A DNA stretch of 62,987 nt, counting the filler, from Rhabdomonas costata (Eukaryota): the NCBI GenBank assembly GCA_019059605.1. It is 26 parts of 26 records of this genome, joined end to end, with 100 filler letters (N's around TTAATTAATTAA, not from the genome) between each part and the next. Parts side by side here need not be neighbours in the genome. Positions count along the whole stretch, not along the records: positions 31,584 to 33,905 come from JAHMHO010004032.1; 25 more parts are not named here. The stretch is one strand, 5' to 3'. Below are positions 1 through 62,987 of this stretch, piece after piece (position 1 is the stretch's first letter; each line of letters starts with the position of its first letter). The notes beneath the pieces were generated by a model. The model saw only the letters and a program-made list of their open reading frames with translations, was not told the origin of the DNA and made no database searches. The position numbers and the translations under genes were made by a program.

Positions 1-538
1 GTTTGTGTTAAGAGTTTAGCGGATCGGCCCTCGTTGACCTTTCTGGCGGGTGAACAGGAAACGGTTTCCATCGGGATCAGAAAGCTGGCTGACATGCTTT
101 GATATTTTACTGGAAGTCAGCTGTGCCGTCGCTCTGGGAAATAGTTTTACTAAGCTAGGTACAACCGTGACGAGGCCTCAAGGGGTTGGATAATACTCTG
201 GTTAGTTGCGTGCTGCAATGAGTATGCTGAGTCAGCGGATCAGATGGGCTGGGTGTTTTTGTTTTTGTTTTTTTCTTCAAGCCTAAGCCTGGGACCCGTG
301 GAGCAGGCAAAGGCATTCTACGACCAGTGTTAACCGTGTGGAACCGGTTCCCCACAGCGCTACGGGAAATTCAGGGTGGTTTTCTTCTTTGACTCAGAGA
401 CAGTTGCATTGTGTGAGATGATGAAAAGAAATGCTGCCCTACCCTCCGACACGTGCTCCAAACTACCATAACGTGTACGAGCCCAGCCCTTCCTTCTCAT
501 TCGTTCAAACCTTTTTATCTTTCGTTTTTACGGGGCAG

Positions 539-1644
539 GCCGTCGTCGTCGCTCCTGTTCTCCCTGGGGTGCGTCAGCGCGGCACTGGGCCAGCCCACTA
601 CAGCGGTGCACTACCTTCAGAGGGCCGTGGACGAGGGGTTCTCACAGGTGCTTATGTTCCGAGGTAGGGCCTTCGTTTGTGTACCTCCCAGAACATGGTA
701 GGGGCATTTTGATGGGGCGTTAAACGTTTTGCACCGTAACACAGTCATTGGAGTTGTTCCGATGTAAAGGATCTATTGATTCTGAAAAGAAGGTGTCAGC
801 TCTTAAAATCCTGCGTACGTTGAGAGTTTCGTTGTGAGATAAACGGGAAGGGGAAAGCATTTTTTTCGCCTTCACCTTCCGATTTCGTATCATCTGCGTA
901 GCTGCCTCTGCTGGAGAGCAGCCCCCAGCTGGAGCTGTTGCAGGCCCTGCCTCAGTTCTCTGCTATCAAAGCAGGTTCATGCCGATATGCTCCAAGTGTT
1001 TCTCGGACCATTTTTGCCTTGCAATTTTTACCCTTTTCTGCCGGTCTACCCTCGTCTCTACCCACACGCTCTAAACACAACAGCATTTCAATTCCAGCTA
1101 AGGCACTGGACCAGTGAGCCAGACAGTCAGATTATGAGGTGGGTGAACAGCTCGGACGCGCATCAGTCGAGCGCATTTTACACTCAGCGCGTACGTACGC
1201 TGTACACACCGACTTTTCCGTGCACTGTGAATGAAGGCCTTCTCAGGATATGGACTTGCACTGCAATCTGCATCCAGGATTCAGGAATCAGATCACATCA
1301 TGGTTTGATCTGAAAACTACGGGTAGATGGTAAGGACTCGACACCACGTCGCTGCCCTTGGTTCCCCCTCCCCTTCCAAGGATCTATTTCAACAACTACC
1401 CCACCGTTTACGTTGGTTGCACTCAATACGCATCTATGTCGATTGGGTGACAGAGGTGCAGCGAAGGTTCGAGGCCTCTGTGCTGAGTACTGTGCTCGAT
1501 CGCTTCCGAGGCGCGCTTTCTGTGGGGGCACTGGACGAGGCTCTGGACGCCCTGCGGGAGGCCGAGTCCCACGACCCCACCAACGCCCAGACCCACGCCC
1601 GGGCAGCCCACCTGTATGCCTTGCTGGGCACCACCCACAGCGAG
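539..1644 (+). CDS. TPR-domain protein, partial; exons about 539-647, 902-974, 1454-1644
   Basis: GT-AG exons join in phase: LLFSLGCVSAALGQPTTAVHYLQRAVDEGFSQ|LPLLESSPQLELLQALPQFSAIKA|EVQRRF...ALDALREAESHDPTNAQTHARAAHLYALLG, a TPR-like helical pattern. Confidence 0.7.
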
Positions 1645-2080
1645 GTCTGCTGCACTATGCCTTATGCCATAGCTTTCTCATGTCTCATAGCACTTTCCCA
1701 ACGATGTCAAGCAGAACTTGTAATGCAGAGACAATGCAGGGGACGGAGTCCCGAAAAAGCACTATTCACAACAAAAGCAAAATTAAGAATGCAAAATGCA
1801 AAATTGTTGGCGTAGCTTCATTTTCATCTTTTCGAACTGAGTGGAGCAAGTCCGCTGATGTGGGTGCCACCGCAAGTGCAGGGCTCAATTTCTAACCCTC
1901 CATACACACATACATACAGCTTTTTAGAACATAAGGGCACATAAAGGCACGACAAAGGGTATATACCGATGTGATTGCGCTCGTGCAAAGGGATGCGAGA
2001 GAGTCGAACAAGACCGGAACAAACGATTGAAGGGCCAACTAATCACAAGGAAAGAAACACCGGGTCTGAACGCTGCATAC

Positions 2081-2289
2081 TGAGGTGGGGCCGGAAGTGC
2101 TTTACGAAGATAATATCCTTGGGAAGCTTCTTCCAGAACTTCAGGTGGCCATCTACGGAGCACGTCACCACGAAGTCGGTCACCGGGGTCACCAGCACGT
2201 GAGAAACCGTGTCGCGGTGCATGTACGACCGCTCGTACATCAGCCCATTCGGGAGGGCGTTGGCGTAGCTCCGCTCCGATGACAGGGCG
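2081..2289 (-). CDS. PPWD1: PPWD1 (WD40 + cyclophilin spliceosomal protein), N-terminal exon
   Basis: ERSYANALPNGLMYERSYMHRDTVSHVLVT...DFVVTCSVDGHLKFWKK...FVKHFRPHL matches the conserved PPWD1 N-terminus. The exon ends at a gtatgc donor; its 5' end is corrupted by a fold-back. Confidence 0.9.
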
Positions 2290-2324
2290 CCTGTCATCGG
2301 AGCGGAGCTACGCCAACACCCAAC

Positions 2325-2423
2325 NNNNNNNNNNNNNNNNNNNNNNNNNNNNNNNNNNNNNNNNNNNNTTAATTAATTAANNNNNNNNNNNNNNNNNNNN
2401 NNNNNNNNNNNNNNNNNNNNNNN
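2325..2423. other. Artificial scaffold spacer, first of 25 (N-run + TTAATTAATTAA + N-run)
   Basis: The same ~100-nt spacer with six-frame stops recurs about every 2.4 kb (e.g. 4751, 7177, 9601, 12027 ... 60566). Flanking contigs are unrelated and nearly equal in length. Confidence 0.98.
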
Positions 2424-2826
2424 NGTGTTGGGGGGAGGGAGGGAGGCAGAGAGAGAGAGAGAGCAAAAGTTGAAAAACTGCTGAGCGAGGGGTTCGTTGT
2501 TCCCAGGTCTGAGGTTCCATAGGTTCACAGGTTCGTCCGGAAATAGACCCCGCATCATTGCACATACGTAGTAGGATGCCAATGAATAATGACAATTAGG
2601 GTGGTGATGGTGATGGTGATGGTGATTGTCAGTGCGCACCCAGCAAACAGGCTGCGCTTGGGGAACCACGTTCGCATGTTCAAGGCAAAACGCTGGTGGG
2701 TCATTTCACTTTAACAACAGTCAAACCCTCCGTATGGTCAATTAACTTTAAAATCTTCTCATTCATCTCCTTAAACACTCAAAAATTAGAAGGGGGAGAG
2801 GTAGCTAGGGAGTGGATAAGCAGCAC

Positions 2827-4579
2827 CTTCTTTATGGCAATCTTCTTGGTAAGGCTGAAACTCTCGAAGTGGTGGAGCACCTGCAAAACATCCGTGCACC
2901 TCGCCCACGCCGAACGTAACCGAAGGCTAAAGAAACGGGTGCTGAGCATGTCTTTGCATTCTCACGTAACGCCGAGGTCATTTTCCGGCGCAATGGCCTT
3001 CAACAGCAGCACGAACCAAACCCAAACGAGCACGTGAAAGGGGCCCAAGACACCTGAGCGTCGGTGTCCTCCACAAAAACCCAGAAGGACTGCATCGAGC
3101 CGTGAAGTCCTGCAAGGTTCGCAGAAAATGGAGCCGGTGGCCACCCATTAAAAACTGGAATGCTAATGCAACAACGAACCCAATTAAATTCGCAACCCAT
3201 GCCGGAAAGACTGTCTGAAAAAGAAATGCTGCAGAAAACCCACGGAAAGCCACCCCCATTTCCCGTCACGGCTGCAGCGCATTTCAGCTGAAGGGGGTGT
3301 TTCATGAAGAGAGAAATATAAACATGTTGCATCACCGTCGCTCCACTCGAAATTAGGAGTGATGGTCAGCTTAACGCGAAGGATGTTCCGGGTGATCGGC
3401 TGGCCCACCACTTCGAGCCGGAGCGAGGGAAACAGGTTCGAAAGGTGCTTGATCAGGGAGCCATACCTAGAAGGAAAAGGTGCAAATTTCCCATTTATGG
3501 AAAATGGGGACTCCGTTGATCTGAGCAAAGTTTGCCGCAAAAGTCGTGATGCAACTCTTCGGAACAACTCGAATAAGAAAGTTTTCTTCAATAAAAAACT
3601 CTCCCTCAGTCTGCTGTTCTCAAGATCAAAAAAAAGCCGCAACTCCCACCGTGTGTTTGTAATGAGCTTCCCGATCTCCATCTCGTCCATGTCCGCAAGT
3701 TTGGACATGGTCACCTGCGAGGCGGAGGAATACACGAGTCACGGAAACGTTCTGTGCAAAAATAAGAACTTCACGTGTGAGCTGGAGGAAGTCGGGGGGG
3801 CGTGGCTCATACCCGCCTGGTCTCCAACTTCTGAATGATGTCATCAGGTAAGATGTTGAATTGCCTCAAGGGATGGTTGTAGTACCAAGATTGCTGTGCA
3901 GAAACAGGTGGTACAAACCATAATTCCCGGGAAGATGACCGTGCAAGATGGCCTCTTCCACCCTGACCTGTGACTTTTGCACTGTTCCAATGAATTTTTT
4001 CCGTCCATTTTACCACTAAAATCTTCCAAGCAACTTCATCATCAAATGAAGATGTCAAAACTCAGCAGAATCCTGACAAACAGGAACGATGCACAGGTCA
4101 GTGCCAATAAGACGCCGCTGGATTTGAATGACGGACAAAATCGACACCACTTCCCCGGCAGAAGGAGCTGGAGGAGGAGGAGGGTAGCAACGGCATCTGC
4201 ACCCTCTCAACGGAGATGCAGTACTTCAGGAAGGTCACCGCGTTTCCTGCCCAGTTGTGCTGCAAGGAAGTCTCAAATAACGCCCTATTAAAAAGTAGAG
4301 AACGTGCAAGTGAGAGGAAAGGGGGTGAAGCTCTGAGCTGGGCTGAAAAGCTGATGCGTTACTGCAGGGAACGGCTTTCCTTTGGCTGAGATAGAGGTGG
4401 GGGTTGGGGGTGCCGGCGCTGTGAAAGAGAGAGGGAGAGAAAAGAGAGACAGAGTGTGTGAGTGAAGAAGTGAGAGAACCGGAATATTCGGCCCACGTTT
4501 TGCATGATGTAGTTCACGTCAGACACCAGAGCGGGGTTGCGAATGCGGGCCTGCGAGATGGACGACTGCAGGAGCACAT
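2827..4579 (-). CDS. Ski2-like helicase of ASCC3/Brr2 type, Sec63 domain, 7 exons, partial
   Basis: Spliced product: VLLQSSISQARIRNPALVSDVNYIMQNVGRIFR|ALFETSLQHNW...|WYYNHPLRQF...|...QPITRNILRVKLTITPNFEWSD|...FWVFVEDTD|VLHHFESFSL. All junctions GT-AG and in phase. Looks closer to ASCC3/Slh1. Confidence 0.88.
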
Positions 4580-6075
4580 CTGCAACCAAGCCACCGCCAC
4601 TACCACTACACCTCAAGATCAAAGAGCTGCCATTTGAGCACAGACCAAAGCGGAGTGTGTACACCCATATTCAGCACTAGACTGAGAGCAGACAGAGACA
4701 GAGAATGTGAAGCAAAGACAGGGGTAATGGCCATCGTATACACCAACACANNNNNNNNNNNNNNNNNNNNNNNNNNNNNNNNNNNNNNNNNNNNTTAATT
4801 AATTAANNNNNNNNNNNNNNNNNNNNNNNNNNNNNNNNNNNNNNNNNNNNGCAATAAGATTTTTGCGAGGAAAATTTTTTCACCGATATAAAGGAGGGGC
4901 TCAGTACAACCCGCAACGTCTGTACCACTCCAGCCTCATAGGATGCCACAAACTGTCTAGATGCAACCAAAAGCCAAATTTCAGTTAGCTGTTTGGTGTG
5001 AGCTATATGCATCTAAGTAGTGCTGGTGATGGTGCGTGCCAGCTACGGTGCAATGGTGGTGCAGACTGGTCAGTGGAGAAGGAGAAATGGTGGTGACGTC
5101 GCTAACCCAGCGATGGTGAGGCATGACCGGTCACCGATGTAACAACAGTTCCATAGCAGCAGCTGGGGGACACGCAATAAGGCAAATCGGACAGCCGCAA
5201 GGCAAAACAGGGCAAAACATTCCAAAGCTTAGTTTTAGACAATGGTACTATTAGAAAGTGTTTTTGTGTCCTCTCATATCAATTCAGGAGCACATTGTCC
5301 AGAAATTGATGGAGGGAATGTAAAAAGACTGCGAATCAAAAAATCAAGCATACATATTCTCCAAAAATATAGGTAGGAGTAAGCTAGCTAGTTAGCCAGA
5401 TATACAGTGGAGACCTCTGTGTGTGTGATGCGGGAGGCCCGCGACGAAATCCAAGATCACGGGCAAGTGTAGAGAACTTCCCCCCACGATTCCCCAACAG
5501 TGACATTCCATTCCCACTAAGAGGTCTACCTGCGCAATTTTCCGAAACAGCACAGAAATGTTAAAAATTACATGCTTCCAAAATTATATTCTATAAATGG
5601 GAAGCATACTGGATGCTGGATGCTCTGCTGCATTTTCGTCTTAAATGGCGAATTTGCCTTAACGGCTGTCCATTTTAGATATCAGGAGATTGGGTTACGG
5701 TCCCCTTGCTGACGTTCTGTTAGAAAGAGGGATAGGTAACCTTTGCTACCCCCACTTAAGGCCAAAAGCTGCGCTGTTGTTCTTTGTTGCCCTGATAAAG
5801 ACAACCTTTCTTAAACTTTATTAAAGAGTGTCCAATTTGGGTCTGCTGGCCAGTCCGGCGTTCACTATCGTTCACTATCGACCCTTGGACCAAAGTCCCA
5901 AAGTCTCCGAAATGGGACCAATTGTTTCCTTGTTTGTTTCACTGGTTTTGTAAGTCCGGAGAGGGCTCACAGAGCTCACACGGCTCCTGTTTCCCCGTCT
6001 CCTTCCGCTTCTCCCTTTTCAGCTTCGGATTTTATTGCCTTGGCCTTTGCCTTTCCGGAGTTTTTCTTTCCGATA

Positions 6076-7176
6076 ATGAGCTTTTCTTCTCTTGGTGTCG
6101 AAATGCGCAGCAAGCGCTCTGCTGCGTGTGCTGCGTCTGAAAACGGGAAAATTTTCATCTTTGGAGGATATGACGGCAACGCGCACCTCACCAGCTGCGA
6201 AGTGTTTGACCCAAGCAGCAACACTTTCACGTTGCTTCCCAAGACTATGGGCAGTGGACGCGATGCAGCCTGTGCTGTTGCCCAAGGAGGCCGAACATTC
6301 CTCTTTGGAGGATTTGATGGGATGGCCCTCGCCAGTTGCGAAGTGTTTGACCCCAGCAACAACACTTTCACGATGCTGCCTGCAACGATGCATAGCAAGC
6401 GAGATGGCGCCTGCGCTGTTGCCCAAAGTGGAAAAATTTACATCTTTGGAGGAAGAGACGGCCCCGAGTTCCACTCCAATGCCGAAGTGTTCGACCCGAG
6501 CAGCAACAGTTTCGTGACGCTGCCCACGATGTGCTCCAAGCGCTACGGTGCCTGTGCTGTTGCCGAAGGTGGTCGAATTTTTATATTTGGAGGAAGAAAT
6601 GGCAGCTTGTACCTCTCCAATTGCGAAGTGTTTGACCCCAGCAGCAACACTTTCGCGATGCTTCCCACGGTGATGTGCAGCAAGCGCAGTCGTGCCTGTG
6701 CTTTCACTCACAAAGGCCGAGTTTTCATTTTTGCAGGGTTTGATGACAGCGCTTTCCTTTCTAGTTGCGAAATGTTTGACCCCAGCGACAGCACTTTTAC
6801 TATGCTGCCTGCTCCAATGTGCAGCAAGCGGAGGAGTGCCTGTTGTGGTGCCCTGGGAGGCCGAATTTTTGTCTTTGGAGGAAAGGACGGCAGCAGACCT
6901 CTCTCCAGTTGCGAAGTGTTTGTGCCGCCACCTGAGGACCCGTTCCTTCAAGTCAAACGACTCCAGGCTGAGCTTGGTCGCCTTCAGGTTCGTTACGAAA
7001 GGCTTGAGCAGAAAGAGCAAGAAGCCAAGCTTGCCTTGACGACCTGCAGGCAGGAAAAGCAGCAAAGTGAGGATTTGCTTGCCGCTGCAAAGCAAGAGAA
7101 TCGCTTGCTTCGAGAGCAGCTTTCTTCCCAGCAACCCAGCCTTTTTGACCCCCAAGCGCCATATGCACCCCAAAAA
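6076..7176 (+). CDS. Kelch-repeat protein (6 blades) with C-terminal coiled coil; intronless, 3' truncated
   Basis: Six repeats of G(K/R)xF(I/L/V)F(G/A)GxxG...SCEVFDPSSNTFTMLP, followed by a heptad-rich segment (VKRLQAELGRLQVRYERLEQKEQEAK). Confidence 0.92.
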
Positions 7177-7724
7177 NNNNNNNNNNNNNNNNNNNNNNNN
7201 NNNNNNNNNNNNNNNNNNNNTTAATTAATTAANNNNNNNNNNNNNNNNNNNNNNNNNNNNNNNNNNNNNNNNNNNNGGGTGGGGTTTGTTGCCAATATGG
7301 GCCATATCACTTCACATCACTTCCTATCAGCTGTATCCCATGAAAATTGCTTCTGTAATTCGATGAGCCAACTTGACTCGCGCTTCAGATCCGTAGTCGG
7401 GGGCCCTCCGCCCTCGAAGGGCTTCTCTTCTGGATCCGTCTCCCCAGAATCCCCTCCCTGCTCAAGACGAACATTGTTTGAGCAGGGAAACTCGGTGTTT
7501 CGGGACTTCTTCAAGGCGCCCGCTCCTTTTGATTGGTTGCACTCCCATAACATAATGACATTCTCCTCAAAAACCCGCCTTTGCTAAGCGGGGCTGCCGT
7601 GTGTACCACCCTCTCTCCTTTCGCAGATGGAAAGCCAGCTCCCACAGACTCTATTTACGCTTTGATATGCTTTTCCTGTATAACCTGCTCCCCGCCTTCT
7701 CACACAACCCTTGCTGAAGCCAAT

Positions 7725-9413
7725 ATGCCTGGCATCGCTTTTCGGAAGGCTTCAGCAGTGTGCAACCTTTTTGCCACCAACCTGCTCTCCCTGAAAGTCC
7801 TGCTGACGATCTCCTTTATTGCATTGATGGTCGTCGCGGGGTTTCTGGGGTTCTACCTGACCTTCGTGCAGAGCCAGCGGAGCCTGCTTAACCTTGCCGA
7901 GGTGGACATGCAGGAGGCGGCCAGCAGTGTGATGCAGCTGATCGAGTCCAAAGTTCAGACAGGCCATCTGCTGAACAACGCCGAGGCGCTGTACTTCCTT
8001 CGGGCTGGGATTCGGATAGACAACTTTGTGACGGCGTGGAAGCTGTGGTGGCCGATGACCTTGACCAACATGGTGGGAGTAGCCTCGGCGTACATTGCGT
8101 CTATGCTTGTTTGGCCTGGTCCTCCGGGTCATGGGCGAATGGTGGCTTGTGGGCCAGCGAGTGGGATTGCAATTTTCTGCAACTTCAACGCCACAGTATG
8201 CAACGACACGGAGAACTTCCCGGGGAGCAACTGCAGGTCTGTGAGGGATTGTCCGGGGGCGTGTTTTTTTTTACTTTCATGGAAGCCGAGTGTTGTGCAG
8301 AAGCTGGTTTGAAGAGAGACGATTTTCCACACAGTCCAAACGATGGGATAGGAAGTACATGAGTATTGCTGGTATTGTGGACAGCCAAACGGCAGCTGGG
8401 GTCCGAGAGTAGACCCAGTGCAGGTGCTCTACCTTAATCAGAAAACGGTACACCTTTTTTTTTACGGAATGTCTAAAAAAATAGAGAGAAAGATAATTCT
8501 GGCATCTCATCTTTGTGCACCTTTCCACATACGATGCCAATACATGCTGGGCTCCCGTGCGATATGAGTGTTGCCTTGCGGCCGAAACTGGCAAGCGTGG
8601 AAATACTACCATTAATAAGGTAAGTTATTGCATTCTAGAAAACGGGAAACGGAAAAACCAAAAGGGACGAGTTCGGCAGATGACCCTCGCATTAAAACGT
8701 GCGGCCGCCATCTCTTCGGGAATACCAGCACACGAAAAGCCAAAGAGACAAGGAACACAAAGAAGAAAGTAGACTGGAGGCAGGAAATGAAGGGCGTGGG
8801 TGCATGGGTCTGGTGGTGTGAGTATCGATTCTTGCATAAGCCTAGTGGTGAGAGAGAGCGCACGTGTCCCAAAACTTTCGCCGCAGCGTTGTGGGGACCG
8901 AGACCTACGCCCTAGACCACACCACGCTGATGCCCAGGTGGGACCAAATGACAGCATTCAAGCCCAACGGGGATGCCATGACCAACCCTGGGATGGTGAC
9001 TGGAACCTACGCGCGCAGCGTGGCCTCGGGGTGGCGCTCCAGCTCTACCAACCTATTCAACCCGGGGTACTCCGAGATTTACTTCAGTCCAAGCGTGCCT
9101 TCCTTCCTGATTCTCGAGTCCAACGTGTGCGTTCTGGACGGGCCGGGAGGCAGCTGTGTGGGGCAGCTCAACAAGGACCTCCTTCTAACGTTCCTGGGGG
9201 ACTTCCTTGGGGACCTGGCCCGGCACAGTCACCTGCTGTCGCAAGGGGGTCGGGCGTTCAGCTACGAGCGGAACGGCAACCTCACTGGGTCCAGCCATGG
9301 GGTGGTGTTCATGTCATACCGCAACGGGGTAAACGTAAGGCTGGCGATCTGGGAGAGCGATGACGAACTCATATCGAAGACGGGGGAGCTGCTTCGAACC
9401 AGCCTGTGCACGG
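7725..9413 (+). CDS. Receptor cyclase-family protein: N-terminal TM + Cache-like extracellular domain; exons 7725-8236, 8887-9413
   Basis: TM helix LKVLLTISFIALMVVAGFLGFYLTF. Exon 2 is a close paralogue of 34065-34597 (NLFNPxYSEIYF, FLGDFL, GGRAFSYExNGNLTGxSHG, RLAxWESDD) with the same intron positions and phases. Confidence 0.75.
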
Positions 9414-9700
9414 GTGAGACACCACTCTCTTGTTCTTTTCAATTTGAGAAAGTTTTTGCCAAGGTCTCGGAGTTGTGGTTTGTTTTGAGGCCCCGAGCCC
9501 TTGAACAGTCAGAAGCCCAATATACGGGACTTTCTGGTTTGGCTTTGGCTTTGTGAAGAACTTTTTCAGCCCTGGAAAAGTTCTTCACAAACCCAAACCC
9601 NNNNNNNNNNNNNNNNNNNNNNNNNNNNNNNNNNNNNNNNNNNNTTAATTAATTAANNNNNNNNNNNNNNNNNNNNNNNNNNNNNNNNNNNNNNNNNNNN

Positions 9701-11742
9701 GGGTGTTGGTGATCAATGAGCGTGGCTCCATTCCTGCGTCTTGATGGAGGGCCAACCCGCCGGGGCGAATCCCACCATCCTCCGCACAAGGCACCGCCGA
9801 GTGTTGGATCGCCTCAGGCGCAAGGCTGGCCGCAGGAAGAGAGCTTGTGCTCCTGGAACTGGGCGGGTGCGGCTCTTGCGTCATCGCCTCGCGAGGAGAC
9901 GAAGGAGCATCGGCGACCTCGGCGGGCTCCGGTTCCGACAGTGCACCAAATCGTTGTGATGTCAGGTGGTGCTCAGCGGCAACCTGACGAGTCTGAAAGT
10001 TCTCCGGAGAGCTGTGAGAAGCAGAGCCACCGATGCCCGCTCGGGGGGAGGACTGCTCTCGGCCGCCGGCCCTGGAACTTCTTGAGGCTGGGTCATCCTC
10101 CTCCCTCAGCTCACCTCTGTGCCCATTGTTTCTTAGCAGGGGCTGAATCGGGGTTAGCAATGGGGACTGACCTTCGAGCGGCATGGCGCGGGCGGACAAA
10201 GGCAAATCCAGGGCGGCTGGGTTTGTCGGAAGACGGGCTGACGCAGGCGAAAGGCCAGAAAACGATAAAGTGGACAGTGTGGGCGGGGAAAGGGTGGATT
10301 GCTGAGAGACGCCCAGCATCGTCTTGCGATCGGGTGTGCCTCGAGGTGGAGTCTCGTCCAAGGGGCGTGCAGGAGAGGGCGGTGGAGCAGGATCCGCGTT
10401 GAGAAAGCCGAAGGAGAGCGTGGAAAATCGCTGCAAAACCTGAGAAAGATCAAGGCCGAAGCATGAATGAAGGCCGAAAAAAAAGTCCCGCTCTACTAGT
10501 GAAAATGGAACAGCTAAAGAAGGTGAATGTTGCTCTGGAAGAGGAACTATTGCTTCCGAGAAAAGTAATCTCAAACATACAACCCATTCACGTGTTAGGA
10601 GAATAGAAATGAGCGAAATCACGAAAAAATTAGTCAGCGATCCTTACCAAAACAGCAGAACGCCGGATGGCATCGTATGTGTTTTGAAATATCCAGTGTC
10701 AAAAAATCTTCGCACGAACCTGGTCCATGTCCTGAAAAGCACTCTTCAGCTCGTCGCTTGCCGCTGGCCTTGGGGCCCCTACACCTGCCCTCTCCTCAGA
10801 GCTACCTCGTTCGCTTACCCCTGCCCTTGGCTGGGCGACGGGAAGGTCAGCAGTCACCCGAACTCCCGGAGAGGTTCGCACAACCCTATCCAGGGAAACC
10901 ATCACCGCAGGAACTCCCAAAGAAGAGGAGAGTGTGCTCTCAGCGAACAGTGGCTCAGGGTGGGTTGCTCGTCGCTCCGGAATTGGCGACGACAGCAATG
11001 GCTCCGGCGCTGGCTCTGGAGACTCAGGTTCCGACTCCAACCCAACCTCCAGAGGACCTGAGGCAACACCCACAGGGCTGCGTGTTTCGATTGGGGGAGG
11101 CCGATGGGTCACAGTTTCAGAGATATTCAATTCCGGTTCAGGCTCGCGTTCAGGATCAGTGTGATATTCGGATTCCACAACTCCCATTTCAGCCATCATT
11201 GGAGTGGCCGTGGCGGTACTTCCCTGTGTTCGTTCCCATGAGTCAGCGCTGGAGACCCTCGCAGCTTTTCCTTTGGTTTGGCTGGACTTCTGGACAACCT
11301 GAAATGCAGCCTTCGCAGTGCTTCCTGAGGAAGTGGGATGCGGAGGAGGCCTCCCAGAGCTGCCTGCATCTGCCATCTTTGAACTTGCACCACTGCTTCG
11401 GGCAACAGAACCTGTGGCCCCCCGCCGAGACCCAGAAGAAGTGACCGGAGATACCCCGGAAGTTGGGGTGGCAAACTGAGGCCGCTTTGGAGGAAGCCGA
11501 CGGGGGGCAGTGGATGGCCGCGTGGGAGGATGGGGATTACTGCGAGGGGTTGAGGTTGGGGATACGGAACGCGAGCGAGAGCGCTCTCGTTCTCTTTCTC
11601 TGGACTTCTGGATGTTGGTCACCCATCGGCTAACCGTTTCCGTTGAAGGAGTCTGCACTGGTGGGACCTTCTTATTGCGGGAATAGTAATAGTCCGACCA
11701 CTTGTTGCTGGCGAAATACAAGTAGGGGTGGGAGGATGCCAT
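9701..11742 (-). CDS. Uncharacterised Ser/Pro/Arg-rich low-complexity protein, 2 exons, partial
   Basis: Two long same-strand ORFs (10699-11745, 9645-10622) join in phase 0 through a GT-AG intron: AFQDMDQ|VLQRFSTLSFG. Confidence 0.55.
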
Positions 11743-12516
11743 CACGAACGGGCTTTAAAGGGTGTCACCAAACTCGGCCATCCGAAACATCTAAACACCT
11801 AAGCTCATTCCAGCAAAAAGCACAATTGGAAATATAGTACACAGGACAATAGAAAATCGACAGAAGCGAGAAACGCAACTGCAGAGCACAAAAAAGGCTC
11901 AATGGTTTCATCCACGGTAGGATCGATGGGTCAGGCCTAGTGACGTTTTTCCTGAAGAGACAGTCTGGAGGGGAAGTTCTTAAGCATAAGAATTAGAATG
12001 TCTTACAATTGCCTTCCCCCCAACACNNNNNNNNNNNNNNNNNNNNNNNNNNNNNNNNNNNNNNNNNNNNTTAATTAATTAANNNNNNNNNNNNNNNNNN
12101 NNNNNNNNNNNNNNNNNNNNNNNNNNGGGGGGTTGTGGGAACTCAGCGTGCAGCGTGCGCGTCCGTGTCCGCAAGTGTGCATCCATGAAGTAGCTTCCTC
12201 CCTTCCTTTCCGTGTGTCGGGTTTCCCAACACACACACACACACACACACACACACTGTAATTCGTTATTTCTTTTCATGCTTTCATGGCAGCGCGCTGT
12301 GCTTCCGTGCTTTGCATTTTTCTCTGATGGTGAACATCTGCCACGATTGCTTGACATTTTCTTCTACATTCGTGCGCTGTTGCAATAAAAAAGTACATAT
12401 CTTTGATGCGGTTTTATAGAGAGAGCCGATTCTGCTGTCACCAGTCCCTAGTTGAATGGCACAGGGGATTAACTACCTTTGACCGCTTTCGCACAACCCA
12501 TTGCACCACAGCAAAC

Positions 12517-14004
12517 CGGAGTGGAAGCGAAGCGAGACCCAGAGGGCTGTACGGAGCGGCTCCGGGTTCCATGGACAGGTTGTGGGGTCTGCGGAGAGAA
12601 AGACAGAGAGAGCGGTTGCATGACAGCGCCTGAGGGTGCTCAGCTGAGGCCAACGTTCTCCCTGTGCCCGAAGAGCATGACCACACTGGTCACACGATAC
12701 CATCAAGAACATGCCCAAATATATATGCCCAAATATGCCCAAATATATATCCCCGAACATTGGTCAGTATTTTCAGAGCCCGTTCCTACCGCTCCTACCA
12801 TCCAAGCTCCGGATGCTTCTCACAGCAGCAGCTATTCATACATGTTTCTGACAACAAACAGCGTTCCCATTGTTCCATTCATTCCCATGGGAAGCCTTTG
12901 GTTTTGGAGCGTTTCCGGCTCGCTTCGCGGCAGTGAGGGCAGAAGGGTAGCTCACACACACCGTGAAAGGGGAAGGCCCCCGGTCGCTGTTTCTCTGTAA
13001 GGGGGGGACGCTGGACCCAACCCGATCCTCGAGTATCACAGCAATTGTAAAAAAGTTGTCTCAATGTCAACCTCAGTCCTTGGTGACCTTTTCCGCACCT
13101 CCATCACCCTCACTATTGCAGGGCAGCGCTTAAGCTTTCAGACCGCCACAATGCCCTAAGTTATTAGAGTTAACGTAAAAAAAAGTCCAGGCGTAAATCG
13201 CGTGCGGAAGCGTGCTGGGCACAACGGCATTCTCTCGCGAAGGTTCTTCTTCAAGGTTTGCGAGACTTCTAATGTGCGAAGGACACTTCCTTCTCGGAAG
13301 GTCTGAAAGAAAAGCGAAGAACAATCGCGGAGAGGCCTGTTGTGTCGCCATCGTGTGTCCCTTTTGCACACAATCGCATACCGAAAGTGGGGCCATGTTG
13401 GGGGAGTTGCCCGCAGCTCGGGGGTCAGGTGGGGCCCACAACCCTACCGGGCGTCCATGCAGGGATGGACTGCCCGTGAAGGGAGTGAACTGCACGCTGG
13501 ACGCCATCGCAGAGGTGCCCCCCGAGAACCTATAACCCATCCCCGGAGGATGACCCTACTGACACATTGTGGTCTTCGAACTCAAACTTCGTCCCTGTAT
13601 CTTTTGAGGACGGCATTTTTGTGACCCGCTACAAAAAACAATACGATAAAACTGAACAGGATTCAAGGATGCTTTCTCTTCACCCGACACCCAAGCTGTG
13701 CTCTTGCGTTCACCCAAAGAATAAATGAGCGTCAACCGGGCACAACCCACCTTTTTTCTTCAGTATTCATTCCCTTCCCCCACAGAGAGGCAGGCAAAGA
13801 CGCTGCAGTCCGCAGTGAGCGTCGCTGCCCGAATATACATCTCCATTGCGCACAACCCAGAAACCTGGTATTGATAGTGATGGCACCATGATTTTAGGTC
13901 TTCAGGCACGAGAAGCCACTGAGAGTGGGGCAGGAGCAAAAAATTAAATGCTGTTGGAGACCTGTTGCCGTAGTGAGCTGCGAACCGGTCCTCCATCGGC
14001 GCAG
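12517..14004 (-). CDS. Putative uncharacterised multi-exon Ser/Pro-rich gene
   Basis: Short GT-AG-bounded segments join in phase: APMEDRFAAHYGNR|FSGGTSAM...NMAPLS|RNSDRGPSPFT|TPQPVHGTRSRSVQPSGSRFASTP. No homology recognised. Confidence 0.35.
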
Positions 14005-16980
14005 CTGCACCCCCCCCCCCACAGAAATGCAGAACAAGTGAACCGAGCGGAAGTGATCCCAGCGCAGTGGTGGTAAGGGTTGGTCAGCTGAAGCGGAGCG
14101 GAGAGGGGAGACCAGTGCCGCAGTTGCATTCATTGTAGTGGCAGCGATGTCTGAAATAACAGCCCGAAGCCCCATCGCACATATTTGGTTTTGAAGAACA
14201 ATGCGGATGCATCCACGTCACTCCAACATCTATTTATCTATCCGTTCGCGAACGGATGCACGCCCTCCTTACGCCTGTCAGGCTGTGTGTGTGTGTGTGT
14301 CTATGTGTGTGTCTTTGTGTGCTAAAAATCAGTGTGAGAGTCAAGTTCACCCCTCTGGAGAGTATACCCTCACCTCTTGCCTCTCAACTCTCCGAATCCA
14401 TGAAGAACAGGAACTGCAAACCTTGCAGGGGGCGTTGGGTAGAACGGCCTCCGCNNNNNNNNNNNNNNNNNNNNNNNNNNNNNNNNNNNNNNNNNNNNTT
14501 AATTAATTAANNNNNNNNNNNNNNNNNNNNNNNNNNNNNNNNNNNNNNNNNNNNGGTGGGTGTTGGCTAGCCACCGGTGACATATGTGGCCGCCCAGAGT
14601 CAGAGACGCTCGCTCTTCGCTTGTACACAATCTCTGGTCAGTTTGAGATGGACAAAGAGTAGGAGTCGCACGGCCGTTGGTTGCGGATCTGATGGTGCAG
14701 GAAACCATGGAAACCAAGGCCTATATACGATTATGGAAACCCTGTCTCAGCCAGGCGAAGTTAAGAGCAGAAAGCGCCACGGGGATGACATGGAGTCGCA
14801 CATCCGGTCCGGGCGGACCGGCTCTCCTGTTCCGCAGCTGCTCCAACTGATTACTTCTCATTGAATACGGGTCTACCTCGCGGAATGGAAGTCAACAACA
14901 GAACCTGATGAGACGATTGAGGAGGAAGGCCCTCCGAGCAGCTCACCTTGACTCAGGCCACCACACCGCACACTGCATAAACCGGCGATCTTACACCCCT
15001 AAGGGAGACTAAGACCCACGGTTCCGGTAGGAGTACGAGGCCTTAAATTACACTCGGGGAAACAACCGTTACGAGATCTGTTTGTGATAGTCCAAGGAGA
15101 ATCGTCTCTTGGTCGCCAGGTGGATGCGGTGTCACCAACTGCAGCTGCGCTGGAAGGCACAGATCAAGCAAGAGATGCAGCTCTCCATGGAATCTGACAG
15201 TGAGTAACAAAAATAAACGTCCCTTCGGGACGTCTCGTCCTCGGCACTGTCAGCAAGAAGGTCAGGAGGTCCATCTAGAAGAACGCTACTGGAGTTTTGA
15301 GTAAATAAAGCTTAGTGGTACAACTAGAGCGAGAGCAGCGAGAAAGATAGCGAGAAAAGCAAGCAATCCACCCGCGGGTCGCGGGGGACTCCTTACCTGT
15401 GCCGGTCATCTCGCATCACCACAGATAAACAGTACCTACCGCAAGGCTCAAAAAGACGGGACACACCGAGACTGACAACTTTGGTCGCACAATTCCACAA
15501 ACAGAGACGAAAGAGGTGCTGCTCGACATCACCTCAGTGGGTGTTTTGCCCCTTCAGCGGAAACCATCTCCCATAACCATACAACACCAACTACCACCTC
15601 TAATCACTCAACTCTTCGGTGTAACTGCCCATGACGGCTCACGCCAGAACAAGCAGCACAAGGACACGCCAAAGAAGAGCTTGAGGTTAATATGGCATGT
15701 CGATCAAATGCACAACGTTCCGAATACACACATACCCCGGATACCCCGGATGCAGAGAAATGGTTCTACGTGAAGGTGGGGCGCAAAATAAAGAACACCA
15801 CATACCCCGGTGTCAGGGAACTGACGGGCGTACGCTCTTTTGGCCACTGTGATCTAGAGAGGCGCCATTGTCCGCAGGAGCTACAGGTGCCTTGGTTATT
15901 TGTAACTGGCTCACCGCCAAATCTTCGAAATATGGTAACATCAACGATGTTCCACGGACTTTGTCGCCCAGCTGCTTTTTTCCACAGGCCAAAGGCAGAC
16001 TGCATTGCTCCTTCCTTCTCTGCGCAAGTTTGTTCCAGGTACTTCTCCACGGACAATGTTGGAAGATGCATCCCAGTGCCAGTATTGCTCTCCTGTTGAA
16101 AACGTGCTCGTATTGCACCTTCTTCCGGGGGATTTTATTTTTCGCCACGGAGTCTCTGTGATCACTTTCGTGCCTTCGGTATCTGCTTCATGAATACTCA
16201 ATACTCTCAGCAATCTTTCCATTCACTTCTGTAGTTACTATTCATCGGAAAGTCTCTATCACGCTTTTCTCCATCGCACGCGTTGTTGTTAAATTGTTTG
16301 CATCATCTTTGCGGCCATCTATAAACAAACAAATGCCATCCCAATTCCTTTTCCAGCGACACGCATGGTGATTGTGGCGTCGCGCCATGTTTTTCTTTCT
16401 TTCTTTCTTTTGTTTTATTTTCTTTCATTTGCCATTTTATTTTTTGCATTTTTCCCGGCTGCAGACGGATGCCACTGCCCCGTGTCTTATTCATGGAGCT
16501 TTGGGATATAGGTTAGGACCTGTTCCGTAGACAACGCGAAAGGAAGAGTTTTTTTTGAACTTTTTGTATGAATATAGCGCCTTCCACCATTTTCCTGCTC
16601 CATTAAACCAGAATCGTCCGCCACTTCTTCGCGTTTCGGATGCTGAATCCGACCGGAGCCTTGTGTGCTGAAATTATGGTGTGTGTGTGTGTGACCCCAA
16701 CCCGAACCCCAGAGACCTGGAGAGCCACCCATGCAGGTGGATTCGGAAACGGAAGCTAACCAGGAAGCTCCCGTTATGGAGGTGGACCGTGCCCCCTAAC
16801 GTCCCCTCCTTTGCGGGAAGCGCGCACGTGAGGAAGAGCGGAGGCCCGACAGCGCCCCCATGGCCATCAATCCCATCGAGNNNNNNNNNNNNNNNNNNNN
16901 NNNNNNNNNNNNNNNNNNNNNNNNTTAATTAATTAANNNNNNNNNNNNNNNNNNNNNNNNNNNNNNNNNNNNNNNNNNNN

Positions 16981-17005
16981 TGTTGGTGTGTTTGGGGTGG
17001 TTGGT
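16981..17005 (+). other. WGA primer remnant plus G/T-only random-primer tail
   Basis: TGTTGGTGTGTTTGG here, TGTGGGTGTGTTTGG at 48551 and the reverse complement CCAAACACACCAAA at about 19344-19357 are near matches to TGTGTTGGGTGTGTTTGG. Confidence 0.75.
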
Positions 17006-17550
17006 GGAAGTGGAGCAGTTCTGCGAGGCGTGTGCCGTGTGTGTGTGTGTGCCTTTTAGCCTTTATTTTATTGGGTGACGGTGTGAGAGGAGCATCCATT
17101 TGTCCTCCTATGCCAGCCTCCGAGCGTGTATCAGTTTACTGGTAGTTTCCCATCCCCTGGCTACCTTGGATTTTTCGGGATTTTTCGGCACTTTTTTTTT
17201 TGCAGCATATTGGACCTCTGCATGCGTGTACACCCAGCCGGAGCCTTCGGCGATAGTATACGTAAGGCAAGGGTTAGAACACAGGAATACACAGGAATAC
17301 TTCATCCTAACACCATTTTTTCACCGTTGCTGTGGGTCATACTCTGGCGCTGCCCTACCGCAGGTCTATGAGAACCTCCAAGTGCGGCAGTTTCTTATGG
17401 ACACTCGGGGTCTGCTGAAGAAGATGCTCAGGTTGCACAGCTGTTCGCGCCCGCAGCATCCACTCGCACGCGTCTTCTTCTGTGCCCCAAAAAGAAGGCA
17501 CTCGACACTGTTGGGCGTCTTGCGTGGTGGTTGTGGTTCTGTGATGCCTC

Positions 17551-17593
<43 letters not shown>

Positions 17594-18728
17594 ACACGCC
17601 ACAGCACACAGCGCCAAGGCGTGTGTGTGTGGAATGGGCAGTGGAGACGGGAGTGAAGGGAAGCACACAAACAGCAAGAGTGGGCAATAGCATCCGTGAG
17701 AGCCGCACACTGAGGCAGTCACGGCTTACGTCAATGAGGACCTGCAGGCCAACTGGGGTGTACGAGTGCGGAGGGTTAGCGCCCGTGAGAGTACTCCAAC
17801 GTGCCAGTCGGGGTTCCCAAGGCCCCGCGTACACCCACGATCGTACGTCCCGAGAGGGACAAGAACCCTGCTAGGCAGGGGAAAGTAATGTGAGACAGCG
17901 AGGCGAGAAGGGGTAATGTTCGTTTCTCAAGGAGAAAGTCCCTTCGTTCCCTGTACTCTTTTGTGGTGATTTTTTCGGTGAGCGGTGCTGACGTGAGTTT
18001 GGGTTCAAACATGTTTTTAAGGTTTTATGTTTTGAAATTGGAGACTTGCATCCTCACCCGCACATCAGCCCTTCTCTAGTCGGTCCAGCAATGGTCTCAT
18101 CTTTGCACCTGCTCGAAGAACCCTCCCTGACCTGGTGCCCAGTGTGCCGCCTCGCACGCAGGAATGTCAATATTAAGGAAAAGGTCCCCATCACGATTGC
18201 CACAGTCGGGGATCTTTCCTACGCGTGGGAGCTGATCAACACCTTCATTGACGGGATGCAGCTGCGGATCAAGAAGTCCGCTTTTTATCGTCCCTCCCAA
18301 CCCTCTCCTTCGTTTTCCCAGTGCCCTCCTGTCCCATTCAACTGTTCAAGCAAACTGCCTTGCTGGCCTGGTCTTTGCGGTGGTCAGGAGTCTGTTCTGC
18401 ACAACCTGTGGGTGAAACTGTGGGCTTATTTTTTATTCGCTTCAAGGCTTGCGCTGGTTTGCTGCATTCTGTTATTCTGTTGACAACGCAGGCGATTTCG
18501 TTTTCCTTTAGGTTGTTGTGGTTGCTTAAAAAGTTTGCATATCGTAACCTATCGCAAAAGAGAAGTGCTCTCTTCTTTTTGCTCTTTCTCACTCCATCAG
18601 CCAGCCCGCAGTGGTGATCCAGCTGCGGAGTGCCTTCCTGAAGCTTGCCACAATGCTGGAGCTTCCGCTGACTCGGATTGCACAGGCCAACTCCCCAGAC
18701 TTGCCCTCCGTCTCCCAGTACTACTCAG
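17004..18728 (+). CDS. WASHC5: Strumpellin (WASH complex subunit 5), internal exons 17004-17027, 17364-17431, 18162-18275, 18601-18728
   Basis: [38 protein letters not shown]...[11 protein letters not shown]...|[35 protein letters not shown] matches the conserved strumpellin core. Confidence 0.93.
17552..17592 (+). repeat. (TG)n microsatellite in a strumpellin intron
   Basis: About 20 TG units read directly. Other SSRs lie near 12229 (CA), 36189 (CATCG), 40443 (TTTTAC), 43940 (GCTT/GTTT) and 44828 (GTT/GCT). Confidence 0.95.
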
Positions 18729-20379
18729 GTACACCGCTAAGCTCCTCTCTGATCCTTCCCCCCTCACTCTCACAAGGACGGCTCCCGCAATGGTTCAGGC
18801 GCCTGAATATCCATCCATCCATCCATCTATCCATCCTCCTCATCCCAATGGGCGCACTTATTAGACACCTGATGAAAGCAACGCTTATGTGTTTCTTTTT
18901 GGGTGATTGGTACACCAGTGATCTGTTGACTGTTGGCAAGGTTTGTGGTGGATAATAACTGCCTACTGAAGATCAGAATAGCGATCTGCCAACACCAAAC
19001 TACCTCTGGTACGCCGGAGTGTTATTTCATTGGACAAAAAGATGCGCGAACTTGGACCTTCAAAACCTGTGCTCAACACAATGTCCGCTTCGATTTTATC
19101 GAGTGCTTAGACATGACTCGCATACCTGTCTCGGACTTGCCCTCTTTTCTGTGGGTAGTCCCTTTGCTGTTTCTCTCAAGCCACACAGGCGAGAACTCAC
19201 CTTCACTTTCTTTTAACCTTCACCTTTTTTCGGGACGGTGATTCAAATTCACATTTTTAGATCAATTTGCGTGTCACTTTTGCAGGTGCCACTGCCATCA
19301 GAGATTAGTTTTGTCTCCCCACCTCATGTTCCCCCACCAACCCCCAAACACACCAAANNNNNNNNNNNNNNNNNNNNNNNNNNNNNNNNNNNNNNNNNNN
19401 NTTAATTAATTAANNNNNNNNNNNNNNNNNNNNNNNNNNNNNNNNNNNNNNNNNNNNGGCGGCCCGCCACAGGACGGCAGCACTTTTGCCCATTGCTATG
19501 TGCTTCAGGACGGGAGGTGAGTACACGAGGGAACCGCTTTTTGATGTTCGGTGCCCTAAACCCAGAGATAACAACTGACCAAAAAGTTGAATCGAACCGC
19601 CAACCGGAACCAACCCTCAATCTAACCCAAGGTCACCAAACAGATTAAACCCGATTAATGTGATAGGGTGTCGTGCACACATAATGGCGGCGGAGGTGGT
19701 GCATACAAAAAACACAAACAAAAAAGGGATGCACCTCGGAATCATTGCTCGCGTTAATAGACGCGGGGACAGTGGTTGGCTCCGGTTGCAGTGACTCGGT
19801 CATTGGAAACGGTGACGCACAAAGAGGAAACCGGGTGGCATGGTACTGCAAATGCAAACGGAACGAACCCAGGCAGCTCAAAACCGGCCGTTCTGGACTA
19901 TTAGCTCTCCAACCCCCAAAATATTATGAACCCCAATAATCCAGCAAACGACAATATACGCATGAAGCGTGAAAGACAGCAGACCGATATCATTGTTTTT
20001 TCATTTTGTTTTGTTTTGTTTTGTTTTGTTTTACCTTTTACTCGCATCTCGTTCACCTGGAACACACGATTTCTCTCGCAACCTCCCTAACGTACCGCTA
20101 AAGTTGCTCGCGCAAAAAGAGGGGAGCGCTGCCCTGGGAGACAGAGATGACCCTAGCCCCCCAGTTTCTAATCTCGCTCCGGAAATTTGGTGTTTATTTT
20201 GGCGCCACTAAGCACTGCGCCTGAGCAAGCGCACACGAGCACGAGAAAGTGCTGGACCTTACCACTTTGTTGGTGGAGAGGCTGTAGCTTGCCAGAGAAA
20301 GGGTGGAGGTCGACTTTTTGTGGGTTGCTTCGGCGCTGACTTCACGTCCCAGCACTGATGTCATCGCCCATGTCTCTGT

Positions 20380-20610
20380 TCCATAGGTACGATAAGGCGG
20401 ACCGGAGTGAGGCAGAGCTTCGCTTTGGTTCTCTTTGGGAGAGACAGGTGGTGTTGAGGAGGCTGAAGGCAATATTCGCTTTGGTGAGCCCGCATGGTGG
20501 TTGGGAGATGGTGAACAAGGTTCACCTCACTGCAGAGATTTGTGAATGGCAAGGCTACCTCGACGACGGTGAAAGTCTTGGCCCTCATGACCACCGGAGC
20601 AAGGGGGCGC
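20380..20610 (+). pseudogene. Possible decayed non-LTR reverse transcriptase fragment
   Basis: WQGYLDDGESLG contains a YLDD motif, with a weak GVxxxxG-like segment upstream in another frame. Heavily degenerate. Confidence 0.3.
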
Positions 20611-21477
20611 TGAAAGATTGCAAGACACACAGAAACACGGCTGATCGGGCGTAGGGAGTTGACGCCAACGTGTGGCTTCCCCTTTTGGGGGTTAGGGAGG
20701 TCCGTGTGGGCCCAGTCGGGCGGAACATGTTGGAACTCCCAAATGGCTATGGTACTTTTTAGTACAGGAAAGTCACTGAAGAACGCCTAGCCCCGCAACT
20801 CGTTGGCCATAATAACGTTGTTTAATTGTTATGAAAAATGCTTTTCTATGGATTTGTTTAGATCCCAACGAACCCAAGCAACGAACGATGCATCATCCTA
20901 CTAAATTCCAAATACGTGAGTTGTTGAGAAGAGTGTTCTGTTAGGCAATTGTACAAAAATAAACAATTGCAGTTGTCCGGTTGTTGGGGTGAAGCGAAAA
21001 TTTCAAATTGGGACCTTCCCGATTGTTCTGTCCCTGTTTCCTGCCAAATTGCGGATCTCTCAACTAAACTGGTGTGATGAACGGAGTGTAAAACGTGGAG
21101 ATCAAGAATCAGGAGGAACACGAGCATGTGAAAGAAAGTTTATGCAGGTGGCTGAACGCGTTAATGTTTTGGTCGAGTGTTGGGAGTACGGACGGATCGC
21201 ACGGATGGTAGTACAGAGAGTGTTCATGCGGTACTTCCGGCGTGAGTTTCTCTTCGCGCCACCTTCCTGAGGGAAGAAGAGTGCTAACATATGGTCCAGA
21301 AAGTTCTTGAAAAACAGACGAACGGAGGCTCGAGCACGCAACAGAAGAGGCTGAGATCTCACCCATCCAGGTGCTTGGACGTGGTGAGAACGATAAGGGA
21401 AGGCAGACAGTCACATGTCAAAACAGGTGAATTGGCCACACGTTTGCATACGAGTTCTTGCATCCGATCGTGAACAC

Positions 21478-21783
21478 TTCGGGGTTGTCCTCGTCAAAAG
21501 AGGTCCTTCCCTGAAAAATGTTCATACTCCGTCCCATCTTCTTGACAACGCCGTGGACACCCTCAATCGTGTTCGTGTGCACCAAGTCACCGCTCGCGGA
21601 GCTTGTCACGAAGGTGGCCCTGTGATTCACCTGCTGGTGACTCACATGAAGTTCTCTTCACATCCTGAGCCACAATGTTGACATTTCGAACCCGGCACCC
21701 TCCTCAAACACGTTTGAACCAAAAAGTCATACCGGTGTAGCCCTTCCAGCAGTCGGTTTGAAGGTGGGCGTGGCCACTCACCA
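21478..21783 (-). mobile_element. Merlin/IS1595 (ISXO2-like) DDE transposase fragment containing a spliceosomal intron
   Basis: LQTDCWKGY, then a gtatga...ag intron, then HQQVNHRATFV...VHTNTIEGVHGVVKK. These are the family motifs (S/T)DxWxxY, HxxVNH and HTNTIEG. Confidence 0.85.
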
Positions 21784-22352
21784 NNNNNNNNNNNNNNNNN
21801 NNNNNNNNNNNNNNNNNNNNNNNNNNNTTAATTAATTAANNNNNNNNNNNNNNNNNNNNNNNNNNNNNNNNNNNNNNNNNNNNTTTTTATCACTTTCCCT
21901 AATAACTTCGCCCAGTTATTGCACCAGAATAAGACAGATTAGACGTTCAAACCAAGAAAGCTCTTGCTCTTTAGGGAAAACAGCCACAGGTCACCTAACC
22001 TGCTGGTTTTCTGCTATTTCTTGGGTGGTGTGAAAGGCGTCCAAGAAAAAGGAATCCTGTCTCTCAATCCTTACTAAAATAAAGTCATTTTCGGGGGTGG
22101 CATCAGCGACCCAACCTTTTGCGAGTCAGAATGAGGACAATTTTGATTAGTTCTTTGCTACCACTGGAAACCGATACCACTCACCCCAAAAAAAACTGCA
22201 ACTGGGCCGAAGGCCCATCTCGAGTCAGTGAACAAAAGCCCATCCCACAGCACCAACGCAGGTAATAAAGAGCTTTCCCGCCATAAAAAAAAGTGCGTTC
22301 ATATGTGAGCAGATGGGAAGGCAACTTTGTGCAGCAGGGAGATGCCAGACGC

Positions 22353-23999
22353 CGACGGGGTGAAAGCGCTGTCCTCCCCAAAGACTTTCAGCTTTTGCTC
22401 CGTCTCCAAGTAACGCTTCACGAACCCAACAGCCTTCTCGTAGTCTCGCGCCTCCAGCGCGGTGCTGATCCCCTGCCCCCACCACCATTGCCACAAAAAC
22501 ACGGAAGGAGAAAGAAAGACACATAAGTTCAGAACGAAAAAAAAGAGCCCAAGCCATTTTCAGGGAGTGGTTATTTCGGGGGTGGGGACCGGAATGTCGT
22601 AAACCTTCTCAACTTTTCTGTCATCTTTTTCTGAATGACGGTTGTTTGTGACTGCTTGCCAAAATGCCTTCTCTTCGACATCAGAATGTTGGCACGAACA
22701 AGAGAAAAGGTGGAACCACGGGGAAACTCATACCTCAAGCGAGCTGCTCTGGTCGACGATCCCTTCCACCAGCGCCAGAGCCTCCTGAGCTCTGGCTTTA
22801 ATGCGGTCGAGCTCCTTAACCCGCCGGCTGGACTGTTCTGCAAGCTGCGTTACCAACCGAAAAAAGCAGTACAAAAACATGCCCTGATATCACGTTGCAA
22901 CCATGTAAATACATACAATACATTGTAATATGTATGTATGTATTGAGGCAACAATGCGTAATCGTTTATATATAAGGGCTGAATGCACGCATGTCCGTCA
23001 ATTCAGACAAACGTTGATCTACAGACGTAAGAAATTAGTGAGAAAATGATGTGAGAGAGAAGACATTATCCATTGCCCACAACTGGGATACAGATTATCG
23101 GGACAAACAAACCTTTGCGGCTTCCCCAATGGCGGCCGCAAGGGTAGTGGCCTTCTCTTTGGTGTGCCGCAGCTGGTGCTGGCGCATGTCTTGCAGCGTT
23201 TCTTCTTGTATGTCAGCCTGCGGTGGGACGCCAAAGAAGCATTTATTACGTAGGCCCCGATGGTAAAAGGCGGCATGTTGAATTTTAATGGAAGTACGCA
23301 CCTGTTCCGAATCGAAAGAAAGACAACACGGGCACGCGCGCGTTTCATTTCCGAACCATATCATCCTACGACAGAACGGATGCGTGCTCTCCAAACGTCC
23401 ACAAAAAAAAAGAGAATGCTTGCGCGCGTGGAAGGAAGGGATTGCTGGTTAAGTTAGTTTGGTTACGTGTCTAAGAAATACAAATACAGTCGAACTGCGT
23501 TCGAAAAGGCTTTGCCCATAGTGCAACGTCAATTTGAATGGAGAGCATACAAAGCAGAAATTGAAGCTGTGCGCTTCTAAAGAAAAGGGGAGGACATTCG
23601 CAGAAAAGAGTGGGTCAGCGAACGAGAATCGAATCCTATCCCTATACACGTTCCCTGCGCTGCACCGCTTCCGGATCCGGACGATATGAAGGTCGAAACA
23701 AATTGAAGGAAGGATTGGCTATAGGGAAGCTGCATGCAACTTTTAACCCTTGCGTTATAAATATAACAACCAAAGGTATTCCTTTCACCACCACCATCAA
23801 AAGTATCCCCGCCCAACGCCCAAGCGGTGCCCTGGACCTCCTCCTTGTTGCTGATCAGCTGCCCCACCTCAGCCCAAGCTCGGCTGCGCTGCGCGTCGCA
23901 CTCCGCCACCTTGGCCAGCACGGCGGCATACCTCCGCCACTGCACCCCACCGGGCGCGGGCGCCCCGGCACCACTGGAAGGCCCCGGCAGCCCTGTCAT
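22353..23999 (-). CDS. COG4: Conserved oligomeric Golgi complex subunit 4, N-terminal exons 23999-23838, 23217-23113, 22844-22734, 22472-~22353
   Basis: LAEQSSRRVKELDRIKARAQEALALVEGIVDQSSSLE|GISTALEARDYEKAVGFVKRYL matches the COG4 N-terminal pattern (AENVSSKVRQLD...GVQTALxxxDYEQAAxHIxRYL). Confidence 0.82.
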
Positions 24000-26900
24000 C
24001 TCCTCCTCCCACCCGCACGGTACTTCATGAGCAAAAGGAAAGAAACCAAGAGGAAGATGAGAAATCCGAAGAACAGACGGCCGCCCTGTGCGTTGAAACG
24101 ACAAAAATGAAAACCACGAGCGTGCGCCCCAATGACGAGCAGAAAGTATGAGTCACAGCGCACAGCGAATCTTTACGACCGACGCATATAATATTTTTCA
24201 ACAAAAACNNNNNNNNNNNNNNNNNNNNNNNNNNNNNNNNNNNNNNNNNNNNTTAATTAATTAANNNNNNNNNNNNNNNNNNNNNNNNNNNNNNNNNNNN
24301 NNNNNNNNGGGGTTGTGGGCAGAGTGTTGGAGCTCCTCCTTTGATTGATAACAGGTGTCACAGCACCAGAAGCGCTCTTCTTCAAAAGTGCGCTTTTGCG
24401 CTTCACAGTCGCGTGCGTCTAAATCTGGAGGGTGACTTTCTTTCATCATCGAAGGCAGAGTCTATCAGGCCGGAGACATGTCTTTCGACACACACGACAC
24501 ATGAGTGTATGGTTGTGTAGCGCACGGGCGTCTGCGTCTGTGTACTCGATGGCTGATAGTGCTCGATAGTGCAGTCGCTGTTTCACCTTGAGGAACCGCG
24601 GAGTCCTGAGACCCTCGTACCGACCCACCGTCCGGTTGCAGTGGGGAAGAGATGGGGCGTCTGAATGTACACTTGGGGCGGGAGCTGACGAAGACTTTTG
24701 GTCACCCGATGCTGCCATCGGCGAACAAACCACCTCAGTGGTAGGAAGCGTCGCATCAGAACCTGTCATTTTTTTGGGAGGAGCACATATTGACGTAGCT
24801 TGAGGGAAAGTATTGGGGTGACGGTGCGGAGAGTAGAAAGAGAAGTCTTGAAGATGTGGGGAAGATGGGTCTCCAAAAGGGAGTCGGTTATGAGCTCATC
24901 TTGGAGGAGCCCGTCAAAAACGCGGAAGAGGAAGTGGGCAAGGCCATGGGTACAGGTGAAGTCGCACTGGTGCCAGAGGCCAGTACGAAAGATGGTTTGA
25001 AGGAGGTCAGCGAAGGAGAGCAGGTCGATAGGAGTAAGGCGGATGGGGTCTCGACGGTAAACGAGTTGGTGAGCGATAGAAAGGCGCATAAACCATTGAA
25101 ACTGAGGGGAGTCAACCGGGCAAATTGTTCGAAGAAGGTGTTGGATAGAAGATCGGGGTTTTGAAGAGCAGCAAGGGTGGGGCAGGGCCAGAGGAGGCTG
25201 TTTGGAGCAAAAGTGAAGGGATCACCGCGGTGGGCAGTGTGGGAAAGCGTGGGAAGCGGGCATAGAGTACGGAAGAGAGGTGACGGTCTTCGAGATGAAA
25301 GGAGTCATTGACGTAACAAAGGGGTACAAGGGGGTTGTGGGCTGCAGTGCGATCCAAAGAATGCGGTTGGTTTCGATCCGGCGAACGGTGGAATCTCTGA
25401 TGGGGCTAACGCGTTGCCACAGATGCCAGATGTGCCACCACAAATGAGAAAATTTGCCTGACTCAGCTGGTTTAAAGAAGGTGTCGTTGCGCGGAAGATG
25501 GTTCCAAGCGAAGTGAGGACTTTGGGCGAGAGTAGTCCATGGAGATGAGACGGGTCAGAATGCGGTCGATGGTGTTGACGGGGTTTTTATTGGGGAGAAA
25601 CGATGGAGAATGGCGGCTTCGAATGGGCTGGCATTGCGGAAAGGGTGATGGTTAGCTTTTGGGATGAAGTAAGTGCGAGTGATGTAGGTGAGTAGGCCGG
25701 GAGGGAGTTCGGATCTCTGCTCTTCGACGTGAAGGCGTCAGGATTGTAGTGATGCGAGGGCTATGGGTTACTTGAGGCAGCGACATGTTTAGTTTCGGTA
25801 CTCCGTGACCACTTGTAGCAGATGCTCCCTTTGCCAGAATCGAAGAAACACCAGTTTACAAACGGCGATGGTAACCAAGATACAGCGTTTAGGGTTCAGT
25901 GGTTACTGATGGTGGTGCTCATTGGATGGGGGACGAAGGGAACGTTTTTGAGCTAGCAGCTGGGTTTTGTGTTTGTGTGCGCCCTTTGTGCATTGCAGCT
26001 TTTTTCTCTGTAGTCTTCTTTCGGCAGCTTCTTCGTCACTCTGCGTCACGATGACCACCGCGTCGACATCCATCCCTAGCCACCTGTGCAGCGAGGGTGT
26101 GTTTTGAGAAGAGCAATGGTCGCCCAACCTTCACATGCTTTCTGGCTCCCTCCTCAAGTTATGTCTTCTTGCGCCATGAGAAGCACTTAACTCTATCGTA
26201 AGCAGCTGTGCGGCTTCGAATCTTTGAAGATACATTCAATAGCCCACCACGTGACCACTGCTTAAGCTTGCAGTCGACGCTGCTCGGGTCACTGCCGTGG
26301 TTTCAACCCGTGATCGTGACTTCCGTGCATCTCGAGACAGATCCATACCTGAAGCCTTCCCCGTCGCATTCTTCGCATGCGGGGATGTGCATTCAGTTCG
26401 TACCGAGTACGTTGATGGGCTGACCCGTGTCACCAGCGGTGGGGGCCTTGTCCACAGCAACGGCACTCGGGGGTCCTTCAACCCGCCGTATGGCCGCTGC
26501 TACCGCCCCCCCCCCCAAAGAATAGCACAGCACACAAACTGTGCAATTTTTAGATGATCCTTGCCCCCGTCCATCATTGCATCAACACGCACTCCAGGCT
26601 GTTTAATGTGACGCAGGCAGTCCACCCCACAAANNNNNNNNNNNNNNNNNNNNNNNNNNNNNNNNNNNNNNNNNNNNTTAATTAATTAANNNNNNNNNNN
26701 NNNNNNNNNNNNNNNNNNNNNNNNNNNNNNNNNTTTTTCTCTTCTGACTGCCACCGCGGTGTGACGTGGTTGGGGCCAATGAGTTGATCTCAACCTTTGG
26801 ATAGCAACCGTCCGAGAGAGAAAAACCAGCCGCACCGCAGGAGCGAGCGAGCGAGCGAGTGAGCGATGGAGGCCAGTGTCTCTTGTGAGCAAAAAAAATT

Positions 26901-27808
26901 ACGAGCGAGCCGAGAGAGAGTGTCACCATCATTTTCGTTGGCTGCATAGCATTCTCTGTGAATCTCACTCTCTCATTTCTCCCTTTCCTCACGGTCGGCA
27001 TGGCCATGTGTTGTGTACATCGTACGTCGTCCTCTTTTGCTTTGAGTTCAATTGCACTCCCTTCCATTTTCACCCTTCCTCCTTCGTCATCACCTCACCC
27101 CCCTCTCTCCCCAGTGATGCACCTGTTCTTCTTTATTTCCTTCTTTCTGGGGAATGTGCAATGGATGTTGAGGACGGCTGCCATTGGAAGGGCTGTGCAC
27201 AGTGCAGTCAGCCGACCCTGCCGACCGATGTAGCTATAGCCGTGAGCTTTTTCAAACCCAAGGGTTCGGCTGGGATAGGTTTCCCCGTATTGACTCACGC
27301 AGCCGCCTCCCTTTTGGTCGAAAAAAAGAAGGCAGTGCCTGTGATTCACTCCACCTCTTTAAGATTAAACGTTCAAAGAAAAATCAGCAAACAAAGGAAG
27401 AAAAGTTTCCTAATTTTGATTGCTTCGGTGTTTGACGGATGTTCTCGACAGTAGGGTTGGGTTAGGTTCAGGAAAGGGCAGCGGATTTTTTGCCGGGCGT
27501 CACAGAGCCATGCTCGTTTTCAGCACGGATCGAATGAGTTACAGGTTTCATAGTGATATGTTTTGTGGATGAATAGGAAGGGTAATCTTTCGGCTCCGAG
27601 GGAGGGGCACAGTACATTCTGAACTTTGGCTTTATCTATGCTAATGCGCTGGCTGAAGCAGTTGTTTTTGCAGCAGGGGTACAGGCACTCAATGTGGAAA
27701 GGGATCAGATCTCTTCTCGACAGTCATTAAGCCTTTGACAAGCACCCGGGTCTACCCGGGACTATTTAGCTCCGCCGCTTTCTGGAGCCTTCCCTGAAAC
27801 ATGCGTTG

Positions 27809-29058
27809 ATGCTTCCGTTGCTCTGCCTGACCCACGCCGCCTGTTTGGCCCTTCTCTCCATGGCTGTGCTTCTTCGCCCTGAGGGCTGCTTCTCGGCAGA
27901 TGTCCCCAAAGCACCCCGAGCTCCTTGGAAATCCACCGTCGCTTCATTCGCTAGCCCTGCCGCGCTCGCCTCTCGCTGGAGGACCCTCCTCATGGCGTCC
28001 CGGAGGTCGCCCTGCGTGGAGGGTGCGGTGGGGCTGTGGGGGATCACTGTACTTGGGCCCTTTGCGAGCCCGGCAAAACGGGAGCGTGGCATAGAGGTGT
28101 ACCGCACCTTCCGAGCGTCCACCCGGGGGCAAGGGCTGGACCTGCTTCTGGTGCAAGTGCTGTTTGCGGGGCAGGAGGCGGCCCTGCTGCAGGCAGAGGT
28201 GTCACTGGTTGTTCGGAGTGACACTCTGTTGACTGCTGAATCCCGGGAACACTTTTTGAACCTCGCACTGGACAACTTGCCTAGCAGCTGCACGAAGGCA
28301 TGATGGCCTCTTGCTTTCTGCACGTATTTTGCCCTCGCTACTGCTTCTCGGTTCCTTTGGGCTTTGGTGCCAAGTCGATTGCCAAATAGGGAAGGATTTT
28401 TTTGACTTAGAGCTGTGCACATTTGTTCGCGTTTGCATAGGTTTGTGCGATGAAAAGACCGAAAGGACGCATACAGAGACGCGAAGCAGAGCATAGATAA
28501 AAGAAATGCTGTCGCTAACATAAGACCTCGGCGGTCGGGTGACGCAGAGAAGGTCCTATATAACTGATGTCAGATGTGGGTTGCCCGAACAGGCCAGGAT
28601 GGAGTGGTCTGGATTTTTTGCGTCATGCTGAGTCTCGCGTGGACATTCACTGCCAAAAATTCTTGAGGTGTTGACTCACGTGGTCACGAACATACATGGC
28701 GGGAAAATGGCCAGGTTGCATGGTTGGATCCCGACATTGTGTTCGCCAGTCCGAACTGGATATGCGAGGTGGAGGCTGCCCTGGCCACCGCCTCCGTGGT
28801 GCAGCCCTTCAGCTTTGTGTCGGACCTTCCTATGGGTGTGCGGCGGATGGACTCCGCAACCTCTGTGTACATGAATACTCTCTTTGTGACGCCCAGCTGG
28901 AGTGGCGGCGCCGCGGCGAAGGCTTTGGGCGGAGTTTCTGAAAGTGGGGATGGTGGTGGCAAGTCGGGAAGGTCCGTTCCAGGATATCTCCTGCATCACC
29001 AAGTGGACTACTCCGCTGCGCTGGTCTTGGCCTTTCTTGGTTTGACAACCCCACAAAA
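27809..29058 (+). CDS. Type II membrane GT-A-fold glycosyltransferase-like protein; exons 27809-28297 and 28715 onward
   Basis: N-terminal hydrophobic anchor, LWGIT...YRTFR, and REHFLNLALDNLPSSCTK|VAWLDPDIVFASPNWICEVEAALATASVVQPFS with a DxD motif. Joined through a GC-AG intron. Confidence 0.7.
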
Positions 29059-29361
29059 NNNNNNNNNNNNNNNNNNNNNNNNNNNNNNNNNNNNNNNNNN
29101 NNTTAATTAATTAANNNNNNNNNNNNNNNNNNNNNNNNNNNNNNNNNNNNNNNNNNNNTGTGGGGGGGGGTGCGCGAGCGTTTCATAAGCGAATAATCCC
29201 ATGTGCATAATTTCTGTTGTACATTGCTGGCATCTTCTCCAGGGCATCAGCCTGTTGGCTTGATGCAGTTATCGGACAGGGAGCAATACTCAATGTTTGT
29301 GCACGCCCACCGCATCGACCCACCCAGCTCAGTGTGTGTGTGGGGGGGGGTACACCTTCAG

Positions 29362-30461
29362 CGCTAATGAACATCATCCTTCCGCTGGCGAGGCAAGCCG
29401 GGGCGATGATGGACTCCTTCACGCCCTCCGCACTGACGGTGCTGTGGGGGGCGCACTCGCAGCCCCGCGCAGACACTGTGCAGGTGGCGTGTGACCTGGC
29501 CTTGGAGCTGGCAGAGGCGCTGCGCGGGCTCCCACAGCTAGAGTCCGCCAAGGCATACTGATTGTGTGCACTGGCTGTGTGCTTCTGCTTAATGGTAATG
29601 GCTCTAATCGAGGGGTAATGCGCGGAGTAATACCCCGCGCCTCTTCGTCATTCCCGTTTTCACTCGAAGCTGTGCTCACTACTCGGACCTGACTTCGGTG
29701 CCGCCGCTGTTTTCATCGGGCGGGATAGTAGGGTTCCTTTGTGTGTGTGTGCAGTATGCGGTGGTTGCTGTTCGAATTAATTACACCACTTTTGAAAGGA
29801 AGTCTTTCTATGAGCCGTGGACAGAGCTATAAAGGCGTGTTTGCACTGTTCCCAAACAAACGTGTTGCTTCACTTGCAGCTCGTCCCTCTGTTTTTAGTC
29901 TCTCATTTGCCCAGTTTTTCGCTCCTGACTTCAACCGCGAGCACAGGCGCAGGCAATGGTGGCGGTTGGACAGTGGTCACCATTAGGGAAATAGAGACTC
30001 ACAATTCACACTTTTTGATGCAGCACCTAGAGACTCACAATTCACAATTTTTGATGCAGCACCCAAACACCAGACACACACACGCACGCATTCTGAGACA
30101 GGACTCTGCAAAACACAACAAAAGAATGCAACAAACTATAGTATCAGATCCATATTACTGAGGCCGGATCTTCACATCTTTGTATGCACCGCTCCTGCTG
30201 TCAGATTCACATTGGGGTGACTCATGGCCAGGCCTGGGTGGGCGAGGTGGTTACGGACAGCCTTGCCTCGGCGATGGTGGTCGCGGCGCACCTCCACCAT
30301 GCCCTGCCGGCGCTGTCCGACCCCGGGCTGCACGGGAGGCTGGGCGGCACCCGAGTCTTAGTCGCGGCGTCTGTGCGTGACATCGCGCAGGTTACTCACG
30401 TCCTGCGCACCGCTGCCGTGGTGGCGACCTTGGAGGATAGCACAGGCGCGGGGTTTGGAAG
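29362..30461 (+). CDS. Degenerate class III nucleotide cyclase-like domain; exons 29362-29552, 30205-~30461
   Basis: GAMMDSFTPSALTVLWGAH...ACDLALEL...|IHIGVTHGQAWVGEV...RVLVAASVRD follows the cyclase fold pattern, but the catalytic GD and NxxxR motifs are absent. Confidence 0.65.
29992..30063 (+). repeat. 36-bp tandem duplication, intronic
   Basis: TAGAGACTCACAATTCACA(C/A)TTTTTGATGCAGCACC occurs twice with one mismatch. Confidence 0.9.
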
Positions 30462-31696
30462 GTGCGCGTGGGTTTGTTGTGGGGAGAGAGTCCTGGGCTG
30501 CTGCGATTGATGTGACACCTTCCCTCTTTATGGCCCAGAGAAAGGATGCTCGAAATGCATCTTTTACGGGATCATGCTCGCAAACCTCAACAACGCTTTA
30601 TATCCACAGCGGAGTTAAGGAAGGAGGAACTTCAGATTCGGCGAATTTTTGTTGAAATAGCACCATTTGTTCATTCAGAGGGCTTAAAATATACTCACCT
30701 TGTCAACCATGTCAGCACAGTTGCATCGTACGCCCGTAAGTGTTGAGGTACTTTTTCTGGGATCTGGAGTTGATTTCCCGACTGGTATTGTCATTACCTG
30801 GTTTTTTTTGCTTCTCACTTTTTACATGGCGTTTGCCATATGCAGAAGGCGGAGGTCATAGATTCGGTGGATGCTTTATGCTCCGATGGGTGCAATTGTG
30901 TTTCCTGCTTGATAACGTGCTCCGCAAATAGATGTACTCCATCTCATCGCAGGACCCAATATTCAATCATGGGTCTGGTGGGTGACCCAGCTGTTAACCC
31001 AAATTGTTAAGCCGAACACCGGCATTAAGACTGAAATCTGAGACTTGTTTGCTGCAGGTCAGCTGAACAGCGCACGGGCTGAAAGACCCACACTCTGCAA
31101 AGAGGATGATCTCTGTGTGTGCAATAGTCTGCATGTCTCATTGTGTTCGGTGGTGGTCCCGGCGGCATGCCACCCGCGGACGGGTGAAGGGCTCGGGAGA
31201 TGAGTTATGTTACAACAACGTCCGGATCTACGCAAGATCTAAAGCACAACCACAGCGGGGTCATTTACAGTAATGTCTTCCCAGCTCGGCGGTGGCTGCG
31301 CTCCACCGGGCTGGCAGGGCTCTCTGTGGGGTGCCGTACCGCGGGGACCTCGGCGGGGCTGCGCTCCACGGCTGCGGCTCCGCGGGAAGGTGCGTCGGTT
31401 GTGGGAGGACTTCTCGTCCATCTGCCAGCCCTGCACGCATACTCCGCGCGGCTTGGTTCGTGGTCGACGCTCCTTCGGCCAGANNNNNNNNNNNNNNNNN
31501 NNNNNNNNNNNNNNNNNNNNNNNNNNNTTAATTAATTAANNNNNNNNNNNNNNNNNNNNNNNNNNNNNNNNNNNNNNNNNNNNGTTTTTTGGTACTTTTT
31601 GCGCGTGCGTGGTGGCATCGCGCACGAACAGAGGGTGTGGTTCTTAGCCTTTCGGACCTCTCCCGTTCTCGCTCTATCCATCTGTGTTTCAAATAG

Positions 31697-33580
31697 AGCT
31701 GCTGTCTCGGTGCAACTTCTGGCCGTACTTCACTGGGCTTCCGGGGTCTGCTCAGCTGCTGGAGCAGCTGCAGGCGTGTATGATAAGGCTTTCGCAGCTG
31801 GGAATGGAACTTATCCCGCTGCGCAGGCTCACTGTTGACCCGTTGTTGGTGCTGGAAGGCCCCGAACCCAACTTGGTACCGTTGGTCAGCTTCGTGCCAG
31901 TCGCAGCTTTTCTTTGTTGGTTGTCACACTTTTCGTCTCAAGTTTTTGCTTCTGATGGTTGCCATTCTCATCGTCGTGATCTGATGTGCGTTTCTGTGAT
32001 TGATTCACCGTGTCTCATTTTTATGACAGGCTGTGTCTTGTTTTTCGGGGATATCGCTGGAGTGGGGAGCATTGTCCTCGGTGCGCGCACTTGCAGGTTG
32101 CAATGCATGCCCACTCGTTGCTGGAATTGGATCCTGCCCGCCTCCCCCGCAACCGCACCGCCATTCCCACGTACCCCAGCCAACTCCAGCGGCTCCTTCC
32201 TCTCAAAGACGGCCGAGTGGTGCTTGCGCGGCCCATCCGGGCAGAGGACGAGCCCGCTCACCTGCGCTTCCTGCACCGGCTTTCACCGACGGACCGCTAC
32301 TACCGCTTCTTCAACGTCCGCAGCGAGTTCTTTCATAGCGAAGTCCTGTGGTTTACCCAGATTGACTATGGTTGTGCAACGCCACCCGTCGCGCATCGTC
32401 TTTTTTTAATCGTTTATTTTTAGGATTTGCCTCTAGCTCTATGTCTGCCGTGTGGTCGATGTTTCTTCGGGCGATCTTCAGCAGCTGGTTTGCTGCAGGC
32501 TGGCATGTGAAGGCTGCAGATTTTTGTTGTTTTGTTTTCCGCATTACACCCGTCCCCATACCATATAAGGGGCGCGATGTTTGATTTGATCTTGGGACGT
32601 GGACAGTGGGTATGATAAAGAAGGTATAAGGTTTATAGGTAGTGGCTGAGGTTAGAGATGAGAACGGGTGGGGGGAATTTCGGGAAGTGGGGCTATAAAG
32701 TTGACGTGAAAGCCCGAGGGTAACTCTTGAGACGGGAGGTTGAGCGGCGTGTTAAAACGCAGGAAGGTTGTCCTCTGCAGCGCAAAGCTTCAACACAATG
32801 GATTGTTGTGTGTTGTCTCGCGAGAAGTTTCTATATATAATCCTTGCTCCTGTGTGCCTGTTGCAGACCGTGAGCTGGCTCTGATCGCCGTGGCTCCCAA
32901 CCCTGAGTATGCTGTGGAGGATGGGTCTCGCCTTCCATTTCCATTTGCTTACTGTGCTTCACTTCTGTAGTCTGCATGCGGTGGGTGGCGCAATTTTGCA
33001 GTCGCAGGTTGACAACAACCGGATGCACCCGGTAACAGATGCCTCCATTTGTGTCTGTTTTTTTGCTTGGTACTTGTCTGTTAGGCAACAGAGCGCCTAA
33101 AACACCCCTCCGGACGCGCGCTCGCATACATAAGCCTCCCTACTCCCAGCCGAGTGTTATTTGATGCATTGCACCATTGTTCGCTATCATTTGTGAATTC
33201 TATATGCCAACACCCCACCAACGCCGTTGGGATGCAATAGGTGGCCCAAACTCGTCCTAGTGGTGGTTTTCAGCGACTCTTTTACGAAAAGGGATCCGCT
33301 GGTCATGGACACGGTTGGGGTTGTCCGAGCTGTCGACGACCTTGCCGGGAACAGCGCGGAGTTTGCCTTGGTTGTCCTCGGGAGCTATAAGCAACAAGGC
33401 CTGGGCTACGCGCTGATGCAGATGCTGATCTCCGTCCTCCGCAGTAAGGGCCTGGATGAGGTCCAGGGGTTGGTCTTGAAGGAGAACGAGCCTATGATTG
33501 GACTGTGTGAGAAACTCGGGTTCACTGTAGAGACGTATGCCGAGGACCGGACGATTGTGGAGGTTCGACTGAAGCTTTGA
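31697..33580 (+). CDS. PatZ/YfiQ/Pka-type protein lysine acetyltransferase, C-terminal part (end of ATP-grasp-like domain + GNAT); exons 31697-31875, 32097-32370, 32867-32906, 33274 or 33292-33580
   Basis: RLSQL...VDPLLV|...AIPTYPSQLQRLLPLKDGRVVLARPIRAEDEP...DRYYRFF...FTQIDYD|RELALIAV|...GVVRA...AEFALVV...KQQGLGYALM...GLVLKENEPMIGLCEKLGF...VRLKL* is colinear with the bacterial PatZ C-terminus. Confidence 0.9.
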
Positions 33581-34064
33581 TAGCTTCGGTGTCGTTCCCT
33601 TATATGTCTACATGAGAATTGGGTGCAGCGGAGGGGCCAGAAATGCGCATCTGCCAGCCCAAAGCGAGAGGTTGGGTTGCTGGTGGGTGGAGAAAAATGC
33701 ACCGAGAAGAAGGGCTGTAATGTCCCTGAAGTGAAATAACATACACACAAAGGTGGTCTAACATCTCTGATGTTATTTGCCATTTATCATTGAACTGCAA
33801 ATGCAACTGAAATCATATCCATTATGACGAGCGGATTCCTCAAGAGAATGGCATAATTCGAGCCTACTGCCTGAACAATCAAGGTGGAGGGAAACAAACA
33901 AACCCNNNNNNNNNNNNNNNNNNNNNNNNNNNNNNNNNNNNNNNNNNNNTTAATTAATTAANNNNNNNNNNNNNNNNNNNNNNNNNNNNNNNNNNNNNNN
34001 NNNNNGTTGGTTGGGGTAGCCACCCATGGTCATGTACCGTCGATCATCTCGGTCTTTTTTGCAG

Positions 34065-36156
34065 CGTCTATGGAATGGAGGTGTACTTTTTGGACCCGGT
34101 TACTCTGATGCCAGTTTTCGAAAACCCTGTGGCGCTGGAGACGACGGACCTCGATCCCATGCACCACTCCGGAATGCTCAGTGGATCCTACACCCGCGCT
34201 CTCAGCACCGGCTGGCGAGCCAGTCCAGGCAACCTATTCAACCCAGCCTACTCCGAGATCTACTTCACACCCACGCAGCCCACCTACCTGATCCTTGAGG
34301 TCAGCGTGTGCATGGTAGACAGCCCGGTGGGCGGCCGCTGTGTGGGGCAGATCGCGAAGGCCCTTTTGCTGAAGTTCCTGGGGGACTTCCTTCTCGGCCT
34401 GGTGACGCAGAGCAGCCTGCTGTCCAAAGGGGGCCGAGCGTTCAGCTATGAGATGAACGGCAACCTAACGGGCGCCAGCCACGGGTCGTTTTTCGTCAGC
34501 ACACCGGATGGCACGAATGCGCGGCTGGCTGTATGGGAGAGCGATGATTGTATCACGGCGAGAGCAGGGCAGCTTTTACGGCGCTGGCTTGCTTCCGGTA
34601 TGCAACGTCTTCACTCCTGGGTACACTTTGCATCGAATCTTCTGGTGTGTGCCCAGTCCGTTTTATTTGGACACGCTGAGGGTTCTTCCCTCTGGTTTGC
34701 GCAGGTTCTTCAGACCCTACCGTGGTGCACCCTGCCGTCAAGTTCACCTTCTTCTTCGGCAAAGAGGAGTACGAGCACCTTGGGGAAGTTATGACCCTTC
34801 CCTATGGGCTGCTGTGGCGGGTCAGCGTGGTGATCTCGGTGACTCAGCTCTTCGCGGACATCAGGGCGGCGGCCTTCCGGATGTTGGGGTACACTGCTGG
34901 GGCGATCGCAGTGCTGGCGGTGAGTGCGGGGCTGCTGATCTCGTACCTGGTGACAGCGCCTCTGATCCGGCTGAGCCAGCAGATGGAGGAGGTCGCGGAG
35001 ATGAACCTGGACGTGATCCAGCAGAAGCGGAGCCGGTTCAAGGAGATCGCGGACATCCAGGCATTCTTTGGAACAATGGTGGACAAGCTGACGGTACGAT
35101 ACGGATTCCAAGCCTTTGTCAAATTTTTCAATGAAAATGAATTTTTGGGACGATGAAAAGTCAGGCAGCAGCGCACAGAATGTTCAGGGGTTGTTTCAGC
35201 CGAAAATTTATTTTCATGAAAATCCGATTCCAAGATACCGTGCACCTCCCTTATCACCGCAAGCGTGTGGCTGCCTCCTTTTCCGCAGTCACTGTTACGT
35301 TGGGACATTGAATTGAACTGAACTTTTTTTGGGTCCACGTTGAACTTCGAGGAACTTTGAGCATCCCGGTCTGTGACGAAAGCGCTATGATGTTGCCTGG
35401 GATTCTGGGCTTCATTGCACGCATGCTACGACATTTTAACAATTTACAATTGCTTGTCCCCCTGACTGACTTCGCGTAGGAATTCAGGGCCTACCTTCCC
35501 GAGGCGGTGCTGGGGTCCGGGGAAGCGGAGACAACCACAAAACTTGAGGGTGGCCGCGGCGCCACCCCACACGACAATCCGCGACGCGTGGCTCCAGAGC
35601 GACGCATCACCTCGAGTTGCACCTCTGGGTGCTCCCGCGAGGAGCTCACAGAGTCCGTAACCATCCGCAGCTCGGGCGATGGGTACCCCTCGGCAAACGC
35701 CGGAGATTCTCGCAGTGGGTCCCGTTGCGATGCACCACGAAAGGTTTCCTACGTACACCGGCAGGTCGGCGCCTTAAGCTACCGCACGGTATCTGTGCTG
35801 CAGATGGACATCTCGGGCTTCCACAAACTTGTTCATGACGAGGCCACACTGATCTCTACTCACTCGGCGGTAATCCAGTCCACCAGCCAGGTATTCGGAG
35901 GAAGAACCGCCCTCCTTTGACCGATCTACCCGACAACCTTAGTGGCAACCTTAGCATGCCCGCTTCCCTTCTGTTCACAGGCTATTCAGGCCAGCGGGGG
36001 CCTCTCCACGCCTTTCTCGGGGGACAAGGTGCTGGCCTTCTGGAACATCCGCACGCTTCGCTCGGACCACGCCATGCGGTGCGTCGCATCTGCGCAGGAG
36101 CTGTTCCAGGCCACGCAGAAGCTGAGCCTGAGAGTCCGTCTGGCCTGCACGGGGGG
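34065..36156 (+). CDS. Receptor-type cyclase-like protein: Cache-like sensor, TM, HAMP, class III cyclase-like domain; exons 34065-34597, 34705-35093, 35480-35890, 35981-36156
   Basis: TM (AGAIAVLAVSAGLLISYLV), HAMP (TAPLIRLSQQMEEVAEM...FKEIADIQAFFGTM), EFRAYLP linker, and cyclase motifs VSVLQMDISGF and FSGDKVLAFWN. All junctions GT-AG. Confidence 0.85.
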
Positions 36157-39046
36157 GTATGCTGAACTCGTTTTCTTTGTTGCTACCTCGCATCGCATCG
36201 CATCGCATCGCATCGCAACATATTTTGTTGAATTGCTGTGTTTCAGTCTTTGCTGTTTTTTGTATTCCTCTCAGATCTCTCTCGCGTTCCTTCTTGTAAA
36301 TTGCTTTTCTTTTTGTTGCTACACCACAACNNNNNNNNNNNNNNNNNNNNNNNNNNNNNNNNNNNNNNNNNNNNTTAATTAATTAANNNNNNNNNNNNNN
36401 NNNNNNNNNNNNNNNNNNNNNNNNNNNNNNGTTTCAATGTTATGGGACTCCCGGTACTTACATAACACGGTGCAAATTTTCTTTTTGACCTTGACCAAAG
36501 AAATCCTCTTTATTCCCTCGTTCTTCAAGGAGCCTCCCTCTGCAACCTCTATTACAGGGACGACAACAGGAACTCCTCAGTGCGATTTTTCTTCTACGGG
36601 GACGCTCCAGCGAAGAACTGGCGGTTCAGCAGGACGGGGCAGCTCCGAATGTTTGACTTTGACTCCTCCAGGTAAACAGCCCTTCACCTTCCCCCGCTTC
36701 TTGCCAACAACAACTTCTGTTGTGGTTCAAAACGATGCTTTTGGCACTGAGACCATCATTGATCTTCCATTGAAAGTCCGGCTGCGCGCGACGCTAGTTT
36801 TCGTGGGTTGAATGTTGTTTTGTTTTGCCGAACATCCTTTTGTGTTTCTCGTTGTGCTTGTGAGAGAGCAGGCTGAAGTGCTACCCCCAAAATTAAGCAG
36901 ACGGATGCCGCGAGATGGAGCTTTACCACACAGTGTGATGTACAGTGCAGCATCTTACGGAGATATACAGGACGGCTAACTGCTGCTGTCTCTGACATCT
37001 GCTTGGTGCCCATTCCTTTCCGTCAGTTCGAATACCCCTCCATAACCGTACCGTACTCTTCCCTTTCAGATGGATCTTCGCCAACACAGCGTGCAAGGAC
37101 CATAGCTACTGCACAGGCTCCAGTATCGGGACAGGCACTGCCGCCGTCAGCCCCTGCGTGCAGGGCCGCTGCGCTGCCCCTGCAATGTCCAACGCGGTGA
37201 CCTACCACATCCAGACTTGGGTCAGCGCCGCGGTGAAGGCCGTACCTCCGGCCTCTGCATGGTTCCGCCACATCCAGCATCTCAGGCGAAGAGCGCCCCA
37301 CTTTACCCGCAAAATGCTTCACAGCACTATCGCCCAGCTTGAGCAAGCTGCCCTGCGGTGATAGGCTTCTTGGGTTGTGACTATTGGAGCAAGGAAATGA
37401 GGGCTGTTTTCAGACATCGGGCGCTCAGGCCTGGTTTCATGCCCATCGGCATCGTCTGCTGAATGCCAAGTGTAAGGTATGGCTTGGCACTGTCCTTCCG
37501 AGAGGTCCCTGCCCAGCGGGACTGCCAGAGTTGGAAGCGTTCCATGAGACATTTGCGTTGAGGTCTGGTGATGATTTCACTGGAGGCTCTGCAGCAGCAT
37601 TCGCGGAGTTTGGCCTCCGTGCCGGCAAGGTGATGAGGTTGTCAGGGAAATGTGAGGGGTTCCAAGCATGTAAGCAGTGCATGTTCTGATATTGAACACC
37701 GCGATCTCGATCAAAAACGGTTTGTGAAACGGGACATGGGCATGAGCAGTGAATGCACTGGTGAACGGGGTGCGCTTGCTCAAAAACTGTCAAATTTCTT
37801 TCTTTGCTCCCCACCCCCTCCACAATGCATTTCATGGGTCAGTCTCACCTGAAGCCCCAGTGTATAGGTTGTGGTATAGGTGTGCATAGGTGTATAGGTT
37901 GTGCATTTTTCGTGGCCAGTGGTCATGTATTCCGCACAAATCTGCTTCTGATAATAATCCACTGACTCACCCATAATAATCCACTGACTCACCCCCAGCT
38001 CCGATGAAAAGGCAGCGGGGGGTCCCAGTAAAAATACCTTATGGAGTTTTATTTTGTTTGGATCACACCCCCGTCTGATTATTCTGCGTCGGATTGCAGT
38101 TGTTGAAATCGCCTTCGTTGAAGAAGCGTGAACGTAACTTCTTCTGTTGGTTTCTTCACCCTGTACCATGGAATGCATGTGCGGGATGAGCTTCCTGGCT
38201 GAATTTTGCAGGTCGCTTGTTTGGTTTTGATGCTCCCCTTGCGCTGTTTTTAAATGGCATCATTCAAGGGTCGCGGCAAAGCCGATGACGGCTTGCTGTC
38301 AGAAAGTGAGTTTGTCAGAAAATTGGTGTCATGCGTTTCTGCGTGGCGAGCCTTTTTTTCGCTCAGTCTTTCCAACCCAGTTGTTTGTGCGCTTTAAGAA
38401 CGCGGTGGGTAAGGGCGCTTGGGCCCGCTAGCTGATCTGGGATGTTTTGGGAGAGTGGGGGGCGGCATGTTTTGGACAACACCGTTGCAACGTTGCATTT
38501 TGGCACTGATGGGGGGTGTACCATTGGAAACTGAATGCGGAAATCTTGAGCGATTACCTGTGTATTGTAGTCTCAAAGAGGCCGAAAAATCCTTGGTGTC
38601 GGCAACGATGCGCCGAACGTTTCGAACTTGTGTTTTAACGGGAAGGCTGATCTGTTCTGTTATTCGACATTTGTTCTCTTTTTGCGATTGGTTGATCCCT
38701 TCACATCGAAATCAGCTGAAAGTTGATGGCGGCGCGCCTCGATTTTCACTACTTNNNNNNNNNNNNNNNNNNNNNNNNNNNNNNNNNNNNNNNNNNNNTT
38801 AATTAATTAANNNNNNNNNNNNNNNNNNNNNNNNNNNNNNNNNNNNNNNNNNNNCCATCATAGTACAGAATAAAAAGCGAGTACAGAGGGAGTGGCGGGG
38901 GAGAGGAGTGGGATGGAGGGGAAACAACAAAGATAAAGTAAATAGAAGATAAATACACTTTACTGGAGATTTTTGTTCCGCATAACAGTATATAAGTGTC
39001 GCGATTGTTGTAGACCTACCAGTGGCTTAGCATCCTATTTTCTCAG

Positions 39047-41115
39047 GGGGAGCTCACGAAGCTGGGACGCCGGATGGCGGAGTTCCCTCTGGACCCTCAG
39101 CTTTCGAAGACCTTGATCGCTGCTGGGACTTATCACTGCACCGATCAAGTTGCGAGCGTGTGCGCGCTGCTCTCGGTGAACAACTCCGTGTTCTACATGC
39201 CAAAGTATGCCTTGCATCGTGTTCCCTCTGTGTGTGTCTGTGTTTGCAGTTGCCGTGCTGAGCGAATTATTTTTATTCCACGTCCTTGAAAGGAGTGTTG
39301 AAAACGTGTCGTTCGCGTTCGCAACGTTCGCGGGGCTTGAGTGTCCATCTCTGGGATCCTTTGTAAAATTGTTTTCCTTTTTTGTGGTTCTATTCCCGTT
39401 GTTGTGTGTTTTTCAGAACCTCGGCAACTTGTGGAACTGAGTTTCTGTACCTTAGGTGCCAGCACTTCTTTTTCCCATGCGCTTTTTGTTCTCCACGGTG
39501 GTTTTGGATACATTAATATATGAGCAAATCGGCGGGAAAACCCCCGTGCAGCGCTGTCCCTCCTTTTTGGAAACAGCGGTGGTGTTCCGGTGAGGTTTTC
39601 TTTTCGTGCATGTGAGTCCCCCCCCCCAAAAAAAAAACAATTGAAACCGAAAAAGGGATAAGAAGGTGCAGGCCGAGAACGCCCGGAGAAACTTCTTCCG
39701 CGGGGGTGGCGACCACCTTGCCCTTCTGAACGTCTGGGAAGAGTTTGAGGTTGGCCATGTGCTCTCTCCCTGGCTGTTTTACCTGTTCCCCGTTCCCCAT
39801 GCTTGCATAAAATTAGTTGTCCTCGTTCCGCATTCTGTGTCGTTGTGTCGGATGCGCTTCACCTTGCTCGCCTTCGCCCTCGAAGAAGGAAGGACAGCCA
39901 GCATGGCGGGGTTGAAAGGTAAGGAGGAATCCTGGGCGATATTTCCGTTTGCTGCGCGGTTGCTTCTAGGTACGGAGCTTCTTAGTTTCCCCTTGATGAG
40001 CGCAACTCGAAGTGTAGAAATGGTAACAAGTGTACAATGACGAAGGGCACTGCAGCCTGACGAACAGCATATACGACATGTTTTTTCTGTAATCAAGCTT
40101 TTCAGCCTCCCTTTCCTACTCACCACACACTCGCCCACACAAGTCCGCTCGAAGCGTGAGGTCTCGTCGGTTCGTGTGACGAAACCAGCCTTACCGTAAT
40201 AAGCAATAGGTAACAACTGCCGCCGTACTGCTCCCTTGCTGCCGTCCTCTGCCCAGGGCTCGGAGTACTCCACGGCATGGTGCTACGAGAACTTCATCCA
40301 GTACCACAACAAGCGCAGGGCCCGAGAGATTCGGGACCAGCTGACCAACATGATGGAGCGGGTGGACCTGAAGCTGGTTTGTCGCGCTCTAACCCATCTT
40401 CGCTGACCGTGCCGTTTGGGTGTTCCGTCAGTTTTGCTTTGCTTTACTTTTACTTTTACTTTTACTTTTACCATTGGTTTAGCCGCGGTGCGTTGAGACT
40501 GCCATATTTTTTTGCCTGGCTTTGCGATTGTAAAGGAAGGTTTGGCGCGCAGGGTGGCTTGGCTGCCTACAAGCGCTAAATGAAACAATATCAATCATCG
40601 GTTTCATCGGTTGTTAGCATTGAAAATGTTCACCTGTTATTATGCGTTTACAGTTCCCCCCTCCCTCCTCAAAATAACCCTACCGCACCCTGCCACTGCA
40701 CTCCCAGCAACTCCCATTCAGTATGCTTCACTCCCGATTTGCGGACGGGAACCACTCTGGAAGAATCTGGGATGATCGTGCAATTTCGAGTATTCTGTTC
40801 CAACCAATTCGTATTTTCCGATGGTTTTTGCATTCGGGACGTCGCCTGCTTGAATTACCTACTTACCAAGAATGGCCGAATGTTGCCAGGAGCGGACTGA
40901 GGACCTGGACAACATCAAGAAGGCCATCGTGGCGGGGTACTTCTTCCACACTGCCACCCTGAACAAGGACGGCAAGAGCTACCGCACAATCCGCTCTGGG
41001 TCGGCGAACACCACCGTGTACTTGCACCCGCTCTCCTTCCTGTACCGCAAGCCGCAGCGCACCGACCTACCCTCGGCGGGGATGAGCGGGGGCCCTAAGC
41101 CCCTCAACGAGGAGG
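39047..41115 (+). CDS. DHX16: DEAH-box splicing helicase, DHX16/Prp2-like, C-terminal HA2/OB region; exons 39047-39204, 39656-39749, 40257-40376, 40890-~41115
   Basis: GELTKLGRRMAEFPLDPQLSK...SVNNSVFYMPK|DKKVQAENARRNFF..GDHLALLNVW|..YSTAWCYENFIQ...RAREIRDQL|..IKKAIVAGYFFHTA.L...YRT..VYLHP.S. Confidence 0.88.
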
Positions 41116-41277
41116 GTGGGCAGCCTCCACACCGACGTTGTGTTCGGGCTAGTGAAGGTTTACACCCCCCCACCACANNNNNNNNNNNNNNNNNNNNNNN
41201 NNNNNNNNNNNNNNNNNNNNNTTAATTAATTAANNNNNNNNNNNNNNNNNNNNNNNNNNNNNNNNNNNNNNNNNNNN

Positions 41278-43601
41278 ACAGCAGGGGCGCGAGGTGCCTT
41301 TCACACTGGCCACTGGCTGGACGCACTTATCCGCTGAATACCAGCAAGGATATGAGCTCCCCGAAGACGCAGCCGCTGCAGAAATGGTTGGTTTGGCGTC
41401 CACCTCTCCTTCCCTCTTCCCCTCGCACTCGCTTCCTTGGGCACTGCTTATATCTTTGGGCTCGTAAAAGCACCAGAATTGTGCACATCTCCGTGCAAGT
41501 ACCCACGCAGAACGCATCGTGCATGGCATCCCAATGGCATTGTGCTTGTCATCCGGGCTCGGGAAACCGTGCAGCTGAACAATTGCGGACATCAAACAAA
41601 GCCATAGGACACTCAACACAGCCAACGGCTAGTGCATCGTGGAGCGCAATCGCGATCCTGGTCAAAACCAAGTGTGCACGGTTGCCAGGCGTGCAAGCTG
41701 GAGCAGTGGTTCCAGACGAAGACAGCAAGGCAAATGCTGACTGGTGTGAACCAAGTGCCAAGTTAAAAACAAGAGCTCAACACAAACCCGCACACGCTTA
41801 CAGAAAGAAGCACAGAGGGAACAACACAGCCTCAGCATCCAAAAAAAAGACACAGCGGGCCATGGTTAAGGCAAAGGAACGGGCGGGGAAAGCAGCAACA
41901 AAGGAGCAGCGGCTGCAGCCTTCGATGCCAGCGCTGCCCTCAGTTGCCTGAGCTCCTTCTGCTGCCGCAGGACTTCCCCGACGACCTCACGCGCCTCAGC
42001 GCTGACCTTCGGCTGGGCCTCCTCGTCCAGCAGCTCGTGGGCAACCGCCAGACGGACCAGCTGCCGCACAAACCCAGCATTGAGAAGAACTGGCTTTCCC
42101 CGCAGCCGCAGCACATGCCGCAATGCGGCAAGAAGCGGGAGCTTCTGGGTGAGCATGAGGTGCGCCGTGACCAAGGCGGCGCTGCGGTTCACCCCGGCTG
42201 CGCAGTGGACCAGGACTTTCCGGCTGGGTCCGGGCGAGAGAGGGCCTGGGCTTTCAGCTGCGCATGGGGGAGAGTGGTTGAAATCGCGCATTTGAAGATG
42301 TGAGTCAATGAACCGTAGTGAAACCTGTCCAAATTGGAAATCCCTCGGTTCGAAGGTCACGGAAGACCAACGGTTTCCTTGTCGCGAACCTCTGGGCAAT
42401 GGGGTCGGAAGCGCCGTGCATATATTCGTACAGAAACTTTGCATGTAACATTACTTCGGGAAAATACTTCTCTTTTGGCGGATACCAACTTTGCGAGAGA
42501 TCAAATATCTTGTTTATCTTGTTTAAGCGGTCACTGGCATCACTCTTTCATCCCTTGCCCTCGGGAGGGTGGGAGTGGAAGGGTTCGCTACCGAAGTCGT
42601 GCCATATATACCTCGATTTCCTATGAAACGTCAATATTCACGAATTAACCAACAGGGAGACGGCTGACCTATGAGATCGCTTCGGGACGTTTCAGGACAT
42701 CATCCTTCTAGCCTTCGACAAGCAGGAAAGAATCCGAAGGCAGTACGCCCATGTTCCCGGAAACAGTACCTCTGGTGTCACCTGGCTCCAGCGGACTGCC
42801 CTGGCGGGAGGGCTGCAGTGTGCTGTTGATCACCTGACTGACCTCTTCCAGGTGCAGCCCAAGCAGGTCGTAGACTGGCTCATCCTCTGCTGCTATCACG
42901 ACCCGATGAATCCCTCTCACGGTATATTTTCGAGAGGAAGGTCCATACAGATCGTCTCCACAGCAGCACACTACAGCCGCAACCCTATCAGCAACCAACT
43001 TGCCAAGCTGTGAAGCATCCGCAAAGGACCCCAGAAGCAGCCCTGGGCTGACCTCGCATGGCGAGAGGGCTCGGCTGCTCCATGACCCGTTCTCGTCCAC
43101 GGGGTACTCGCGAAGAGCCTCCGCTGCAAGTTCCAGCAGGGGCTGCAACAATGTGTGCTCCCTACGCAGCAGCTCGGCGTGGCTGGAAAGCTGCTCCGCC
43201 GCTGCCCTGGCCGCCTCGTTGCTCTGCACCCGCAGACAGCTGTTGCAGAACCCCAGCTTTTCCACCGAACCCAGCCGAGAGCACCCACTGACCTGGCACT
43301 TTGTCGCCATTCCAGGAAGCGTGCGAAAAAGAAAACGTCCCCTCCTGTGAAAATTTACAGACCCCTTTTCATGCAGGCTGCGTTGCCAAATAGTTTAGGG
43401 AGTTAAGCGCATCCACGGAACCCATACAAAAACCCGAAGTTGACGGGCGAGCCCACAAAACTGGTTGGCTTGGCACAGCAGGGGCGCGAGGTGCCTTTCA
43501 CACTGGCCACTGGCTGGACGCACTTATCCGCTGAATACCAGCAAGGATATGAGCTCCCCGAAGACGCAGCCGCTGCAGAAATGGTTGGTTTGGCGTCCAC
43601 C
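41278..43601. repeat. Exact 127-bp direct terminal repeat of a contig (41278-41404 = 43475-43601)
   Basis: The first and last 127 nt of the contig are identical, the usual signature of a de Bruijn loop edge at k=127. Implied unit length is 2197 bp. Confidence 0.93.
41866..43310 (-). CDS. Dual-specificity protein phosphatase with N-terminal A20-type zinc finger; complete, 310 aa; exons 43310-42770, 42257-41866
   Basis: CQVSGCSRLGSVEKLGFCNSC (C-x4-C-x11-C-x2-C), PCEVSPGLLLGS, general acid AEDEP, P-loop VLVHCAAGVNRSA, and NAGFVRQL. Exon lengths 541 + 392 = 933 nt. Confidence 0.92.
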
Positions 43602-44893
43602 NNNNNNNNNNNNNNNNNNNNNNNNNNNNNNNNNNNNNNNNNNNNTTAATTAATTAANNNNNNNNNNNNNNNNNNNNNNNNNNNNNNNNNNNNNNNNNNN
43701 NGTGCTTCCGGTGGTTCACCCACCAACGGCTGCCGGGGACCCAGCATCAGGCGCTGCTACTGGCGGCCGCCTCTATCCTGACATGCCTGACGCCCGTCAA
43801 CGCCCAGGTTCAGTGGATCCCGGGCCACTTGAACCTCGCCGACCCCTGGTCCAGGGGGCCGCTCAACCGCGCACCGGCTGCGCCAGCAGTTGGGAGAACT
43901 GCGCAGCGCGTAATCGACCACTTTTCGGGAGGAGGATAGTTTGCTTGCTTGCTTGACGTTTGTTTGCTTGTTTGCTTGCTTGCTTGGTTGCTTGGTTGCT
44001 GGCTGGCTTGTTTGTGTGTGCGTGTGTGCATTTGTGAAAGAGGTGGCACCCTGTCGGATAAGAAGGGGCTGCGTGGGGAACGCATCATGCCCACCCGGTC
44101 GGAGGAAAGGCTGTTGGATTCCGCCAAAGGGGTAGGGGCCTGAAACCACAACAAAAAGTATCCCCCAAAGGCCCATGTACCTCATTCACGTACGGGGTGT
44201 GCGTACGTAGGCGCATCCATGAGTGCGTACGCAGGCGAACATACGCTAGGTTTCAGCAAGAGGCACCTTCTGATGAGACCCATGGCGACAAAAAGACCTT
44301 CATAAAGCAAGGGAAAACACGTGTGTATGAAGACGGCTTTTACAACCCAAATGAGTTCACTAACTTTGGATCAAATCTTCAGCCATTAACGTCCGACGTG
44401 GGCCCCCTGGGACAGCAGCCGGACCGGACCAAATCGTTCGCTCCTGCGTTTGCCTTACCCCCCCCCCGCTCTTCTCCGATCTCCTCAGACGGTGCAAAGA
44501 AATACTTTGGGTCTCACAATTTCCGGGTGATCCACGACAATTGATGCACGTCTCAAGGCCCGCGGATGGGACCAGAAGGACAAAACAAGGAATTCGGTTC
44601 AAAGAGTTGAGACGGCGGGCGGGCGGGCGTGTGTGTTGAGTACACTGTACGCTGGCTGCCTGTGTGCGTGTGCGTGTTCGTGGGTGAGTGGCGGTTGTTC
44701 AGGCCTGGAACGAGGACCGCAGTGAGCCCCGGCTGGCGTAGTGCAGCACACTGCTGCACGTCCGCGGCAGGGGAAGGAGGGACTGAGGGGACAGCCCAGG
44801 CTGTGCCTGTGCGGGAACTTGCAGCTGGTGTTGTTGTTGTTGCTGCTGCTGCTGCTGCTGCCGGCGTGCTTGGCGGGCCTTGGAACAGTCAAC

Positions 44894-45446
44894 CTCTGCG
44901 CGAGCCTGGCGCACAAAGCTGACCACCTCCTGAAGACACCCCCCACACCTGGCAGAACATTCACACAAAAGGGAAAGGCTTCCCCAGCTCCCCATCGCTT
45001 CGTCCTCAGTCCTCATGAGAGTCTCCGGTTACAGTCACCCATATATATGGCTGATGCAATCCCCCAACAACATCAGTCACAGCGATCCCTCCGCGGGCAC
45101 CCTTTTTTTTTGTTTTGTCACAGCTCAGCAACACACACACAGCACAGTCGTCAAACGCACCTACACAGACACGTGTACAAAGCGTGTACAAAGCTGGTAA
45201 GATTGGGGCCAAGCTGCATGTTCTCCTGGCCCTTTGCTACGCTGGGGAGGCCTGTGGAGAAGCCAATTTAAATGGTCTATAGTTCCCTGATTCCTGTTGA
45301 CTGACCCAGCTCTGGCGGCCGACAAATGCCCATAATGACCTCCAGAACAGCGAGAGTGGTAAAACTGGACAAAAGCATACCTCCGTGGAGAGATAATCCC
45401 ACAGCCCATCGGTGCCGATCACGAGAAACTCGTCCGTGGGTTGAAG
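44894..45446 (-). CDS. PP2C/PPM-family phosphatase fragment; exons 45446-45381, 44929-44894
   Basis: LQPTDEFLVIGTDGLWDYLSTE|EVVSFVRQARAE contains the PP2C DGLWD motif, with GT-AG boundaries. Confidence 0.8.
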
Positions 45447-46595
45447 CTGCAGAAACATGGGAACCCAAACGCTTCGCACAACGCATCTTCCTCTTTTCCA
45501 GGACAAGGTCACATGCTCAAGCTCGAACTCGAGCTCCGCCAAAGGTCTTCGAAGGTCTCGTGGGAAGCTCAGCCAATGGCACGAGGACGGCTACGCCACG
45601 TCGGTCCGCATTCGCCGACATCCGCCGTTCGGACGCATGCCCACGTGCTTCCACTCCGAGGGATTTTGTCGAGTCCACGTATGCCGTCACCAAAAATTTA
45701 TTCAGTGCACGTTAACGGCGGATATGCTCTGATGACAGTTGCGCACACACACATACAGACATATACCAGATTCTTCCGTTCGCCGCGTTTTTCCTTTCCA
45801 AGAGCCTCCTCTACGTTGCCCAAGGATCCTTAAACCTGAGAGAACTCCAACAGACGACCACACCCGCATTTCCTGTGGCAAATCGGGGGGTGAACTTCTG
45901 AGAGAGATTTTGAGATTCTGGGCAATCCCGCTCCTGGAAGGCCTTTCAGTCTCACCCGCACGCTTGTGAGAGACAGAATGAGGTGGAGGAGAGATCCCAC
46001 GGGTGTGGAGCTGAAACACAACCCACNNNNNNNNNNNNNNNNNNNNNNNNNNNNNNNNNNNNNNNNNNNNTTAATTAATTAANNNNNNNNNNNNNNNNNN
46101 NNNNNNNNNNNNNNNNNNNNNNNNNNTGGTACAATCTGATGCGAGCGTCTCCTCAGCGAAGAATCCAATGGGCGAAATTTCCGCAGCCCAGCCGCACAGC
46201 GATCAGCAGCCCGAATGCTGGCCTCTTGTGTAGGTGAGGAAACAACACCCGAACTAGGGGCATGGTGTTCAATGGCAAACGAGGCGATAAGCAGTGCAGT
46301 TGCCAAGGAGCAATGGACTCCGTCATCTCCAGGCAACGAATGTCCCCAACCAGGCACCTGCTGGCCCTCTTTTTCCAGGGGAAGTCCTGGTTGGGGTGGG
46401 GCCAGAGTTGCCTTCATCCTTACGCCTAATCGAGACCAGTGTGTTAGACCATGATGGATTCGAGCCGACCTCGGTGCCTGACTGTATCCGTACCACTGTT
46501 CTCCCTTCACACCCAGCTCAGTGTTTGTGTGGGTAGGTGGGTGTACTGATTGGTGGGTGGGCTGATGCTGAGTGGTGGGTGGATGGGTGGTGCAG

Positions 46596-48313
46596 GGTGC
46601 GCTGATCAAGCGCCACCAGATCCCGCGGCCGGACGGCGCGAACTACTCCTTCGAGGACTTCAACATCGGCCGCACGATCATCCTCTACGCCAAGGCCTTC
46701 CACCTCACAGACTGCGACCTCTTCACCCGGGTCTCCCCTCTCCCTCGTTGCTGGTGTTTGAGCTGTACCGTTGCTGCAGCAAGGCATATGCGGTGTCTGC
46801 ATTGTTGTGAAGGTTGTGAAGGCACAGGCATTCATGCGCATTAGTCGTCTCCCGCCATCGGCTCTCACCAGCAGACGACGTGTTGAAATTCTCCCTTGGA
46901 TTGTTTTTATGCACTGAACTGTTTCAGGACAGCCTGCCTTTCAGAGCACATCCCCAGCCAAGTTGACCCTCTAAATACCACCCATTTTCCTTCCTTCACA
47001 TTGAACTTCGCAATGGACGCAACAACACAAAGATTACCCCGGCGGCCAGTGCAGGCCGAATACCTGATACTTGTGGGTCTGGTTTTATACAACATAGAAA
47101 AAATTCTTACCCCTGCGGCGCCAAAACGTGATTTGCAAAGGCCTTTATGGAAAACTGCACACCAAAATGCGGGGGGGGGGCGAATCACTGGACCTTACCC
47201 TTACAGTCGCAACACTGAAATGAAGGCGATAACATTTTTATAGTGTCCGGCGACTCCGGGTGATGCGTCGCACACGTTCCTGTGAGTTTCCACCACATTT
47301 TCTCTGGGCTTCACACACACGCTCTCTCTTCTCTCTTTCTCTCCCTGGCTGGTTTTTATTCCATTATGTTTTTTTGGTGCGGTTTCGGTTTCACAGAAGT
47401 TCCTGGAGGGGATGGGCATCGGGGTGCCGCCCCCGGAGGAGTTCCCCGAGGACCAGTACACGGAGACTCGCCGTCGGCAGAACATGGCGATGGTGCCGAA
47501 GAAGGCCAAGTCTCCAGATGACATGAACTTCAGCGAGGGCGGGTATGCCACGCCTCCGCACTGCTCTTTTTCCTCGCTAGCTGAGTGAATGAAGTAAGTT
47601 TTGTCCACGAACCACACTGGGGATCACCGGGTTTCCTTGGAGGCAAAAACCCTTCGCTGCCCTTCGATGCATACCCTCTTCCGTCCCGTGGATCTCCGGT
47701 GTCTAATTTGAACGTTAGAAAACTCCGATCAGTCGGATGAAAAATGCCGCAAAGGCACTCCTGACACTGCTTTTTTTTTGAAAAGAAAAACGTGCGCTGT
47801 TTTTTCGATGCTCTATTTGAGGTTATCCAAGACGTCTCGAGGCTAGGATACAGAAAGAAAGCACATCAACTTCAGTGCTCGTGTGTGCATCGTGGGTAGG
47901 TGGTCCAAATAAAAAAGGGGGAGGCGCACCAAGCTGACGTCGGAGGAGATCTCCGCCACGAAGCAGTTCCTGGCGCAGGACAAGATGGTGCTGAAGTTCC
48001 ACTGCGTGTGGGATGACCGCTCCTCTCTCTACGGCGACATCCGGCTCTTCGTACGCTCCCCCCCCCCCCTCTCCTTTCCCTTCCCGACATCGCGCTCCCA
48101 TCGCGGTCTCTTCAAATGTTTCGATGATTGGTAGCCTTGTTCTCCTGTCTTCAGACGTTGCAGTACTTCCTGGCCAATGACACGATTGAGGTGACCGAAA
48201 CCAACCCCCCGAACTGCGGCCGGGACCCCTTCCCCAGCTTCGTGAAGCGCTCGAAGGTGCCCAAGATCACCGACGGGAAGTACGTCAACCCCAACGCCTC
48301 CCTCACGTTCAAG
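46596..48313 (+). CDS. EFHC1/Rib72-like axonemal DM10-domain protein; exons 46596-46730, 47397-47542, 47918-48050, 48155-48313
   Basis: GALIKRHQIP...FNIGRTIILYAKAFHLTDCDLFTR|KFLEGMGI...P.D.Y|...QFLAQDKMVLKFHCVWDDRSSLYGDIR|LQYFLANDTIEV.E...NCGRDPFPSFVKR are DM10 repeats. Confidence 0.92.
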
Positions 48314-49692
48314 GTGCGCACATCCACGTGCACTTGCAGCTCTCATGCGTGCAGCGGCAGTTCTCTCTCTCTCTCTCTCTCATGCTCCCTTCGCGATTGC
48401 CCTCCCTCCTGTCATCGCCCCCGCGTTAGTAAGGCGGTAGTGGTTGCAAANNNNNNNNNNNNNNNNNNNNNNNNNNNNNNNNNNNNNNNNNNNNTTAATT
48501 AATTAANNNNNNNNNNNNNNNNNNNNNNNNNNNNNNNNNNNNNNNNNNNNTGTGGGTGTGTTTGGGGTTGTGTGAACACCTTCACCAGTCTGACTGGTCG
48601 GAAAGCAGCAGAAGTCGTGGGAAGCTGTTTATGGTATCATGTTACAGCAGAGCAAAAATTGCTAATTCCCTTCTCTCTGCAGCTAGGGTGTGCAGAGCGC
48701 ATTCCTCCTGTCCTCCATCGTTCATCCATCCTTCCTGGTCCTCATTTGTTTGTTTGAAGATTTGACTTCTTTGCAAAGCCACATCGTTCGAAGTGCCGCC
48801 GTGGATGCCTTTCCTTTTATCCCGTCATGTGTTCTCCAGGCGCTGGGCTGCTCGCAGCTGTCGTTTTTGAAGCCCCAGCCTCAGCACCCCTGCCCTATAG
48901 CAGCAGAGCTGAAACTCGCAGACCTGCTGTGAGAATGCTTTTGTAAACCAACGGAAAAGAAACGCCGACTCGTGGCAGGTTTCTTATAAACGTTTACAAG
49001 TACCTAGACATCGAACTACTGTGTGTGATGTATCTCATCGACAAGGGATACCAGTCTATGCTGTCTCTGTGTGAGAGGCGAATGGTGGATGTGTATGCAC
49101 CAATGTGGGTGGGGCACAGCCTGGACCTGCAGCTCCTGAGCTCCCGCCCGTCGAGGTGTGCAGTCATGCCCATGGGTGCGCTGTGCTGCGTCGTGCAGAG
49201 GATATATTGGTAATCACAAATGCATCCAAATAAGTTTTAAGAAAACGTAGTACAGTCGTTTTTGAATACATATTGATTTTGATATATGTGGGGTATGTTC
49301 CGCAGCATGGCCAATAAATTTCCAGCACCGTGCAACGGGACATATGACGCATCCCAGGTCAGAACAGAAAGCCTGTTATTCAGCGGAAAGCAACCGTTGC
49401 GCAACACCAACACAGTCACCCTGAAGCGAAGTCTCGATTATCGCTAGTCCGATCCAAAGTCCGAAGAACCCTTTTGAGCCTTTCTCCGTTTGGATAGACA
49501 GATTAGAGTTAAGGCAGCCGTGGTAACTTCGCGTTCGTACCTTCGCTTCACGTCTTGACAGTCGATGCTGGTAACTCTCATTTGTGTAAAGTACGGGGTG
49601 ATTGGGATTTAATTCGTTTGCTACTGCTGCTTTCTGCTAGGCTCGCTCGGAAAATGGGATGCTATGTGCAGTTCTCCGGTCTCGTTTTGCAG

Positions 49693-50547
49693 GTGCCAAG
49701 CATTCCTGCCCTTCCCCGTGGTTTTGATGCTCCGACTCTGTTGCGGGAGGCGGAGCAGGGCAGCGTCACCGCTATAGTCGCTGTCGCCATCCTTCGTGCC
49801 TGGGGCCGCCTTCCGGGAGCTGGCCTATCGCCGGATCGCCCTGGTGCGCTGGCGATGCTGCGATCTCCAGCGGTGGCTGCGTATCCAGTGGCCACGGCGC
49901 TGCGAGACATTTTCAGTGGTGGTCCCAGGTCGTCGGGAGAATGCCTTAGGGTACTTCGGGAGCACGCGGACTGGGACGACCTCACGGCATTGTGGGCGCT
50001 TGGAGTGTGCCGAAAATTCGGCCCGAGTTTCGCTCCCGGACTGCCCCCGGAGAATCGCGAGGAAGCATTTGCCTTATTCCGACTGGCGGCAGAGCAGGGC
50101 CACGCGGCCGCGCAGCATCATGTCGGAGCGGCCTACAGCTTGGGCGAGGGGACGGCTCGAGATTTGGCCGCGGCCGGGATATGGATTCGCAGGGCCGCAG
50201 AGCAGGGCTACGCCCAGGCGCAGGTCAACTTCGGGACCATGTACCAAAATGGCGACGGGGTGGAAAGGAAGCTGATGAAGGCCGCGGAGTGGTACCGCAA
50301 GGCGGCGGAGCAGGGCTACGCGGACGGGCAGTTCTATTTGGGGCAGTGCTATCAGATGGGCTACGGGGTGGCAAAGAACCTGCCGGAGGCCGTGAAGTGG
50401 TTCCGCAAGGCGGCGGACCAAGGGCAGGTGGAAGCCAGAGATGCGCTCAGGTTTCTGCAGTGTTGTGTGAGCAGTTACGTGTTGGCTTTTCTCTCGACTG
50501 ATGTTTTCTCTATTCGCGAGCCACTACTGCACTTGGGTCCGTGCTAA
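49693..50547 (+). CDS. Sel1-like repeat protein
   Basis: Repeats include AAEQGHAAAQ, AAEQGYAQAQVNFGTMYQNGDGV...AAEWYRKAAEQGYADGQFYLGQCY...GYGV...AVKWFRKAADQG. Both ends are uncertain. Confidence 0.88.
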   Translation: MPSIPALPRGFDAPTLLREAEQGSVTAIVAVAILRAWGRLPGAGLSPDRPGALAMLRSPAVAAYPVATALRDIFSGGPRSSGECLRVLREHADWDDLTALWALGVCRKFGPSFAPGLPPENREEAFALFRLAAEQGHAAAQHHVGAAYSLGEGTARDLAAAGIWIRRAAEQGYAQAQVNFGTMYQNGDGVERKLMKAAEWYRKAAEQGYADGQFYLGQCYQMGYGVAKNLPEAVKWFRKAADQGQVEARDALRFLQCCVSSYVLAFLSTDVFSIREPLLHLGPC

Positions 50548-53407
50548 TAATGTGGCCGATGATCGTGTTGAGCTTCTAGAGGAGCTTCCAGTGGGCGTTC
50601 CGCTCTTCTTTTACGGTTACAGTTACAGTTCTGAGGGTTCCACCAGGTGGACCTCACCACTTGTCGGAGGCCTCATCGGAAATGGGGTGGGACCACTTAT
50701 TTCGGCCCAAAACTTCACCCAATTTGCTTGGTGACATCCGCTATTGTCACTCCCGGACCAGACCGGAGACTTAACGTTGACCCCAAAACTCGAGCTGGAG
50801 TGAAGGGTTGGGGCTCACATTTGGTGGGACAGTAGTACCCCTGAGAGGAATTGGATGGCCGCACCCCCACAAANNNNNNNNNNNNNNNNNNNNNNNNNNN
50901 NNNNNNNNNNNNNNNNNTTAATTAATTAANNNNNNNNNNNNNNNNNNNNNNNNNNNNNNNNNNNNNNNNNNNNTTTTTTTGGTTTCCGTTTCGTTCTCGC
51001 CTTCTTCAGATCTTGTCAGCGTGTTCGTCCACCAGAAGGCTCGAAAAGCTTCTTTCGCCCTTCTTTCAAGGTCCTTCTTGGTGGCCTACTGCACCTTGAC
51101 CTGCCTCCTTTTCGTTCACATCTATGTGTTAGTGTGTGTTTCTTCAAATAGCAGCCGTGGGTAAGCACGTGTTACGCTCTGTCACCTTCGAAATGCTGTT
51201 TTCAATGCATCCCTACGCAAGCTGCGTCTCAGTTGTCTCTCCGCGCCGCTACAAAATGTGCAGGTTTGGGGTTTCCGCATTTTTTTAATGCTCTCGTTCC
51301 AAGCGCGTTTTGGGCACCACCGTCGCCCCCTCTCCCCTCTGATATTGCTATTCTGTATTTTCCATCATTTCTATCCTCTCCTTCCTCTCTCTTCTTCCCA
51401 ATGTTCGAGATGAGCATTGCGTGCTGTTTCCGATGTTGCCGTTGTCGGGTTTGGACAATTCTGTGAAAGGGTCGAGGAGTTCAAAAGAATTGGTGATTCA
51501 TGGAGATGTCCGCCAGGGTTGAATTCTTTGGGGCCTTTGTCCCATGGCATCAAGTTGATGTCCATTCCGGGACGGAGACGCTCAGCCGACGACTGTTGAG
51601 CTCGGTGAGCATGGCGGAATGACTAATTGTTGTGTGACGGCGTGGGACCACCAAGCCAGACCTGTAGCACGTAATTCAAGCGGCGTGATTTCATGGCTGT
51701 CCCCTCTGCCCGTGGGATGTGGGTTCGTCTGCGCCTTTGAAGGTTACCAACCAGATGTGGAAGATGACCGGATGACCGGATGGCCGCCCGGGTGTAAACG
51801 CACGAAACGTCTCCGTCAGCTTGAGGGCTCAAGGACGGCAATCCCTGTCTCGGCTTCCACCCCACCAACCCCAGCGTGAGTCATGGAGATCTGCCTGTGG
51901 GTGCGCGCCTCCGCAGTTCGCAGTTCGGGACCCACGTCTTGCGGTCACTTAAGCTGCTGGTGAAGAGCACATCTGCTGTTGCTGAGCCAGCGAGCGCAGC
52001 TTAGGTCGGACCTGACCATGTGGGAGGGACAAGGGCTAACAGGAGATCATTGTCGTGCTCCGTAGTATAAGTGACTCTGCGCTGCGTACAAAAAAACAAC
52101 CCAGCAATGATGCAAAAGCCAAAGGAGAGAGGGTGAATCATCCGGGTGCATAGGCGGCCCAACCCATCAGGTCACGTGTCATGCTTTCCTTTTAACGGGC
52201 ACACGAGACTACCCCCGAGTTTAAGGTCCTATCAACCCGCGTACTACAGTCGCGAAGATACCAGCAAAGGGTAGGCTGAAGGATGAATAGCTCTGGTCAC
52301 TACACAGCCTAAAAATGTGCAGCATTGTTTTTATGGGGGGGGGGCTGCGCGAACAATCCCATGAATGCTGGAGCTGTTGATTTAGGTGATCGGGACAGAG
52401 TATATGCTTCAATCCTTTTTCCTGTTCTCTCTTGCATCACGTTCAGCTCGCTTTTTTCTTCTCCGTTTTCTTTGGCTGCTTTTTGGCCGAGTGGTCTGCT
52501 CATGTTTTGATTTTCCGTCGGGTTCCAAGCAGACCAAGCCGGACCAGTGCCAATGAATCTGACGACTCCCGAGTCCCATTTTTTCCTATCGGAATACCTA
52601 TTTCCTGTCGAATGCATCTGTCGACAGGCATGCCTTTTGCTTGCCTCTTTCCCTTTGAAGGGTTTTGTGCGGGTCCCTGCATCCAACAGAGATCTAACAC
52701 TGAGCTCCGAACTTGAGCTTGAGCAGCTGGTTGGTCCTCACTCTTGGTAATATGGCATGCCGAGATATTAAGCCCATAAATCATTTCTAATGGTTAGCGT
52801 CGTGAAACGACCTAGCTGGGGAATGGCTCCAGGTTTGGTTGCTTGAGTAGCAACTTGAGAAGCAATCACGTTTTGTTAACACGACAAAACCCTTCGTTTC
52901 GTTGGGGACCCCTGAGCGCCCGCGGTGGTCCCCCGCGCTTTAACTTGCTTTTGATAGTTCTGGAGGAGAACAGTGCCCGCCGCCCAAAAATGCACTTTTT
53001 GCAAAATGGACTTCAGCGTTCCCAGCGGTTCGTATTTCATTGTAGCCCAAGCGAAAAGCCATGCCCATTTAACCGCCGATAAAATGACCCCCCCACACGC
53101 ACACCTTCCCCCAAGTAAATCGCCCCCCTTTGCCGTTCTGCCAACTTTGCCGCATTTCCATTGTGAGCCTTGTTTTTGAGTGCTGCGTGCCTCTCAGATG
53201 GTGGTGTGCAACGGCTCTCGAGCCCTGCTGACCGACGATCGTCGTGTAGTGTTGGACCTGCGGTATCCCATGCTAAGTATGACTACCCCCCCGCTGNNNN
53301 NNNNNNNNNNNNNNNNNNNNNNNNNNNNNNNNNNNNNNNNTTAATTAATTAANNNNNNNNNNNNNNNNNNNNNNNNNNNNNNNNNNNNNNNNNNNNAGCG
53401 CGCGTAC

Positions 53408-53559
53408 CCCACTTCGGGTGTGCAAAAATGTAGAAGTTCTTCTCGTCGCCAAGCTTGTTAATGGTGTACTTCCACCACACCATCGTGAAAACCCCAAACG
53501 CCACGAAGTGGCTAAACAGCCATGGCCTCGCAATGGTGTACCGAAACCAGTTGCTCTTC
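53408..53559 (-). CDS. Exon of a small single-pass membrane protein, unassigned
   Basis: AG/GT-bounded exon KSNWFRYTIARPWLFSHFVAFGVFTMVWWKYTINKLGDEKNFYIFAHPKW with a poly-T acceptor. Confidence 0.45.
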
Positions 53560-56500
53560 CTGAAAAAAAAAAAAAGAGAGCGTTTTGTCCACAAGACTGA
53601 AAAAGCAATTCAAACCTCCCTGCAAGAATCCCTGCAAGAATTCCGCCAATTATGCGAAATTAAATCTTGATTCGAAATCTCTACATATGCAGTACAGTGC
53701 AGTAGTAGGCTGCTGGGATGCTCATTTTTCAGCCTTCCAAATCCTCTGCTTGCTGCTTATCGGCGTCCAAGGTGGTCTTTCTTCTGAGGACGCTGCCGGC
53801 CTACCTCTAACCTCCCTTCCTCTAACCTAACTACCCCTAACCGGGCCAGCCAAAGCCAGGTGAATCTTAGGCTACTAGACAGGTCAATACGGGGTACTCC
53901 TGCCCGTCGACCCGATAGGCACTCCCAGGGCCTTCACACCGGTCCGCCCAGAGTCCTCAAAAGGAGTTACGGTGGGTTGTCTTTCGCGCGCCTCTCCTCG
54001 TCTCCCATCACCCCGCTGCCATGCTCTCAGCTAAAAGTCTGTGTGATTTACATGCACGCCCCTTCCCCGTCGTGGTGGTCTCTCCCATTTGCCGCCCACG
54101 TTGATTTCGTGATTCTGTGCATTTAATATGGTGAGCGGAAATAGAGACCGCCCCGTTTTTTTATTCCTGGTGCTTTAGCCAAGCTAGGAGTGATTAAGGG
54201 CGGGGGTGCGACGACCCAAAGCGAGCTCTAAAAAAAAGGAAGAAAAGAAGCCCCCCTTAAAATTTGCTTGTAATGTCGATTCCCGTGATAGCGACAGCAA
54301 AGAGCCGATAGCGTTTACTATTAACTTTTTGTCAGCGCCACCGTCTTTTTGGGTCTCGGTGAGGAATGTCCTGTGCAACAAGGTTGGAATATCAAATTTT
54401 GGTGGTTGTATTCGGTTGACATTTTTGTACAGGTGTTTTGATCGTTTTGATCGTTACATTTTCTAGTAAATTCACTCCAGGATGGGGTGTGACTTCGTAC
54501 TGAATGGCCTGCGAATTTTGTATTTCATTTCAAACTGAGGAGTGACCTCTTGCTGGGGTTGAACATACAACAGGATAGAACTGTTTGAAGGCGGAGGCGA
54601 GCCACGCCGGCGGCGAGGCCAGCAGCACCGCTCCGGCGGTGGCTGGGGACCTTGCGCGGGGAAGCGAATAATCGGGAGAATAATCACGGAAATCCGGTGG
54701 ATTGGTGGCAGATTTCAATCATTACGTCTGCAGTAATGAATTCTTTTTGTCCTGTGTTTGTTTTGAACGTTCCTGAGTCCGGCACTTTTACCTGAAAAAG
54801 ACAATGGCCTTTGCTTTCACCTTTTTAGTTGTGTTAGCGGTCACCAAGACGACAGCGACGAAAAAAAGGTTGAGAGCGTTCGCTATCACCAGGGAGCGGG
54901 GGGACGCACCAAGTCCGAAATTGTTAATTGAAGCTCCACAACAACGAAAGGATCCATGTTTTTTCTTCATTTTTTCTATACATGCTGTGATTTTGAGCTG
55001 TTTCTCAATAACATTTCCGATAATTTCGAAATTTTGCTTTTTGGGCTAACTTGGCGTTGGAAGCACACGGGGTAGGATGGCTGAAGGTATTGCAGAATAG
55101 CGGCTCCGTACTTGTTGCGAATTGCGGGGAGACCTTCTGGCGGAGGTTAACGCAGTGCTCCCTGCAGCTCAGAACAGAGTTTGGTGGGATTCAAATAGCC
55201 TCAAGTCAATTGCTTGGCGCCGGTTCGAAGTGGGCCGAAAATGCAAAGAAAAAAATTGTGGTTATTTTTTTGCAGGTTGCCCTTTTTCGCTCCCCTGCGT
55301 TGGGTGACCCCTTCAGCCAGTTCAGGGCAAATAGCCCGCGCAAAAAAGGGCACAAAAAGCGCCGCCAAAAACTGGGAAAACTGGAAGTTGGCGAGGCCAA
55401 AAATGCCAAGCAGAAAAGTGCAAAAGCGTGCAAAAGAAGCCGTCACATCGTCACATCGACCGTGTCGCAGCTTCTCTTTTCCGAAATTGCGTGTGCCCAT
55501 GCTCTCGCTCGGGTTCGCCGTCCGTCTGAGAAGGAACGCTCAGACCTTGGGAACCATATCCGAAGCTCCTTCATGCGGATGTCGACGGCGTGCCACCTCT
55601 GGCGACATGGGCACGAGTATAGCCCTTTCCAATCTTGGACCACCCCTTCGGTCCGAGGGTCAACTCAAGGGGAGCCCTGTTTTCCGTCCCACAGGGTGAC
55701 GAGGTCCCAACCCACCCCCNNNNNNNNNNNNNNNNNNNNNNNNNNNNNNNNNNNNNNNNNNNNTTAATTAATTAANNNNNNNNNNNNNNNNNNNNNNNNN
55801 NNNNNNNNNNNNNNNNNNNTGTTTTGTGTGCAAGGACGAGTCCTTTGGGTGGTTCACAAAGGACTTGAGGAAAATGCGAGTTAGGCGTTAACAACCGTAA
55901 CCAAAAAGAGTCGTCGTCGGAACGAGAATGAAACATCAGGTTTTTTCAGCGAGAAGAGAAGAGGTTGCAAAATTGGGATTTATGATCGGACGCTCAAACG
56001 CTGTAGCCTTAATGATACCGCAGGACAGTAACCGCGAAGAATTGTTTTTGGGAAAGAAATAAAAGGATGCTCAGCTTTGGAAGAAATGAATGGTAGTGAG
56101 GGTCTAGTAGTTGTCTTTTCCTGTCTTCTCAGGCTCAACGGGACAAGTCTGGGGTCTTCCTACCAGCAGACAGCTACAACAAGCTGATTGAGAGGGACCA
56201 GGAGGCCTCCCAGCGGATTGCTCAGCTGGAGCAGGAGCTCGAGGTCCGAAGTCTATGTCAGCTTCTTTCAGGGTGATGGTTTCTTCTTCGTTTCGTCCCG
56301 GCTCCCTTCCCAGGTAAGATTGCAGCCTTGGTACCCCCTGATAGTTAAGTGATACCTGGATCCTGTTTCCTGGGTACGGGTACATCGGCCAACCTTGCAA
56401 TGAATGTCATGGCACTAAGTCGGCGCAGCAGCACTTCTTTCCAAACGAAGTCGACCGAAGTCTCAGCCTCCTTGTTTCTGCACTGGTTGACGCAAAGGGA

Positions 56501-56572
56501 AGGGATTGTGGGGCACTCAGGCAACTTTCCCCTTTTCTTCCGTCCCCCTCCTTTTCCGCCTCGTCAATTCAG

Positions 56573-58115
56573 GTCGCGCAGGAGCACCTGAAGCAGGCGG
56601 ACAAGCAGCTGGCGAAGTACAAGCGGGCCACTGAGCTGGTCCGCCGGAGGTTTGATGGCCTGGACACCGCCACCGGGGGCATGCTGCAGGACCTCCAGAA
56701 GGACTTCAACGACGTCTCCGCTCGTGTCGCCAAGGTAGTGCCCCGAGTACCCCGAGCGGCATGTGCTCGGGGTCATTGCTCGGCAAAACCAACACAAGAT
56801 TGGCAGAGATTAAAGTGAAAGTCCCATGTTGCAAGGAATCGCTGTGGGTTTTTTTTCAACTTCACAGGTTTTTGGGAAGGGTGTTGGATGAGAGTTCGTC
56901 ACTCGGCAGCGATTTTGTTGTAATTTCTTTAATGGCGCCGTTTTCCTCTTTTTCTGTGGTGGTTGTTCTTTTCTGCCTGCTTCAGCTTAGCCGCAGCACT
57001 TTAACTTGGTGCCGATTTTTTCCCCAAACAACTTCGAAAAGCAACTGATGCATCTCGTTTTCGGCTGGCTGGTTGTACACAGAATGTAGACTTGCTCAAG
57101 TCCCAGGCCGAAGAGCTTGGACACGACCTCAACATTTCTATGGTAGGCATCTCAGCGTTGGTGCAGACCGCGAGACAGGTGGGCCTTCCTCTCACCAAGA
57201 AATAACGAGAACATCAAAATTCCAAATAAATGTGAATATATTATATCACAAGCGTGCAGTCATATGGAGTACTAAATGGGATGAATGGGATACCCTTTTT
57301 GCTGTATTTTGTAAGATTGCGATTCAAGACTCCTATTGCAGCTCTTTCTGAATCCTCGTTCAGTGCTTACTTGCCTTGGACGACGGGGAATGTTATTTTC
57401 TCCCATCTTTCCAGAAAGAAACTCTAAGCCCAACGTTAATCCCAAACGTAACTCTAAGGCGGCAGGGATTCTCCGGCCCTAAGTTGGACAGCGTTTGCTT
57501 GGGAAGCCCGTAGATTATCCTCCGGGCATTTTAGCCCTGCCAGGGATCACGTGAATGTGTTGCTCAGTGCTCGGTGGGATCTATGAAATCTCCGAGAAGC
57601 TCTGACAAGTTGGTTGCCAGATATAGAAGGGCTTCCTGAACACATGGTGACGACGATAGGCAAAGTCATCTGCACCGTTTTCTGATAAACGTCAGTTTCC
57701 TGCGGCGTAGCCTGATAAGTATGCATGCGCTGGGGGCGGGCTCATTCACGTTTAACCAAAAGGAACTGTTCAGCTAGGACGAAGGCAGTTTTTTCCCACT
57801 CCAAAGGCAGGGCTGTCTAGGATATTCTGGGGATGGGGCTCCCATCACTGACAATCAAGTTCATAGGTTGCATATGTATGCACTTGATTGCACATGAGTA
57901 GGCTGGTGGAATTCGTCCCAGGAGAAGGCCTTTTGTTTTCATGGCCTCATTTCCTCCTCAATTCCAAACAGAAGCAGGCTGAAGGCCTCGCCGACTCTCA
58001 GGCTCTGCTGGACACTGCGGAGAAGGGCTTGGCCTCTCACCTCGCCGAGACGGAAGCTTGCGTGGGGGAGTTTCTGAAGATCTGCTCGTCGTCCGCTGCG
58101 GCGGTAGCGGAGCAG
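56573..58115 (+). CDS. Coiled-coil protein fragment; exons 56573-56734, 57972-~58115
   Basis: GC-rich, phase-0-compatible exons: VAQEHLKQADKQLAKYKRATELVRRRF...VSARVAK|KQAEGLADSQALLDTAEKGLASHLAETE. Family not identified. Confidence 0.55.
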
Positions 58116-58353
58116 GCATGCCGTGGCCCTCCCCCCCCCGTTNNNNNNNNNNNNNNNNNNNNNNNNNNNNNNNNNNNNNNNNNNNNTTAATTAATTAANN
58201 NNNNNNNNNNNNNNNNNNNNNNNNNNNNNNNNNNNNNNNNNNGGATGCTTCACTGTTTTCTCTCGATCAGGGCGGCAAGGTTAGATTGTATGTTTTTGTT
58301 GGACCCCTTCGATTGTCTCTCGCCCTGTCAGTGTGAGTGCACAAAATCCAAAG

Positions 58354-58627
58354 GTTTGCTGCAAGCTTGAAGTTGACTCCTTCTGTGGGGACCGCGACAA
58401 GCTGGGCTCCCTCCGTGGCTGCCAGCTGTGCTTGACCACCTTCTCCGCGGTGTCCTGCTGCTGCTGCGAGGAGTCCATGGTGCGGTCTTGTGGGTTCCCG
58501 AAGACGTGCTGCAAGTGCGCCGCGCAGCAGCTCTGCGTGGACTGCCGCATGGCGCTGCCGCCGGACGAGGAGGTGCCATTGGCCTGTTCCATATTGGGCT
58601 TCTACCTGATGGGAAAGAAAGGCGGCG
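58354..58627 (+). CDS. Cys-rich protein exon, uncharacterised
   Basis: GC-rich exon VCCKLEVDSFC...CQLC...SCCCCEES...PKTCCKCAAQQLCVDCRMALPPDEEVPLACSILG. Confidence 0.6.
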
Positions 58628-60934
58628 GTGTGTATTGTGTATACACCTGGGGAGAGGGGGACAACCATAGTCCCTTAAATTCGCGGAGTTAAACACAGCA
58701 GTCAAGTTATAGTGATGTCTTCTTTCGTTCTCTTTGTGACGATTCTCTCCTTTCCCCCTCATCATACCCGTACGGCTCCCCCACCTTTCTCAATACAAAA
58801 CGGCCTCGAAAGCGCGTCTCATATGCGACCTTCGACTATACAATTCGATTTTCTCTCTGGTCCTTCCCAAACCGCCAACGTTTTCTTTACCCCAACTTGA
58901 ATCTCTTCTCACTCCGCGCGCTGGCCCCCCGACTTTTTTCACCAAGCTGGATATAGCAAATTGCTTTTGGTCAATCTCTCTTCCTCCTGCCGTGTGTGGG
59001 TGCTTCACTCTCCAGTTGAAAGTTTCCGAAGGAAACTGCAGTTTCTCCTGCATCACCGTGTTTTCTCAACTGCTAGGCTTTCTATATTCCTTTCCCACCT
59101 TTTTGGCCCATCAATTCTTCTCTCTCTCTATGGCTCTCATCTCTCTCTCTAGATATTGTCTGACGACTCTGTTTCCAGATGTTTCGCCTTTGAGCTGTCT
59201 TCTTCCCGTTTCGACTTGATAGATTCGTCCGGGGCCCAGAAGAATGTGGCGCCCAAGACTCAAGACATGCGTTAAAGCAACAGCTCAAGGTTTTTCTGCG
59301 GTATCTTCAAGCTGATTCAGTGCAGGATGTTGGGCCCGCTTTCCCTCCACGCTTACACACGCAGGGAAGACCCTCCCTCTCCCTTGCTGTGGTTTGCGTC
59401 GGATGTGTTAAAGGGTTTCAAAGGAGGAAAGGACGGGGAGGTTTGTGCTGTCTTGCATGTGTAGGAGGGCGGAGCCCTTTTGTTGGCAACATGGTGAGCG
59501 TTCAAGCAACACGAGGGCTCAGCATCATTTGTTTCTTTTTTTTTTGCACCAGTGTCTCTCATCTACGCTTGGGTTCACAGCTTCACAGGGTGCTGGATGG
59601 GAAACGATCTTTTTTCTCATACCTTTTTGTTCTCTCTTCTGAAACGCCTTTTTTCAACAAACCTTTTTGCACTCAACAGGGCACTCAACAGACACAACCA
59701 AGTCAAAAAACCCAGCATGCTGAAGGGCGCAGCCACTCATGCGTTTGTTCCTTTAAGGAAGAAATGCTGGGTGCTCCTCTCTTTCGTTCACGCCGGCGTT
59801 GCATTGTTTTTCGTTCGTTTCTTGATTTGCAGGGAAAGAGAGAAAGGGGAGGTGCACTGAGTTTATGGGAATATGACCACTGTACCACAGCTGCGGTACT
59901 ACAGCTGCGACAAGCGCTTCGCCCCGAACCCATAATTGGGCAATAATGAGATTTGGTAGGGGTGGTCATCCCAGGGTCACAAACACGAAGCTCCTACACA
60001 ACTTCGCTGTTGTGTGAAAGGGAATATTAGGGTTTCTCGGGGTCTCACCGCTGAGCGGGGTTCCAACTATGATCTGGCGCGGGTCATTTAAAAGTGTGAG
60101 TGACAATTGAGAGGATAATGCGGCAAATAGGAATTACCATTGACCCTCATTTACTATTTACTGTCCGAAAAAGGAAAAACTCCAGAAACGCCGCACACAA
60201 GTCCCGTTCCATGAGGGAAACAATATGTGCGCCTTTGGAGAAGGTGCACCCACCAACCTGTTCAAAAGCACCATTTCAAAATTATCAGAAATTGCACGGC
60301 AGCCCCTTGGTACTAGGATGCTGATGGTTTCCATTCGCGATTTTCTGCCGATTGCAGAGAAATGTGCTGCCCTCCTAACTGAAGCTCATTTCCTCTCTTC
60401 CTTGCTTGTCTGTTCGTGGTGACGTGTTTTTTTCTGCAATGGCGGCCAGCTTCCGCTCATCGACGGTGTACACCATGACCGACGCCACAGAGTCCAGCCT
60501 GTGTCTGTCCGCGCGCAGCATGAGCACCCTAAGCTCCTGCCCCGCCCCCGACCGCATCGTGGAGTNNNNNNNNNNNNNNNNNNNNNNNNNNNNNNNNNNN
60601 NNNNNNNNNTTAATTAATTAANNNNNNNNNNNNNNNNNNNNNNNNNNNNNNNNNNNNNNNNNNNNTCTTGAGCAAGTTGATATTTCTGTAATTTGCAACG
60701 AAGACGCGTGCTGTGCTGTGCTCGCGGTACTTTGTATCTGTGTCAACTTAGCTGTTGTGTGTGCCGGCAGATATTATGCAGCTAATCTCACCTCCATATG
60801 CTTGTAATTTTATTGCAGGGTGACAGAGGAGAGCAGTTCTCATTTCAATTTAACTGAACATACTGTTGACAGGCCAGAGAAATGTTTCAAACGCTGTTTT
60901 CGGTCTTCTGTGGGTGGTTGCACTCTCTTTTAAG

Positions 60935-62091
60935 CTGGCTCAGCAGTACAACACGGCGCTGACGATGGCAGGCATGGTGCAGACCATGGTGTTTGACAAC
61001 GGAATCGCCACGATTGGGCAGCGCAGCCTTAGTGCTGCGATGCTGATGGCCGGGCTGGTGGACCAGCTCTTTCTGATGACCTCCTCCGACCTGGCCCAGC
61101 AGCGCGCCACGGCTGCCTCCAACTATCTTACCGTGCTGACTACTAGCCTGGGAAGCAGCCTCGACGCCCTGGTATCGGTGATAAATGGCCTGAACAGCGG
61201 GTTGCTGGGAGGCGGGGAAAGCGCCCTTCTGGTGCAGTACTCCTCCACCAGCCCGACCCGGGGCGATGCCCTGGGCAACAACACCGTCCTCCTGAGTGCA
61301 CTTCCAGGCTGCCCCCTCGGCCCTCTCTCTGCCAACTGCAGCGCTCTTAGCGACATCCTCTCCGCTGCTGCGAAGGCCTTTGCTGGAGGCGTTGGCGGGT
61401 TTCAGGGAATCTCCTACACCGGCGAGTCTGCCTTTCTCGGGCACTGTCCCATTCCAAACTCCGCCCTGGCGGTGGTGTACGTGGTGCCCTTCAAGCAGAG
61501 GCAGGCCAGCTTCCTCCTAACCACGGTGGACGCTGTGTACAATACCAACCTAACCAGCTGGACCGGGGACCTGTTGATGCAGTCGAAGTACAACCCCGGT
61601 GTAGTTTTGACGGGCAGCTTTTCCCCGTGCACGGTGGGGAGCTGCGCCTTCGACCCCGCCGGGGCGGCCGCACTGCAGTCCCCCTCGGCGACCTCCATTG
61701 GACTTCCCAGCTACGACGTCCAAAGCTCCCTGGCCGTGGCTGGGGAGATGCCCAACCTGAACGCCAGCGTGGTGATGGAGTTCTTCATGACCGACCCCAC
61801 CCTCACAGGGATCCCTAGCTCCTCGTGGTCCTACCACTCCGTCCGCGGCCAGCTTCTGCAGCAGCTGGGGCTGCAGAGCACACGGATGAACACCGACCTG
61901 CAGGGGACCGCGGAGCTGCTGTTTGTAGAGAAGTTTATGAATGGAACGGTGGAGCAGGTGGACTATCTCACCACTCCGAAGTTCACCGCGGAGTGCGCGC
62001 CGCACTGCGGGGTCACGGCTGCCTCCGCCCAGCTTCCCGTTCGAGCGGCCGTGCAGTGCATCAACGGCACCGGGGTGATGACGGACTACCG
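60935..62091 (+). CDS. Large extracellular Cache-like sensor exon of a membrane receptor
   Basis: Open exon of about 385 codons with repeated Cache-like modules (GISYTGESAFLGHCPIPNSALAVVYVVP; GLPSYDVQSSLAVAGEMPNLNASVVMEF; GTGVMTDYR), Cys pairs and N-glycosylation sequons. Confidence 0.6.
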
Positions 62092-62987
62092 GTACGCTCG
62101 CAGTCCCTTGCCTCAGTTCTGTTGTTGTTTGGTCCATGCTCTTGTTGTGAGAGGATTGGAGAATAATCAAAGCAACTGCTTTACTGCGGTCGGTGCCTTT
62201 GAACATCCTTTCGCTATGTGTGACGTTTCGTATACAATTTTCTCTTACAATTCATTCATTTATTGTTCCTCCTTCATGTTACTTCCAGGGGCAAGCTTGT
62301 TCTCGCTGCGACGGTGTGCTTGCCGCGGCTCGACTTGGGTACGTTTCCTGCCCCTACCCCTACCCCCTACCCAGAGCATTGTGGAGTCTTCCCAACATGC
62401 CCCGATGATTTCAGTATGCAATGTTACAGAAGAAGGGTAGGGTAGGGTAGGGTAGGGACGGACTTGAAATACCGCGGTGGACACTATTATTTGTATAACT
62501 TATGACGCTCGCATTCGGTGTGCCTTTTTATCCAAGAAGTGAGACACTTTAGGACTTACTGGGGGGTTTTCGAGGGGGAGAAAATTTACTCTGTGCGGCG
62601 GAGACCTCTCTTTGTTCTGAAAAGCATCCCACCAAAAAAATTGTCAATGGAACTCGATGGTATCTCAAATCACCTGAACTGCGCCTTTATATTGATTTGA
62701 GTCTTTAAGTTCACTTCACACCCAGCTCGGTGTATGTGTGTGATGATATCCCTTTGCGGTTGGGAGGTGGGAGTGCGCTGGTTCGGGCAGGCCCTCAGCA
62801 AAAGTCCAATGTTCGGGACATGGTCCTGCTTGAGGCCGAGGGCCTGAAGCGCCGCGTCGCCGCGTCGAACACGCGGGGGACTCTCACTGCGGTACGGATG
62901 ACCGACACGATGGCGACCTGGCGGGCGTACTCGGCATACCGCCGTGCGAAGTACAAAGTCGAGGTTGTCGCCAGCTTAACCAACAAA

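Follow-up and report, generated by a model that had tools for sequence, protein, structure and literature searches.

An intron-bearing gene, probably eukaryotic and of bacterial ancestry, for a Pat/PatZ-like lysine acetyltransferase in the Rhabdomonas costata assembly

INTRODUCTION

Can a eukaryote carry a nuclear gene for a protein acetyltransferase of the kind that bacteria use on their acyl-CoA synthetases? Eukaryotes possess a sirtuin 'eraser' for acyl-CoA synthetase acetylation, and to our knowledge no dedicated 'writer' of that acetylation has been established in them. The question is raised by one contig in the genome assembly of the protist Rhabdomonas costata (GCA_019059605.1), where an earlier, sequence-only reading proposed a bacterial-type Pat/PatZ gene interrupted by introns. 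We have reexamined the contig, and conclude that it probably holds the 3′ portion of a nuclear eukaryotic gene with introns that codes for a Pat/PatZ-like lysine acetyltransferase, a type I GNAT whose ancestry is bacterial.

Type I GNATs, those of the Pat/PatZ kind, are treated as bacterial enzymes in two accounts of the family (PMC8556138, PMC12184503). The regulatory domain in GNATs of types I and II is described in the first as catalytically dead, its phosphohistidine having been lost (PMC8556138). For PatZ itself, the second names E809 as the key catalytic residue and G822-G824 as the phosphate-coordinating loop, and has K860 stabilising the ribose phosphate of acetyl-CoA (PMC12184503).

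MATERIALS AND METHODS

Window. The whole stretch of DNA that was analysed, here called the window, is 62,987 bases long and is a chain of 26 separate contigs of ~2.32 kb each, their sizes roughly falling along it. The joining word TTAATTAATTAA has 25 copies at a spacing of ~2,425 bases (0 expected by chance), and each copy lies centrally within 100 bases of N. The Pat-like gene is confined to a single unplaced contig of 2.3 kb, at positions 31584-33905; neighbouring sequence is uninformative about it because the window is made of unrelated contigs.

Junction scoring. A profile made from 16 full-length Pats of bacteria served to score all frame-open GT..AG pairs within 90 nt of the predicted sites, and such a 16-Pat profile was also run against 2183 six-frame pieces of the window.

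Composition. GC content, tetranucleotide make-up and relative synonymous codon usage (RSCU) of the contig or its exons were compared with those of other contigs or open reading frames (ORFs) in the window; such tests are weak on 2.3 kb.

Tree. A quick maximum-likelihood tree of 98 rows was restricted to relatives no shorter than 600 aa with an aligned length above 180 residues. The candidates, 99 in number, were proteins of at least 600 aa plus 11 locus ORFs; 97 of the 99 had the required aligned length. Excluded were shorter proteins and two tandem-repeat artefacts.

RESULTS

Exons and introns

Joining the four exons by their coordinates (Table 1) gives an open frame of 265 codons followed by a TGA stop. 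In stop-to-stop frames and direct translation the coding pieces appear as three stretches in different frames with a 40-nt piece between. The contig begins within an intron, and its assembly thus leaves out the gene's 5′ part; the first two bases of exon 1 finish a codon started in the missing upstream exon, and translation in frame upstream of 31697 has no Pat likeness.

Table 1. Predicted features of the Pat-like gene on its contig, in window positions
Feature	Position	Strand	Description
Upstream intron, 3′ end	31584..31696	+	Contig starts inside it; acceptor AG at 31695-31696; ends ...aaatag
Exon 1, visible part (179 nt, 5′ phase 2)	31697..31875	+	ATP-grasp C-terminal end; acyl-CoA-synthetase-like regulatory part; colinear with Pat
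Intron 1 (221 nt)	31876..32096	+	GT..AG, ends ...ttgcag; rank 1/32; GC 0.489
Exon 2 (274 nt)	32097..32370	+	Linker and N-terminal half of GNAT; RPIRAEDEP, YYRFF, TQIDY; region of the PatZ gating motif
Intron 2 (496 nt, phase 1)	32371..32866	+	GT..AG, ends ...ttgcag; interrupts the conserved TQIDY/DRE motif; rank 1/19
Exon 3 (40-nt micro-exon)	32867..32906	+	Codes (D)RELALIAVAPNP; aligns to the conserved DREMAFIA block of bacterial Pat
Intron 3 (367 nt, phase 2)	32907..33273	+	GT..AG, ends ...ttttcag; rank 2/18; alternative acceptor would move its end to 33291
Exon 4 (307 nt)	33274..33580	+	C-terminal half of GNAT; NEPM...KLGF; TGA at 33578-33580
Codon GAG, catalytic Glu	33359-33361	+	In exon 4
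P-loop G-L-G	33398-33406	+	In exon 4
3′ flank, presumed 3′ UTR	33581..33905	+	Runs to contig end; without a long frame; GC 0.462

All three complete introns begin with GT and end with AG, carry stops and change the frame, and their predicted removal restores both the frame and colinearity with Pat. The predicted junctions came out first of 32, first of 19 and second of 18 choices by profile score. At junction 1 the margin over the next choice is just 1.8 bits, because the linker there is poorly conserved. Junction 2, which falls within the invariant TQIDY/DRE, is unambiguous at 9.5 bits, and the micro-exon that follows it contributes the conserved DRE(M/L)A(F/L)IA block. For intron 3 an alternative acceptor lies 18 nt downstream and in frame; it would start exon 4 at 33292 and scores 5 bits higher (195.3 against 190.1 bits) because a six-residue insertion is removed. 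Relative to bacterial Pat, the joined peptide has insertions of 4 residues near junction 1 and of 6-8 residues near junction 3.

No Rfam family was found on the contig at E ≤ 1, thus no group I or group II intron, and at 221-496 nt the three introns are too short for group II introns. At the level of DNA the interruptions behave as spliceosomal introns. The four in-phase GT-AG exons of the sequence-only reading are borne out by the open frame and the junction ranks. Its argument that introns exclude simple bacterial contamination stands too, given the stops, the frame changes, the GT-AG bounds and the lack of any Rfam family.

Relatives of the spliced peptide

The joined peptide matches all 19 fetched homologues at E ≤ 1.2e-30 (best E 4.1e-45, with 40.5% identity) and can be aligned from one end to the other with bacterial Pat, over the C-terminal 230-265 residues of the latter. 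Over its 265 residues it is 36-46% identical to its relatives. The maximum identity in all the collections searched was 54% for exon 2 and 48% for exon 4. Every motif that had been named from the sequence is present: RPIRAEDEP, YYRFF, TQIDY/DRELA (across junction 2), AEFA, KQQGLG and NEPMIGLCEKLGF.

Exon 1 alone matches positions 156-208 of 221 in Pfam ATP-grasp_5 with E 0.015, below the cut-off. It raises the Pat profile score of the joined peptide by 12.8 bits, and the real score was reached by none of 200 shuffles of this exon. What the contig shows of the ATP-grasp domain is a stretch of ~40-59 residues at the end of the regulatory domain.

Exon 2 has no Pfam match. From a collection of 5.8 billion sequences it drew 144 candidates, 19 of them proteins with E ≤ 0.001; of these, 17 are 812-911 aa long and carry CoA_binding_2, Succ_CoA_lig, ATP-grasp_5 and GNAT domains. 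The three relatives that have NCBI names are bacterial, each called 'bifunctional acetate--CoA ligase family protein/GNAT family N-acetyltransferase'. With exon 2 alone, an exhaustive HMMER search of 1.84 billion representatives gave E 3.5e-14 and a total of 807 matches at E ≤ 0.001. The top two rows (P0023 and P0061) were dropped as tandem-repeat artefacts; the best real matches have 47-54% identity and fall at residues ~700-800 of proteins of ~900 aa. The ESM Atlas returned scores of just 0.80-0.81 for this exon, which are uninformative.

Exon 4 matches Pfam Acetyltransf_1 (E 3.1e-9). Its best NCBIfam row is 'acetyltransferase Pat', with a score far under the full-length cut-off, as is expected of a fragment.

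Scans of genomes and metagenomes gave 12 and 5 loci, with 43-51% identity over most of exon 2 and with uninterrupted matches, and also one 23-residue piece at 65% identity. The organisms that the genome scan names belong for the most part to marine Gammaproteobacteria (Marinobacter, Halomonas, Hahellaceae, Oleiphilaceae and Thiotrichaceae), a spread that is biased by the scan patterns having been taken from the query.

Within the window, the profile search found no Pat exons beyond the three known exon-bearing frames. Weak profile rows with E 7-9.5 were set aside as noise, and two weak tblastn rows, at 27458-27526 (E 0.23) and 45284-45403 (E 0.062), were rejected when the profile did not confirm them.

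Comparison with PatZ and PatA

For both exon 2 and exon 4 the best PDB match is E. coli PatZ (9it0/9isq). In 9it0_A, exon 2 aligns ungapped with residues 702-775 (E 5e-13) and exon 4 ungapped with residues 791-872 (E 8e-12). PatZ residues E809, F810, G822-L823-G824, N851 and K860 are identical in the exon 4 peptide, and exon 2 spans without a gap the stretch that corresponds to the PatZ gating motif, V746-T763. The exons encode an intact GNAT domain, in which the catalytic glutamate and the acetyl-CoA phosphate-binding loop are both retained.

The order of an ATP-grasp end, a linker and a C-terminal GNAT is common to this gene, to E. coli PatZ (YfiQ/Pka) and to Salmonella enterica Pat. Unlike those genes, the one here appears to be encoded by a eukaryote and has at least four introns, of which three are complete GT-AG introns and one, upstream, is partial; compared with PatZ, its N-terminal ~600 residues lie outside the contig. 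The nearest sequences are bacterial ligase/GNAT fusion proteins (from Vibrio, Maridesulfovibrio, Marinobacter, Halomonas and others), with 43-54% identity in exon 2; they are uninterrupted ORFs, and the tree supports no sister relationship for any of them. The GNAT of PatA, an enzyme of type II in Streptomyces lividans (PDB 4u5y and 4nxy) is homologous as well, with E 7e-4 for exon 2 and E 5e-3 for exon 4. In that type the GNAT is N-terminal, whereas here it comes after the ATP-grasp end, as in type I.

Judged by the GNAT glutamate, the P-loop and the Pat-specific linker, the visible part reads as a Pat/PatZ-like GNAT of type I. The Pat/PatZ architecture claimed in the sequence-only reading is upheld for the C-terminal part, for which PatZ is the nearest structure and 17 relatives have the domain set. 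For the full-length protein it stands as a prediction, as just ~40-59 ATP-grasp residues are on the contig.

Composition of the contig and its exons

The exons have a GC content of 0.593 and a GC3 of 0.733, against a GC content of 0.48-0.51 in the introns. Exon RSCU correlates with that of six other long ORFs in the window at r = 0.76, and the same six give 0.49-0.81 when each is left out in turn. The codon usage is host-like, which fits a domesticated gene. For the contig as a whole, the GC content of 0.524 is mid-range among the window's contigs, and its tetranucleotide profile shows a correlation of 0.798 with the other 25, for which the range is 0.686-0.872. The contig is assigned to the main organism by its composition alone.

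Other contigs in the window encode domains of eukaryotic type: Kelch, Sel1, DSPc (dual-specificity phosphatase) and a Sec63/Brr2-like domain. We found no repeats common to the Pat-like contig and the other 25.

Two further observations concern other contigs. The ORF at 8852-9556 is lineage-specific, with no match among 1673 candidates. The paralogous ORFs of the contig at 34006-36330 were considered as a HAMP/cyclase receptor, and this was dropped, as Pfam gave only HAMP with E 0.18 and the cyclase-like part had no match.

Ancestry

The end branch leading to the Pat-like peptide in the 98-row tree measures 1.3 changes per site where the median is 0.49, and the peptide has no supported sister group. 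No donor can be named, because the tree gives no supported placement. The case for bacterial ancestry, which we consider most likely, rests on the bacterial-looking relatives, a minority of which carry names. The simplest reading, and the most likely, is an old acquisition from bacteria followed by divergence, intron gain and amelioration of codon usage, because identity to the relatives is only 36-46%, the branch is long, and the gene has introns and host codon usage.

It had been proposed that the gene was laterally acquired and domesticated, and that a phylogeny of the spliced peptide would bear on this. The codon usage fits domestication, and the relatives do look bacterial. The transfer itself and its donor are not settled by the tree, where the peptide sits on a long branch with neither a supported sister nor a supported placement.

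The literature searched yielded no paper on a eukaryotic Pat/PatZ, in agreement with the earlier statement that this is not a standard eukaryotic enzyme. The main text of PMC7790372 uses none of the terms Pat, PatZ, YfiQ and ATP-grasp, and that of PMC5499015 mentions neither ATP-grasp nor CoA ligase nor acetyl-CoA synthetase.

DISCUSSION

Several other accounts of this contig have to be weighed. It is small and unplaced, and its named relatives are all bacterial, as would be expected if it were a bacterial contaminant, or a pseudogene of bacteria that insertions had disrupted. Such an origin is extremely improbable in our view: the interruptions of 221-496 nt bring stops and frame shifts and have GT..AG exactly where Pat colinearity resumes, the contig has no Rfam family and no group I or II intron, the bacterial and metagenome relatives have at most 54% identity even in the best exon, and codon usage and tetranucleotide make-up match those of the window's eukaryotic contigs. 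Could the DNA come instead from a different eukaryote, as a contaminant, prey, symbiont or host? Here too an unplaced contig of 2.3 kb, without linkage, leaves room for doubt; it has no repeat in common with the other 25 contigs, and no protein of this genome turned up in the databases. Both GC content (0.524) and tetranucleotide correlation (0.798) are mid-range, and GC3 and RSCU match those of the six other ORFs, though each of these is a weak test on so short a sequence. We think a foreign eukaryotic source unlikely, and continue to prefer a gene of the main organism.

Granted a gene of that organism, it might be a relic in decay or have been truncated, as what is left of a formerly complete Pat gene that either has ceased to be expressed or now has a GNAT-only product. 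Just the 3′ part is visible, the end branch is more than usually long, and the surroundings of junction 1 are poorly conserved. This is improbable when set against 265 open codons across four exons, the retention of every catalytic and CoA-binding residue that was checked, and a GC3 well above that of the introns' overall GC, as is seen in coding DNA on which selection acts; moreover, a contig that ends within an intron accounts for the absent 5′ part. A Pat-family gene could also be real and have another use, either as an active fusion of an ADP-forming acyl-CoA synthetase with a GNAT, or as an acetyltransferase whose targets are not acyl-CoA synthetases but, for instance, organellar proteins. 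PatZ is said in one paper to modify diverse substrates (PMC12184503), and we hold such a use to be a minor but real possibility; the ungapped alignment of the region of the PatZ substrate gating motif argues the other way, as it fits PatZ-like handling of substrates. Our preferred reading is still the 3′ part of a nuclear, intron-bearing gene for a Pat/PatZ-like lysine acetyltransferase.

On that preferred reading, and by comparison with PatZ of E. coli and Pat of Salmonella, the remainder of an NDP-forming acyl-CoA-synthetase-like regulatory domain would lie in the missing 5′ exons. The full protein may then be a tetramer with ~900 residues per subunit, by analogy with what is described for PatZ and the Salmonella enzyme SePat (PMC12184503, PMC8556138). 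By the same analogy the regulatory domain would bind acetyl-CoA, drive formation of the tetramer and allosterically activate the GNAT, where the glutamate coded at 33359-33361 would help to deprotonate the target lysine. The GNAT would move an acetyl group from acetyl-CoA onto the active-site lysine of AMP-forming acyl-CoA synthetases, for example Acs, and the acetylated synthetase would stay off until a sirtuin removed the group. An Acs/sirtuin switch of this kind, with a CobB-type sirtuin, in this organism is something we infer from the bacterial systems.

A broader possibility is that Pat-type acetyltransferases are an unrecognised eukaryotic family, patchily kept, that serves as a dedicated writer on acyl-CoA synthetases, perhaps in organelles. 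We regard this as rather unlikely; were it true, the present gene would count as a long-standing member of that family which introns have colonised, rather than as an isolated import.

The gene is one further probable case of transfer from a prokaryote to a eukaryote, partly visible on this contig, and what appears distinctive in it is the intron-rich structure together with the large divergence. An intron-bearing copy of Pat with host codon usage would mean that a bacterial regulator of acetate and acyl-CoA activation was acquired and retained by a eukaryote. If the remaining gene, an acetylatable Acs and a sirtuin exist, the inhibitory acetyl mark would here be written, in a eukaryote, by a defined enzyme and not by non-enzymatic chemistry.

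Make-up of the window

The window (1-62987) was built up artificially from 26 contigs, each about 2.32 kb long. They are ordered roughly by decreasing length and joined by 100-base linkers that consist of a run of N, then TTAATTAATTAA, then a further run of N. Synteny of adjoining contigs is therefore not to be assumed.

Features of the window outside the Pat-type acetyltransferase gene
Feature	Position	Strand	Evidence or remark
Linkers	2369, 4795, ... 60610		Joints between contigs
Sec63 Brl-domain piece	3184-3738	-	Weak match, E 4.5e-6
Kelch-repeat ORF	5815-7224	+	Kelch_1, E 3.7e-68, six repeats
Paired ORF 1	8852-9556	+	Paralogue-like match to 34069-34794
Paired ORF 2	34069-34794	+	Separate contig from 8852-9556
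DSPc ORF and second long ORF	41866-42450 and 42708-43394	both -	DSPc, E 4e-14
Sel1-repeat ORF	49513-50547	+	E 2e-30, four repeats
Ala/Ser/Leu/Thr-rich ORF	60854-62440	+	Open frame, 528 residues

Additional open reading frames

A single ORF encodes half of a dual-specificity phosphatase, the catalytic part, and matches human DUSP26 (E 3e-10). About 260 nt upstream of it the same strand carries another long ORF, which suggests one more intron-split gene. The Sec63 Brl domain, present in Brr2/ASCC3-type helicases, is apparently interrupted by an intron in its match here. The Kelch ORF is long and intronless and is still open at the contig end; after the repeats comes a Gln/Glu/Leu-rich tail that by eye looks like a coiled coil. 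GC3 is high in the Sel1-repeat ORF. No Pfam family was found for the Ala/Ser/Leu/Thr-rich product, which is possibly a domain of extracellular or sensor type.

A downstream HAMP/cyclase part had been guessed for the paired ORFs and was unsupported, the search giving only HAMP at E 0.18. The two ORFs share 50% identity over 209 residues (E 9e-69); given this mutual likeness on two contigs, with no Pfam family found and no match among 1673 database candidates, they look like members of a lineage-specific multi-copy family.
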